A DNA stretch of 64,000 bases from assembly GCA_965645245.1 (NCBI GenBank), contig OZ287083.1, positions 620,001 through 684,000 on the forward strand. Direction: 5' to 3'. Below, piece by piece: positions 1-64,000 of this stretch. The stretch's first letter is position 1, and every line of letters starts with the position of its first letter. This DNA comes from Massalongia carnosa. Lineage: Eukaryota. Below the pieces are notes generated by a model. It did not search any database, was not told the origin of the DNA, and was given only the letters and a program-made list of their open reading frames with translations. Both the position numbers and the translations under genes were made by a program.

Positions 1-156
1 GATTGCGATTCAAGTATCGAAGCATCCCCGGATGAAGTAGACCACGAATCGATCGATTCTTCCGACTCCGCCGCGTCTTCTGAAATTGAGGCCCCTCCCA
101 GAAAACGACTTTCAAAGGTTAAACCTAGAAATGGCCTTCGTACACGTAGCGGCTAA
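1..156 (+). CDS. Possible 3' end of a gene running in from outside the window (acidic Ser-rich then basic tail)
   Basis: Frame 1 is open from base 1 to TAA at 154-156 (DCDSSIEASPDEVDHESIDSSDSAASSEIEAPPRKRLSKVKPRNGLRTRSG*). No family motif is visible. Confidence 0.35.
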   Translation, partial: DCDSSIEASPDEVDHESIDSSDSAASSEIEAPPRKRLSKVKPRNGLRTRSG

Positions 157-2203
157 ATCACAGGCACTCCATCAAGTATTCTTTTTTAAAATTCACTTAC
201 TTTCTTCCTAGCTCCGCTGTCTAGCGCCTACCTTTTCTTTTTCCTGTGAGTTTCACTGGCGACTTTCTTAAATGCAAAAAACATGGCTCAGCCGTCGTAC
301 AAGAAGAAGCATGGAAAGCCGAGCGAGCGTACGAGATACCCCCGAACGAAAAATCCTGTATAATATGCACGATGACACGAGTGCATTGGGTCGGTGTCCT
401 CGTGCCTTTTTCTTGTGGATTGTGCGTCATTGACGTGATATCCCAGGTGACTTTTTGTGGATTATTCTCAGGTTTATTTCGCATGTAGAGTGCCTTTGGC
501 AATCTCCCCTTCCTTCTCGTTCTATGAAGAGAAGGTGGGGGGGATAGGAGCTATTGGGCCTTATGAACAAGCCATGAAGGTAGGGTTACTGGGGGAACAG
601 CGGAGGACTTGGGGATATTAATGTATCTACGTCTGGAACCCTAGCGTTAGGAGCTGTTGACCCCTTGGGCTGTACAGATCTAGGATCAATTCAGCGTCTT
701 GGCCTTGGAGGTGAGCTTCTTTGGTGTGTGCTACTCTGATCATGTATAATGGAATGGGTACCTACGTCCCCAGCGCCATATCAAACAGAATTCGCCACAA
801 AATCTCTTGCTTCACTCCAAGCATTTTCTCAAGAACATATTCCTCCTTACATTGCGGCCTTGGTTTGCACCTGACTCACGTATGAATCGCTCCCGTTCAC
901 TCCCACTTGCCCCGTTCCCCCCTCCTATCACAACTCGTCAGAGAAGAGTAGCGATTTGAATCAATATCGGAGCTGCAAGGATAACACCTTTATTGTTTCG
1001 TCACCAGCAGGCTGTGTTGGGGGTCTATCCTCTTAAAACATATCTTGTAAAAGACTATCTCATTTAGTAGTTAAAGAAAGGGAAAAGGGATGACATGGAA
1101 TTTACCAAAAGCACCTAGGGATTATCCCATTCCAGCAGCTGTACATTTCTTGGCGTGTCTCTTGGCAGCCGCGACGCTTTTCTTCTAACAAAACGTTACC
1201 GTCAATTAGTCAAACATTATTGACCAGCTGCTGCTGCATGAATGAGCGATTACGGAGTATTAACACGATGCGGTTTTTTCCATGATCAGCTCATGGATCT
1301 ACAAGTCTTGGCTTTCAGGGCGAAGAAGCTATGAGAGCTAATTTTTTTTTCAGCTATTGGGCGGTGCTGGCAATTCCTGATTCGAGGCTATCGCTCATTA
1401 AATCAATGCTATCAGAAAGATAAAGGAAGTACGCTACAGGATGCGTTGATATTGCAAGTACGCGGCTACAGAGCGCTCGGGAAGTTGAGAAACGGATCCC
1501 AAAACAGAGGTCATACGATGAAGAAGCGCTAAGAGAATGCACCTTTAACTAGGAATGCATGTGTGTACAGAGTTCATTTAACTGGCGCTGCATAGATGCC
1601 TTCTACAAGTCAGTGGGGAAGGATCCCATTTCTGTACAAGCAGGAACTCTTCATCTGCACGACCCATCCCAGTTCCATCTCCGTGAGGTCACTTCCGAGC
1701 ATCTGCGGAAAACGCTGATAGCCCGCGATTTATATAGCGATTCTTCGTTCCTGAGCTTACCATTCTTGGCAAGCTTGGCTCCTTCCATTTCGTCTTGCAG
1801 CCTTCCACGTTGGGGTGGTATGAATGCTGCTCAGATGCAAAATTGATAAATCTCGCCTTTTCGTTCCTTTGCTATTGTCTTCACTTTGCAGATACCCCTC
1901 TTAGCCTGGTGCTCGAGGCCGTCATGCTCTCTCTACCTGCCTTGCTCAGTAAGGTCGTAACTTCGTTCAACCATCATCTCGATGGCTTGTCCGATTTCAA
2001 CAGGGCAGTAGTAGGTCTTGGGACTCTGCAAAGGACTCTTCGTTGGCTTGTGAAGTTTTATTGTATGCTCAGCGCGGTAGAAAATCTACATAAAGGTTGT
2101 TTCCTACCTTTCATCTTTCTACACTCGCTTCATATCCGTATTTCCCTTGCCTATCTTCGCGTTAAGCTTTCTCTAAACGAGGATACAACCTCGAGCCATC
2201 AAC

Positions 2204-3947
2204 ATGCGAGCATTTCTGGGCTGTGTTGCGTTGTGCGCATGGGCTGAGCTGATATTGGCAGTCCCTACATCATCGGAACCCCGAACTCCACTAGTGACAT
2301 CGGTCTGTCTGATTATCATAGCTCCTTTAAGATTATTTCTAATGTGCATGGGCTCAGGGCGATTTAAGAAGTCTCATCCAAACCTCAGATTTGCTGGCGA
2401 AATCTCAAATCCTGGAAGATTTCGCATATACCACACCCCAACGGAATCGAGTCTTTGGTGGTCCGGGCCATAATGCTACCGTCAACTATCTTTACGATAC
2501 CGTTGCAGCACTAAGCGACTTCTACGCCGTCGAGCTCCAGCCTTTCGTCCAGTTGTATACTGGAGGAAATGCATCCCTCAAGGTTAACGATGTAGATCAA
2601 GGCGCAGCGTTGTTCACTCATTCAACCTCAGGCACATTCTTCGAAGCTTTGGTTCCAGTGTTAAGTTTTGGCTGCAATGCTGTAACTAAGTGCCCTTTGA
2701 GATGAAACCGTAGTGACGCTAAGGTTTTGCTAGTCCGATTATCCGGCGGAGGTCATGGGAAAGATCGCTTTGGTTTCTCGCGGGTCTTGTCCATTCGGCT
2801 TGAAGTCAGCCTTAGCAGGCGTCGCCGGCGCTGACGCAGCGGTCATATATGATAACGTCAATGAAACCTCGTTTGCCGGCACTCTTGGGGCGCTTCCTCG
2901 CCCTGAGGGACCATGTATTCCTACTGCTGGCATTTCTCTAGCGAATGGTGCGGCACTTCTTGCCGCGATCAATACAGGCGAATTAGTTATAGCGGATCTG
3001 ATTATGAATTCGTTCGCTGAGAATCGAACAACGTAAGCTCGACCCGAAGTAAACGAAGGTGGATTTAACTAAAAGATCATAGCTACAATGTGGTTGCTCA
3101 AACCAAAGACGGCGATCCAAACAACGTTCTCGTGCTCACCGCACATACCGATTCCGTCGATGCAGGTAAAAACCAATGGTCCCCTTTTTACCCCCAAAAC
3201 CTCGAAACTCCAAACTAAAACCATCCAGGCCCAGGCATCAATGACAACGGGTCCGGCTCCATCGGTCTCCTCCAAATCGCGCTCGAACTCGCCAAATTTC
3301 GCGTTAATAACGCGATCCGCTTCGTCTGGGTCGCCGCGGAGGAATTCGGCTTGCTGGGCTCCACCTTCTACGTCACCTCCCTCGCTGCCGCCGAGCTCAA
3401 CAAAATTCGGCTGAACCTCAACTTTGACATGATCGCATCGCCCAACTACGTCTACAGCGTCTACGACGGCGACGGCTCCGCCTTCAACGTCACGGGCCCC
3501 GCGGGGTCCGCCGAAGCGGAGCACCTCTTCGAAGACTACTTCCGCGACGAAGCCAAGCTCCCGCTCGTACCAACCCAGTTTGATGGCCGCTCCGACTACG
3601 GCCCTTTCCTCGACGCGGGCATCCCTACCGGGGGCCTATTCACGGGCGCAGAGCAGATCAAAACGCCGGAGGAGCAGAAGCTCTTCGGCGGCGAGGCGAG
3701 CACGGCGTACGACATGAACTATCACGCCAAGGGCGACAACGTGTCGAATCTGAACCTGGTGGCGTTTCAGGCGTGCACGGAGGCGATCGCGCACGCGGTC
3801 GCGACGTACGGGATTAGTTTCGAGAGTTTGCCGCCGAAGAACTTTACTACTGCTGCGCCGGCAAAGCCGCCAAGAATGGTGAAGAGCGTGGGGATGGACG
3901 GGAGAGTGGTGCAGAAGAGCTCGGATCGGTTTTTTGTAGGGATGTGA
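2204..3947 (+). CDS. Secreted aminopeptidase Y-like M28 metallopeptidase with PA domain (5 exons)
   Basis: Signal peptide MRAFLGCVALCAWAELILA; RNRVFGGPGHNATVNY; PA domain GKIALVSRGSCPFG; M28 motifs AHTDSV, GPGINDNGSG, AEEFGLLGS, LNFDMIASPN, RSDYGPF, NYH. Four GT-AG introns restore the frame. Confidence 0.93.
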
Positions 3948-5575
3948 GGAGAGGGGGTGGGACGAGACTGTGGTTTGGATGATGGGAAGAGGGAAGTATC
4001 GCGTTTGGGGGAGTGCCGGAGAGAGAAAGTATGAGAAATGGGGGGGTGTACTTATCTAACTCCTTTGTTCTTTCACAACGTAGGAAGGGGGGAAAGGTTT
4101 ATGAAATTTAGATTTTTGGGGTTGGCCAGGGTTTGTAGCCAGCGAAGAACCATCGACCGATTCCCCAAAGCATGGTTTCATGCCGGGTTTCCACCAAGCG
4201 GTGTTTATCTACGTACCTGTCTCTCTACCGAATATCGACACACTGAACTCAACACCTCCCCCACCCCCTACACGCAAATTCCTCTCCTTTTGCGTGTACT
4301 CGTAAAAGATGCAGTTTGTCATCAGAGCACTAAATAAAAGCTTTAGTTCGTTTACCAAGAGCATACCAGTCCTAACTGGACACCATGTTATTTACCTATC
4401 CTGCATCATGCGAATCCAGAGTGACCCCATTATAGTCTCGTCTTCGGATTTGTTTCACTAATTTGCTCATTCATATGTATTGGAGGCAGGGAAGCGGAAG
4501 AGTGTGGAGTTTGATAATGAAACCATAGGGTAATTGGAGGGGATTTTGGTTCATTGGCCTTTGAGCTTTCGATTGCTAGAGTATAGGGTGGGCGAGGATG
4601 AGTCGAGGGCGGTTACTTGGTTTGTCGTCTTATTTATGCGTATTAATAGCCACGTCTTTCTTTGCCTCGCGTCGTCTTACGGTTTCCTCCTTGTTCCGAC
4701 GACTAAGCAGCTGAAAGCTTGCAGGCTTTTGTTGCCTTTCTTGAGCCCAGCGCCCTGGATGGAGATTTTCCTTGCTGGTTTGCCTGGCATTATCGTCTGC
4801 TTAGGATATGATATCAGTGATAGATGATAGAATGCGAAATTTATTGCTAAGTCCTAGCATCATCGCCCAAACCGACTGAATAGATGCACCCTACCGAGTT
4901 ATTTATCCAGACCCATTTCTTCGCACTTCTTCAATTCCTAATGGGGGCGTCAAGTTTCCGCAGCTAGAGAACCGCATTGTCGATGCATTGGCGGTTCTCG
5001 GCGCGGGAGTCCTCCAACTGGGCTTTGACACTCTCGTTTTACGCTATTGTGGTGGGATTTGAGTAGTTGCTTGGTGCTCCAGCCGTGTTGTTGGAGGAGG
5101 ACTTAGAGCTCGGTGAATTTGGCGTTGATGGTCGTTTCCAATTTTATTTGCTTAGATCTTATGCTGAACCGGAAGTAGGGGATGTGGTATGGAGTTAGGG
5201 TCTGCTGGCAGGTGGGTTCGGAGGAGAGTGAATAGGATTTACTGTCTGTCATATTTCTATATTTAGAAGTAGGGAGTTGGATTGGCGGTGCTCTGTACAG
5301 AGTACCTCGTATGTACAGCGTAGAGGTTGGGATGAGGGTAGGTGCACTGCAGATGGCGGGGACAGTGACTCTGTCCTCGCAGCATGTTGCTCCTCAATGA
5401 TAGATAATCGAGTGGGGGCGAGTAGGTGCGAGCGTGCAGAATACAGAGCGCCTTGTGCTCTACTCTGTACTCACTGGTTGCCTTGAATATTTGACTTTGG
5501 ATAAGTATCTGTTTGACTTTGCCAGGTATGTAAGGTCGGGCAGAATAAGGACCGGCAGTTGAACAATCCAGATAC

Positions 5576-5612
5576 ATCACGTGAAATCGACCAATCTGGA
5601 ATATCACGTGAA
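5576..5612. promoter_or_regulatory. Paired E-boxes (ATCACGTGAA x2) flanking a CCAAT box
   Basis: Identical 10-mers at 5576-5585 and 5603-5612, with CCAAT at 5591-5595. TCACGTGA is a bHLH (Cbf1/SREBP-type) site. Confidence 0.45.
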
Positions 5613-7053
5613 GAGAAAGGTCTCGAAGCTGGAAAGCCTCCTTTTCCTATTTCGTCCTACCGAGTCTCATGCTCATCCCATGATCCGATCAGGCGCAAAG
5701 GTGATCATTCGATGATTCCAAAGTCAATCGGCAACATGGATTGTCTTGTTTGATTCAACGACATGTGTGCAGTTGGACGATATCTTCTCACGATGAACGA
5801 TTTACAGAGTACTTTGTACAGCATGCTAAGAAAAAACCAGAAAATGGATGCAAGCAAAGGCTACCCCGTGAATGCACAACGGGTGTCAAGCGATAGCTTG
5901 GACCACTCAAGAGGTCCGTCCCTGAGCATAATGCTCGATTTACCTAGTACTGCTAAAATAAACCAAATCAGCTCCCCCATTATCCATCTGATAGGTGCGA
6001 TAGTTCTCATGACCCGAACGAAAAACGCCCCATCATCCACCAAACTTCAACCGAGCCTATCCGGTTGACCTGCTCCTTCATTCAATTAGGGTCGTCGCTA
6101 GTTGGTCAAGCCTTCTCGCTCGAGTCAATCACCTCTTTTTCAAGAACGTGACCTCCCAATATAGAAACCCCGAAACCCCAGAAATCTAGAGATACGATAG
6201 ATCTAGAAATCCATAAAATCAAAATGTGCAACCATACCAAGAGGAGAGAAGACGGATAGTGCATGATACTGCTCAAATTGGACATGAGGTTGCTATCTTT
6301 CCACTTTTATTTATCTCATTCTTGCATAGTATGATCCGCAATGTATGATCCATCCTAAAAAGAGCAAACTGACCCTCCAGCCGAGTTCTTTTTTTTCTGT
6401 TCGGTGGATGCTTGGACAGGATTGCCCCCTTCCTATACCGAAGTTATGCGCTGTATGGCTTGTGCGCATGGAATACGGGATCAAGTTTCCCAGCAGTTTG
6501 TTTATTCACTACAGTCCTAGTCGTGATAAAGCGGACAGGACCGAATCTTTTGCAATATTTTTACTTTTTCCACCTAGCATTCGATTTCACGGTCGTTCAT
6601 GCACTCCGCGTATTACATTTGTTCCTTAACATGGGGCTGAGGCATGGGATAGTGAAAAGGCGATGCGGTCTGTACTGCAACGAGCCATGCAATGCCTCGA
6701 TGATCGTAGTCCTTCAACTTATATGGATCACATATCTTCAGAGTGCCACTTATCGGTTTTCTAGCTTTAAAGCTTCCCTTCCCCCTTTCATGGCGCCATG
6801 GCTTCTATTATTGCTTTGGCAGGCTGGTTTGGGCATGATTTTCTTAATATAGGATCTGGAGAGACATCTCATCGCCATCGCTGCGCGCCATGTCTTGCTT
6901 GTTAATGACCAAGCACCTACAAGTTGGAGAGAATGTAGATGAACGATTTTCCCTGGGTCATACTCCCAGTAACAAAGGAACTTTTTGCTCATAAAGAAAA
7001 GTTTGTCCATGAGGTCTTCAAACGCTTTCTAGCTCTCCCGTGGATTGGTAACT

Positions 7054-10000
7054 ATGCTACGGATTTCTCTCACTATGCTGGCCCGCCTTGTTGTCTTCCT
7101 AAGCTTCATCCCATGGCTAGTTAATGCTTTGGCCTCCACGGACAGCGTTTCCGATGCTGATCCAGCGCAATCCGGCTATCTCCTAAACCATAACATGCAG
7201 CCCGCAATTGTCGGATCCCCAAGCTTTGGCATTCTCTGGACTAACAACTACCTTGTTAAAGAAAGATGGTACGCCAAACCTCTTGTGTACACCCCGCCGG
7301 GCCTGAAACAGCTGGTCTTCATTGCCTCAAGCCAAAACTGGATTCGGACGGTGGATGCCGTAACTGGCACACTGATCAAATCGCGTCAAGTACAGCCGCC
7401 GTTCTTGCAAAGTGATATTGGCTGCACCGACATTCCGGATTTCATCGGTATTATTGGAACGCCCGTGATCGATCCAAATACCAACACTGCGTATTTTTTT
7501 GCCAAAGGATATCAAAACCAAGCATCAAGTGGAGGGCTTGCGAAAGGTATCTATCAGTAGGTTCCTCGTGCAAGCCGAGTTTTAAAACTACGATTGAGTA
7601 CTGAAATAACTACATATTTTATGCCGTTGATGTTATTGACCTTACCGATCGCCCGGGCTTCCCAGTGTTGATTGATGGTCACTATGCGGACAATGATCCA
7701 ACCAGGTACTTTATTGGTGGAACCGTTCTTCAGAGGCCGGTAAGAATGGTGTTTGCTAGTTCCTGGAAGGGTTTTGCTAATAATTCAGTCCCTGGTGTTG
7801 GTCGATGGCATTGTTTACGGAACCTTTGGCGGCCACTGCGATAAGGTATGAGGTCTATGGTGCGAGGATTTTTAAAAGCTGACGCGTTAAAAGTTCAATT
7901 ATACCGGCATGATCGCTGCCGTGAGCACAACGCCTGGAGTGGGGGTTACCAGCTTGTTTGCTATGGAGTCTGCTCCTTATGCTCCTCCCGTTGTTGATGA
8001 CATCAACCAGCAAAAAGGTGGGGGAGCTGGTATTTGGATGAGTGGCATGCCTCCTTCCACGGATGGTTCTCGCATTTTTGTTGCCTCTGGTAATGGAGTT
8101 GGCCACGAAAATAAGGATACTCCAGCCTCTGGCCGGGCGCCACTTTCCACGCTTGACGAGGTTATCGCCAATTTTAATGTTAGTGGTGGGAAAATCGCCC
8201 TGCGCGATTACTTTGAGCCATATGAGTATATCGGAATGGATGCCGGTGATCGAGATTTGGGTTCAGGTGGTGTTACGTTGCTTGATCCAAATAGTTTCAA
8301 AGGCACCAATGGTGTCAACCGCATAGCTATCACCATTGGCAAGAATGGGAAAGTAGGTGATGCCCCTATGTCTTTACGGGAGGTCGTTAATGATCTTGAA
8401 AGGCCTACATCGTCAATGCAGATAATCTTGGAGGCTTCAAGCTTGGCTCGGGCGGGACTGATAATATCATCCAAACGATCATATCCTCTGGGGCCGTCTT
8501 TGGTGGAGCAGGATCATATCCCCTGGAAGGTGGATACATCTATTTCACACCAATCGGGTTGCCCACACAAGGTAAAATACATTGACAGCTTTTGACGGCG
8601 TATTCGTTGACTAAGAACAACGCTAGTCTACTCATTTGGCCTCGACCAACAAGGTGGTCCTTTGTTTAGCAAGGTTGGTCAAAGCCCAGATAACTCGGCA
8701 GGAAGAGTTGGAGTTGGAGTTCCTACCATTACAACTTATAAAGGTAAGGCTGCTGATAGGTCTAGGTTGTTGACTCAACCATATTGACTGAGGGCAGGCC
8801 AATCTGGAACCGGGATTGTCTGGATTACGGACGTAGACGCAGGCCTGAAGGCATACAAAGCAGTTCCAGGTCCTGACGGCAACCTCATCAAAATCAATAT
8901 TCCGCCGACGGGTGGACTGAACAAATTTCAGCGGCCAGCCTTTGGGGATGCAAGATTATACGTGACTGGTGAGTAATATGCATCCTTTAAATGGAAATAC
9001 TACGCTGACGAAACACAGACAATAAAGCCAACTTGATTTGCCTAGGATCTCCAGTCTCACTTCCCTTAAACTGTACTTTCCCTGTCGACTTTGGCGATCT
9101 TAGCCTTGGTTCTACTACCACCATCATAGTGAACTGTACCGCCTTGATAGCAATTACCAAACTCAACGGACTTGTCATCGCTGATCCTACCTTCCAAGCG
9201 TCGAATTCTTCTCTTCCGCAAGGAGCGCTTTCTGCAGGGGCTCAGTTCTCCTTTCCCGTTACCTGGAACTTGACGCAAACAAGTGTGGCCGATGCGCAAG
9301 GTGGTTCATTTGGTTCCGTTGCACCTGGAGTGAAGAGTAGTTCCCTTACAATATTCACAACCAACGGAGTTGCAAAATACTCAAACTCGCTACCCATCAG
9401 CCTTCAGGGTAATGAGGTGAGCAACGTGCCGTTTTTAGCAATATCACCAACCGAAGTTGACTTTGGAGGATTTGTCATTGGCAGCCCGGGCGCAGCCACG
9501 GGTCTTGACTCATCTTTCATTATCTCCAACGTCGGATTGTCGCCCCTAACAATTACTGGATATGGTTATACCACTGACACCGAACCCCCAGTCCAGTATA
9601 CCAACGTTACGTTTGGCGCAGAGAGTAAGATTGGTGAAAATTTCACCTCAGTTGATCTTCCCGCTGTAGGGAGTGAAGTCCCAGCTGGCAAATCTCTTAC
9701 AATTCCGATCCGATTCAAGGCCAATGAAACCGGAAGCTACCAGAACATCCTTCAAGTTTGGAGCGACGGCGGCAATAAGAACGTTCTATTCACCGCAAGC
9801 GCCAGTAAAGCTCCAATCGCCGAGCTCAGCGTGGAAACGAGCGAGCATGGTTGGGACGTCGATGGTGTTATGGATTTTGGTGATGTTTTGGCAGGGACCA
9901 TTATGACCCGACGAATTCGTATTTGTAACAAAGGTGGTTCTGCCCTGTTGATCACCAAGAGCAAACCCCCTATCCAGACGGAGCTGCAGGCCGAAAATCC

Positions 10001-11084
10001 GGTTTCCGATCTCCATGAAGGTCAAACAATCTCCGTTAATGACTGTGCCTATGGCCCTATTGACATTGCGGCAAGCCCGGAACCCCCCAACGTTCCTGAC
10101 CATACCGTCTCTGATTCATGGGTGTTGAACACGGATGACCTCACCTTTGGCGTGCACGATGTGAAAATCCAGGCAAACATCATAAGCCGCAAGGTGGGCC
10201 CCACGAAAGCCGATGGGTCGCCGATCTATCGATACCTTGGCTGCTACTTTGACGCCTCAGGACGACAGCTGCAAACGCAGTTTGAGCTTGGCACCGCCAA
10301 CGAGAACGATGCCTGTCAGAAGAAATGCTACGGACTGAACTACAAATTTGCCGGGACTGAATATCACACTCAATGCTGGTGCGGCAACAACTCGCCGTCA
10401 GACCTGAAGTTCTTCCCCGAAAGCGCCAAGAGATGCACGTTCGGGTGCTCCAAAGACGCCTCTCAAGCTTGCGGCGGTAATGGTGGCTATATCAGCGTGT
10501 ATTATGACGATTCCAACTTCACACCTAACTGTACCATCGTCCCTTGCAGCAGCGTTTCTCCGCTCTCCTCGCCTTCCTCAACCCGCACCTCAAGCGTCGA
10601 CCCGACAATTCCCCCCACCACATCCAACACACTCACCACAGTCGTGGATCCCCGCCCCCCCACCACCACAACCCCTACTACCCCCCCCCGGGCCTCCAGC
10701 CCCACCACCGCAACTTCCGTAATCGCTGGTTTCCGCCCTCAAGGATGCATCGCCGAACCGCTCAACCACCACGCCATGCTCCAGCTTGCGGCCAACGACT
10801 CCATGTCGGTAGAATTCTGCATCGCCCGTGCGCGCGACCGCCTCGCCGCCAAGCCCGCTACCACCTACCGCTATCTCGGCGTCGAGTACGGTCGCGAATG
10901 CTTCGGCGCCACGGCCCCCGTGCCGAGCCAGACATCGCTCGTGGGTAACATGGCGTGCTCGTTGGCGTGCTCGGGTGCCCCGACCGAAAAGTGTGGGGGG
11001 AGGGCGATGTATAACTTTTATGTAAGCACGGATGTGGCGGCGGCGAGTACCAGTTTACCGGTTTCTACCACGGGAACGGTGTAG
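7054..11084 (+). CDS. Large secreted WSC-domain protein: N-terminal beta-propeller-like region, Ig-like repeats, two WSC domains and a Ser/Thr/Pro linker (7 exons; intron 1 acceptor non-canonical)
   Basis: Signal peptide; SGYLLNHN, YAKPLVYTP, IGIIGTPVID, DRDLGSGG, NKFQRPAFGD; repeated xDFGx Ig-like starts; WSC motifs YLGCY...C...C...YKFAGTEYHTQCWCG and YLGVEYGRECF...C...CGG. Start could be 7054 or 7075. Confidence 0.85.
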
Positions 11085-12800
11085 GAGGCGATTTGTGGGG
11101 AGGAGGGGGGTTTTCGGGAATTGTAGAGAGGGGTGAGTAGGGAAGGAGGGAATTTTTTTTATCGGACTCCCCCCCCTTCAGATAGGCAAACGGCCGGGTA
11201 ACGAAGTATAAAGATCATTCGTTCATAGGATTTATGGATACAAACAAACAGACAGACAGAGAAAATGCTTTTTGCTCTACAATGAACGAAGCAACGCATA
11301 ATCGACCGAATGATAGATCAATAGACAGGTAGGTAGGTATTTAGAAATTAGGAGTTTAGGCGGGAGGGAGAAGGAACTAACTACTTATTCGCTGTCCAAC
11401 TATGGAGTAGAGAGATGGATTTATGTGATCCGCGTTCTAATCATTTCTCTTCCCCTCTCCTGTTTTGAGATGTCAACGGTTATGGATGAACCTCGCTCTC
11501 GCTCATCGCGACAGGCTCGAGGGTTGAAATGTGTCGATAATGGATCTATGTATGTTGTTAAGAGAACGGTTGAGATTGCGATGGTGATGTGGAGTGAGTG
11601 GGTGAGTGGATGAATGGATAAGGCGAGTGGTTAGTCGCTGTGTTTTTGGAGGGGGGGGAAGGGAGGGGAGGGAGACACATTCTTTTCGACTTTTTCAATT
11701 GGGGTTTCCTCTTCTACTGAGTTTTTTTTTCTTTTTCTTTTCTTTTCCGTTCCTTTCTTTATCTAGAGGGAGCCCTTTTTTTTTCATCTAAGGGTTTGTT
11801 CCACTTCTGGTTTATTTCTTTCCCCGTTGCTCGCCTTCCAGGTTTAAGCTTCGGCGGACAACCTTCAGTCCACTTCTTCTTCGCGCTTGTTCGCTCGCTC
11901 GCTCGCTGGCTCATTTCGCTTGATCGGTCAATCGATCGATTCTAAGATCCAATCCGATTGATTGGCGCTTTACAAGTCGGCTGACTCACCCCGTCGATCA
12001 TGCGGCCATCCATCATGTAGTTAATTGAGCAGCACACCCAAAACCTTTGAATAGGTGTCTTTCTGCCCTGTTGAGGTAGAGTGGTGGAAGAAGAGGCGGA
12101 GGGGCTAGCCATAAAGAATAATTAAATCGACGAAACAGGATGATGGTTAGTCCAGAATGAAACGGGAAGAATAGGATTGGAAATATTCCAAATCGGGGGA
12201 TGGGGAGGTTAGAGAGCTAGTTTTTCTTTCTTATCCAACGGGGGGGGGGGGGGGGGGGTTGGAACGGCTTTCATGGGCATATACGGAAGAGGGAAGAGAA
12301 AAGAGAAAAAGGGAAGCGTAAGAAATAAAATGAATGAATGAATGAATGAATGAAACGAAACGAATACAGCAGTGGAAAGGCAAACGGAAATTTCGGAGAA
12401 AAAAATAACTGGTTGCGAAGGAATACGAAATAGAGGACGAGACAAGAATGAAATGAATCTGAGGTTAGAATGGAGGGCGGAGGGGGGTTTTGAAAAGGAT
12501 CTTGGGAGGAATATTATGTATGGCGGAGTAAGGGAGAATTTGGTAAAAGATTTTGGGGGGGGGGATTGAATCCATGTGATTTCTACGAAGAAGGAACGAA
12601 GAGGAGGTCAAAGACGCAGCAGATTTAATCTGGGACGAGAAAAGCCTGCCCTTCAGAGAGCTTACCATCTTGCATACTTCGCTTCACGCAAGATGAAGTG
12701 AGCATCTACAAGGACCGATGTCCGCGTAGAGTCAACAGAATAGATCTCATATTCCGAACCTGGAAAAATCCCTGGCGGCATCAAAGATGAGAATAGAGGT

Positions 12801-13408
12801 TCATTCGCTAGCTATCTCGTTATGCTTCAAAAAATCGGCGAGCCCCACGTCCTCTCTAACATCATTCGCCTCATCTCGCCCTTCCCTGGAGTCGACCCAA
12901 AGTCCGCATCCTGGCCACGGGGGGATCGTGTTCGTTTTCATACCCTGCGTGCCGCGCCCGAGGATTTTATCGCGGCCCGTTGGCTAGGTTCGCGGGGAGT
13001 TGGGTTCCGGCGGCAGCAGCAGCGGTGGGCCAACCGTCGGGCTGCTGTGCTTGTTGTCGATGGGGGGAGATTCTTCGCTACTGTCAAGATCGAAAATGGT
13101 GCCCTTAATCACTTTCCCTTATCATGTCAGGGTGCGCTGGTATTGCTATATTGGCTGCGAAGCGACTAGTGCCTGAGGATAATACTCCGGGACCAGCTGG
13201 CTTTGCCGGTATCTAGCTCTAAGGCGCTGCGACGGCTTTTTCTGCGCTCTGATATGTAGGCGGTGCAATAGAGGGACTGACTTCGGGATTTTGCTTGGTG
13301 GTCTTCAACTTTGCATCCAGGCCTTTGGTTGCAGGGTTGAAGCTCGAGGTTTTTGGTCCGTGTATTACAGAATTGGTTCTTGCAGACGAGATAGAGCTGT
13401 TTACACAT
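12801..13408 (-). pseudogene. Possible decayed small gene with Cys-rich N-terminus (MCKQLYLVCKNQFC...PCNQRPGC)
   Basis: ATG at 13408; the Cys-spaced N-terminus resembles small fungal proteins. Coding-like sequence continues past several in-frame stops toward 12801. Confidence 0.25.
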
Positions 13409-14637
13409 GTTAGGATTAGGCTGAACAAGAGAGCGACCGCTTCCTTTGGGTGAACGGGGCAATAGTAGTTTTTGTGAGATCAGAAGGCTATTATTAGAGT
13501 TTCTGTTCACCTGACGTGAACTATCATCAGTGCTTGTACTTTTTATAGTATCTGGACCCATTTTGTTATTGCGTTTCATGGTACCTTTTCAGTGAAATTG
13601 ATAATGGGAACAATGATAATGTCATTGTTCGCCGGCACGACATCATCAATAGAAGAAAGGATCAAAACAGATAAACGTAAGACTATGTTAAAACCGTCGA
13701 GAAATACGAAAGAATCAAACAAAGATACCATTTCCGGAGAAAACCATCGCTGGAGATGGGCCTGGCTTTGTCAATGTGTTGAATACCCGAGCCGGCGTCA
13801 GGTTCCACCGCATAGGAAGAGGAAACTTAATGAGCCTTCCCTCCCAAGGCAGCTGTGATCTAAAGCGTCATTCTTTTGATCAATAGTCGAAACATTACAG
13901 ACGTACGCAAAAGCAAGGAAGCGCCAAAGAAGGTAACGAAAAGAAAAACAGAGATTGATCCAAACAAGCAGTATGACGAAGCTGGTAGACACTCAATCGG
14001 GCTTCATTTCGTTGGATAAGATGTTTGTGCCACTTCGAAGAGGAAGATGGAAATATATGTTTCGAAAAGAGTCGACAAGTCCACCAGCCGAGTCACCTGA
14101 CCGTTCAAGGTCACCTGACTAGTTAATTCGAGGAAACATACTATCTCTGACCAAAAAAAAACCCCCTTCACAACGACCTGATTATGTTGTCCAGCGTTCC
14201 AAGATCAGTACTGAACATTGTCTGCTCTTCATCTATCAGAAAACACCCCCTATTCCTTTCCCAATTCCAAGAAACTCTATCCCACCACGGGAAGGAAAGA
14301 AGCCATGCCATGACGCGGGACCTCCACTCCCCGAACCTCCCCAAAAAGTAATATCTCAAAACTTCTCTGGATCTTCAAAAAAAAAAACAAACAAAACAAG
14401 AGAGCATATGATACGTAACTCAAGACGACTTCCAAGCCAGTCCCGTCCGTCTTTCTTGTTTCCGCCCCTCGATTGATACTTTTCGTATAAGAAGGACGAT
14501 GAGATCCCTTTCATCTATTCCATTGCATTTCCATCCCATCTTATTCAAATTTACCATCCTTCGCTCCATTCTCAATATCTGTCATTCCTATTTTAATCTA
14601 TTCGCACTGTCTAATCCTTTCATCCCCTAAAACAATA

Positions 14638-15429
14638 ATGGTTCGGCTTCTCCCCCTTTTCCTGCTGGCCCTAAGCCCCTTGGCGCTGCTAGTTAGCGCC
14701 ATGAATGTATGCCCTCCTTATCCTCCCTCTCTGCTGCTGTTCGTTACTGGCAACGTACTAGATTAATGACGAATCCCCCCCCCCCCTTCTCTAACCGGTT
14801 TTCCGAAAATTTCTAGTATGCCACCGCCCCTGTCCCAGTCCCGTCGCGAGCGGAACAACGGCCAAATGCGGGAAATACTATAAACTCAAATCCGTGCGTC
14901 TCCCAAAAATCTCATAAATACCAAAAAAAGAGACCTTTAATTTGTACCCCGACCCGCGGTTTAATTCTCACTTCTTATTCCATGGCATCAGGGCGATACC
15001 TGCAAGCGCATAAGTTACACGCAGAAGATTGACCGGGACCTCTTCAAATCCATCAACCCCTCCATCACCGCCCGCTGCAGGAACCTCCACCCAGGCACCT
15101 ACTACTGCGTGCAACTGACCAAGGACTGGAACGCCCCTCCTTCTCCACTCGCACCAGCTACAGTACTTGAGTGCTACGAGTTGAGTCTTCCCCCCTTTTT
15201 GATCCACAAACAGTCAAAAGCCCGAAAGCAGCTAACGCGACACCTTACGCTGCGCCACAGCTTCTACTTCGGCGCAAAGGACGACACATGCGACACGATC
15301 GGGGCCCGATACAGCCTCCCGCGCGCGCAGCTGCTGGCGCTGAACCTGCACCTGACCGATTGCGAGACGCTGGTGCCAGGCGACACTTACTGCACCAGTG
15401 GCGCGGAGGTCCCGTCCGCTAAGGCTTGA
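14638..15429 (+). CDS. Small secreted LysM-domain protein (two Cys-containing fungal LysM domains)
   Basis: Signal peptide MVRLLPLFLLALSPLALLVSA; LysM1 CGKYYKLKSGDTCKRISYTQKIDRDLFKSINPSITARCRNLHPGTYYCV (intron 14894-14991); LysM2 CYDFYFGAKDDTCDTIGARYSLPRAQLLALNLHLTDCETLVPGDTYC. The phase of intron 1 is problematic (see findings). Confidence 0.85.
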
Positions 15430-15916
15430 AAAGGAATCGCGGGGGGGTATGTGGCCTTTCGGGTTAGGGTGAGAAGGGTGGGTTGGCGAGAAAGGGCGGG
15501 GGGGGAGATGGGGACGTGGGGTTGCGTTGTAACTGTAAAAACAATCCAAAAATGGAATTCCCCCAATGAACCCTGGTGTTGTATGAAATAAATAAAATCG
15601 CTAAGATAGCTTGTGAGGAAGCCTCTTCGAGATAGAAGACATGAAGATTGTGTGGGGGCGGATGTAGAAACTCATTAGGGAAAAGGGACTTCGTCGGGAT
15701 TGTAGAAGGATGCGTCTGTGACCATGTGAGGGAACGATCGATTCAGGAAGCTTGCTTTGGTTCGTTCCGCTACCTATCTACCTCCGTCGTCTTGGCGATC
15801 TGACGGATCCCCACCATTTTTTAGCACGGGCAGGGAGGCGGGCAGTCCGAGCTACTCTCGTTCTTGACTACACGATGAACCTCTCTTCCACCCCAAGCCT
15901 CGGTTGCCGATCATGC

Positions 15917-18388
15917 CTACTTCGCCCCCGAGGTAAATAACTGAAACAGCTTGAAAAATTGCACCTCGGCCTTAACTCCCTGCGCGGCAATATCGACTGA
16001 TGTCTGGAATAGCTGTGCGCCCGTAAGCTCGACAGTGGTGAGGGACGAGTAAAGGGAAAATGGTCCGGCGCGGCCGATATTTTGGAGTTTCGAGGTGGTG
16101 GTATCGATTAGAGGGTTGAAGGATCCTTTCTGCGAAGTGGGGAATTTGATCGTTGCGTCTAGGACGATGGGATTGTAGTCGTCTCGAAGCTTTGTGGAGT
16201 TAGGTAAAGTATAAGAAGTACTGTTTGAAGGAGATGGAGGGGTCGGAGGGAAAGAAAGCGAGGCATGCAGAGGGGAATTTCCGATGGGGTCACTCACAGC
16301 GGCGGTAATATTAAACGTCCATTTCACAGGCTTAAGGAAATTCGGGCCGAAAGTAGCAAAGCCTGGGGAGATGGACGAGAGCGAGTACGCAACGAACAAA
16401 GAGTCTTGCAGCGGAAGCCTCTCGTTTTGAACACTCACCCCGGATAGACCCGAGGATGCCGGAAACTTGAGAGAGACGGGGTAGGAATGGGCAGGCCCGA
16501 AGATGTTGGTGCCGGCATCCGCGTTGGGGTCACGTTTCGCGTCGATTGAAATTTTAGAATCGTCTCCGGACCTGCTGATTAGAGAGACCCTGGACAGGGA
16601 GTCAGCACGTTAGAATTTGTGACGGCCATGAGACGACTCACTTCAAACTATCAGGTGCAGGGCCCCGGTTATCTTTATCAAGGTACTATTATTGGTCAAT
16701 ATTGATTGCTTCACCGTGACATGGAAGAGGTTCTTGCCCTAAGGGTGGACGAAAGCTTCAAATCTCCGTTCCAGGCAACGCTGAGCGTGGTGTTGAATAA
16801 CTTCAAAAGCGCGGGTTCGATTGCCGGACTCAGAGACACTCTTTCGGGTACCGTCTGATGTTGGTTAGCTTGAGACGTAACTCCAAGGGGTAATGACCAA
16901 CATCGATCATACGCGCGATGAGCGTCGAGCAGGTTGATGCAAATTCATCGGCTGAACGTCCGAGTCTAGCAAGGTTCCTTAGCCAGATCCGAAATATAGA
17001 TTCCGAGTACACTTACCTTTTCATGGTCTCATTCTTGTCTGACTCAAAAAGGCGAAGGTCGGAGGCCACAGTCTTGTTAGAAGTCGTGACAAGAGGACCA
17101 CCTTGCTTTCCAGTTCCTGTCAAGTACTCGTTGACTCTGCGGCTCGTAAGAATGTACCCTTTGGAAACATCATTGAGACTAACGTCTTCACATCAAACAC
17201 CGCAACCGACTCATCAAAGTCCGCCCGGCCATCGGTGTTGGTAGCCGAAACAGCAGCTTCGTTTACTGCAATGTCTGATTAGTTACGACCCTTTGTTTTC
17301 TATTCAAAAAGCGACAAGGTGTAGGCCAGTAGAATGATCTATTACTTGTCGAATCCAAGCGGTGAACATACCAACTTGAGGGAAATTATGATGGTGAACG
17401 CTGAACGCTGATTAGCATGAGGCTTTTGGAGAATTGCTTCTCGGGTTCGTCGCTCACCCTCCCATGGAGTGTCCACATGCTGTTAGCGCTATGGTGTCGG
17501 CCTTGTTAAAACCGGCGGCTTGGAACTTGCTGAATGTTGTATCAAGGTCTGTTTCGGGCTCACAAACCCCTGCAGGCCCTGCAGACGTAGCATCGATACG
17601 GCCCCCCCGAAGAGGGACATAGGGACCCCCACAGCTCGCGATGGATATAACAGCACCCAATGCGATGATATCCGCCACTGCCTAATGGTTAAAACTATGA
17701 TGGTCAAGGTCTGGTAGGCCCATACATACTCGACACAGCCGCGTTCACAAAGAAGGAGAAGAAGAAAATAGAATCAGGTATCCCGGGCCCCACATTTTCG
17801 GGCCGGGCTGTCTCGTAACCTACAGACGCATCGAGGCCCCCAGTTCTAGCAGCGACGTTGGCGGTGGCGAAGTCATCTGTGAAAGGTTAGAGGTATTCCT
17901 TTCGTGTCGCTACTCAAGTAATGCATAAGCAAATGAAAAATTTAAAGGGCAAGAAACGCCCCAGAGTTTGATTTTTTGATCATATGGATGAATTTTGGAC
18001 TTTAATGCTTTTCAATGCTGCTGAAAAGAGTTGTGATATGATTTGCGCTAAAACCCGCGTAACGGATAGACCAATACAAAAATTTAATCATATCGAAATC
18101 ATGTAACTTACGAAAAGCGGTACGGATCCATTGGGCAGCTGTTTGTCGTCCAAGAGGGTTGTTTGGGGTTTCTACCCCAGTGGTGGAATCCGTATAGGCG
18201 GTACAGGGTGTGACGCCAATGGACATTCCAGCAGCATTTGCGCCGCCAAAGTTGATGAGAAGGTTCTCGAGTTCCTCTATCATCAAACTTTGGCGGTCTG
18301 GGATTCTTTGACCGACCGTAATACCTATTATGGCAAGACATAGGCAAAGCTTGAAAAAGGAAGTGAGAAAGCAAAGAGCTAGTGCCAT
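15917..18388 (-). CDS. Secreted heme peroxidase, peroxidase-catalase superfamily, hybrid-B-like (multi-exon)
   Basis: Signal peptide; distal motif AAQWIRTAFHD; GGLDASV.YE..RPEN; SMADIIALG...CGG...GGRIDA; proximal ACGHSMGGVH; SDLRLFESD.NETM; RMIDTVP. The spliced frame is continuous to TAG at 15917. Confidence 0.88.
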
Positions 18389-19800
18389 GATGAATCGACA
18401 ATTCGACGGTTCGATGGTCAACGGTTGGTAGACTTGCTGATAGGCTTGCTGATGAGGTAGCAGCTGGACGAGAAGAAAAGAACAATGCCACCAGCTGTTT
18501 AAATATAAGAAATAAGCCTCTCTAGAACTTGAAGATTCGGAGAAAATGCCCGTTTCGATCCTCCCTTGCTGTCCGACGCAAAAAGAAAAGCTGTGGCAAT
18601 CAACGTTAGTCACACAAGAACGTGGATAGGCTAGCTTAGGGCTGACAGAACAAACGAGAGACTTGACAAAGGGATTTGGGATGATCCTCACCAAATTGAT
18701 TGCTTGATCGTGGGATCAGTCGATTGGATCAGTCTGGATCGATATAGAGTACGTTGATTCGGTCAACGGCAAGCCCCAAATCCAATTGATCTACTCGGCC
18801 GCAGGATTGGCTTTCAAGCTGCGTTTGTTGGACATACACGTCTGCAAGGTCATGCCTAATGGCCATGCAGGCAGTCATCGGATCAAGCAGCTCCGGGAAT
18901 TTTTAGCGAACGTTGTCGTGTGGTTAGGCATGTTAGTTGATTGTTGTCCCTACTCTGTACTATATCCTTGGCTTGGGGCAAGCGTAAGTAGGATTTAGAA
19001 GCGCGCCAAGTTGATGCCTGGAGCTAAAAGATGCATAAGAAAAGCAACAAAGAATCCTCCCAGATAACGGTTATTTCTCATAGAGATCATTTCGGGCAGA
19101 ACTCAGCGTACAGAGTACAGAGTACAAAGTACAAAGTCCGGAGCGCTTTGTGTGAAGCTGATTTCTGCTCATCGTGCCTGTGTGCTTGGCGAGTCGGCAG
19201 TAACTCGACATCCCCAATTTCCTTCGCTTATCGAGACTCTTTGCAGTTGGTCGACTTTGTGTTGAATTTTGGCATTATTTCTTGCCAAGTCATCATGAAG
19301 GGTGAACACCTTTCTGTTGACCAGTCATGTTAAATCACGCAAGGTGAGGCTGAGGCAATATTGACAGAAGGAACAAACAAGTCGGGAACGTGAAGCTAGA
19401 TCAAGTGTACGCTAACAAGCTGAATGCCCTAAGTGAATGACTTAGCGGGGGGCTAACGTACAACGCTAGTTTAGTAAGCGAGACTTCTCTTAGTTCGGGA
19501 GGATGTGACGGGGACAAGGGTAAATAAAAGCTAAAATTTCCAGCTTAGCCGAAGAAGCTTCGGCACTCAGCATCAACGACTAAAAAGGTATCCTATAGTC
19601 ATTTATCCACTTCTTTGATTCATCTAACCGACTGGTCGTGTCCCGGCTGCGCAGCACTGAGGCCTCTGGATGAAAGGACTGTCTATGGAGTCAGTCATTT
19701 GCGGCCGCCGTCGATGAGTCTACCTTCCGCTTTCCAGCATAATAGTGGTGCTACTCGGATGATGGAGCCGCTATCTGACCACGGAAAAGCTCGGGTTCCC

Positions 19801-19851
19801 GTCATACCGTCATACTGTCATACTGTCATACCGTCATACCGTCATACCGTC
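19801..19851. repeat. 8-bp tandem repeat (GTCATACY) x6.4
   Basis: Read directly from the sequence. Confidence 0.95.
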
Positions 19852-22779
19852 GATAACTAGCGAGCAGCTTCCGAGTAGCGACTCCACAGATGAGAGTTAA
19901 GATGCCTATCCTGAGGCTCCTGGAATTTTTGAAGATGGGAAAATAGTTTTAACCACGCCTGTTTGCTATCTGGTGAGTTAAGCAAGGATTCGGCCCACCA
20001 ACGATGAAATCGAGAGTAACTCATAGTGATGTTGGAAGTGTTGTTGTTGGTTCAATCCAACAGCCTCGGACCTGTTCACCAAATGCACAGATCTTGACTG
20101 ACAATCATTGTATGATTTTATGCGTGAACAGAGGATTATATAATCTTGCACATGGCAACAAAGCGAAAATAAATAGATTCGGTACATACTGGTACATACT
20201 CTCTCCTATTCTTTGCTAATCAACTTTACAGGATTCATGGTGACATGGAAATATTAGGTGTGTATCTATGACGCAAAGCTTATTGCAATCAACGGAATTC
20301 TCTCGGCAATGCTGGGGTCAGACTCGTGTTGTCAGATGCTTCGACGAGTTCTCATGCAGCTGTGCTATATTTGAATATTTCACCCAAGGAGTGGTATTCG
20401 CCTAGATCTTCCTTGCATTCTCCACGTTCGTGATGCAGGTAGATTCATTGCCCCGTTGGTTCGCATGTCACGGATCCCTATATTCGCCGAAACCAGCAGT
20501 ATTGAGACTGGAATAACCGATCCGTCATCTTGCCTTTAATGAGGTTCTCTGATCGGACAGGAAATCGGACAGCGCAGGTCGAAAAGGGAGGGTTCGTGGC
20601 GTTGTAGATCTTATGGCAAAAATTTCCTCTATAAATCAAACCCGCTGCATATGCCAGATCTGAAATACTTTGATTTATATAACAAGTGATTTATGCGGTT
20701 ATGAGAATACAGCTCCCGATATCTGCTGCTCCATTGTATCTGCATATTGGGCATTACTTGCCAATCAAGTTGTCTCTATATTCACATATAGCCAATCATG
20801 CGGGAGGCCGTGAGAGGAGGAGGATGATTTGCGGGGAACTCTTTGCGCCTCGCTTTTGGAGATGGCATTTCTTTGTCTCAACGTACTGCCGATACGGTTG
20901 TTGCTCATAATACTCTCCTCTTTTCAACCATTAATTTACATATAAAATATGAATGGTGTCTATTGAGGGGGAAGATTCATGGCGAAACGATTCGTCTCTC
21001 ATCTACGGACGAGTAAGGCTAACCTAGAGAAGCTAAGAGAGCGAGACTAACGTTCACCTTAACTACTATGTAGTTAGTTAGCGTGCTAGGCACCTTAACT
21101 GAACGGCAAAAACGGGTTAATTGCTGGCCTAGCCTTTTAAGAGCAGAGGTATTGTATTGTACGGAGTACCAGGGTACCTGCCGGGGGATGTGTGAACCTG
21201 GCTCCGTGTTCCTTGCAGTTTACAGCTTACAGGACGAGCAGGTAATCATCTGTTGGGCGTGACCTTCGCTCCGCTTAATGCGAACTAACGGTGAATACGA
21301 AGTACATGTTTGTACTGTGTACTCTGTAGTTGATGTTGACAGGTCGTGTCTAACTAGTCCGTTCGGCATCTCTAGCGTATCCGATGCATATTAGCTGGAG
21401 GAACCCTTGGAAAAGCCACGAGACATACGGAACGCGTGTACTGTGTACTCCGTACAAGGTACCAATGCTGCCGAGGGAATTTGATAAGTTAATTTTATCC
21501 CGCGGCTTGTGGAGAGACAGTTGGCATTGCTCCTTTCGATCCTCCTGGCCGCGGGAGGCTAGCTCCTCCACCACGAAGCGGCGAGGACAAAGTCTAAGTA
21601 TGTTTCCTTAGCCCTGGCTTGTTAGCCTCATATTAGATGCAGCAAAGCCAACTCCTCTTAGGTCCGGGCCAATCGATATGCCGAGTCGACAATATGCTAC
21701 CTATCCTACGTGACGAGTTCTAGATATTCTAGAGCACGAATCATGAAACGATGACATGAGCTGGGGGCCATGTGCGATTGCAGAAGCGCGCTCGTGGAGT
21801 TGACTGTGTAGAGGGGATCGTCACAGACTCAAGATTATGACTCATATGCTGATGACCACCGGTGGTCTTCGATCCGAACGTCTCCGAGCGGGGTTCGCTG
21901 ATATATAAGACAAAGAGCCCTCATTTACCCCCAAGGTAAGATCAATGTGTGACGCACCTTGTTTTGTTTACGATCTGGATCTGGATCGGTTTTCACGTGG
22001 AACCTTTCGTGGAGTCCGAGTCAGTCTCTGCTGAAGTATTGGGACCGTTAAGCATTGATATTGGTAGGCCATCAAGCTACCTAAGGGGAGGTAGAGGGTA
22101 TCTAGACACCCAATCCTTGGTAGTTGCGTTATGCATACACTGCCTTGTTTTCCACATCGATCTCTTATTCCATGATATGAAATGTACTTACTACCTACCT
22201 CTGAGTAGATAGATGGGCAGGTATCTGCTTCATGTTTCATGCTTTCTGTTTTTAAGGGTTGTTTTCCGTTTATTGTTTTTCATTTTTCATTTTTCATTTT
22301 TTTCCCTCATACTTCTAGTTATTTCAAATCTGAAACGGGTTCTAGGTTATCTAATGAAAATAGCCACCATCATCAATTCTCGGTTTCTCCAATGGGCCCA
22401 TGTCGCGTTGATTGCTTTTACATTCTTTGTCGCATTCTTGCATCTGGTGATGCATTGGTGCTTTGGTGCCATGGTCCGGCATGTCTCGCGTGTCTCACTT
22501 GTCTTTCTTTCGGTGTGACGACCCACACGAGCCTCAAACAATGAACAAAGAACAACATGACACCGCCACCCCGGCATCAGGAAGTAAAAGTGGATTTTTC
22601 GACCTAAACGGCCCAAATGGCCTAAAAGGGCCGAAGTGATGAGATAACCGTCCGCAAGCAAGCAACTGCGACAGTTTAGCCCCATTGCTCCATCTCTTTC
22701 GTCCAACCGTAGATTTGCCTTAGGGTTCAATCAGACCCACCAGAACAAAGGATCAGGTTCGGAAAGCCGTCAATAAACC

Positions 22780-22824
22780 CCAGTTGTCCAGTTGTTCAGT
22801 TGTCCAGTTGTCCAGTTGTCCAGT
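22780..22824. repeat. 8-bp tandem repeat (CCAGTTGT) x5.6, about 200 bp upstream of the HMG-box gene
   Basis: Read directly from the sequence. Confidence 0.95.
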
Positions 22825-23029
22825 AAAATACCGACCGGACGTAATGGGAATGGGAAAGAAGAGTCGATGGCTACAAAGAGACCGACCGGTCTCTTCGCAT
22901 TCCATCGCGCACTGACAATCCTTTACCCTTTATCCTTTATCCTTTTCATGAACCGACTCTTTGAGAGCGTCAAAGAGGAGCCTTCGTCTCACTACCTTTT
23001 CGTCTTTCGCCTTTAATGCCTCTTACCCA

Positions 23030-25373
23030 ATGTCCTACCATCGAGTTCTCCCTCCTCTTCCATCTTCTACAGCTCCCAACAGCGCCACTCCATGTATCCT
23101 TGCGCAGCATTCTCTTCAACAACAGCCCACCATCATGCTCAATCACCCATCCAACGCCATCGTCGATAGAACTAGGAGCCTGAAATTGTCGCAAAAGAAC
23201 TTGTCACCAGTGCCAGAACCCGGGCCAGTCTCACCAGACGTCGATTCTTTGGAAGATTATGTAGAATCACCAAGGGACCGGACCCGTTCATCATCGCAGG
23301 CGTCCAGCGGAGAGATTCCACATGAAGACAAGCACTTGCCTGTCGTACCCAAACCAGGTGCCGTATCGTGGCAAGGAGAATCTCCCAGTCAAATCTGTCT
23401 CTGCCAGCCAGATCCCAAGGTACCACGACCGAGAAACGGTACGTTTTCGGACCTGGGGCCATCCCAATGACAGAAATCCTTACTTGCGCTCAAAAGCCTT
23501 CTCTTTGCTCCTTGTGTGGATGCATGTAGCTGATCTTTGAGTAGCCTTTATCCTCTATCGCCAACACCATCAAGCAAACGTAGTAGCACAGAACCCTGGC
23601 CTTGCAAATCCAGAGATCTCAAAAGTCATAGGAGATCATTGGAGGTCATCGCCAGAAGAAGTGAAACAGCACTGGAAAATACTTGCAGAGGTATACTGTG
23701 GCCTGTCCTTCTGGTCAAGCCGTGCTAAGCCATTTTCGTAGGAGGAAAAACTTCGCCACCAAAAACAGTACCCCGATTACAGGTACCAGCCGCGTCGTAC
23801 TGTTAGACATAACAGCCTCTCCAAACCCGCCGCACACAACCCCTTAGCTGAGGCAGAGGACCGTAGGTGCCCAAAGTGCGGAGGCCGAAGCATCACTACA
23901 CCTACGAGCGTGATGATTACCCCTAGTCACTCGGCGGCTAGCCCTCCCGGTACGTATTTTTCACCCAACAAGCCTCCTTCGACCCCCTCTACAGGCTCGA
24001 GTGCCCATCGCTTCCTTCACAACCTGGGGAGCCCTTATCTCAGCTCAGCCACGCCGGGATTTCATGTTAGGTCCACCACCTCCAGCAACGCGTCCTCGCT
24101 CCCACTAGGAAGCCCGCGTTTCAAACGCCCCGACTCGGCTGATTTCCCGCTCAGTCCGGACCCCAAGCGCCGCCGCGCGAACGGGACTTACAACCCCATC
24201 CGCGCGCCGAATGGCCAAGCAATCCCTTTCCCCTTCCATCAACGGCGCCAGGAATCCCTTCCACGCCCGGACTTCATGCCGTCCCAGAGCAGTACCTTTA
24301 CCATGGCGCCCCCTCCGCGCCCTCACCCCCATCATCTCGACTCTTCCCTCACCCTGCCGCCTCTTCAAACCTCCCCCACGACCCTCGACTCCCCTGCCTC
24401 AGCGCAGGCTAAATCCCTCGAGGCGATGGTCATGTCCATCCCCATCCTCAACAAGATCCGCGTCCTCGCCAAGATCTCCCCCCCGCTGGCCCCGCCCGGT
24501 CCCACCTCGCCCGCGCACCGCACCCGTGGCTTCGTCATCGCAATCGACGGCTTTGACCTAGCTTCGGTGTTGCAAATCACCGACGCGCTCTCCAGCGCGC
24601 TCACGGTCCACCACCCGGTGCGCGTCTTCCGTGGGCCAGCCCCCTTCCCCGCCTTGAAAACCGCCCCGAGAACCGCCGGCGGTGACGACTTTCCAAGCTA
24701 CCTCGGCATCATTTCACAATACCATACCCTCTCCTCGGAGATCGCGTCTTACATCACCACCCCGCCCTCCCTCCCGTCCTCTTCCCCACCTGCATCTCCT
24801 CTCTCTCCAAAAACTCTGCCGGCAACAAAACCAACCACCCGCTCCGTCGCGGCTTCTCAGCAACAGCAACAGCAACAGCAACGCCCAACCACACCGCCCA
24901 CCGCGGTAGTAGTCAAAACGACAGCAACTCCTCCAGGCGTCCCCATCGCCCTGGTGCCTTCCTTCCAGCTCTCGCACACGGACGCCTCCGCCTCACGCGT
25001 TCCAATCGCGGACGCCTACGCTCCCGTCGATCACTGGCAGTGGATGGCGACGCTGTGGCGCGGGGTCGTTGGCCCAGACGTCACCATCGCCGTGCTCCCC
25101 GCGTCGCCCATGGGCGTGCCGAGCAGTAGCGGGGTGCGAAAGGCTCCGATCACGGGTAGCGGCAGCGGGAGTTTGGGCGGGAAAGGTGCTGGAGGTTCTT
25201 CTTCTTCTTCGAAAGGAGGGGGAGGTGGTGTGGAAGTGCGGTTGGAGGATGCAAGGGCTATAGTGGTGAAAGGGGATGGAGGGGGCGTTGGGGAGGGGAT
25301 GTTGCGGAGGGTGGGGTTCGAGGTGAGTGAGTGGGTCAGGGGAAAGGAGGAAGGAGGGAGGCGGGGAAGTTAA
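23030..25373 (+). CDS. HMG-box transcription factor, Rox1/Rfg1-like (3 exons)
   Basis: Spliced HMG box PKVPRPRNAFILYRQHHQANVVAQNPGLANPEISKVIGDHWRS...EEKLRHQKQYPDYRYQPRR; CPKCGG; C-terminal motifs KIRVLAKISPP, DHWQWMATLWRG, LRRVGFEVSEW. Confidence 0.9.
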
Positions 25374-25805
25374 GGGGGAAAGGGGAGCGGAGGAGTTGAG
25401 AGTGGATGTAGGTAGGGTACAGCTGTGTGGCGGTTTCTTCTTTTTGTGTTGCTTTTTTTATGTAGGATTTCCCTCTAAGCGTTTCTATTTTCCAACGTAT
25501 TGCTCATTCACGGGAGTTTTTGCGAGCAGCGAGTCTCGGATCTTTCGCTTCTCGATCCTCGATCCTTCAAGTAAATATCCATCTCCCTCCTTTCCCTATA
25601 GCCGGGTGAGTGAGTAACAATGATTAGATGGATGATTAGATGGATGGATGGATGGAGAGTATATTATGCAAAACCTCCCAGTTGAGTAAAAATAAACCTG
25701 CCTGCTGCGGTTGTCTGATGGTCGTATGTGGGTAGGTTTTCATCTTTCAAAGCTTGCTCCCCTCACTCTTTAGCCGGCTCGCTCCAACGCTCCAACGGCC
25801 CAAAC

Positions 25806-26909
25806 TCACAACTTTCTCAGGTCCAGCAAGACCTCCTCAAAGTCGTCCGCGTCCACTTTTCCGCTCGTGAGGCCGTCCACCCACCGTCTTCGTCCGCTTT
25901 CACGGTCGTTTTCGCGTTCGCGTTCGCGTTCGCGTTCATACAAGGGCGGTGACGGGGAGAGGTTCAGGCAGCCTCGGTCGGTGAGGACGGAGAATATACA
26001 GCCAGCTGCTACGGCGCGGGGAGGGAAGAGAAGGGAGAGGGTGGGGGATTTGCAACTGGGTTTAGAGGTGGCACTTGAGTCAGCCGTTTTGGCAGCCTCT
26101 TTGTAGGTTTTTGTATTGATGGGTACTGGGTGAAGTTTTGGGAGGATAGGGGTCAAGGCAAAGGGGTTGAAGAGTTTAACTTACGCTTCGACAGCCTTAG
26201 CGCGACACGCCCTCCCAACCCCCGTCTCCATCCTCTCCACGACCCCATACTCCTCCCTCGCCTCGGTCCCCCAGCTCTCGTACTCCTCAACCCCTTGCGC
26301 CCCCCGGGGCCCCATTACCATCTCGTCCAGCGCGCGCGCGAGATAGCGGTCTAGGAAGTCGAGCGGAGTGGGCACGCGCAGGGTGAAGGCAAGGGCGCGG
26401 AGGAGGATGAGTTCAGCGCGAACGAGGGTGGAGCGAAGGAGGTCGTAGGTTGCGGAGGGGATTTCGAGGGGGGGTTGAGAGTGAGGGGGAGGGTGGTTTG
26501 AGTGGTGATGGAGAAGGCGGTGGGCGGGGAGAAGGAGTTCGCGGAGGCGACGCGGGGACTCGGTGGCTTTGGAGGCGAGGGAGAGGGTTGCTAGGGCAAG
26601 GGTCTGAGAGGTGAGGGGAAGAGGGGGAGGGTTGGTGTTAGACTCTTTTTCATTTATAATTTCGAGAGGTTCTATTGCGGAGGATGGGGAGACGGACGTA
26701 CGAGTCTAAGAGATCTGGGGCACGGGTGGAGGCGTGAAATCTTTTGTATTTATTTAGGTAGATGTAGGCCGTTGCGAGGGCTTCGTCCGGTCTTTTGGGA
26801 GTGAAGCAATCAGTTGGTGAACAAGAGAAAGGGAAAGGTTTGAGACTGACAGACGCAAGATGTCGGCCAATGCGTCGGTGAAGGGGAGTGGATGGATTAA
26901 TGCTGACAT
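25806..26909 (-). CDS. Transcriptional cyclin-like protein (cyclin K/L/T-related fold), 4 exons
   Basis: EALATAYIYLNKY, LALATLSLASKATESPRRLRELL, LVRAELILLRALAFTLRVPTPLDFLDRYL, FPPRAVAAGCI are cyclin-box-like helices. Confidence 0.8.
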
Positions 26910-27257
26910 GGTGAGAAACTCAGCTCGATTCGTGGGAGATGGGAATTAACTTGATGGCGTACGTTAATTGATTGTCACCGTTTTGGGCGTGGCGGTAGAC
27001 ATTTCCGGGGTTATTGCGTTAATATGCCCCTCGTATTCTAAAAGCGGTTTAGCACGATTAACTAACTACTCCTAGCCTCGCCCACCTTTTGACAAGATGA
27101 CACGAAAAATTCATCACGTGCTGACATGGACCCTGAATTTTTGGAAATTAATTACCTAAGCACACATAACTTATACGACAATTAGTAGAATATCGGAGTA
27201 CCTCGATTTACTAGGTATTTGCACTTATAATCAGGAATCTTTCTATTATCATCTATT

Positions 27258-29256
27258 ATGTCTCAACGAGGTGGACGTCAGAAAAATCACCTGGTAGATG
27301 AGAATTTCAAGGATATCATTACTGAGGGCTTAAAAAATCCTCAACATCAATGCATTCATTGCGGTCATCAATCAACCAGAAATGCTGCTAGGGGACAACA
27401 GCATCTAAATCAATGTGATGCCTATCAAAAAGAGAAAGCTAGAAAACAGAAGGGTATTCTCAGTAATGCCTCTATTCAACTGCCCATCACTACGTTGATT
27501 CGTCCCCTTAATCAAGCCCAAATTGCATCAGCACATCGAGCAGCTGCGATGTCTGTCTATATGACAAATCTGCCATTTAACCACTTCGAAAATCCGTACG
27601 TTATTGCTCATCATCAGGCACTTAATCCGGGCTATAAACCTCCTCATTCTGGCCTTGTTGCTGGCAAGCTGTTGGACGAAATCTATGGCATCGTTAAATC
27701 GAAAGTTATCAAGGAATTGAATGCTTCTAATTACCTGAACTTCTTCACTGACGAGACAGCCAACATTCGAAAAGAACGTGTTATAAATCTCTGTTGTCAT
27801 GTTCCCCCGTCCGCCACCTCCAATGGAGGAGGATTTCAATTGAAAGCTGATGCTAGTGTTGCCGAGAAGATGAGTGCTGTCGTTCAAGCTCAATGGGTGA
27901 TAAAAGGTTGTAGGGAAGCAACCAACGATCAGCTTTGGAGAATCAATTGCATTGCCACTGATACGTGTGCAACCATGAAGGCTATGTGGACGGAGATAGC
28001 AAAATTTCCAGAGATGAAACACGTGTTTTTCGTTCCCTGCGACAGTCATGGTCTGCAATTGCTGATGGAGACATACTGAAATTTCCATTCTTTTCGGAGG
28101 TTATAGAAAAGGCACAATTGATAGTAACCAGCTTTCGGGGGTCGAATAAGGAAATGTCCATTTTAAGGGGTTATCAAATGAAGGTATGCCAAATTCTTGA
28201 ATTATTAAACTTTCTGATGACCAACCTTTCTGATGATCAAACTTCTAGGCCTATCAACAACGTCGTTCATTGATTCTTAACGTTCTTACCAGATGGGGAA
28301 CGACGATAGGCTTATTAAACTCAGTCCTCAGGAATCAGCAGGCCTTATTGGATTATTTTCAACAAAAGAATCCCGGTATTGATCAGGGAAGAAAGAATTC
28401 TTTGAGAAGCTTCGTCAATGACTTTTCTTTTTGGAAAAAGCTGACCATTGTCAAGAAAGTGATGGATCCCATACATCAGTTTCAATACATGTCCGAGGCC
28501 GAAGAGCATAAACTTTATACCATAGCCAACACCTGGAATAAGATTCGATCTCATCTATATTCAATGGCTGCCAATGAAGACGACGAGACGGATTTGAATC
28601 ACATTGCTCAGGTGATTTGGGAAGACAGATATCTCAGTCAGATTACTGAGCTTCATGTGGTAGCAGCTCTTTTGCTTCCTCAGAATCATGCTATAAAGGT
28701 GATTGGCGTATCTACGGAGCCGACATTTGCTCCGCTAATGCATAGATTTTTCAATCAACATCTGACTAGTGCAGAGGCAGCTACTGCCATGAAGCAATGG
28801 CTCGCATTTCGCGATCAAGAAGATGGCTTTCATACAAGCTCCGAATGCTGGACGTATCAAATGGATCCGGAGCTGTTTTGGACATTCAGCAGAAATTTTG
28901 CATCAACCCTTAGCAGCTTAGCCAGAAAGGTGATGAAACTTCCTGGTAATTCGGTATTGGCCGAAAGAAGCTGGTCGGTAATGAATCTGATCATGAATAA
29001 AACGCGCAATTCCATGAGCTCGATAAGCGTAGATAAACTCATGTTTATCTACATGAATGAGCGTACCCTCAACCGACCTGGGGATATCAAAAAGAAGTTA
29101 CAATTTGCTGGCATCGACATTGACGAAAGCGATCTATGTGAAATGGAAGACAGATTGCTGTAGGATGAAATTGTCATTCAGGAGTCCTTGACGTCATCGA
29201 AACGTCCGGCCAGTCAAGAAATAGGAGGTGATTCAGCGAGATCATGGGTTGAATAA
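27258..29256 (+). pseudogene. hAT-family transposase (BED finger, DUF659-like region, hAT dimerisation domain), frameshifted
   Basis: HQCIHCG...QQHLNQC (BED); FFTDET and IATDTCATM (two Asp); PCDSHGLQL (CxxH); TRW; GNSVLAERSWSVM (Glu). A 1-nt deletion lies near 28068, an intron at 28184-28248, and TAG at 29161 is followed by 30 more open codons to TAA at 29256. Confidence 0.9.
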
Positions 29257-29484
29257 GTAGAAATACATACAATTAATTGTATGACGATGACCGGCAAAAT
29301 TACGTACTTTTTAAGTTTACTATTTGCTGACTTTTCCCCGCCTTTCCCCCTTTCCGCACCTCCCTACCCACCCCCTCCCCCCCTGCAAATAATCCATGAA
29401 AGTTTCACTCATGAAGATGACAGTGAAAGTTTCGCCCGATCGGGTTAGGCAAACTTTCAGTGTTCTTTTCAAATCGGAGCCCTA
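27258..29484 (+). mobile_element. hAT DNA transposon remnant; candidate right end ...AATCGGAGCCCTA at 29484, left end not found
   Basis: Transposase as above; subterminal repeats GAAAGTTTC at 29398 and 29425 and an inverted copy at 29451. The terminus reads TAGGGCT on the minus strand, as in many hAT ends. Confidence 0.7.
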
Positions 29485-29516
29485 GTTGTGACTGCTTCTT
29501 CATCCACTTGGAACGG

Positions 29517-30853
29517 CACGCGGGTGACAAAATAAATTGCAACGTGTAAGCGAATTTACCCCCCCTTTTTTATTCAAATTTTCATCTCATCATCAACCAT
29601 CATCTGCATAGCTGATAATATTCATCTAAATTACATGAGATCAATAACCAGTCATCGCCCCCTTTGCATCTTTTACCTCTTTCAATCTTTTGGGCATGGA
29701 TAACACCCTTTCATTGATAAATTCCTGACTGACTCGAGCCCATCCCTCCCTAATCAGCTGCTCCAAACTTGCATCGTCCCAATGAGGAAATTTACGAACA
29801 TGCTGCTTTGCGGGCTGCCAGCAATTTTCAATGGAGGCTAGATCAGGAGATGAAGCACAATTGAAATAGTGCTCTAAATCGTGATCTAACTTCCACTTTT
29901 TGACCGCGTTTCGTGTCTTGCCCGTGCCATGACCAGAGTCTCCATCTTCTTCAAGTACGAAGTCATCTCCACGCTCCAACCAGGGCTTGACAACGGGATC
30001 AAGAATAGCGTCAATATACACCTGATGAGTCATTTTTCCATTGCTATTGCTGGGCACATCGTAGAAGTAGATATCCGACTTGAAATTGTAACCAACTGCT
30101 GCCCAGCAGTGCTTTCTTTTACGATCTTTCTCAGGTGGTGCATCACGATGCTGAATACAATCCCAACGATATCTTGTTCCGGGCTTACGAATGATTCGTA
30201 ACTGTCCTTCAGGCCCGTAGCCAAAATGAATCTCATCGCTGAATCGTACGCGATGCCAGTCTTCGGACCGAGGATATTTATTTAACATAACTGTAGCAAA
30301 TTCTTCTCTTCTTTCTTGTGATGCCATTGCCAGCCACCCTTTGACACAGGCTAGACATTTGTGATAATTCAAGGCAGCTGTAAGAGTTCTCTTCATTGTA
30401 CGTCCCATCACGTCGGCCCCAATCTCCTGTGCTAAAGCATCCCATGTGTAGCGTTTTCCTTCCAATTGTAGATCTTGATCCTGCAGAATGTGATCTGCCT
30501 CCTTCAGCTGATCATCACTAATATTTCGCTTTCGACCCCGAGTCTCAACGAGAGAAGAATTGTGACGTGTGCGAGAAGAAGCTCCGCTTTTGATGATGTT
30601 ATAGCCCGCTCGCTCGGCCACGCCAAATTCCTGAAAAATGGCCCGTGGATCGAATGGAATTGCATGTGAGATGAGAAATTGATAAGCTCCTTGAACTTTG
30701 GCCTTTTTGGGCCTTTGTGGGAGTATCATAATGAGGCTTTTTGGGTCGAGACATTGATGATGAGATAAAAAGTTGAAAAAAAGGAGGGTGTTTTGATGGG
30801 GCATTCAGGGGTAAATTCGCTTACACGTTGCAATTTATTTTGTCACCCGCGTG
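29517..30853 (-). mobile_element. Intact 1337-bp Tc1/mariner (IS630-like) DNA transposon with perfect 46-bp TIRs
   Basis: TIRs at 29517-29562 and 30808-30853 (CACGCGGGTGACAAAATAAATTGCAACGTGTAAGCGAATTTACCCC) enclose one transposase ORF; AACGG flanks both sides. Confidence 0.95.
29641..30804 (-). CDS. Tc1-like DDE transposase (DD38E spacing)
   Basis: Uninterrupted 387-aa ORF with ETRGRKR, W.RVRFSDEIHFG, CWAAVGY, FVLEEDGDSGHG, SSPDLASIENCW and SMPKRL...KGAMTGY. I count 38 residues between the second Asp and the Glu. The true start may be a downstream ATG. Confidence 0.93.
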   Translation of the reverse strand: MPHQNTLLFFNFLSHHQCLDPKSLIMILPQRPKKAKVQGAYQFLISHAIPFDPRAIFQEFGVAERAGYNIIKSGASSRTRHNSSLVETRGRKRNISDDQLKEADHILQDQDLQLEGKRYTWDALAQEIGADVMGRTMKRTLTAALNYHKCLACVKGWLAMASQERREEFATVMLNKYPRSEDWHRVRFSDEIHFGYGPEGQLRIIRKPGTRYRWDCIQHRDAPPEKDRKRKHCWAAVGYNFKSDIYFYDVPSNSNGKMTHQVYIDAILDPVVKPWLERGDDFVLEEDGDSGHGTGKTRNAVKKWKLDHDLEHYFNCASSPDLASIENCWQPAKQHVRKFPHWDDASLEQLIREGWARVSQEFINERVLSMPKRLKEVKDAKGAMTGY

Positions 30854-31139
30854 AACGGATTAACCTTCGACCACTCGGCTTCGGATCAACCATCGGCCGT
30901 TGATTCATCCTGTGCAAGATGAAGGCCATGAGCCCGCTTCGCCAGGCTCTCATAACCAGGTGAGATTCGCAGAGTTCCCAGATTTCGTAACTGTTTATCC
31001 CAAAACTTTCTGTTTTTTCCGTTACATTATGTTCCATGATTTTGTATTCTCACTGCATATGTATCAGATTAAGCAAGGACAATACTATATACAGCTTGGC
31101 AGACGCTAACACCCCAAAAAGCAACGCATACCAAATGTG

Positions 31140-34100
31140 ATGCCCATATCTACCGACACCTTCTTAGCCACTCAACCTACAGTTGAAAACAGAACATCGT
31201 GGGTTTGCAAAGGCGATGATCGTAGACATGATGATCGAGGAATTCCTCGTCCTGGGCCTGACGAGAGCCAGTCTACATGCACGCTCTCGGCGGAAAAAAT
31301 GTTTTTTAATGATTTCTCCAATTGGATGCCCTTAGGAAGTGCCATGTTTGATCCGGGTGACGCCCACAACGTACCCATTTCCGAAGAATGGGAGGAGACT
31401 ATTGTTGATCGGGGTTTGCTTAGCCGCCGTTATCCTCAGCTGCTCCCCTTGTGGGAAATTTTCCGTCTTAAAATTGTTAGATTGAGGCAGAGAAGACACC
31501 GGCTCCATGACCAGAAAGTGACTGTCCGGTTTTATATACTTCCTGAAGACGTGGGACAACGGTTTGTGCTTCGGGTAGGGTCAAAGCCACGTAAGTGCTT
31601 GAAGAGCCTGATGATGTTACTTGATACATCGTTCGAATCGTGGGAAGGGCGTAACGACTCCACCGACCCAACTCAGCAAGTTGTGCAGCAGCTAGAAAAA
31701 GAATCGCTTTTTTACATGTTCAACACCCTCCCTTCTCCGTCTCCCGATCCTGATCGAGCCGCTTGTCCAGTTGCAAGGGCTGCCATGATCTCTCTCCTCT
31801 CCGTCGAAGTCATGCGTGGTCTGAAAACTGCTCTTTATTCCTACCAAAAGCGCAGCGCAGCAGAAATGGTTAGGCGAGAAACTAGCCCGTCTCGTACGCT
31901 TGATCCGCGCCTCGATAGCATGGAAGGCCCCACTGGAATGTCCTACTACTATGACAAAATGAGCGGGATATTGCTCTGTGGTAGACGAGAATATGAAGAG
32001 GCAAGGGGTGGTATATTGGCCGAGGTATGCTAGACCCAAACCTCATTATAGAAGGCATCGGTGCTAATCAAGCTGTTAGACAATGGGGTTGGGCAAAACA
32101 ATGATATGCTTAGCTACTATCCTAGCGACGAAAGGGCACTGGCCCCAGATTCCACCAAGTTACTCTGTGGGCCTGAATCCGGTCCGGCCCAAAGTTGCTA
32201 GTTTGTTGCAGATGACGGCAGCTGCGATTGGGCGCGAACAGATCCCGTGGAGAACGTATTTTCAGAACCTTTCAGAGGCCGGAGAGCATCTCGCTAACTG
32301 TACCACGGCCCTTGAGGAAAACCTTGGTTCTTACTTTATTCCACCGCTACCTACCCGAGGTCGTGCGCAGGCAGTGGCTTCGGAAGGTCAGAGGATTCAT
32401 CTTTGCACTGCAACACTCATCATAGTACCGCCTAACTTGGTCCTCCAATGGAGGCGTGAGATTACTTTACACCTCAAGCCAGGTGCGCTAAAAGTGCTTT
32501 TCATATATCGTGGCGAAAAATTGATGCCTCCCTTGGTCGAACTGCTGTCCTATGACGTTATCCTCATGTCGAGAAAACGGTTCGAACAGGAGTTTAACAT
32601 CAATCAGCCTTACCCTTGGCCCAAGAAGGCGAATGGCTACCCTTCCACATCTAATAGAATCCCTGATCATTTTGAAAATGGTCGGTACCACACGCCCCTC
32701 AAGGATTTACACTTTCTACGCATTATAGTGGATGAAGGGCACGATTTCGCGTCTACAGGGGGGAAGAACATGGCAACTGCAGCGCTTCATAGTCTTCATG
32801 TTGAACGTAGATGGATCGTAAGTGGAACTCCAACTACTGGCCTTCTTGGCGTTGAAGTCGGTCTTGCCACCCACGAGACCTCCGAAGGGGAGGTAGCGCC
32901 TCGTCACGAATCAAATCAATCCGCTCTAGATGCAAGAAGAGAGGTAATGCATCAGGCGCAAGAAAGATCGGATCTTGAAAAGCTTGGCTCGATTGTGGTT
33001 GATTTCCTACGATTGAGTCCGTGGGCCAATTCTAAGGATGACGATCCTGCTTCATGGGCCAAACTAATCACGCCGCTTGGGGAAGTTCATAGAAAGCCAA
33101 CGTCCCTGAGGAAACTTTTGGAAAGCCTAGTTGTTCGCCACCAGATACAAGCGGTAGAAGACGACCTTCAGCTACCCTCCCTTCATAATCGAGTTGTGTA
33201 CTTGGAGCCTAGTTGGCACGACAAGCTCAGCTTTAACTTGTTCGTTCTGACTCTTACAGCGAACGCCGTAACCTCGGAGCGTGTCGACCAGGATTACATG
33301 TTCCATCCACGCAACCGGGCTCAACTTGATCACCTGATTATGAATTTGAGGCAATCAGCCTTCTATTGGACGAGTTTTTCTTCCGAAGACATCTCCAAGA
33401 CCTTGGAGGTCTGCCAGGAGTATCTCGACAAGACGTCTCGTTTGGAAGATCGGGAGCTGCTCCTAGATGCCATGTTAATGGGCAAGAAGGCTCTAAGATC
33501 ATCCTCATGGAGGGCCTTTGCGGATCTCCACGAGCTGGGCGTCTATGTTGACGACTTCCCAGAAGATGCTAGCTACGCATGGTCCCTGGTGAATGAAACG
33601 GCCGAAGATACTATTCTTCTCGGAGCCACCCATTTAATCGAGGCACAGAAATATGTTGACGCGCGTCGGGACTCTTCTGAACCTACCGTGGGACTTGATT
33701 CCCTTGGCTTGCGGATGATCTGGGATCGTGGAGACCAGAAGACTTTTGAAGAGCCTAAATTGACGGTAAGAAACACTGTTTCGAGGCAAAAGCCAAGTCT
33801 CAAACCCCGCCATGTGCAACAAGCCCAAGATGGTGCTATTTCTGGCGCTGCCAACAATTTTGGGAACCCGGAACCTCTTAAGTCAGCAATGAAGACTTCA
33901 CTACCAAGTGCGGATTCTCCGTTAGCAAAGACGAAGATTTCCGGGACGGCGTCTGCTAAGCTTAGCTATCTTCTTGATAGAGTTATCGCACTACAACAAA
34001 ACGAGAAGATTCTCATCTTTTACGAAGGGGATCAGATTGCGTATTACATCGCCCAAGCCTTTGATCTCCTCAGCATCGAGTACCGGATTTATACCAGGAC

Positions 34101-34854
34101 GCTTTCCACCTACAAGCGAAATTCGTACATCGACAACTTCAACGAGTCGGAGACTACGCGAGTCTTGTTGATGAACGTGCGCCAAGCTGCGCATGGGCTT
34201 CACATCGCTAGCGCGTCTCGGGTCTTCTTTGTCAATCCGGTTTGGCAGCCTAACGTTGAAGCGCAGGCGATCAAACGTGCGCACCGTATCGGACAGACTC
34301 GACCGGTGTATGTGGAGACGCTAGTTCTCAAGGACACAATTGAGGATCGAATGCTGAAACGAAGAAAAAAGATGACTACCGAAGAGCATCAAACGGCCAA
34401 GAAGAGCCTCGTAGACGATCCAATCATGGGTGCGATCATCAAGGATGCGAGACCCATTCCGCTTTCGAAAGAGGAGGCGCTCGATATGGGGAAGCAAATG
34501 GCGCGCCTAGAGACCCCACAGTATCTATTTAGCCACTTCGCCAAGGATGCGTCGGGCATTGACAATACAGACCACGATCTTGACGCCGACCCTATGAAGC
34601 AACGCCGCAAACGAAAGCTAGTAGAATTTGGCGCCGATGCGACTGAACCACCAACAAGTAGCGAGACTCCGTTACCAGCACCGAGATTTGGGGACCCATA
34701 CCCACCGGGCGCGAGAGACAACCAGGCAAGGCCTGATCTCGTGAACAACCAGCACGACCTTGCAGAACCAAGACCACGAAAAAGAGTAGCTTTTGCAATC
34801 GATGATGCAGAATCCTCGCAAGCTGAAATCCCGCATTCTAGCCTGTTCGGATAA
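31140..34854 (+). CDS. SNF2-family (Rad5/16-like) helicase/ATPase; 5' end uncertain
   Basis: LYSYQKRS; GGILAE|TMGLGKT across an intron near 32025-32080; TLIIVPPNLVLQW; IIVDEGH; RWIVSGTP; SAKLSYL; AAHGLHIASASRVFFVNPVWQPNVEAQAIKRAHRIGQ. No RING finger was seen. Confidence 0.9.
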
Positions 34855-35257
34855 GTATCCCTCACGATGACCGAACGAGATTCTCGGCACATGCAGGCGA
34901 TCTCTTCCTCCACTCACGTTTTAAATAATTTACAGCAAAGGCGTTTGGTTCTATAGAAAAGGGAAGGGAAAAAAAAGCATAACGAATACCCCGGGGCACG
35001 TTATGAGATAGATACCCCCCCCAATTGCAGAATAGGCGCCAACGGGGTCAGTTCGGCAAAGAAGCCAAACAAACAAAGTGAGCGCTTTCCTTCCCCATCC
35101 ATTCGTCCATCGGGATTTTATTCCCCCCATTCTCGCAACCGTGTGCTGTGAAGACATGCGGATCGAATGCTGAGATATACTCTGGACTCTGAACTCTGGA
35201 CCTACTTTGGACACTTTATATGATGCTGGATGCTAGTTCAGAAGATCCGGGTCCGCC

Positions 35258-35328
35258 GTAGTAGTAGTAGTAGTAGCAGCTAGCATTAAGATGCGAGAGT
35301 TGTTGTTGTTGTTGTTGTTGTTGTTGTT
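35258..35328. repeat. Microsatellites (GTA)n and (GTT)n
   Basis: Read directly from the sequence. Confidence 0.9.
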
Positions 35329-35966
35329 CTGTTTGTAGGGAAGCCATCATCTAGGAATACTCCGTAATCCATCCATCCATCCATCCACTACGACAGACAC
35401 CATTTTGATACATTATATTATGTTAATCGGTATATCCCTTTCCTCCCCTCTCCAACTCCCTATTAGTTGCTACTCTCCCTCCCCCCCCCCCCCCACACAC
35501 ACACACACACATCCAACCCCCCGAAACCCCAAACCGCCAGAACCAAACAAACAATCCCCCTTCCTCCCTCCACAAAAAACCAACACCTCAACCACAAAAC
35601 GCCACGCCACCCCCCCATCCCATCCTGGCCAAGGAGAGAAAAGGTAAAGAAAAGAATGAAGAGGGGAAAAAAAAGGAAAAAGTATCAAGGGAGACGGAAG
35701 AAGCGGAAAGGAGGGGAGCGAGTATAGAGAGGGTTCGAGCGTTTTGGACGAAGGGGGAAGAGGGAAGGGGGAAGGGGGAGGTTTTATATCGGGAGAAAAG
35801 GAAGAGAACGAGCCGGAATGTAAGTTCCTCGGTTCTATCGGTGATATACCCTGACCGGACGACACCCCTCTGGACACGATAAATATATGGATATTTGACT
35901 GCATTCCATAATCTCAAAAAGCCTACATTTCCAATTTCCCATTTCGGTTTTCTTTTTCCTTTTCTT

Positions 35967-36986
35967 TCAGTTCATACACTCCGCTCGTTTCCCCATCTCC
36001 AACCATTGTTCCCACCAGCCCCTTACACCCAGCACCGCCGCCCGGCCATCATCCTTCCCGTCCCTTCCGTCCGGATCCCCCAAAATGGCGGCGTAAAACC
36101 AGAAAACAGCGGCCACCCACGCGCTCAGCGCGATCCACACGGCGTAAAAGGGCGAGAGCAAGTGGATGAGGAGCAACATGGTTGGATCGCAGCGGCTGGC
36201 GTCCGAGATGTAAGTGGACGAGAATATGAGGCTAAGTTGGAGGTTGAGGGGCGGTGCGAGGAAGATGCAAAGGTGGATGGGGAAGGACGCCTGCGAAGTG
36301 AAAAGAGAGGGCATGGCGAGGAGGAAGAGGAAAGGGGTGACAAGAAGGGTATAGGTTGCTATTAGAAGGGCGAGTAACGGCGAGAGGAGCGATAGGTAGA
36401 CCTAATGAGTTGAGGTGAGCAAAGAATAGGATTAATACCGATCAGAAGCACCGAGAGAGCTTACGAGGATCCAGACTGCGTGTTCTTCCGTACAGGAACT
36501 TTCTCCAAACATGTCGGTGCTCGTGAAGACGAAGGTTATTTGATGGGGCTGCGGGCCTTGAGAGGGAGTATCGGCATATTCGACCCCGGCCTTCTCGGGG
36601 TCCCGGGCTATCCGCAGCCCCAGGGGGTCTTGAGAGTGACTGTTACGGTCGAGATGGTCCTTCTCGGGGTTGGGGGAAAGGCAGGCGATGCCTTCGTGGT
36701 TGGTGGTTACATGTTCACTCCCAAGGCTTTCCACCCGGCTTTCCAGCCAGGCTATCGATGGGGCAAAGGATGTGCTGGGCGACTGCGGCGACTCTGGACG
36801 AAATTGGCGATGTACCGAGGACAAGGAGGTTCCTCTGGAGGACTGGTGCAGGCATTGAAGATACGCTGGTGCTGGGACGCTCGGTTGCTGCCGGCTGGCG
36901 CCGTGTAACCACGTACTAGAGTCGGCGTATGGAGTGATAGGACGATTCTCTCGATGTTCTAGATATTGGGGATATTGCTGACACAT
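35967..36986 (-). CDS. Hypothetical membrane protein (2 exons)
   Basis: ORF 36986-36432 splices (GTAAGC...TTAG) into hydrophobic VYLSLLSPLLALLIATYTLL..., joining ORF 36314-35967 (AAVFWFYAAILGDPDG...DDGRAAVLGVRGWWEQWL). Confidence 0.7.
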
Positions 36987-37613
36987 GACGACATCTACCG
37001 CCCAAAGTTTCGCGAAGCCAACCGAGGCGAGAATGGGCAGCGGATGAGGAAAAGCAACTTCAACGAGCAGGATCAGAAAACGGCATCATGAGCATTAAGA
37101 CGTCCAGGAAAGATTTGCGAGGAAAGAATGAACGGAAAGGAATATCCATGTTGTTCTTTCTCTCTTTTATTATCATTAGAAGCGACAGCGAGAGGTTGTC
37201 TTCTTCTCCTTCTCCTTGGGTATGATATGAGAGCAATCATGTTTGTTTGCGTGCTTGCGTGCTTGGCCTGCCTTGCCTCGTCGCATCGTGAGGGGGTGAA
37301 AGTCTTGGCTGACCGGAAGCCAACTTGAGAGTCTTGGCAAGCCAAGCATCCAAGACAGCCAAGACCGCTAAGATAGCCAAGAAAAGCCAAGAGGATTTGG
37401 ATTTGGATTTGCTTTAAACAGCGAGAGAAGGAGTAGTTACAAGTATACAGAGTGTTGGGACGATGATGAAGACGAGCCTATGACGCGATGACGTGATGAG
37501 GTAACTATTTAGTCAGGTGGTTACTCTGTAATGTGTGTGTTCCTGGTACGGAGTAAGTTACTCGGCACATAAGGCTCGGTTTAGAATATCAATTCAGTAC
37601 GGTTAATACGTCT

Positions 37614-37618
37614 GTATG

Positions 37619-37650
<32 letters not shown>
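37614..37650. repeat. (TATG)n microsatellite
   Basis: Read directly from the sequence. Confidence 0.9.
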
Positions 37651-38371
37651 TAGAGGTAACATACTCGGTATCACGTACTCCCTACTCGGTACTCGGTACT
37701 CGTGATCCACAATTCAATGGATTCAAAGACAGTCACCCGGATCGGGGCATTGGGTGGATACCTTGGCTTAAGGGTAGGTACATTCGTACGCATATGTACC
37801 TGTTGTACTCCGTAACAAGGTACTCTGTACCTACTACTCGGTATGGTTATATCTGCATTGCACCCCCCTGATGCCAATCTTTGCCAATTTTTGCTAATGT
37901 GAAACAATTCTTCGCCCTCTCCCCGTACCCCCCAATTTAGGCCCTATATTGCGATGAGAACCCCCCCCCCAAATCGATCAGACCTAGTACCTACAAAGAA
38001 GAAAACCTGCCCTGGAAACCTGCCCTGGAAACCTAACCCTCTTTCCCCCATGCTTCCCGTCTGACATCTTCCCTATGGTACCCAGACGGGAAAATACGAA
38101 AGTAATGGAAAGGATGCAGAAAAGATCGTGCCCACGATATCATATATACAAGCTCACCGAGGAGGTACGCACAAACACATCTGCTATCCGCCCTGCGTCA
38201 TAACGATGCTCATCAGGGGGACGGCATATCGATTCTCATGGTTCAAAGCACGGTACTGAAGTGATTTGGTCTCTAGTGGACTGGGAAACAGGTTAGCAAG
38301 GTGGCGAAGGGGGCAGCTAAGACAACCGAGAGGATCCCAAGAAGCGGATTTACCGTATTGCCCCAACCAAT

Positions 38372-41263
38372 TCATTCTTGCACCTCGCTTTTGGATGGCC
38401 CGTTCATAATGTTGCGCGAAGGACTGGTGCGCCCACCAGATCCGCCCCCGCGCTTTTCGTCATCGTCGTCGTCGTCATAATCTTCGTTGACCTCCATCTT
38501 CCGCAATGCAGGCTCGTACACTTCTCGACGTTCGTCACGACTGTTCTCGACCATCGGTGGCAGGTGTTCATGCTGTGGCGGCGGCGGCGGAGGTTGTGGG
38601 TGCATCGAGGGCAGCGTGGAAGGATGGTGAGCTGCCTCGGATGGATGGTAGTTCTCGTCCGCCCGCCGTTGGTCTTCTAGTCGAGCTTCTGACGACCCTT
38701 GCCGACGTCTAGCTGGGGGGGAAGGCTGTCGTACGTGGGGAGGACTTGGCCGCCCGCGAGGAGATGCTTTTCTGTCCGGAGGAGATGCTCGTCGGTGATG
38801 ATGGTCTCCTAGCCTGCCTCGGCTCTCGCTATTTGCAGGAAGCTTATGCGCCATTTTGTAGTCATCGTCAGCCTCGTGCATGCGCTTAAACCCCGTAGGC
38901 GGACGATCTTCCCTTTCACGTGCAGCGGCAGCTTCAGCGGCCGCAAGTGCTGCGGTCGGCGGGGGCGCGCCGGCAGCAATTCCGCCTGGCTGCGCCGGGT
39001 TAGTTTGATGTTGAAAATGTGGATGAGAATAATTGGGACCCGGTGAAGGAGGCCTGTCCTCGGCGATCGGTCGAATCTCCGGCGGAGGACTGTTGCCGCG
39101 TCCGTACGGAGGCATCGGTCCCGGGGGTATATGGCCACCGTTTGGCGGAAGACTAACGCTAGAGCTTGGACCGCTATAGTTGGGGTTTGTGATACGGTTC
39201 GGGGCAGATGTTGGTGCCGCTGGCAAAGGTGGTTGAGGTAGGCCCTGGGGTCCAGTATATGAGCTTGGAGCGATGTGATTGAGAGGTGGCGGAGGTGTAG
39301 CACGTCTCACGGGAGTGTGCCTATGCTGCTCGCGATACTGCATCATCTGGTCCTGGCGTGGGCTAAGCTGGCGTGGGGGTGGGGGTGGCCTGAGCGCTTC
39401 GCGTTGATCGTACGGATTTGGGGGTTGGGGTTGGGGTTGAGGATGCTGAATCTCGGCCAGACGACGACCCCAATCCTGAGTCGACCCACTTGGAGTCGGA
39501 CCAGCTGCTTGAGGCGCTTGGGCAGGGCCCGGGGCTCCCCATTGAGGACCAGGAGGAGCTCCTACGCCAGCCGCTTGGTAAAGCTGGGGGTGCACATCTT
39601 GCGGCACTGGGGCGCTATGCTGATTGGACATGCCAGTAGATTGACCATTGTTACGCAATAGCTGCAGCCGGGCCTTGATGTGGACATTTGCAGGATCAAG
39701 GTCGGCTGCCCTTTGATAAGCGTCCAGCGCGTCTGCGGTTTGATTGTTACAGGATTCGTACTTTGATTCGTTAGCCGTCAACGCCCATGCATGAGCTTGC
39801 TGAAGGCAGACTTACAAGAGTGCCAAGATCATACCAGACCTCCGAGATATAGGGGTTCAGCCGAATCGCTCGGGAATATGCGTCAAGCGCGTCCCGGTAT
39901 TGATTGATCTGGTAATAAAGGACGCCAATCGAGCACCAAAACGTAGGGTTACGCCCGTCGCGGTAAACTGCTTGCTGATATGCCTCGTACGCTTTGGAAT
40001 ACTTCTGTTGAGACATGTAGCATCTCCCAAGTAAATACCAACTTTGTGCATCTTGGTTGTCTGCAAGCAAGTTAGTTTCAATGGCGAAGCTAGGATGCTG
40101 GGATAAGCTTACCTGAGCTGACAGACTTCTCCAAATATTCGATAGCCTGCTCTTGAATGCTGAAAGCTGGGCCTTGTTGATGATGCAGCCAGCCGAGCTG
40201 TTGCAACACCTTGGCGTGATTAGGATCTCGATCGAGCACTCGTCGGTAGGCAGCTTTCGCAGAGTCGTACTGTGGATCAAGATTAGCCGGAATGACGAAG
40301 AGTGAAACCTGGGAGCTTACGTCTTTCTGTTGCTCGTGCACATGCCCTATCTGAAACCATATATCTTCTTCGGTCAGCGGCCTCGGTGGGTTCGTTACGA
40401 TATATTTAAAGCACTACGAAAGTGTTAAGCATTTCCTTCAACAAAGCGAATTGCGAGTGTATACCTCGAGACTTTGATTGTACTTTTGCTGCTGTTTGTA
40501 AATGATCCCGAGACGAAAGTATATCTCATTTGCCTTTTCAAAATCGGGCTGCATACGCATAACTTGTGAAAATGCTTCCTCGGCGTGTTCGAGAGACCCA
40601 TAACGGTCGTATAAAATGCCTATACCATACCAAAGTTTAGGTTCCTACCGCCAGAGGCATTAGCAAGGGTTAGAGTTCTATCGAAGCGAAAATTACCTTG
40701 GGGTCTCGAAGATGATATAATGCTTGTTGATATGCTGCGTAAGCTTGTTGCAAATCTTCCATCATCAGATAGCAGTGTCCTAGAAAGTTTGATTAGGCGT
40801 GCTTGTTGAAGGTTGAACACTTGCATGCTCACCCAAACTTCCCCAAACCTCCCCGTTGGTGGCGTCCAGCTTCAATATGCCCTGCAAATATTCCACTGCT
40901 CTCGGGAAGTTCTCTTTAGTTCGGAGAATGCAAGAAATGGCATTCATAGCCTGAATTGACTGGAAGTTATGTCTTAACGCTTGCTCATAGGCATGAACCG
41001 CGCCATCTAGATCGCCCATCAGCTCGGTCGCGCTACCTATGCGCCCATTGATCAGCCATGCTCAAACAGTTTCGGAATCGATGATCATATATACCTATTC
41101 CCAACCACACGATTTCATTCAGCGAGGCCAAGTGCGCCGGGGTAATCTTATGGTGTGCTTGCACGGGAATATGGCCATTGACCTGGGGGTGGACCCCTTG
41201 AGGACCATGATGCAGGTGAAGCCCCCCACCAGGTGGAGATGGTTGGGGGTGATGGTTGGCCAT
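38372..41263 (-). CDS. SSN6: General transcriptional corepressor Ssn6/Cyc8 (TPR repeats plus Pro/Gln-rich tail), multi-exon
   Basis: [116 protein letters not shown]. Confidence 0.95.
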
Positions 41264-42700
41264 CAAGACCGAAAGGGAAAGACTTTAGCCTAAGCCTGGG
41301 GGATGGGTCAATTGTCGAACCCCAAGAGACTCAGAACGTCCTTGGCTCTCCGTCAGGTACACGGGAACAAGGCTTCACGGCTAAGCTTTACAAAAGGGTG
41401 GTTTTGTTGGGTGTTGAAATTTCACACGGGGTTATATTCACGGTGATGGATGGTTGAATATACGGGAGTGTTGTATTTCGGATGGTTCGGAGGGGGAGTG
41501 AAAGAGGATTTGCGACGAGCGAGCGAGCGAGCGACGAGAGGTAGGAAAGAACGATTATTTGGAGAGAACATTTAGGTTACGCTAGAGTTATGTCACCTAA
41601 TTTACCCACTAGTCTCGATTTAGGTAGCTCGATATCAGCAGAGATTCAAAATGGCGTTTTTAACTAGCGTTGACACTTAAAGGTGGTGGGAGAGTGCTGA
41701 TCTCGCATCGGGTAACATCACCTGTGTTTGTTCGCCTGCTTTTTGCCTTCTCCGCCCACACTACTCTGGACTCTGTGCCGACTAACGGTACTCCACAAGT
41801 AGACTATTGCATCGTATTTACCTGGGTATTCTTTTTGGGGAGTTAGGTCACTTTGCTTAGGTGTGGGAGTTTGTTGTGTTGATCTAGCTACAAAATGTGT
41901 TGTTGGATGGTATTGCTTCTGTTCGTTGGAATAGCGCATTGGTGGCCATCGTGTTCCATTCATCCATCCCACGATGACAGTAAATGCCTCTCGCAGCGTT
42001 TGCCGTTCGAGTACCTTTGATGATACGGGAGCCTCGTGCGGAGCGATGAGTTTTTCTCTGGGATGCCATTATTCCCGGGTAAAGAGGATGACACTAGGCA
42101 ATAAACACACGTAAGTGACGGAGTTCATCTGTAACCTACAGAACGCCGCGTTGTTCGTGGGCTTGAGATAGCCTCCGCTTCGTCCTGCACCACGGAGTCA
42201 GGGCGCATAAAGGTGGCCGTGGGCAGTTTACGCCCTTCGCTTACAGGAGCTCCTGTCATCATCGAAAGTAGACAAGTCGGTTCGGAGGACCCGCCGTAAA
42301 ACTGGAAATCCCCGACAAAACGTGCAAGGAGCCTCTTTCTCTGTATATAACCAGGCCTCCAAGGTTGTCCTCCATACGAGGGATTGGAAGGGTTTTCAGA
42401 ATCTCCGGCATATGCGACACATGCTTTTTTTGCTGCTTGCATCTGCCTGCGTGCAGCACGAGCGTTCTATTCTGCAAGCATGCAGCAAATCGTTGCACGT
42501 CACCTGCGTTTTCAGAATCAAAGTTGATGGATTAGGATGGCTGCACAGGTTTTTTGGGCTCTTGGGCTCTGGCACCTCCTTGATCACAGCTTGATTGAGT
42601 AGAATAAGGATCTGAAGGAAGAAATGGCTTTACGTACACTTCGATTTTGTTCCCGTGTACCCCATCCCTAATCCCGATTTGCAGTCATTCATCCAGCAAG

Positions 42701-42789
42701 CAGCCACTCAGCCACTCCGCCATTCAGCCATTCAGCCATTCAGCCATTCAGCCATTCAGCCATTCAGCCATTCAGCCATTCAGCCATTC
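42701..42789. repeat. 8-bp tandem repeat (CAGCCATT) x11
   Basis: Read directly; the first three units are variants. Confidence 0.95.
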
Positions 42790-44478
42790 TACCATCCTGT
42801 CACTTCATGATTCAATCCATTCAGTGGTTCATTGCTCGCCCTCCGACCTTCTGTGATTAACTACACGAATCGAGATGATGGCTAAACAGGACAACTAAAA
42901 GGTAGCCAAAGTATAACCATACCTGATGAGTCACCTCCTTACCTTGCGCCGTGACGCCTGGCCCCAAAAGCCACATCCACCCTGGCAAGGGTGGGTTCCC
43001 GGAGTGTGGCTTTTGGTGGGTGCGGGACACGACACTAAGGAAATATGGCGTCAAGTTTCCGTGGTTGGAAACTCTCCCTAACTAGGTCACGGGGAGCGAG
43101 AGATTGGAGATTTTCTGGAAACGAGCCGATTTCAAAAGACAACATCTTAATTTAACTTTAATTGTGACCGGGGAAAGCAAATCACATTCATGTGTCCGGT
43201 ATTAAATGCTGTACCTGTTTAGACCAATCTCCCCGAAACTCTTATCTAACGAACTTTGGAAGCCCTTATTCTCGGTGTTCGTCGTTTAACATTAACCTAT
43301 GTTTTGTTGATGATTGATGGTATTTGATAACATTTTTTGCCACTCAAGCCACCCGCTATTACTCTTACGTTTCTCTTTGTTTACGCTGCCTTCTTTTAAT
43401 GTGTTTGTACGAGTAATAGAACTTATGAAAAACACACAGAGAAAAGAACTGCGAATTGACCGAATGACCGAATCATTACTCGGGTCGTTAAATGGGAAAC
43501 TATATTTAGGGACTGAATTCATGCCTCCTTTGATTCATTTCCAGATACTCATTGTAATTTCACCATGGTGTATAAAGCGGTATAGATTGCTTGCTCTGGT
43601 ATCAAGAAGTGTTGGAGCAGGGTGTCGAGAGACCATAAAGACATGGAATACTAGCCAGCGGAGCTGTTTAATCCTCTATATCATGTGGATTTAACTTCTC
43701 GAAAGATGTCATGGATAAATCACAATCGTTCTTATTTCCAATATAGTGTCTCTCTGTCATCTATAAGGTTACATGCTTGTGTTTTTCCTACGTCAATTTG
43801 GAACCAGAGAAAATTTGGGTTAAATGACTTAACATGAATTATTGAACCAAGATTGAAAACAGATATGTCAAACTAATCAGACAGAGAAAGCCTTAAAAAA
43901 CTATTAAACTCACAACAGAACACTTAAAATCATTCAAATTATTCCCAGTAATAAGAGAATACGTGTAGGGAGACAAGGCATATGTGTAACTATTTTGTTC
44001 TGCTGAGCCATATCACAGGGTTGAAATCTACCCAAAGCTGATATAGTAGATGAAATCAAATAGAATTGGAGCACGGAGCCGAGAAATAATGCAATGTGAC
44101 TAACTAGGTTTATGGTTTACGCCTACAACTTTCAAAGGGTTATAAGGATTTATAAACTATTGCATTGTGGTCCATTGTCATTTCACCAGTGAGCTGGCCA
44201 GGAACTTGGAGATAATGCAAAATTCATGACAGATTGTGTATATATTTGATGTAGTCTTGATAGGATCAATATATATATTTACATCGTAAGTATCCATTGG
44301 CTGTCTCAGTATAGGAGGGCCGAAATCTGGAGTAGTTGGATACGATGCTCGTAAAAGCATAGGGATACCGATTCCAAGCTCTCAGTGTCCTTCATGAAGT
44401 GTCATAGTCGTCTTCCAATTTGAGAACGAACTTGTTTTTAGCGTCTTTGTTGTTGGCGAGAGGGGTATCTGCGGGCTC

Positions 44479-44720
44479 AACCTTCAGATTAGAAAGTTCC
44501 TCCACATGGGGTACTGATTGAACAGTTAAACAGTCACTAGAGGTTCAGTCAGTAGTGATGCCGTTATAGTGAAGATTGCAGTAGCGTAGTTAGGATGAGA
44601 AATACTTGAGGAATTAACCTTGGGATTGAGAGTTCTCCTCGGAGAAGGAATTGGTTGTACATTTAAATGATCCCTACAGATTTGGTCAATAAGGACGCCA
44701 GCATAGTGAAGACTGCATCA
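44479..44720. repeat. Degenerate 137-bp-period duplication in an ORF-poor AT-rich region
   Basis: AACCTT...GATT at 44479 and 44616; ATAGTGAAGAYTGCA at 44566 and 44703. Both pairs are 137 bp apart. Confidence 0.6.
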
Positions 44721-46088
44721 GCTTACATTGGATAATGTGTATCTACAGAGTCAGCTGGCAGCGTTGCGAGATCATTCCCACGAAGATCGTATTAGTTTGA
44801 TGCCTGAACTGAAAGGATAGCAAACACTTACTAAGACCTGTAACCCAAGTTTTAGACAGGAGGAAGATATGAGAACGGTCCATGTGTAGGTAAACTAGTT
44901 AGTGGATTCGGATTTCTTCACGCAAATCGAGACGTTGGAACCACGTAAAGTCCTCTATGTCTAAAGGATTAGGTCAGCTGGCATCGCTCATTCTTCAGAG
45001 GTCGATTGCTCCTACCATCCGCCTTGCTGGCTGGTTGACTGTGCCATTGAAAACCGAACATATAATATAAGACGAAAAAATACATAAAGTGAGAAGTGAA
45101 TAGCGAGTATGATAAGGATTTGGAAGATCTCTAGAGAGAATCCCGAGCAAACAAGTACAAGGCTCATAAAGGAAACCTCTGATCATAGTGGATGTTAGAT
45201 AACATAATCAAAGTATTTAGCTAAGGAGAAAGCTTCTATAGGAGATTCTCGAACGAGGAACTGAGGTTGAGAATGATAAGATGAATGTAAGAAGAAAGCT
45301 CCCAAAGGAGACTTTGGGATGACCGTTGGAAGTTTTGTCATCGAGACAGTATACAAGGGCTGCTCGGTATCGAAAACACAATTAAAAAGAAAAAGTGGAG
45401 ACTTTTCGAAACGAACTGGCCTCACGGCCGAATCGAACCATGGTATTCAGTATTTAGATTCCGAGAAAGAACAAAAAGCGTATAAGCTGTAGAGAAATCG
45501 GAACAAGTAGACTCAGAATCGATTGCTAGCTTGCTCTTGCAAATCACTTGCAGTCTCGTCTTTGTCAATGATAAGGTATTAAGAACTCAAACTCAAAGAA
45601 AGGGAGGCCTCTCGATACACAAGGCAAACAGAATAGACCTCAAAGTCAACTGGAGCCACAGTAACCTTGGTAGAAGGAGTATAGAAGCCGTGATTTGGAG
45701 ACAGGTTTGAGTGGGACAGCCATATGAGGTGAAGATGTAATATGACGATCGCATCTCAAACATTTCGATTGATCGTAATACGCCACTCTCGAACTGCGGA
45801 CAAAAGCTCCTTCCGGAACCCCGGTTGATTCTTAGGTTATACTTGTTAGGCTGAAAGAAGACATGGGCGAAACAAATGGAATCTTGCTATTCAGCCCTTT
45901 GAACACCTGTTCTTAGAATCCTGCTATCGCTACACTCATTCCTATGATTTATCTGCTAATAGTCATTTATTGACTGCTAGTATGGAGAGAAATAAAGCAA
46001 AATTTCTGATGGTTCATAGCTTGAAAGGTCGCCGAAGGGGTCAAAATCCCTCTGGCCTATGGGGGATGCTGATCGGTCTCGGCTAAAT

Positions 46089-46097
46089 TTAGGGCTA
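46089..46097 (+). promoter_or_regulatory. Tbf1-type ribosomal protein promoter motif TTAGGGCTA
   Basis: Exact TTAGGGCTA about 90 bp upstream of the RPL3 ATG; this motif is known from fungal ribosomal protein promoters. Confidence 0.6.
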
Positions 46098-46184
46098 TCT
46101 CAATAGTTGCGCACACGTTCATTTTTCTTATTTCGAAACTCAAGCTCGGCACGATTCTTTTAAATTTTAACGACAACAACCATC

Positions 46185-47467
46185 ATGTCTCATAGAAAAT
46201 TTGAAGCGCCACGCCATGGCTCGCTGGCATTTTTGCCGAGAAAGCGGGCAAGCCGTCACCGTGGCAAAGTCAAGTCATTCCCAAAGGATAATCCAAAGGA
46301 GCCTGTACACCTCACCGCTGCCATGGGCTACAAAGCTGGCATGACTACAATCGTCCGGGATCTCGACCGACCAGGTGCAAAAATGCACAAGAAAGAGATT
46401 GTGGAAGCTGTTACTGTCATCGAAACCCCACCTGTACATCTCCTATCTATATTGTTCCGTTTCCTTCGCTAATATTGCTTGGGTTAGATGCTCGTTGTTG
46501 GTCTAGTTGGATACATTGAAACTCCTCGCGGACTTCGATCCCTTACCACGGTCTGGGCGGAACATCTCAGTGACGACGTCAAGCGCCGTTTCTACAAGAA
46601 CTGGTACAAGTCAAAAAAGAAGGCATTCACCAAGTACGCCAAAAAGCACGCTGAGAACTCGGGCCAACCAATTACTCGTGAACTCGAGCGCATCAAGAAG
46701 TACTGCACTGTCGTCCGTGTTCTCGCTCATACTCAGATTCGCAAGACACCCCTGAAGCAAAAGAAGGCACATCTGATGGAAATCCAAATCAACGGTGGAA
46801 GCGTGCCAGAGAAGGTTGATTTTGGCCAGGGTCTTTTCGAGAAGCCAGTGGACATTGGCTCAATTTTCGAGAAAGACGAGATGGTTGATTGCATTGCAGT
46901 TACAAAAGGTCACGGATTCCAAGGCGTCACGAGCAGATGGGGGACGAAAAAATTGCCAAGAAAAACACACAAGGGTCTCCGCAAAGTGGCTTGTATCGGT
47001 GCGTGGCATCCTTCACACGTCCAATGGACTGTTGGGCGTGCCGGCCAGGATGGATATCACCACCGTACATCTGTCAACCACAAGATCTATCGTATTGGCA
47101 GTGGTATAGCGGAAGACAACGCCTCGACTGAATTTGATGTCTCGAAGAAACAAATTACGCCGTAAGTAGGCCGCTTGATCATGGTATTGCTATTGGCTAA
47201 CTGGTCTTCAGGCTGGGCGGATTTGTTCGATACGGAGATGTCAAGAACGATTTTGTCTTACTTAAAGGGTCAGTGCCGGGAGTTAAAAAGCGAATCATGA
47301 CTTTGCGTAAGTCGATGTTTACACATACGAGTCGCAAAGCGCTGGAAAAGGTGGATCTCAAATGGATCGATACGTCTTCGAAATTCGGCCATGGCGCCTA
47401 TCAAACAGCGGCAGAGAAACGGGCGTATTTGGGCACGTTGAAAAAGGACGTTTCCACAGCCACTTGA
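46185..47467 (+). CDS. RPL3: 60S ribosomal protein L3 (3 exons)
   Basis: [22 protein letters not shown]...; [34 protein letters not shown]. Confidence 0.99.
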
Positions 47468-47969
47468 TTTCTTTGGGTCCGACCCAGTGTGGGGGATCTA
47501 AATTCGTCATGTAGCTATGTTCATAAAAAAAGGACTAAGCCATGTACTCTGTCCTTTTTCTCTTACCCACCCGCGTCCTCCCTCACTCAGGGATGGAACT
47601 AGGCAAGGTATCACCGAAAGTGATTTACCTTAGTGATTTGTTTTACTTCATCAAATATGTACGGAGTACACTAAATTAAACCATGAGAACATGAGATTTT
47701 CCATCCCTCCTTCAACCTCTCGCGCTACTTGTAGGCTCACAGCCTCAAAGCGTAACGCTGGAATATCGGCGGCTTGGCCGAGATCTTCTGCAATACCCCG
47801 CACGAGCGATCACTGCGTCAGAACCCAAAGTAAGCCCCGATCGAATTGCGCTTATCTTCCAAGCTTGACTCAACTGCCCAACGAGTTCAACATACCTAAA
47901 GGTATTTCGCGACAGTATAGCCGCGACGCCCAGTCGGCCGAAAAGATCATCAGTTGGTCCAAAACTACC

Positions 47970-48502
47970 ATGTCGTCTGATGATGCATATGGCTCCTTCC
48001 TCGAGCAAGCCAACCAAAGCACAGGCGCAAGTAAGACACCCGAAAAACCGAGCTTTGCCTACATGAGGGTGGTAGACACAAATGTGCCAGGAACATTGCA
48101 GAACGTTGAGCAATACTACACTTCGGACGCGGACGAACCGTTTGAGCCCGTAAGCCTGAAATGGGTTGGAGAGGATGTACCTTCTGAAAGTACGAAGCGC
48201 TTTGTGTCGTCCTACTGCTTACATATTCAAGTCACCAATATGCTAATGAGATTCGGTATCATTCAGACGAATTCAAAGAGCTCATTGGTCATAACTCAGA
48301 AGTTTCAACTCTGACCGGTAAAGAGTTCGATCCTCAAGGACAGTACAAGGAAGTCCTCGAGGCGGTAGAAAAATCAACAGATGGCAAGTCTAGAATATAC
48401 CGGGTCGACCATGGAAGGACGAGAGCAGAGTATTACGTCGTTGGATTCGATCGAAAGGGACAGAGGATCATAGGTCTAAAGGCCAAAGCAGTTGAAACCT
48501 AG
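47970..48502 (+). CDS. Small conserved protein, NuiA (nuclease A inhibitor)-like (2 exons)
   Basis: MSSDDAYGSFLEQANQ...YYTSDADEPFEPVSLKW...FDPQGQY...RIYRV...AEYYVVG...IGLKAKAVET*. The SDxDxPF and terminal VET pattern resembles NuiA. Confidence 0.7.
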
Positions 48503-49769
48503 TCCCCTGCTCTTGCGCTGCTAAGCTTCATGGTGAACGTACTATTTATCGCACATTTAACGATGGCCACAACGATCACTTGCTCAATTCTGAGCTGAGC
48601 GGTGCACCCTACACACGACAAGGGAATAGTGTCAACCGCAATTCACAAACAGATGATAACGCGAAAACGAAAGCGCTTTTATGGATGAAATACTCCTGTA
48701 TTAGTCAGCTTCTCTTTGGCGTCTTAACGCTTTACCTCCTTATAGTCTAGTTACCGCGGTCTGTGGCGGAACATTTTAGGCAAGTGCCTTGCAGATGGTA
48801 GATATCCGAGAAATCCTGCAACCTAACGCTCCTATGCGTTGTATATTCCCGCAGCGTGCCTCCAAAAGTGAGGTACAGAGTATTCCGGTACGACTTTGAT
48901 TACGCCGTGTTGATTACTGCAAGGTCAAGGACTTTGGAGAGCACTGCTGATGAAATTTCCAAGTTCTGTTGTTCCAATCCACGAATCATGCCGTAGAAGT
49001 TAAGCTCAAGAACGGTCATGAAATCTACAGAGCACCTTGCCTTGCAATCCACTTGAATCTCTATATATAATTGGTGACTTTGGCATTTATTGGTGGCGGG
49101 CGATAGTCTAGCCTAGCGCGCCCTTTCCTAGCGCATCTCGAGATTTTCAACGTGCCTTTACATTTCCGGCCATGGGTTAGTCAGCAATAACATCCGCCAT
49201 TGGCTCTCTGTACACTCTATACTCGTACTACTCTACGTACTCCCTACTCCGTACCGTAATGAAATTCAATCTCGTCCCTGCCGAAGACCGAAGCAATCCA
49301 TGTGTTGATTCCTGTCACTCTTTCATGTCCAGCACAGCGTTGACTGTACAATCTATCAGCCTTCCCACTGGACAGCCTGGACTAGACATGATAGACGTAC
49401 CCGACCGTTGTTCTTCCACTCTCGTTCCTGGCGTCCGTGCTTCGTTAAATCCGGTACATTTACTTTTGCGGTAAAGGAGGTTTCTTGCATCCGGCCTCGC
49501 CTTCTCCATCTCGATCCTTTTGCCCAACACCAACGACTGTGTGCCTAATCAAGATAGTCTTTGAGAAAACTTGTTGTGTTGTTTGGATACCGTGGAGAAT
49601 CTCTCTTCTCAGGGAGGTGGGGCCAGAAGAGAAGGCTGGCTCTGAGCTCTTAGTCGCGCTCAACACCCGCTCGTTATTCTCCTTCACTTTTACATCAGCA
49701 GCCTGCAGATTTTATACCTTCCGCAAGCCTTCGCCTTTCAAAGTGCAACGGCGTCGCTCGTTTTCTGCA

Positions 49770-52056
49770 ATGACCAACAGTGAATCATCACCACCACCGA
49801 GGGATCCTCCGCATATCAGGCTTAACTCGGGCCAAGATAACATTATCATAACCGATGCTTCGAACAGCCGCCCAGCAGCGCCTACAAGACCCCAGTCGTT
49901 ACGATCACTAGTGCCTCAGCAAAGACCTCCGACTACAGGGTCGATACGAGTGAGGCCTCTGTTACCTGGCGTATACAGTAGCGGTCCAGCCGAGTCCGCG
50001 GAATTACTATTACCTCCCTCACGACAAAGAGCACGAAGATTTCGTGATGAAGACTCAGTACCCGGATCGCCAATTGACTCCTCACGAAGGACAAGTTGGA
50101 GCTCGGAGCAGAATCGAGACAGCAGACTATACGGCATGAACCCCTTTGAAGATTCAAGGACACCTTCAAGAGCTGGGAGCGATGATGATAATATTGTTAA
50201 TACACAGACGGTGTCCGAAAAATACAACATATTACCGTCTGCAGGACTTTTGTTATTCCCTGAAGATGTTGAAAAGGACGACTATTTGCATAATCCGGAT
50301 CCGAATGAGAAAGAGGGTAGAGAGTGCGACATTTTTACTAAAAGAGGTCTTGCCAATGTGGGGGGGTTAGGTTTGATAGTATTGGGACTTCTTGTGCTGT
50401 TTATTGGATATCCGATACTGTGAGCCCTCCAAACCCCCTGCTCTATGCTTATGCTGGTCAATGCACGCTGTTTCTGTGGGACTGATTCCTTTAATAGAAC
50501 GTTTGTTCAAAATTATACTACTCCCCCCGATCCTTGCAAATCAAGCCTGGACTGCATTAATGGAGGCAAACAACCACTTTTCAAGAATATACGAAGGGGG
50601 TTGATAGACCCAGATACACCGAAATCAGCGATGACCAAGAAAGGAGCTGATGGATCGAATCTGAAGCTAGTGGTTCGTCGGAAGCTGAAACATGACAAGT
50701 TCTAAGACTGATGTTTATACAGTTCTCGGACGAATTCAATACACCTGGGCGAACCTTTTATCCGGATGATGATCCTTATTTTACGGCTGTAGACTTATGG
50801 TACGGAGTCACCCAAGACCTAGAGGTAAGGCTGTCAATTGGTCATCCCCAATGGCAGCTGGAGCTAATCCTTCTCAGTGGTATGACCCTGATGCAGTAAC
50901 CACTAAAAACGGAGTCCTCGAACTTCGGTTCGATGCTTTTCAGAACCACAACCTAAACTACAGATCAGGAATGTTACAGTCATGGAACCAAATGTGCTTC
51001 AAAGGTGGTCTTCTTGAAGCATCCATTTCTCTACCTGGCCGAGGGGATGTAGTTGGGTTCTGGCCAGGTTTTTGGGCAATGGGCAATCTTGGAAGGCCAG
51101 GCTATGCAGCTACTACAGATGGTCTTTGGCCTTACAGCTACCATGATAAATGTGACGCGGGTATCACCGCAAATCAAAGCCAAACAGACGGTTTAAGCTA
51201 TTTGCCAGGCATGCGGCTGCCGTCATGCACCTGCGCTGGTGAAGATCATCCTACTCCAGGAAAATCACGCTCGGCCCCCGAAATCGATGTGATAGAAGCG
51301 AGTGTCGCCACCTTAGGGCCAACAGGCTCGACGAATATGAACGGTGTTGTTTCACAAAGTTGTCAACTTGCACCGTTTGACATTTGGTATCAGCCAAATA
51401 CTGGTAAGCCGGACATACATTTAAGTTGATCAACTCTCTTTTCACTAGGTGCTAATTTGGCTACAGACTTCATCGAGATGTATGATGACTCGATAACCCT
51501 TCTCAATTCTTATCAAGGTGGTGTCTACCAGCAAGCCTTATCAGGTTTGACCAACCTCAACAACGATTGGTACGATGGGAAACAATATCAAACATACAAT
51601 TTTGAATATACCCCTGGCGAAACTGGCAATATTGTCTGGTCGGTGGGTGAATCAGCAACCTGGACCCTCGACTCTCGAGCAATTGGACCAAATGGGAATG
51701 TGGGGCAAAGAGTTATTCCTACAGAACCCCTAGCCATGGTCATGAATTTTGGAATGTCAAACGGCTTTTCACCCGTCAACTTACCAGATCTCAATCCTCT
51801 TCTTCCGGCGACAATGCGGTTCGACTACGTTCGGATCTACCAGGATCCCAATTCCGTCAGTGTCACCTGTGATCCTCCTGGGTATGAGACAACGCCGTAC
51901 ATCAAAGATCACATCGCTGCATATACAAATCCAAACATCACCCGCTGGTATGTATAGCTAGCTCGGTAGCCTTTGGGGTTTTGCTAATGGACATGGATTA
52001 GGGAAAAAACTAAGTTCAAATGGCCAAAGAACTCCTTTGCCAATGACTGTAAATGA
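49770..52056 (+). CDS. KRE6: Beta-1,6-glucan synthesis-associated GH16 protein KRE6/SKN1 (multi-exon, type II membrane)
   Basis: EKDDYLHNPDP, a TM helix, LIDPDTP, FSDEFN, WYDPDAVT, YRSGMLQSWNQMCF, GFWPGFWAMGNLGRPGY, RSAPEIDVIEA, DYVRIYQ, WPKNS. Confidence 0.93.
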
Positions 52057-53178
52057 AAACCCTCTTATGCTTGCTCTCTACGTTTCATCCTTCAGCGACA
52101 AATTCCCCACCGCTTTAGACTCGCGAATCCTTCTTTACCAAGTGCATAGCGAAGTTGGCGTCCTTTCTCTCACTTCCTTGAGTCCTAGCTCTGTTACCTC
52201 ACGAATTGCCATCCATAGAAGAAATTCTCGCGCTTTTCAGGAAACGCGAAGATATAAATCCAAAACCAACGGCTCTCTTTCCAGCAAAAATCTAATTCCT
52301 TGACCCTGGTGCCTTGACGCACTCAACTGTGTATTATCCGACGACTAAATCACAAATGGGGACGGTGGTGTTTCTGTCGTTTTGTCTTTTAACCTGTATA
52401 TTACGTACGTTCTAGTGAACAAGACAGAAGCAATCCGGTTGCCAAAGGAGCCAAGTATTTTTTTAAACTCTCTTTTTCTCTTTAAGGTGGCGTTATTTTC
52501 TGTTTCTTTTCGGCTTTTCGTTGGGATTCTGTTTCCATACCACGCGATAGACGTACGCGTCACACGTACATATAACAGTTTATACATAAGAGCGAGAGGC
52601 GAGGCTACGACACGGCGATTTTGGGCGTCGCCATTTCCAGCGGCTCGTTTTGAGCTTCTTTGGCTTTGAAGGATTTGAAGGCGAGGGAGGTTGAATCCCC
52701 GAAATATTTTCGAGATTGAAATGCAATTCCCCTTCTCTCCCTCCCCCATTTGTTGGGGGAAATGAACGGCAGGTTTTGCGCACAACCTTTGTCTTCTCCC
52801 GGTTCAGTCATTGTGAGAGTGATTCCACGAGCTTTTTTGGTGGTAATGGCGGATGCTGGTGCAGGAGGAGGATCCTTCTTGCGTGTGGATGTGTTCTCTC
52901 GGAGCGCTCCACGCCGGAGAATAGCCCCCTTTTACCCGTATTTATATCTATTTACCTGTCAATTCCGCCCTTCCCTCTCTCCCCACCTAATTTTCCAACC
53001 AATCTCCCCCCCCCCTCATTGATTATTCTCCGTAGCCATCCCTTCCTTCCCGTTCCTTCCTTTTTGCACAGATGCATCCCTAACCCCACCGGTTTTTGTT
53101 GTTGTTGTTGTTGTTGTTGCTACGTAAAGTCATGTTCCCAGCTAATCAATCCCCTTCCGCAAACCCGAAACGTGTTCC

Positions 53179-54090
53179 TCAGCTCCACCCCCGAGACAAG
53201 CAAATCGCCAGATTAACCATCACCCCCAACGCCACCGCACTGCGCCGCCGCGCGCTCCAAACCCCCTGCTCCCTGACCAACCACCCCAGCGCGCCCACCG
53301 CCCAGAAAAACCCCATCACCGACCCCCACAGCATATCCTCCAGCGCCGCTCCCTCCTCCTCCCCATCGTCCCATCCCCCGCCCCCAACGTCCCCGCCATC
53401 AGCTGCTGCAGCTGGTGCGGAGGAGGAGGAGGAGGAGGAGGAGGAGGGAACGGCGGAGCCGTTGCCGTCTAGCCAGCGCTCTTCCAAGCGGCGCATTTCC
53501 TGCGGCGAGGGCATGGTGTCCGGGGTATGGCGGTGCGCGTGCAGGGCGAGGAACTGCGCGCGGAGAGAGGCCACTTCGGGCTCGGTGAGGCCCGCCGAGA
53601 GGAGGGCGTCGAAGCCCCGAGGACCCAGCGGGGGCCGCTGCCGCGGGTGGGGAACAGCCTGCCCAGAAGGCCCCGACGCCGACGGCGAACCGATCTTGAC
53701 GATGGCATTCTCGGCCGCGAGCGCGGCCGGTGAGAGGGTCGCGGAAACGTCAATAGCGCAGTGAATGTAGGTGGGCGTAGCGCCGGACTCGGCATCTTGC
53801 TTTGGAGCTGGACCGGTCGGGGCCGCCGCCGGCAGGCGGAGAGAGTGGCTCAGTGGCGTTGACGGCGTCGTCTGGGGAAGGAGAGCGCCGGCGGCGATGA
53901 GACGGAGAGGCGACGCGGCCAGGTGGGGGGGGAGGTGTGGCCGAATCAGCGAGTTCAGCTTCCGCGTGCTGGTCGTGTGGGGGGAGGCGATTGTAAGCGG
54001 AAGATCGGGAATGGCGTGCGGGAAACGGATTATGAGGGAGAGGGGAGGAGGAGGAGGAGGAGGAGGAGGAGGAGGAGGAGGAAGGGTCAT
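53179..54090 (-). CDS. DSC3: DSC E3 ligase complex subunit Dsc3-like (DUF2407: ubiquitin-like N-terminus, C-terminal TM helices)
   Basis: LIIRF...PDLPL, LRLIAAGALL, YIHCAI, PRGFDALLSAGL..EVASLRAQF, RRLEERWLD, DMLWGSVMGFFW. Confidence 0.85.
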   Translation of the reverse strand: MTLPPPPPPPPPPPPPLSLIIRFPHAIPDLPLTIASPHTTSTRKLNSLIRPHLPPHLAASPLRLIAAGALLPQTTPSTPLSHSLRLPAAAPTGPAPKQDAESGATPTYIHCAIDVSATLSPAALAAENAIVKIGSPSASGPSGQAVPHPRQRPPLGPRGFDALLSAGLTEPEVASLRAQFLALHAHRHTPDTMPSPQEMRRLEERWLDGNGSAVPSSSSSSSSSAPAAAADGGDVGGGGWDDGEEEGAALEDMLWGSVMGFFWAVGALGWLVREQGVWSARRRSAVALGVMVNLAICLSRGWS

Positions 54091-54706
54091 GATGGGGTTT
54101 GGTGGAGAAATGGTTTTTGATGGGGGGGGGAAGCTTGTATGGATTTATGTATGTATCACCTATCGAGGAAGCAATCCCTAGCATCTAGAATCAGATATTC
54201 CGCTTGCGGTTGTTTTGTATAGGTTTTACATGATTCCAAAAAAAAAACATCATCAGTTTCGTATCCCACTTTCTTCGAAGAAAATGGGATGTTGTTTTCA
54301 TTAATTGCTTCAGAGGTTGGAAAATCCCATGATAACACATACATAGAGGGCAGCGTCGCTTGCAAACTCGCAAACAGATCCGGCAGCTGCGGATTGTCAA
54401 TTTCATAATCGAATCAAGCACAAGCACAAAACAGAAACCTGGTTTCTGTCATCAAGTCATCAAATTCCCTCCTTGGATTTTTTCATCTCCTTCTCGCAAT
54501 AATGTCAGATCTACAAAAGAAAAAAACATCTTGACCAGGCACGCCACAAGCGATGCAAGAGTCCAGCGAACTATACTGCCAAAGTGATGCAACTCGTGAC
54601 CCAATTCCCAACCCCAAATCCCCAGGACCTCCTGAAAAGACCGCCCACAGCCACCTTAACGCCGATTCGTTCCATGATATGCCTCGCCATATTTACAATC
54701 CGTGAT

Positions 54707-57218
54707 CTACGCATACCGGACACTCGGCCGTACATAATGCTGCGGTATGGGGGGTGGCGGATGCTGCCAGTATTGATTTCCACCCCATCCAGCTTGTTGG
54801 GGCCCTGGCTGCTGATTAGGATACCAGCCACCACCACCTTGAGGAGGTGAAGCCCCAGCCCAGCGCTGCTGCATCGGCGGCGATCGAGAATGAACTCGAA
54901 CTCGCTTCGGCTGCCTGCAACGCTGAACGCAACAACCCAAGATGGATAGAAGGAGCAAGCTGCCAAGACCGGCAGCGATGCCAATCACCAAATTTTTATG
55001 ATCGTGAATCCATGATTCAATCTCCTTTCCGGCCGAAGAACCCTTGCATTTGCCCTACGAAAGAAAGACGTTAGCAAGAATACCAGGTGCTTCTGCTCTA
55101 GCACCAAAGGTACGCACGTTCGAGCATTTCCCACCTCCACCGCACACCGTTCCGTCAAGGAAGTTCTGCTGCATGCTGTAACAGACACCGGTTCCAAACT
55201 CAGGAGAAGCACAAGAGAGGGTACAGTCTTGGCTGTTACAGGCGTAAGTATCATTGTTGGTCGTAAAAGACCCCATCAAGGTCTTGCATTGTTGATCTCG
55301 TGACGTGCATTGTCCACTGGCACATTGCGTGTTGGCGGTACCGTTGCCACACTTCTGACCGTCCGGTGCAGTTTGATCAGAAGGACAAGTAGCGTCAAGC
55401 CCAGAGCAAGTCTCTTGAGGATCACAGACACTCGTGCTAGCTCTGCACACCGTGCCGTTGGATGCGAACTGACAAGAACGGCAACAGTCTTCGTTAGAGT
55501 CGTCGCAAACCGCATGGTTTTTGAACTTGCAAGTCGCCGCGTCGCAACACTGGTTGTTGCCACAACCCCCAGGGCCGCCGCAGTCACAGTCTTCGCCCTC
55601 CTCTACAATACCGTTTCCGCATTGTTGGGGCGATATCGTCGTGACGCCTTTGTTGTCAGACAGACAAGATACTTTGACCGCGTTGCGACCCATGGCAGAA
55701 CATATGTTACCAATAGAACACGGGCTGAACTCGGAGATACCTTCGCCGGTAGAGGGATTCATGATATACCTGGCACCCGCATCGCATGTTGAAGAACTGA
55801 GGGGACAGCATTTCTGAGCGTTGACAGTGTTGCTATCCTCGCACTGCGACATATCACAGTCGTGCACGGCACCAAAGGTATGGCCTGATTCATGGGCAAT
55901 CACTTGCCACTCGGTGGGAGTCCTTGCAACAACATTGGCGCCGCTGACCGTCTCTCCCGGACCTTGGTTGACATCGGAAACACAAGCTTGGCCCAGCCAA
56001 GCCAGGCCAACCTCAGCACCAGTATTGCAGTTCGTTAATAGCGTCCAGTAGGCGTTGGTATCCTTCCTCTCGCCACGCCATTGGGAGAACGTGTTTAACC
56101 GATCAGTAATGGTCGTATTAGAGTCGCATCCGATATTCCACGGTGTGGCCTGGGGGGGGGAGCCCGGACAATCCTTTTCGCTTACAGTCAAGTTCTGAAG
56201 TCCAAGGGTGATGTTAAACGTCTTCTCATATACATTGGAGGCCATGTTGATCTGATTGATAACGTTTTGATGCGCAGTCTGTGTGGAGTTGAATGTTGCG
56301 GTGTAACTACAATCCGTAGCTACACCAATGAGAGCAACCTTTCGACTGGATGGGCAACCTTCGGTTTTTCCGATACTCTGCTTTAGGTTGACGCCTCCAG
56401 AGTTGCCTCCACTCGGAATGCCGTCTAGTTGTCTCCGGTCGAAGAGCGAAGAGATTGGAGCAACGCCCCATGATCCGAGGCTGCGTTTGAGTTCTGCTGT
56501 GAAGACAGGATGTGATGGATTCGAGTTGAAGCTTAATTGATTAGACTGGCATGAGCGCTGGCGGGCATTCGATCTCTTCAGGTCCGTGTGGTTGGGATTC
56601 CCAATGTCCGAATCGCGAAACATAACCATGTACTCATCGTCAGCGTATTCAAGATCTGGATCAAGTTCGTGCTTTGTGGACAAGTAACTCGATCGTAGCT
56701 TGACATGGTGATGATTACGGAAGATAGTAAACACTCCCTCGAAGAGGGGAATGACCCCGTCTCTTCGGACAACGATTCTTGCCCATCCGCAATGTGTCCA
56801 GCTTCCATCAGGTTCCTGAAGCCAGGCATCCCCTTTAAACACCTTATGATCCTGCCGGACAACAGATTCTGTGTGGATTGTCTCGCCCAAAGCGTTCAGA
56901 TACCGAACAGTTGCTCCTTCGGGTAAAATGTCATGGTTAGGTTCGAGGCTGAGCTTCACATTTTGCTGATGGTTATGCAAGCTGAACTGAAGGTTGAAAT
57001 GAGAAAATGCATGTACGCGATGCGAGGGTGTTTGTATCGAAGGGTTTTCGATTAACGACAGATAATTAAGAGAACCTATCCTCTGGGATCTCGCTATAGG
57101 GATCTAGTTAGAACACATTTCCGTGCTGAGCTCTCTCGCGCATTGACATACCACTAACAGTCGCAAATAATAAACACAGAGCGCTGACGATGGCCCATAA
57201 TCGCCATGACAGGCTCAT
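54707..57218 (-). CDS. ADAM-family metalloprotease/disintegrin (fungal ADM-B-like), 3 exons
   Basis: Signal peptide; GWARI prodomain; zinc motif HESGHTFGAVHDC with Met-turn YIMNP; disintegrin CGNGIVEEGEDCDCG; Cys-rich region; TM helix VIGIAAGLGSLLLLSILGCC. Confidence 0.93.
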
Positions 57219-58033
57219 AATGCTGAAAAAATGTAAGAGGGAACCGTACGAGACAGGCGCTGGAGGTGCGTTGAAGCCGTAGATCCAACTCCAGCGTCTC
57301 AACCGCCGGCAGGTTTTGATGAGGGCCGGACAATAAGGAGTGACAAGTAAGAATAATGATAGTGGTGGGTATCTATTGACCTTGCGGTGTGTGAGCGGCG
57401 GAAGGCGAAGGGAACCGAGGGTCTTGTGCAGGGTCAGCGATTCGTGAGCCGCGCAATCACACTCTCTCCTGTCGCAGGCCTCCTCTCGGTCTCGGGGACG
57501 CTGGAAAGGGTGGCGCTAACGAGAACAAGGGAAGGTCGAATGTGAAGGCTGAAAATCGAGCCGGCAAAAGACTGCGGCATGCAATGCAACGGTAGTACCA
57601 ACCAGGGAGTAGCCAGAATCAGTGAGTGACTTAAATCCTCATGACAGTGAATTTGATGAAACAGAGCAAAGGGAGTACTGAGTACTTTTCTGAACGAGGA
57701 TTATTTCGGAGGTCGAGGGGGTGAGTTGATTCGTAAGGAGCTGTCTAGGCCGACAGGATTCTGATCTCGCCTAAGCCCGGTGTTTATTTTCCGTTTACAG
57801 AGTAACGGATTTTCATTGGTTAAGGCGAGCGATATATTTAGCTAACTAGGCAGTCAATGCTTACGACCACCAAAGAACCCTTTGAGCTTAAAGCTCTTCG
57901 TTGAACCTTTTCTCGGGGGGTGGAAGTGTCTTGCTTCCCGTGTGCAAGTGAACGGAGGAATTATCAGCATACCAATCGACTCATTCATGCATTATACCTA
58001 CAATGGAGCAGGGCGGAGCGGGAGAGGGGTGGC

Positions 58034-58062
58034 GCTGCTGTGCTGCTGTGCTGCTGTGCTGC
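58034..58062. repeat. 8-bp tandem repeat (GCTGCTGT) x3.6
   Basis: Read directly from the sequence. Confidence 0.85.
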
Positions 58063-58377
58063 CGTTTCCCGCCCTGGACGTGGGTCTAGTCGTTGAAGAT
58101 TGGTGATACGTTAGCTGTACGGAACGCGTGAGGTTTTGGAATTCTAGTGGCATTAACTGCCGCTGGGGTCGAATGGCGGCATTTACGGGGTTTCAGATTT
58201 ACGCGGCAACGCGTAGGTGCCCGTCGTATATTCTCAACTAAACGTACAGTACAGTTTAAAGGATCAAAGCCAGCCGAGCCCTGGCGCTGTTTTTCTGGGA
58301 AAACCCTCCGTCATGATATCTCCTCGTTTAACACTAACACCCGAACGGTAATATCATGGTGGTGTTGACCTGTTCTT

Positions 58378-60743
58378 TCACTTAACCCTCGATGCCTGTA
58401 CAATCTCAATGATCTTCTCCAACACGCTCGGATCCGAGAGCTAGATTCCGAGTAAGTACATGCAACCAAGCTTCATCGTCATGGATCGCAATTTCGCTTA
58501 CGGTAGAAATATCCCCTAGCGAATCTTCCTCTCCTGACAGGATTTTCCGCAAGATGCGTCTCATGATCTTGCCAGACCGAGTCTTGGGTAGGTCGTCAAC
58601 GATAAATACCTTCTTCGGAGCTGCAAAGGGTCCGATTGATTTCCGAACTTGGAGAACCAAGTCTTTACGGATCTGGTCATTGGTCTCATTTCCATCTTTC
58701 AGAGCAACGAAGGCGTTTACGGCTTGGCCTGTAAGATCGTCACTAATACCGACGACAGCCGCTTCGGCAACTTGATCTGTAGAGAATCAGCGGGAAAGAC
58801 ACTATAGCCGAGAAAAATCAGCGTACGGTGCTCAATGAGGGCGGCTTCGATTTCAGCCGTTGAAAGTCTGTGTCCCGAAACATTAACCACGTCGTCAACA
58901 CGACCTCGGATCCAGTAATAACCCTCATGATCACGGCCAGCCCCGTCACCAGTGAACTAGACGGCTTCAGTAAGTTTTGGATGGCTGTTCTAGACACTGT
59001 CTCACATAATATCCTTTGTACACGTTCAAATAGGTCTCCATGTATCGTTTGTGGTCACCCCATACGGTGCGGGCCATACTTGGCCAGGGCCTTTTAATTG
59101 CCAGAACTCCTTCTACATCATTTCCAAAGATTTCTTTGCCCGACATGGGGTCGATAATCGCAGGTTCGATACCAAAGAATGGTAATGAGGCGCTTCCAGG
59201 TTTCGTGGGTGTCACTCCTCCTAATGGCGTTATAACATGAGAGCCAGTTTCGGTTTGCCAATAAGTCTAGCACGAGTTAGTTCGGTTCACCATCAATTTC
59301 AAACAGCCACAGTACATCAACAACGTGAGCTTCCTCCTTTCCCACAATCTCGAAATACCATTTCCAGACTTCCGCAGCAATTGGTTCTCCAACGGAACCC
59401 AGAACTCGAAGATGCTTCATCGCATGCTTGCAGTGTGAGTCGCCTGCTCGCTTGAGTAATCTTAGCGCTGTGGGTGCCACGTAAAACTGCGTGACTTGAT
59501 GCTTGTCGACGACCTCCCAGTAGCGCGAGAAATTTGGGTAGGCAGGAGTTCCTTCAAAAACAACAGTTGTGACTCCTAGAAGAAGGGGCGCATAAACAAC
59601 ATAAGTATGTCCGGTAATCCAGCCAACATCACCAGCACAAAAGAACTTGTCGTTATCATGGATATCGAACACGTACTTGCCTGTAGCTGCTGCACCTAGC
59701 AGATATCCGGCTGTTGTATGCATAATGCCTTTTGGCTTTCCAGTCGACCCTGAAGTATACAGCAGGAAAAGCGGATCTTCCGAACTCATTGGCTCAGGGA
59801 CAATGTAGTTGGGATACTTTTGGGTCTCTTCATGCCACCATTTATCTCGCCCTTGAATCCATGGGACATCGGCGCCGGTTCGCTTGTAGACTAAGCAGTG
59901 AGCAACGTCCGGGCATTGCTTCAACGCATCATCCACGATCTTCTTTGTCCCAATCAGTTTACCGCCTCGCTTACCTTCGTCGCTAGTGATGACAACTTTA
60001 GATTCGGCATCGAGCACACGGTCCCGCAAAGAATCCGACGAAAAGCCCGCAAAGACAACCGAGTGCACGGCACCAATTCGCGCGCAGGCGAGAAATGCAA
60101 TCAAAGCCTCCGGAATCATGGGCAGGTATATAGCAATGGTGTCTCCTTTTTTCACGCCCATCTCCTTGAGTACGTAGGCGAGGCTTGATACTTGTCGGAG
60201 AAGCTCTCCATATGTAATCGTACGGCCTTCGTTTGGCTCATCAGCTTCGTATATGATCGCTGGTTTATCGGGGTTCTTGATGGCATGACGATCAACACAA
60301 TTGTAAGAGGCGTTCAATCGTCCTTCCAGAAACCATGCATTATTCCCATTTTCAAATGAGCCGAAGTGTACCGTCTGAAAATCTCGATCCCATGTTAAGA
60401 GCTCCCGAGCAAGCTTAGCCCAAAACTTATCGTTATCTTTGATAGATTCTTTATACAGCCTCTTGTAGGTTTCAATGGAGTCCAAGTGGGGTTTCGAAGG
60501 GTGTTTCCTTTTGCCATGTTAAATAGGCACAGTCATCACGAAAGCATACCTCTGCGTTTGCTTCTCGGCTTACTCGAACAATGCCTTGGGAACATGGTAT
60601 GTGTCTAAGCTTTTAATTCAACAGCAGTATACAATGATTCCTGAAGTCAGCTCACCTATATTATGAGCTTCTACTACCACCATTGGAGTAGAGTTGACGT
60701 CTGAATCAATCTTAGTGGGCGGTTTGATAGCTCCTTCACTCAT
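58378..60743 (-). CDS. facA: Acetyl-CoA synthetase (multi-exon)
   Basis: [76 protein letters not shown]. Confidence 0.97.
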
Positions 60744-61021
60744 GATGCCGAAATTCCTGAAGATATACGTTTGTCCGAGTGATAAATAGGATGAATGAGT
60801 TGGGGACGCGAGAGTACAATGTAGCCTTGTATGATGCGTTGCAATAGTGATAGGTAGTTAGGCTATTAATGTGCTTTAGGGTTGGAGGGGCTACTAGGTG
60901 TTTGTGGTTGCAATTCAAAGGGTATGCAACAGTTAGCCTTCTCAGGCCAATCACAGGCAGGTGAGTATTCATGCTTCTGGACCGACCCCGAGTTGTGGGC
61001 AAAAGGCCATGAGTATTCTGT

Positions 61022-61071
61022 CTGGAGGTAGGTCGCAAGACCTGGGGGCGTACCCCGCAAAATGTGCGGAG
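61022..61071. promoter_or_regulatory. Cluster of four CreA/Mig1-type SYGGRG sites upstream of acetyl-CoA synthetase
   Basis: CTGGAG 61022, CTGGGG 61042, CCCCGC (reverse complement GCGGGG) 61053 and GCGGAG 61066, about 280-330 bp upstream of the ATG; CCAAT near 60947. Confidence 0.6.
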
Positions 61072-61972
61072 TCGTGATTAGACTGCTTACTCCGTTCAGA
61101 ATACCTCCTGCATACTAACTAACCGGAAGTGGTACTGGTACCGGTAGGTTCCTTAGAGTAAGTCCGCCTGATAAGGGGCGACTCCTATTTATAGGTAAAC
61201 CGCAGCATGGTTAGGTTGATCACGATGATCCCGTATACTGGCATGAAGGTATGAGTTGTGGTGTACAATAACTAAGTAGACATCATGACTAAGTACAGCT
61301 AACTTCCATAAGATATCTGTCCAGCACAGATCCCAAGAACTCTAGAATCATTCCAGCTCATACAACTGTCCGGCACGTTCGTTAATAGTAGAAAACACTA
61401 TTTAAGGAGCGCTTGGTCCCTTCAGACTGACTTTGCTCCCAATCGTTTTTATTTAATTTTTACGAGTGGGGAGTGGTCTGACATCGCCCTACATAGTCGT
61501 CAAGGGTGGGTTAATGGCTTAACGCTATATTTTTATCTCTATCAGCCTTTGATTCCTATGGGATAAACATGGGATCTGGCTTGAGTGAGCTTTTTTAAAA
61601 GCAGGGTTCTGAAAATCGGCTCTATTAAGAGGACGAGAAGGTATGGCTTTGTTACTTGCTAGATGCTAAACCTTCAACAAACATGAATTATTGAATTTCG
61701 ATCGGTCGATCCAGTGACACTTGCACAATCGGAAAACTAGCTGAATGACCGCGTAGATAAAGATTCCGATGTTGGAACAGTTAACTAAGAAGATTAAAGT
61801 ACCAATTTTAGAAAACCGCATCTGCGTTGTGGTTTGCTTAGACTTGGTAAGAAACCAATGGCAGAGCTGATAGCTTCTAATGGGTATTTGAATCAATTAT
61901 AGGATCTCGTAGACGAAAATCATATTTTTCTATATGAAAAATGTAGTCAAACTATATCAGTTGCCTCAGTAC

Positions 61973-62121
61973 CTCAGACCTGCCTTGCCCTCGCCACAGC
62001 TAAGCCTTTTCGGATTAGTATATAATTAGTCAGAAGCTAAGTCAATTTAGTTAAATGTTTAACTGTTTTAGGATAAGATTCTATTTAGCTTACTAGTCAT
62101 GCTTCGGGCGGCAGGTCTGAG
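61973..62121. repeat. 149-bp inverted-repeat-bounded AT-rich segment (MITE-like)
   Basis: CTCAGACCTGCC (61973-61984) and GGCAGGTCTGAG (62110-62121) form a perfect 12-bp IR, extendable by GCCC/GGGC after a 2-nt bulge. No clear TSD. Confidence 0.5.
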
Positions 62122-62561
62122 TTCAAAACTCTGTAATTTTGTCAGGTTCTCGTTATTTTGGTGACAACACACGTAAGTTTAGCGCTTAAGATTTAAAATC
62201 ATCGTTTTTCACGTTTAAGACAAGATCAACGACAACGCATGAAAGTTGTAATATTATAATACGTTATTGTCGTCGCTACTTAAAGATATGCTTTATTAAA
62301 TGATCTAAAATTTAAACATCCTGTGTGCGTTGCGCAGTTATCTTCATCATCGAGCAACATCGACTCAAATTGACTCTCAAATCTCGACGACAGCACAACA
62401 ACTTCGAATTGAGTCTTGCTCTTCAATTCAACGATCGGCGCTCATATTCATCATATTGCCTTGGCGGATCATGTTATCGTAGTTCTTCAGGACTTCAAAC
62501 TCAAAAATATAGTCGTTGTCCTTGCTAGCGTGCTTTCTTGTTGTAGCGATATTACATCAAT

Positions 62562-62935
62562 ATGAGTGACGCGATACAGATGTTGACTCGTGAGAAGATC
62601 GAGAGCGTTGTTGATCAGTATTTCGGATTTCGTCCAAAGAGGGAGCAGGTGGATGCGCTTCATCATCTGTTGTGTGATAGGATGGAGTTGATCTTGATAG
62701 CAAAAACAGGTTTCGGAAAGAGCATACTGTTTCAAGCTGCTTCTTTGATGTTTTCGCGTTGCAAGTCAGTGTTGATAATCATGCCTTTGATTGCACTGGA
62801 AGAGGAGCAATGTGAAAAAACCCTCTTTAAACGCCTCGTCGACCTTCACCGGAGTTAACGTCTATCGCCTCAAAGGAGCTGCCCGATTCTCGCTCGGGGC
62901 GAAAAAGAAGGCGACTAGCTTACCTGGATGAGTGA
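62562..62935 (+). pseudogene. RecQ-like SF2 helicase, internally deleted (Q-motif, motifs I and Ia, then a frameshifted tail)
   Basis: FGFRPKREQVDAL...LIAKTGFGKSILFQ...LIIMPLIALEEEQ. No DEAH motif follows. Another frame gives ...PDSRSGRKRRRLAYLDE* ending at 62935. Confidence 0.8.
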
Positions 62936-62998
62936 TGGCGGAGAGCAAAGCCGCGCGGCGCGGATTTGCTCCTCCGGTGAGCGATGAATAGAACGGGT

Positions 62999-64000
62999 TT
63001 AATCAACAAACATACCGCCTGAGGGTTCCAGCGTACTTGCTGGAAGGGTGGGGCTTTCAGGTGCTTCACTGGTTTCGTTTGTAGGCGCGAGTCCAAGTTC
63101 AACATCCTTTTCATGATCGTCAAGGGGTACCGTTTCACTTATGTAATGTCGATTGTACTTCATCGAGCTCTCACCCAAGCGAGCGAGGCCTTCCATATAA
63201 AGGTTAACTGTCGGATTCATCGAAAATCGATCCCCATTGACCTCAACGAGCGACTTAGAGGCCAGTTGCAAAGCCATACTCCATATGTCCTCGGCGGCGG
63301 ATTTTGAAGAATTAGCCCTTCCGAACGTAAATTCGACCGCGGCTTTAACTTCCAGTAAATAAGGCCCGTTCATTGCCCAGTCTTCCAGTAACTTATCGCT
63401 ATTCTTCGAAAAATAAGATCGTTCTCGCTGAAATGTCTTAAGATTATTGTTTAATAATTCCAAAAGCCGATCGGTTTCAAAATTTGAATCCTCGTTGTCT
63501 CCTAGATTGACTAAACTGTTAGCCAAAATTGCATCTTGCAGCTCCAGGGTCGCAGCCGGTGAATCGGTCATGTGAAGAACCCGTAGCAACGCCTGCGCGT
63601 AATTGGGAGTTCCAGCTGACTCTGCTTGAAACATCATCGTCACCTGACGCAGGGCCCGTCGAAGCAGTCCAATATCCGCATGTTTGATGGCATATCGAAG
63701 AGTCAAATACAGTTCCACATGGGGGCAAAAATTCTGATGATTACGAAATTCTTGATCGAGCGCTGGCGCTGAGAATAAGTGGACTCGTCTCGGTGAACAT
63801 CGCAACAGGCGCGCTGAATGAGATCTAGCCATCGTGGCGCCTTACTCGTGATAACCGCCGCGGCGCCCTTGAAGCTATTTAAGGTGCCCAGCTCGTCGGT
63901 CTCCGAAGGCGGGTGAAAAACCCCAAAGGCGGCCGTAGCAATCAGTGCATTGAGCTCCGCTCGAAGGGCCTGCACGACCCAAGTCCAACCCTGTTCATGA
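62999..64000 (-). pseudogene. DUF6589-like (Academ-type transposase-related) gene with internal deletion and frameshift; 5' end lies outside the window
   Basis: C-terminal half DQEFRNHQNF...YLTLRYAIKHADIGLLRRAL...NYAQALL...ILANSLVN...FETDRLLELLN. The N-terminal piece (LRAELNAL...APRWLDL) is in a different frame and joins near 63765. Confidence 0.7.

Follow-up and report, generated by a model that had tools for sequence, protein, structure and literature searches.

The window, by which we mean the whole stretch of 64,000 nucleotides of Massalongia carnosa contig OZ287083.1 that was analysed, contains a 1,337-bp transposon (29517-30853) with a Tc1-type transposase gene, and most complete copies of its family are flanked by variable 5-bp repeats instead of TA. 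From the evidence laid out below we conclude, at a probability of roughly 0.88, that the element belongs to an old and widespread ascomycete clade of Tc1-type cut-and-paste transposons whose own transposase would make a 5-nt stagger at the target; that the enzyme itself is the source of the 5-bp target site duplications (TSDs) we infer from the co-occurrence of its open reading frame (ORF) with this type of TSD. A wider reading, to which we would give even odds, is that of an undescribed, old ITm clade that is distributed across several ascomycete classes and changed from a 2-nt stagger at TA to a 5-nt, GC-preferring one, convergent with the target geometry of Transib/RAG; its TSD, its motifs and the length of its branch would make it a group of its own, and the switch would be explained by a small number of loop changes relative to a 2-bp sister family.

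The element in the window

The initial annotation had described perfect 46-bp terminal inverted repeats (TIRs), AACGG immediately outside both ends and TA at neither junction, and all three statements were confirmed: the TIRs, 46 nt each, are 100% complementary, AACGG is seen on both sides, and TA is found at neither junction of the element. The features are, in window coordinates:

29512..29516, no strand: left copy of the TSD AACGG, 5 bp
29517..29562, plus strand: 46-bp TIR on the 3' side of the transposase gene, starting CACGC, with an A-run from position 13
29568..29596, plus strand: subterminal inverted repeat, 29 nt, pairing with 30754-30782 at 90%
29641..30754, minus strand: coding region of the native transposase (other copies encode 367 aa), with an early frameshift in the window copy
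29641..30729, minus strand: open frame P0001, 362 aa, predicted Tc1-type transposase (PF13358)
29827..29829, minus strand: predicted catalytic E301, SPDL..IE motif, 38 residues past D262
29944..29946, minus strand: predicted catalytic D262, EEDGDSGH motif
30235..30237, minus strand: predicted catalytic D165, FSDE motif
30706..30715, minus strand: private 10-bp insertion, mostly repeating 7 adjacent bases, placed to within a few bases
30754..30782, minus strand: partner of the subterminal inverted repeat
30808..30853, minus strand: 46-bp TIR on the 5' side of the transposase gene
30854..30858, no strand: right copy of the TSD AACGG, 5 bp

The 29-nt subterminal inverted repeat represents a possible second binding site of the transposase. 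The only long ORF between the TIRs is that of the Tc1-type transposase, which had been annotated as an intact DD38E enzyme. The DD38E spacing was validated (38 residues, D262-E301), but the gene is not intact, since the private 10-bp insertion shifts the native frame, which starts at 30754 and is closed after 51 codons. The 362-aa frame uses another ATG and is without the conserved N-terminal YxTP stretch; reading can likewise begin at an ATG further upstream (30804), which gives 387 aa. Among 35 aligned copies the insertion occurs in the window copy alone, and the contigs of runs X4 and X6 do not have it. The window copy was inserted recently, and judging from its frame its own protein is probably impaired. 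Copies of the window family lie a median of 8 bases away from the majority sequence, and a long ORF is preserved in 16 of the 35 that were aligned, from which we conclude that the family moved recently.

Two neighbours of the element were recorded as well. A broken hAT transposon with DUF659-like and PF05699 ORFs, multi-copy by contig depth, occupies positions 27258-29484 and ends at about 29484, 27 bases ahead of the TSD, as a repeat separate from the Tc1-type element; its other end was not found within the 64-kb window. On the promoter side, a SNF2-type helicase gene (31140-34854) is located on the opposite strand, about 290 bases from the end of the element.

Five-base duplications and their targets

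The genome holds at least about 40 copies of the window family at 96-100% identity, and 37 of the 40 loci taken gave both ends. An exact, copy-specific 5-bp direct repeat flanks 29 of these 37 complete copies; a 2-bp and a 6-bp repeat were found once each, the latter at a copy with a variant end (L006), and repeats of 3, 4, 7, 8 or 9 bp did not occur. The proposal that AACGG is a 5-bp TSD and not a chance match is thus upheld by the family as a whole. Further families with about 77%, 71% and 53-55% identity were identified by protein search, and 40 of their loci yielded 33 elements with both ends, 25 of them with exact 5-mers. When the flanks of every copy were tabulated, as had been proposed at the outset, with element termini set by anchored rules, 57 of 73 pooled end pairs in the genome showed an exact 5-bp repeat, comprising 43 distinct 5-mers, and none of the 73 had TA at either junction, the duplication that defines IS630-Tc1-mariner elements. 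In a mismatch control, left and right flanks of different copies agreed in 22 of 5256 combinations. The 16 end pairs without an exact 5-mer include three that match at 4 of 5 bases, two that are shifted by one base and one spurious second pairing (L059), as well as several with flanks that look recombined. The 5-bp repeat is a target site duplication.

As a control, the DD34E Tc1 families of the same genome (L180, L185, L190) were used: 21 of their 23 elements had TA on both sides and none had a 5-bp repeat; this count leaves out 13 of 40 DDE_3 loci, which had no profile match.

Several loci deserve separate mention. Two internal-deletion derivatives of 570-580 bp (L145, L154) have both TIRs and 5-bp TSDs and are non-autonomous members. 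At L024:2825-2831, in a tandem-repeat target, the CATGG repeat that was expected directly at the element end is set off from it by two extra bases, TG. A sixth family, represented by L183:3338-4688 (47% identity, DD38E), lies inside a near-perfect inverted repeat of 213 bp, because of which its flanks are mirror images and its TSD is unreadable.

Sites without an insertion provide a further view of the duplication. No empty site for the window copy's own flanks was found in the genome, and among the joints listed for the contigs of runs X3-X6, which break at repeats, none runs across the element. Three other copies (L016, L064, L080) interrupt one motif, the uninterrupted form of which occurs 82 times in the genome (58 exact), and three such loci without an insertion (L161, L163 and L164) agree with the flanks of the filled sites and contain CCCGA once. 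Another copy (L061) is inserted into a second repeat, which is present 53 times in uninterrupted form (11 exact). CACGTG is absent from the empty paralogous sites examined. These sites decide on a model put forward along with the 5-bp reading in the initial annotation, in which the true TIR has 42 bp and CG is duplicated inside a CACGTG target, and likewise on a variant with a TIR one base longer and a 3-bp TSD. CG is indeed found at TIR positions 3-4, and in five cases a near-palindromic target gives the impression of an extended inverted repeat flanked by 3-bp repeats. However, the CG model is refuted, because in the empty sites the 5-mer is present a single time and CACGTG is missing; in addition, relatives start with CAAG or CTCG, and with fixed termini 57 repeats of 5 bp stand against a single one of 3 bp, so that we regard the chance of either variant as negligible. 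Enzymes of the Tc1 family cut the donor ends by staggered hydrolysis, without hairpins, and leave short footprints of the ends; at the one repeated target that was checked, no excision footprint was found.

Different families struck the same position of a repeat (L016 versus L064 and L080; L060 versus L067), which points to a target choice common to different families. The TSDs have a GC content of 65%, compared with 43% in the flanks, and their profile is CCWGG-like with A or T as the central base in 40 of 57. Among 114 half-sites of the genome, 74 have T at position -5 and 71 have A at -4, at a background of 0.28 (p 6e-16 and 5e-14, respectively, for sites that partly share repeats and are not fully independent); among 34 half-sites from metagenomes, the corresponding numbers are 18 and 19. 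The target pattern is TA-N-(CCWGG-like)-N-TA, a loose palindrome of 11 bp. Sleeping Beauty is reported to prefer A at -3, according to the accessible part of PMC8934666, and by analogy the TA outside the cuts would resemble this A more than the duplicated TA.

The most used target motif (L161-L164 and other places in the genome) occurs as inverted pairs about 2-4 kb apart and in this resembles a TIR belonging to a further abundant DNA transposon; it holds at least four insertions from two families.

Distribution, phylogeny and the transposase

A word-based search returned 295 relatives, and with a profile of 67 relatives, 492 clusters were matched at an E-value of 1e-30 or better. Named relatives come from Pyrenophora, Bimuria, Clathrospora, Botrytis and Orbilia; no relatives were found in viral contigs or in plasmids. 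The P0064 cluster comprises multi-copy clade members of Pyrenophora tritici-repentis, which are annotated as 'HMG box protein'; their family is the sister of the metagenome locus L094.

For the metagenomes, 80 loci were considered, 46 of which had an inverted repeat. A fixed terminus rule excluded 16 of these, another 2 were removed because their flanks were cut and 5 more as duplicates; 23 were left, of which 15 had an exact 5-bp repeat, 8 did not and none had TA. The ends of the 15 five-bp loci start with CAAG (8), CACG (4) or CTCG (3), and two loci outside this set (L085, L099) had 5-bp repeats on a separate check. Consequently, the CAC ends emphasized at first hold for this genome but are not a universal mark, since CAAG and CTCG ends occur elsewhere.

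Three metagenome loci inside the clade could be taken to mean that the clade is mixed, with a 5-nt stagger in most lineages, TA (kept or regained) or another length in some, and a stagger that switches easily: both inverted repeats of L094:44-1469 and of L102:181-1592 carry TA at their outer edge, and L106:668-2024 has an apparent 7-bp direct repeat. Yet each of them is a single copy on a short contig, and no multi-copy family examined shows TA or other lengths. The TA of L102 is located exactly at the CA of other members, as a RIP-type C-to-T change would give, and L094 and L102, which are among the 16 loci failing the terminus rule, are either TA-duplicating members or members with RIP-altered CA ends. 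A mixed clade therefore appears quite improbable to us, and we retain the reading of a 5-nt stagger, though L094 or L102 may be a TA-type member inside the clade.

In an IQ-TREE quick search, run without bootstrap on 64 rows of which 40 have no TSD label and none is a named Tc1, impala or Intruder element, a branch with SH-aLRT 100 and a length of 0.87 had all 19 five-bp rows on the same side, and the 5 TA/2-bp rows lay apart. According to this tree, the 5-bp elements are one long-branched clade. The suggestion of a fungal IS630/Tc1 lineage with altered target recognition and stagger is thus supported by the TSDs of five families in the genome and of metagenome relatives, by the empty sites and by a single clade in the tree.

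In those family pairs in which dS was unsaturated, 7 of 15, dN/dS was 0.07-0.16, by which the transposase is under purifying selection. This bears on the possibility that the element is moved in trans by another enzyme making 5-bp TSDs, Transib/RAG-like or other, with the Tc1-type ORF as a passenger. The CAC ends and GC-rich 5-bp TSDs do match Transib, one family of which prefers cCAWTGc in the accessible text of PMC1131882. A passenger, however, is difficult to reconcile with an ORF that is selected across families and is the sole long one between the TIRs, or with the co-occurrence of ORF and TSD type down to about 40% identity. Moreover, the 2-bp sister family has similar TIRs; those of the clade often start with CAAG or CTCG and are without the heptamer-12/23-nonamer layout, and Transib is reported as absent from fungi in the part of PMC5751038 available to us. 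A RAG1 profile search of the genome gave no match, but neither did its controls, so that it carries no weight in this question. We consider mobilisation in trans to be very improbable and the element's own transposase to be the probable source of the 5-bp TSDs.

The nearest family outside the clade (L197) is at 28% identity. Its TIRs start with CAAGG and contain the core GGGTGACA, the same core as in many 5-bp members, and its flanks, read by eye in 10 distinct pairs, were TA/TA in 5, TT/TT in 2 and unmatched in 3. Ends like those of the 5-bp clade combined with 2-bp flanks suggest that the transposon end was conserved while the target side changed. The sister family (L197, L205-L224; relatives P0269-P0275) has the YHKC and RYC..CIQ motifs in common with the clade and differs from it by its mostly-TA 2-bp flanks, its 28% identity and its position outside the long branch. 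It is possibly an intermediate with relaxed specificity toward the 5-bp clade. In its members (L197, L205-L224) the D-to-E spacing is long, and the motif around the second D looks degenerate.

The initial annotation had also noted that Transib/RAG-type elements, marked by CAC...GTG ends and 5-bp TSDs, use a different transposase, and indeed Pfam, fold and PDB searches all gave Tc1/mariner, with no RAG or Transib entries among the matches listed. P0001 matched Pfam DDE_3 (PF13358) at E 2.5e-9, a domain found in 59 of the 67 relatives; PF01498, the N-terminal DNA-binding region with a Tc3-type HTH, was found in 32 of the 67, and P0001 itself had no match to it. The AlphaFold model (mean pLDDT 83.7) has a helical N-terminus, and its best Foldseek match was Sleeping Beauty 5cr4 (E 2.5e-11), followed by Mos1 and SETMAR. 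In a profile search of the PDB, 5cr4 (E 1.1e-21) was the sole match below E 0.001. By model and profile, the transposase has a predicted Tc1-type DDE fold that is closest to Sleeping Beauty. The spacing from D to E in intact triads of the 67 relatives is 37 in 30 cases, 38 in 18 and up to 43. DD38E is therefore no family mark, and the lead toward the DD38E group Intruder was not sustained.

At Mos1 integration, the target is cut with a 2-bp stagger, sharply bent and its adenines are flipped; it is held by R186, F187, K190 and W159 and read by backbone atoms of V214, as described in the accessible text of PMC5481204. For Sleeping Beauty, H187, P247 and K248 influence target choice (PMC8934666, in the part available). 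In our alignment, K-H187 of Sleeping Beauty corresponds to KHSG in the TA family L180 and to RSG in the sister family, and the 5-bp clade has a longer charged stretch without such a motif at this position. P247/K248 correspond to S265/G266 in the clade (S265 in 61 of 67, G266 in 60 of 67), followed by a glycine-rich insertion of 3-9 residues, and an NGK motif, with K232 in 64 of 67, is found where Sleeping Beauty has DGI. This residue mapping runs through a poorly predicted loop (mean pLDDT 48-58, residues 171-200). K248 is absent from the TA families of the same genome too, so that this position alone cannot explain the change in TSD.

We propose that the transposase would join the transposon ends to target phosphates 5 nt apart, compared with 2, and that gap repair would then duplicate five variable bases. 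The transposon ends would have been kept Tc1-like and the handling of the target altered: a central TA would no longer be required. The preferred target is a 5-mer, GC-rich and CCWGG-like, that is flanked beyond each cut by T at a distance of three bases and A at two. As a hypothesis on the residues behind the stagger switch, which we hold with far less confidence than the main reading, the tip of the clamp loop may have been rebuilt by replacement of K-H187 with a longer charged stretch, and S-G at P247/K248, the insertion of 3-9 residues and the conserved NGK motif may contribute. These changes would remove the adenine-flipping clamp and leave the target less sharply bent, and the two active sites could thereby engage phosphates 5 bp apart.

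Comparison with known systems

Among other ITm branches, Zator, Tc4 and TBE have 3-bp TSDs, and the Fusarium element impala duplicates TA. A 2-bp stagger at TA is stated as strict for mariner/Tc1/IS630 enzymes (PMC5481204), TSD length serves as a criterion in the assignment of superfamilies (PMC2817418, PMC10045372), and one study defined complete elements by TA (PMC4188875), in each case in the accessible text. As far as the fungal literature was available (Paracoccidioides Trem, Sclerotinia, Verticillium, Cochliobolus), it contained only Tc1/mariner families of the TA type or families with unstated TSD. In the full-text literature as far as it was accessible, no Tc1-type family was found described as having 5-bp TSDs, a scope that does not extend to Repbase, Dfam, TREP and most subscription journals. 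The clade is thus apparently undescribed; there is a substantial chance, if somewhat short of even, that an earlier record exists, for example in the supplements of PMC7325037, which may hold members.

With its young copies, intact ORFs and close 2-bp sister, the clade offers a direct test of the distance between strand-transfer sites in the Tc1 transpososome, and its enzyme is a compact, 367-aa relative of Sleeping Beauty without a TA requirement. If the wider reading given at the start is true, the cut spacing of Sleeping Beauty-type enzymes could be reset by design. CAC ends together with a GC-rich 5-bp TSD are weakened as a stand-alone sign of Transib/RAG ancestry, and by implication fungal annotations that demand TA flanks would miss or mislabel such elements.

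Like Tc1 elements (Sleeping Beauty 5cr4; L180, L185 and L190 of this genome), the elements have a PF13358 domain, PF01498 in 32 of 67 relatives and their best fold and profile match in this group, as well as a single ORF, a length of about 1.3 kb, within the range of 1.3-2.4 kb, and short TIRs starting with C. Unlike Tc1, they have a variable, GC-rich 5-bp TSD instead of TA, a D-to-E spacing of 37-43 (38 in the window copy) versus 34, and a tip of the clamp loop and residues past the second D that appear rebuilt. With Intruder they share a Tc1-type enzyme and, in the window copy, DD38E; the spacing varies across the fungal clade, and this comparison is one by description, not on the tree. Intruder is reported from animals only in the accessible part of PMC7731502, and impala is DD37E (PMC7325037, in the part available); the match in DD38E with Intruder is probably independent. 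Since TA is absent from the junctions, we class the clade as a Tc1-related lineage and file it outside Tc1 proper and Intruder.

With Transib/RAG1, as described in the accessible text of PMC1131882, the elements share the GC-rich 5-bp TSD, the preference for a central W and, in this genome, the first bases CAC. They differ in having a Tc1-type enzyme of 367 aa versus a RAG1-core-like one of about 600 aa, no heptamer, 12/23 spacer or nonamer, with an A-run from TIR position 13, and first bases that vary among CACG, CAAG and CTCG. The likeness to Transib is convergent.
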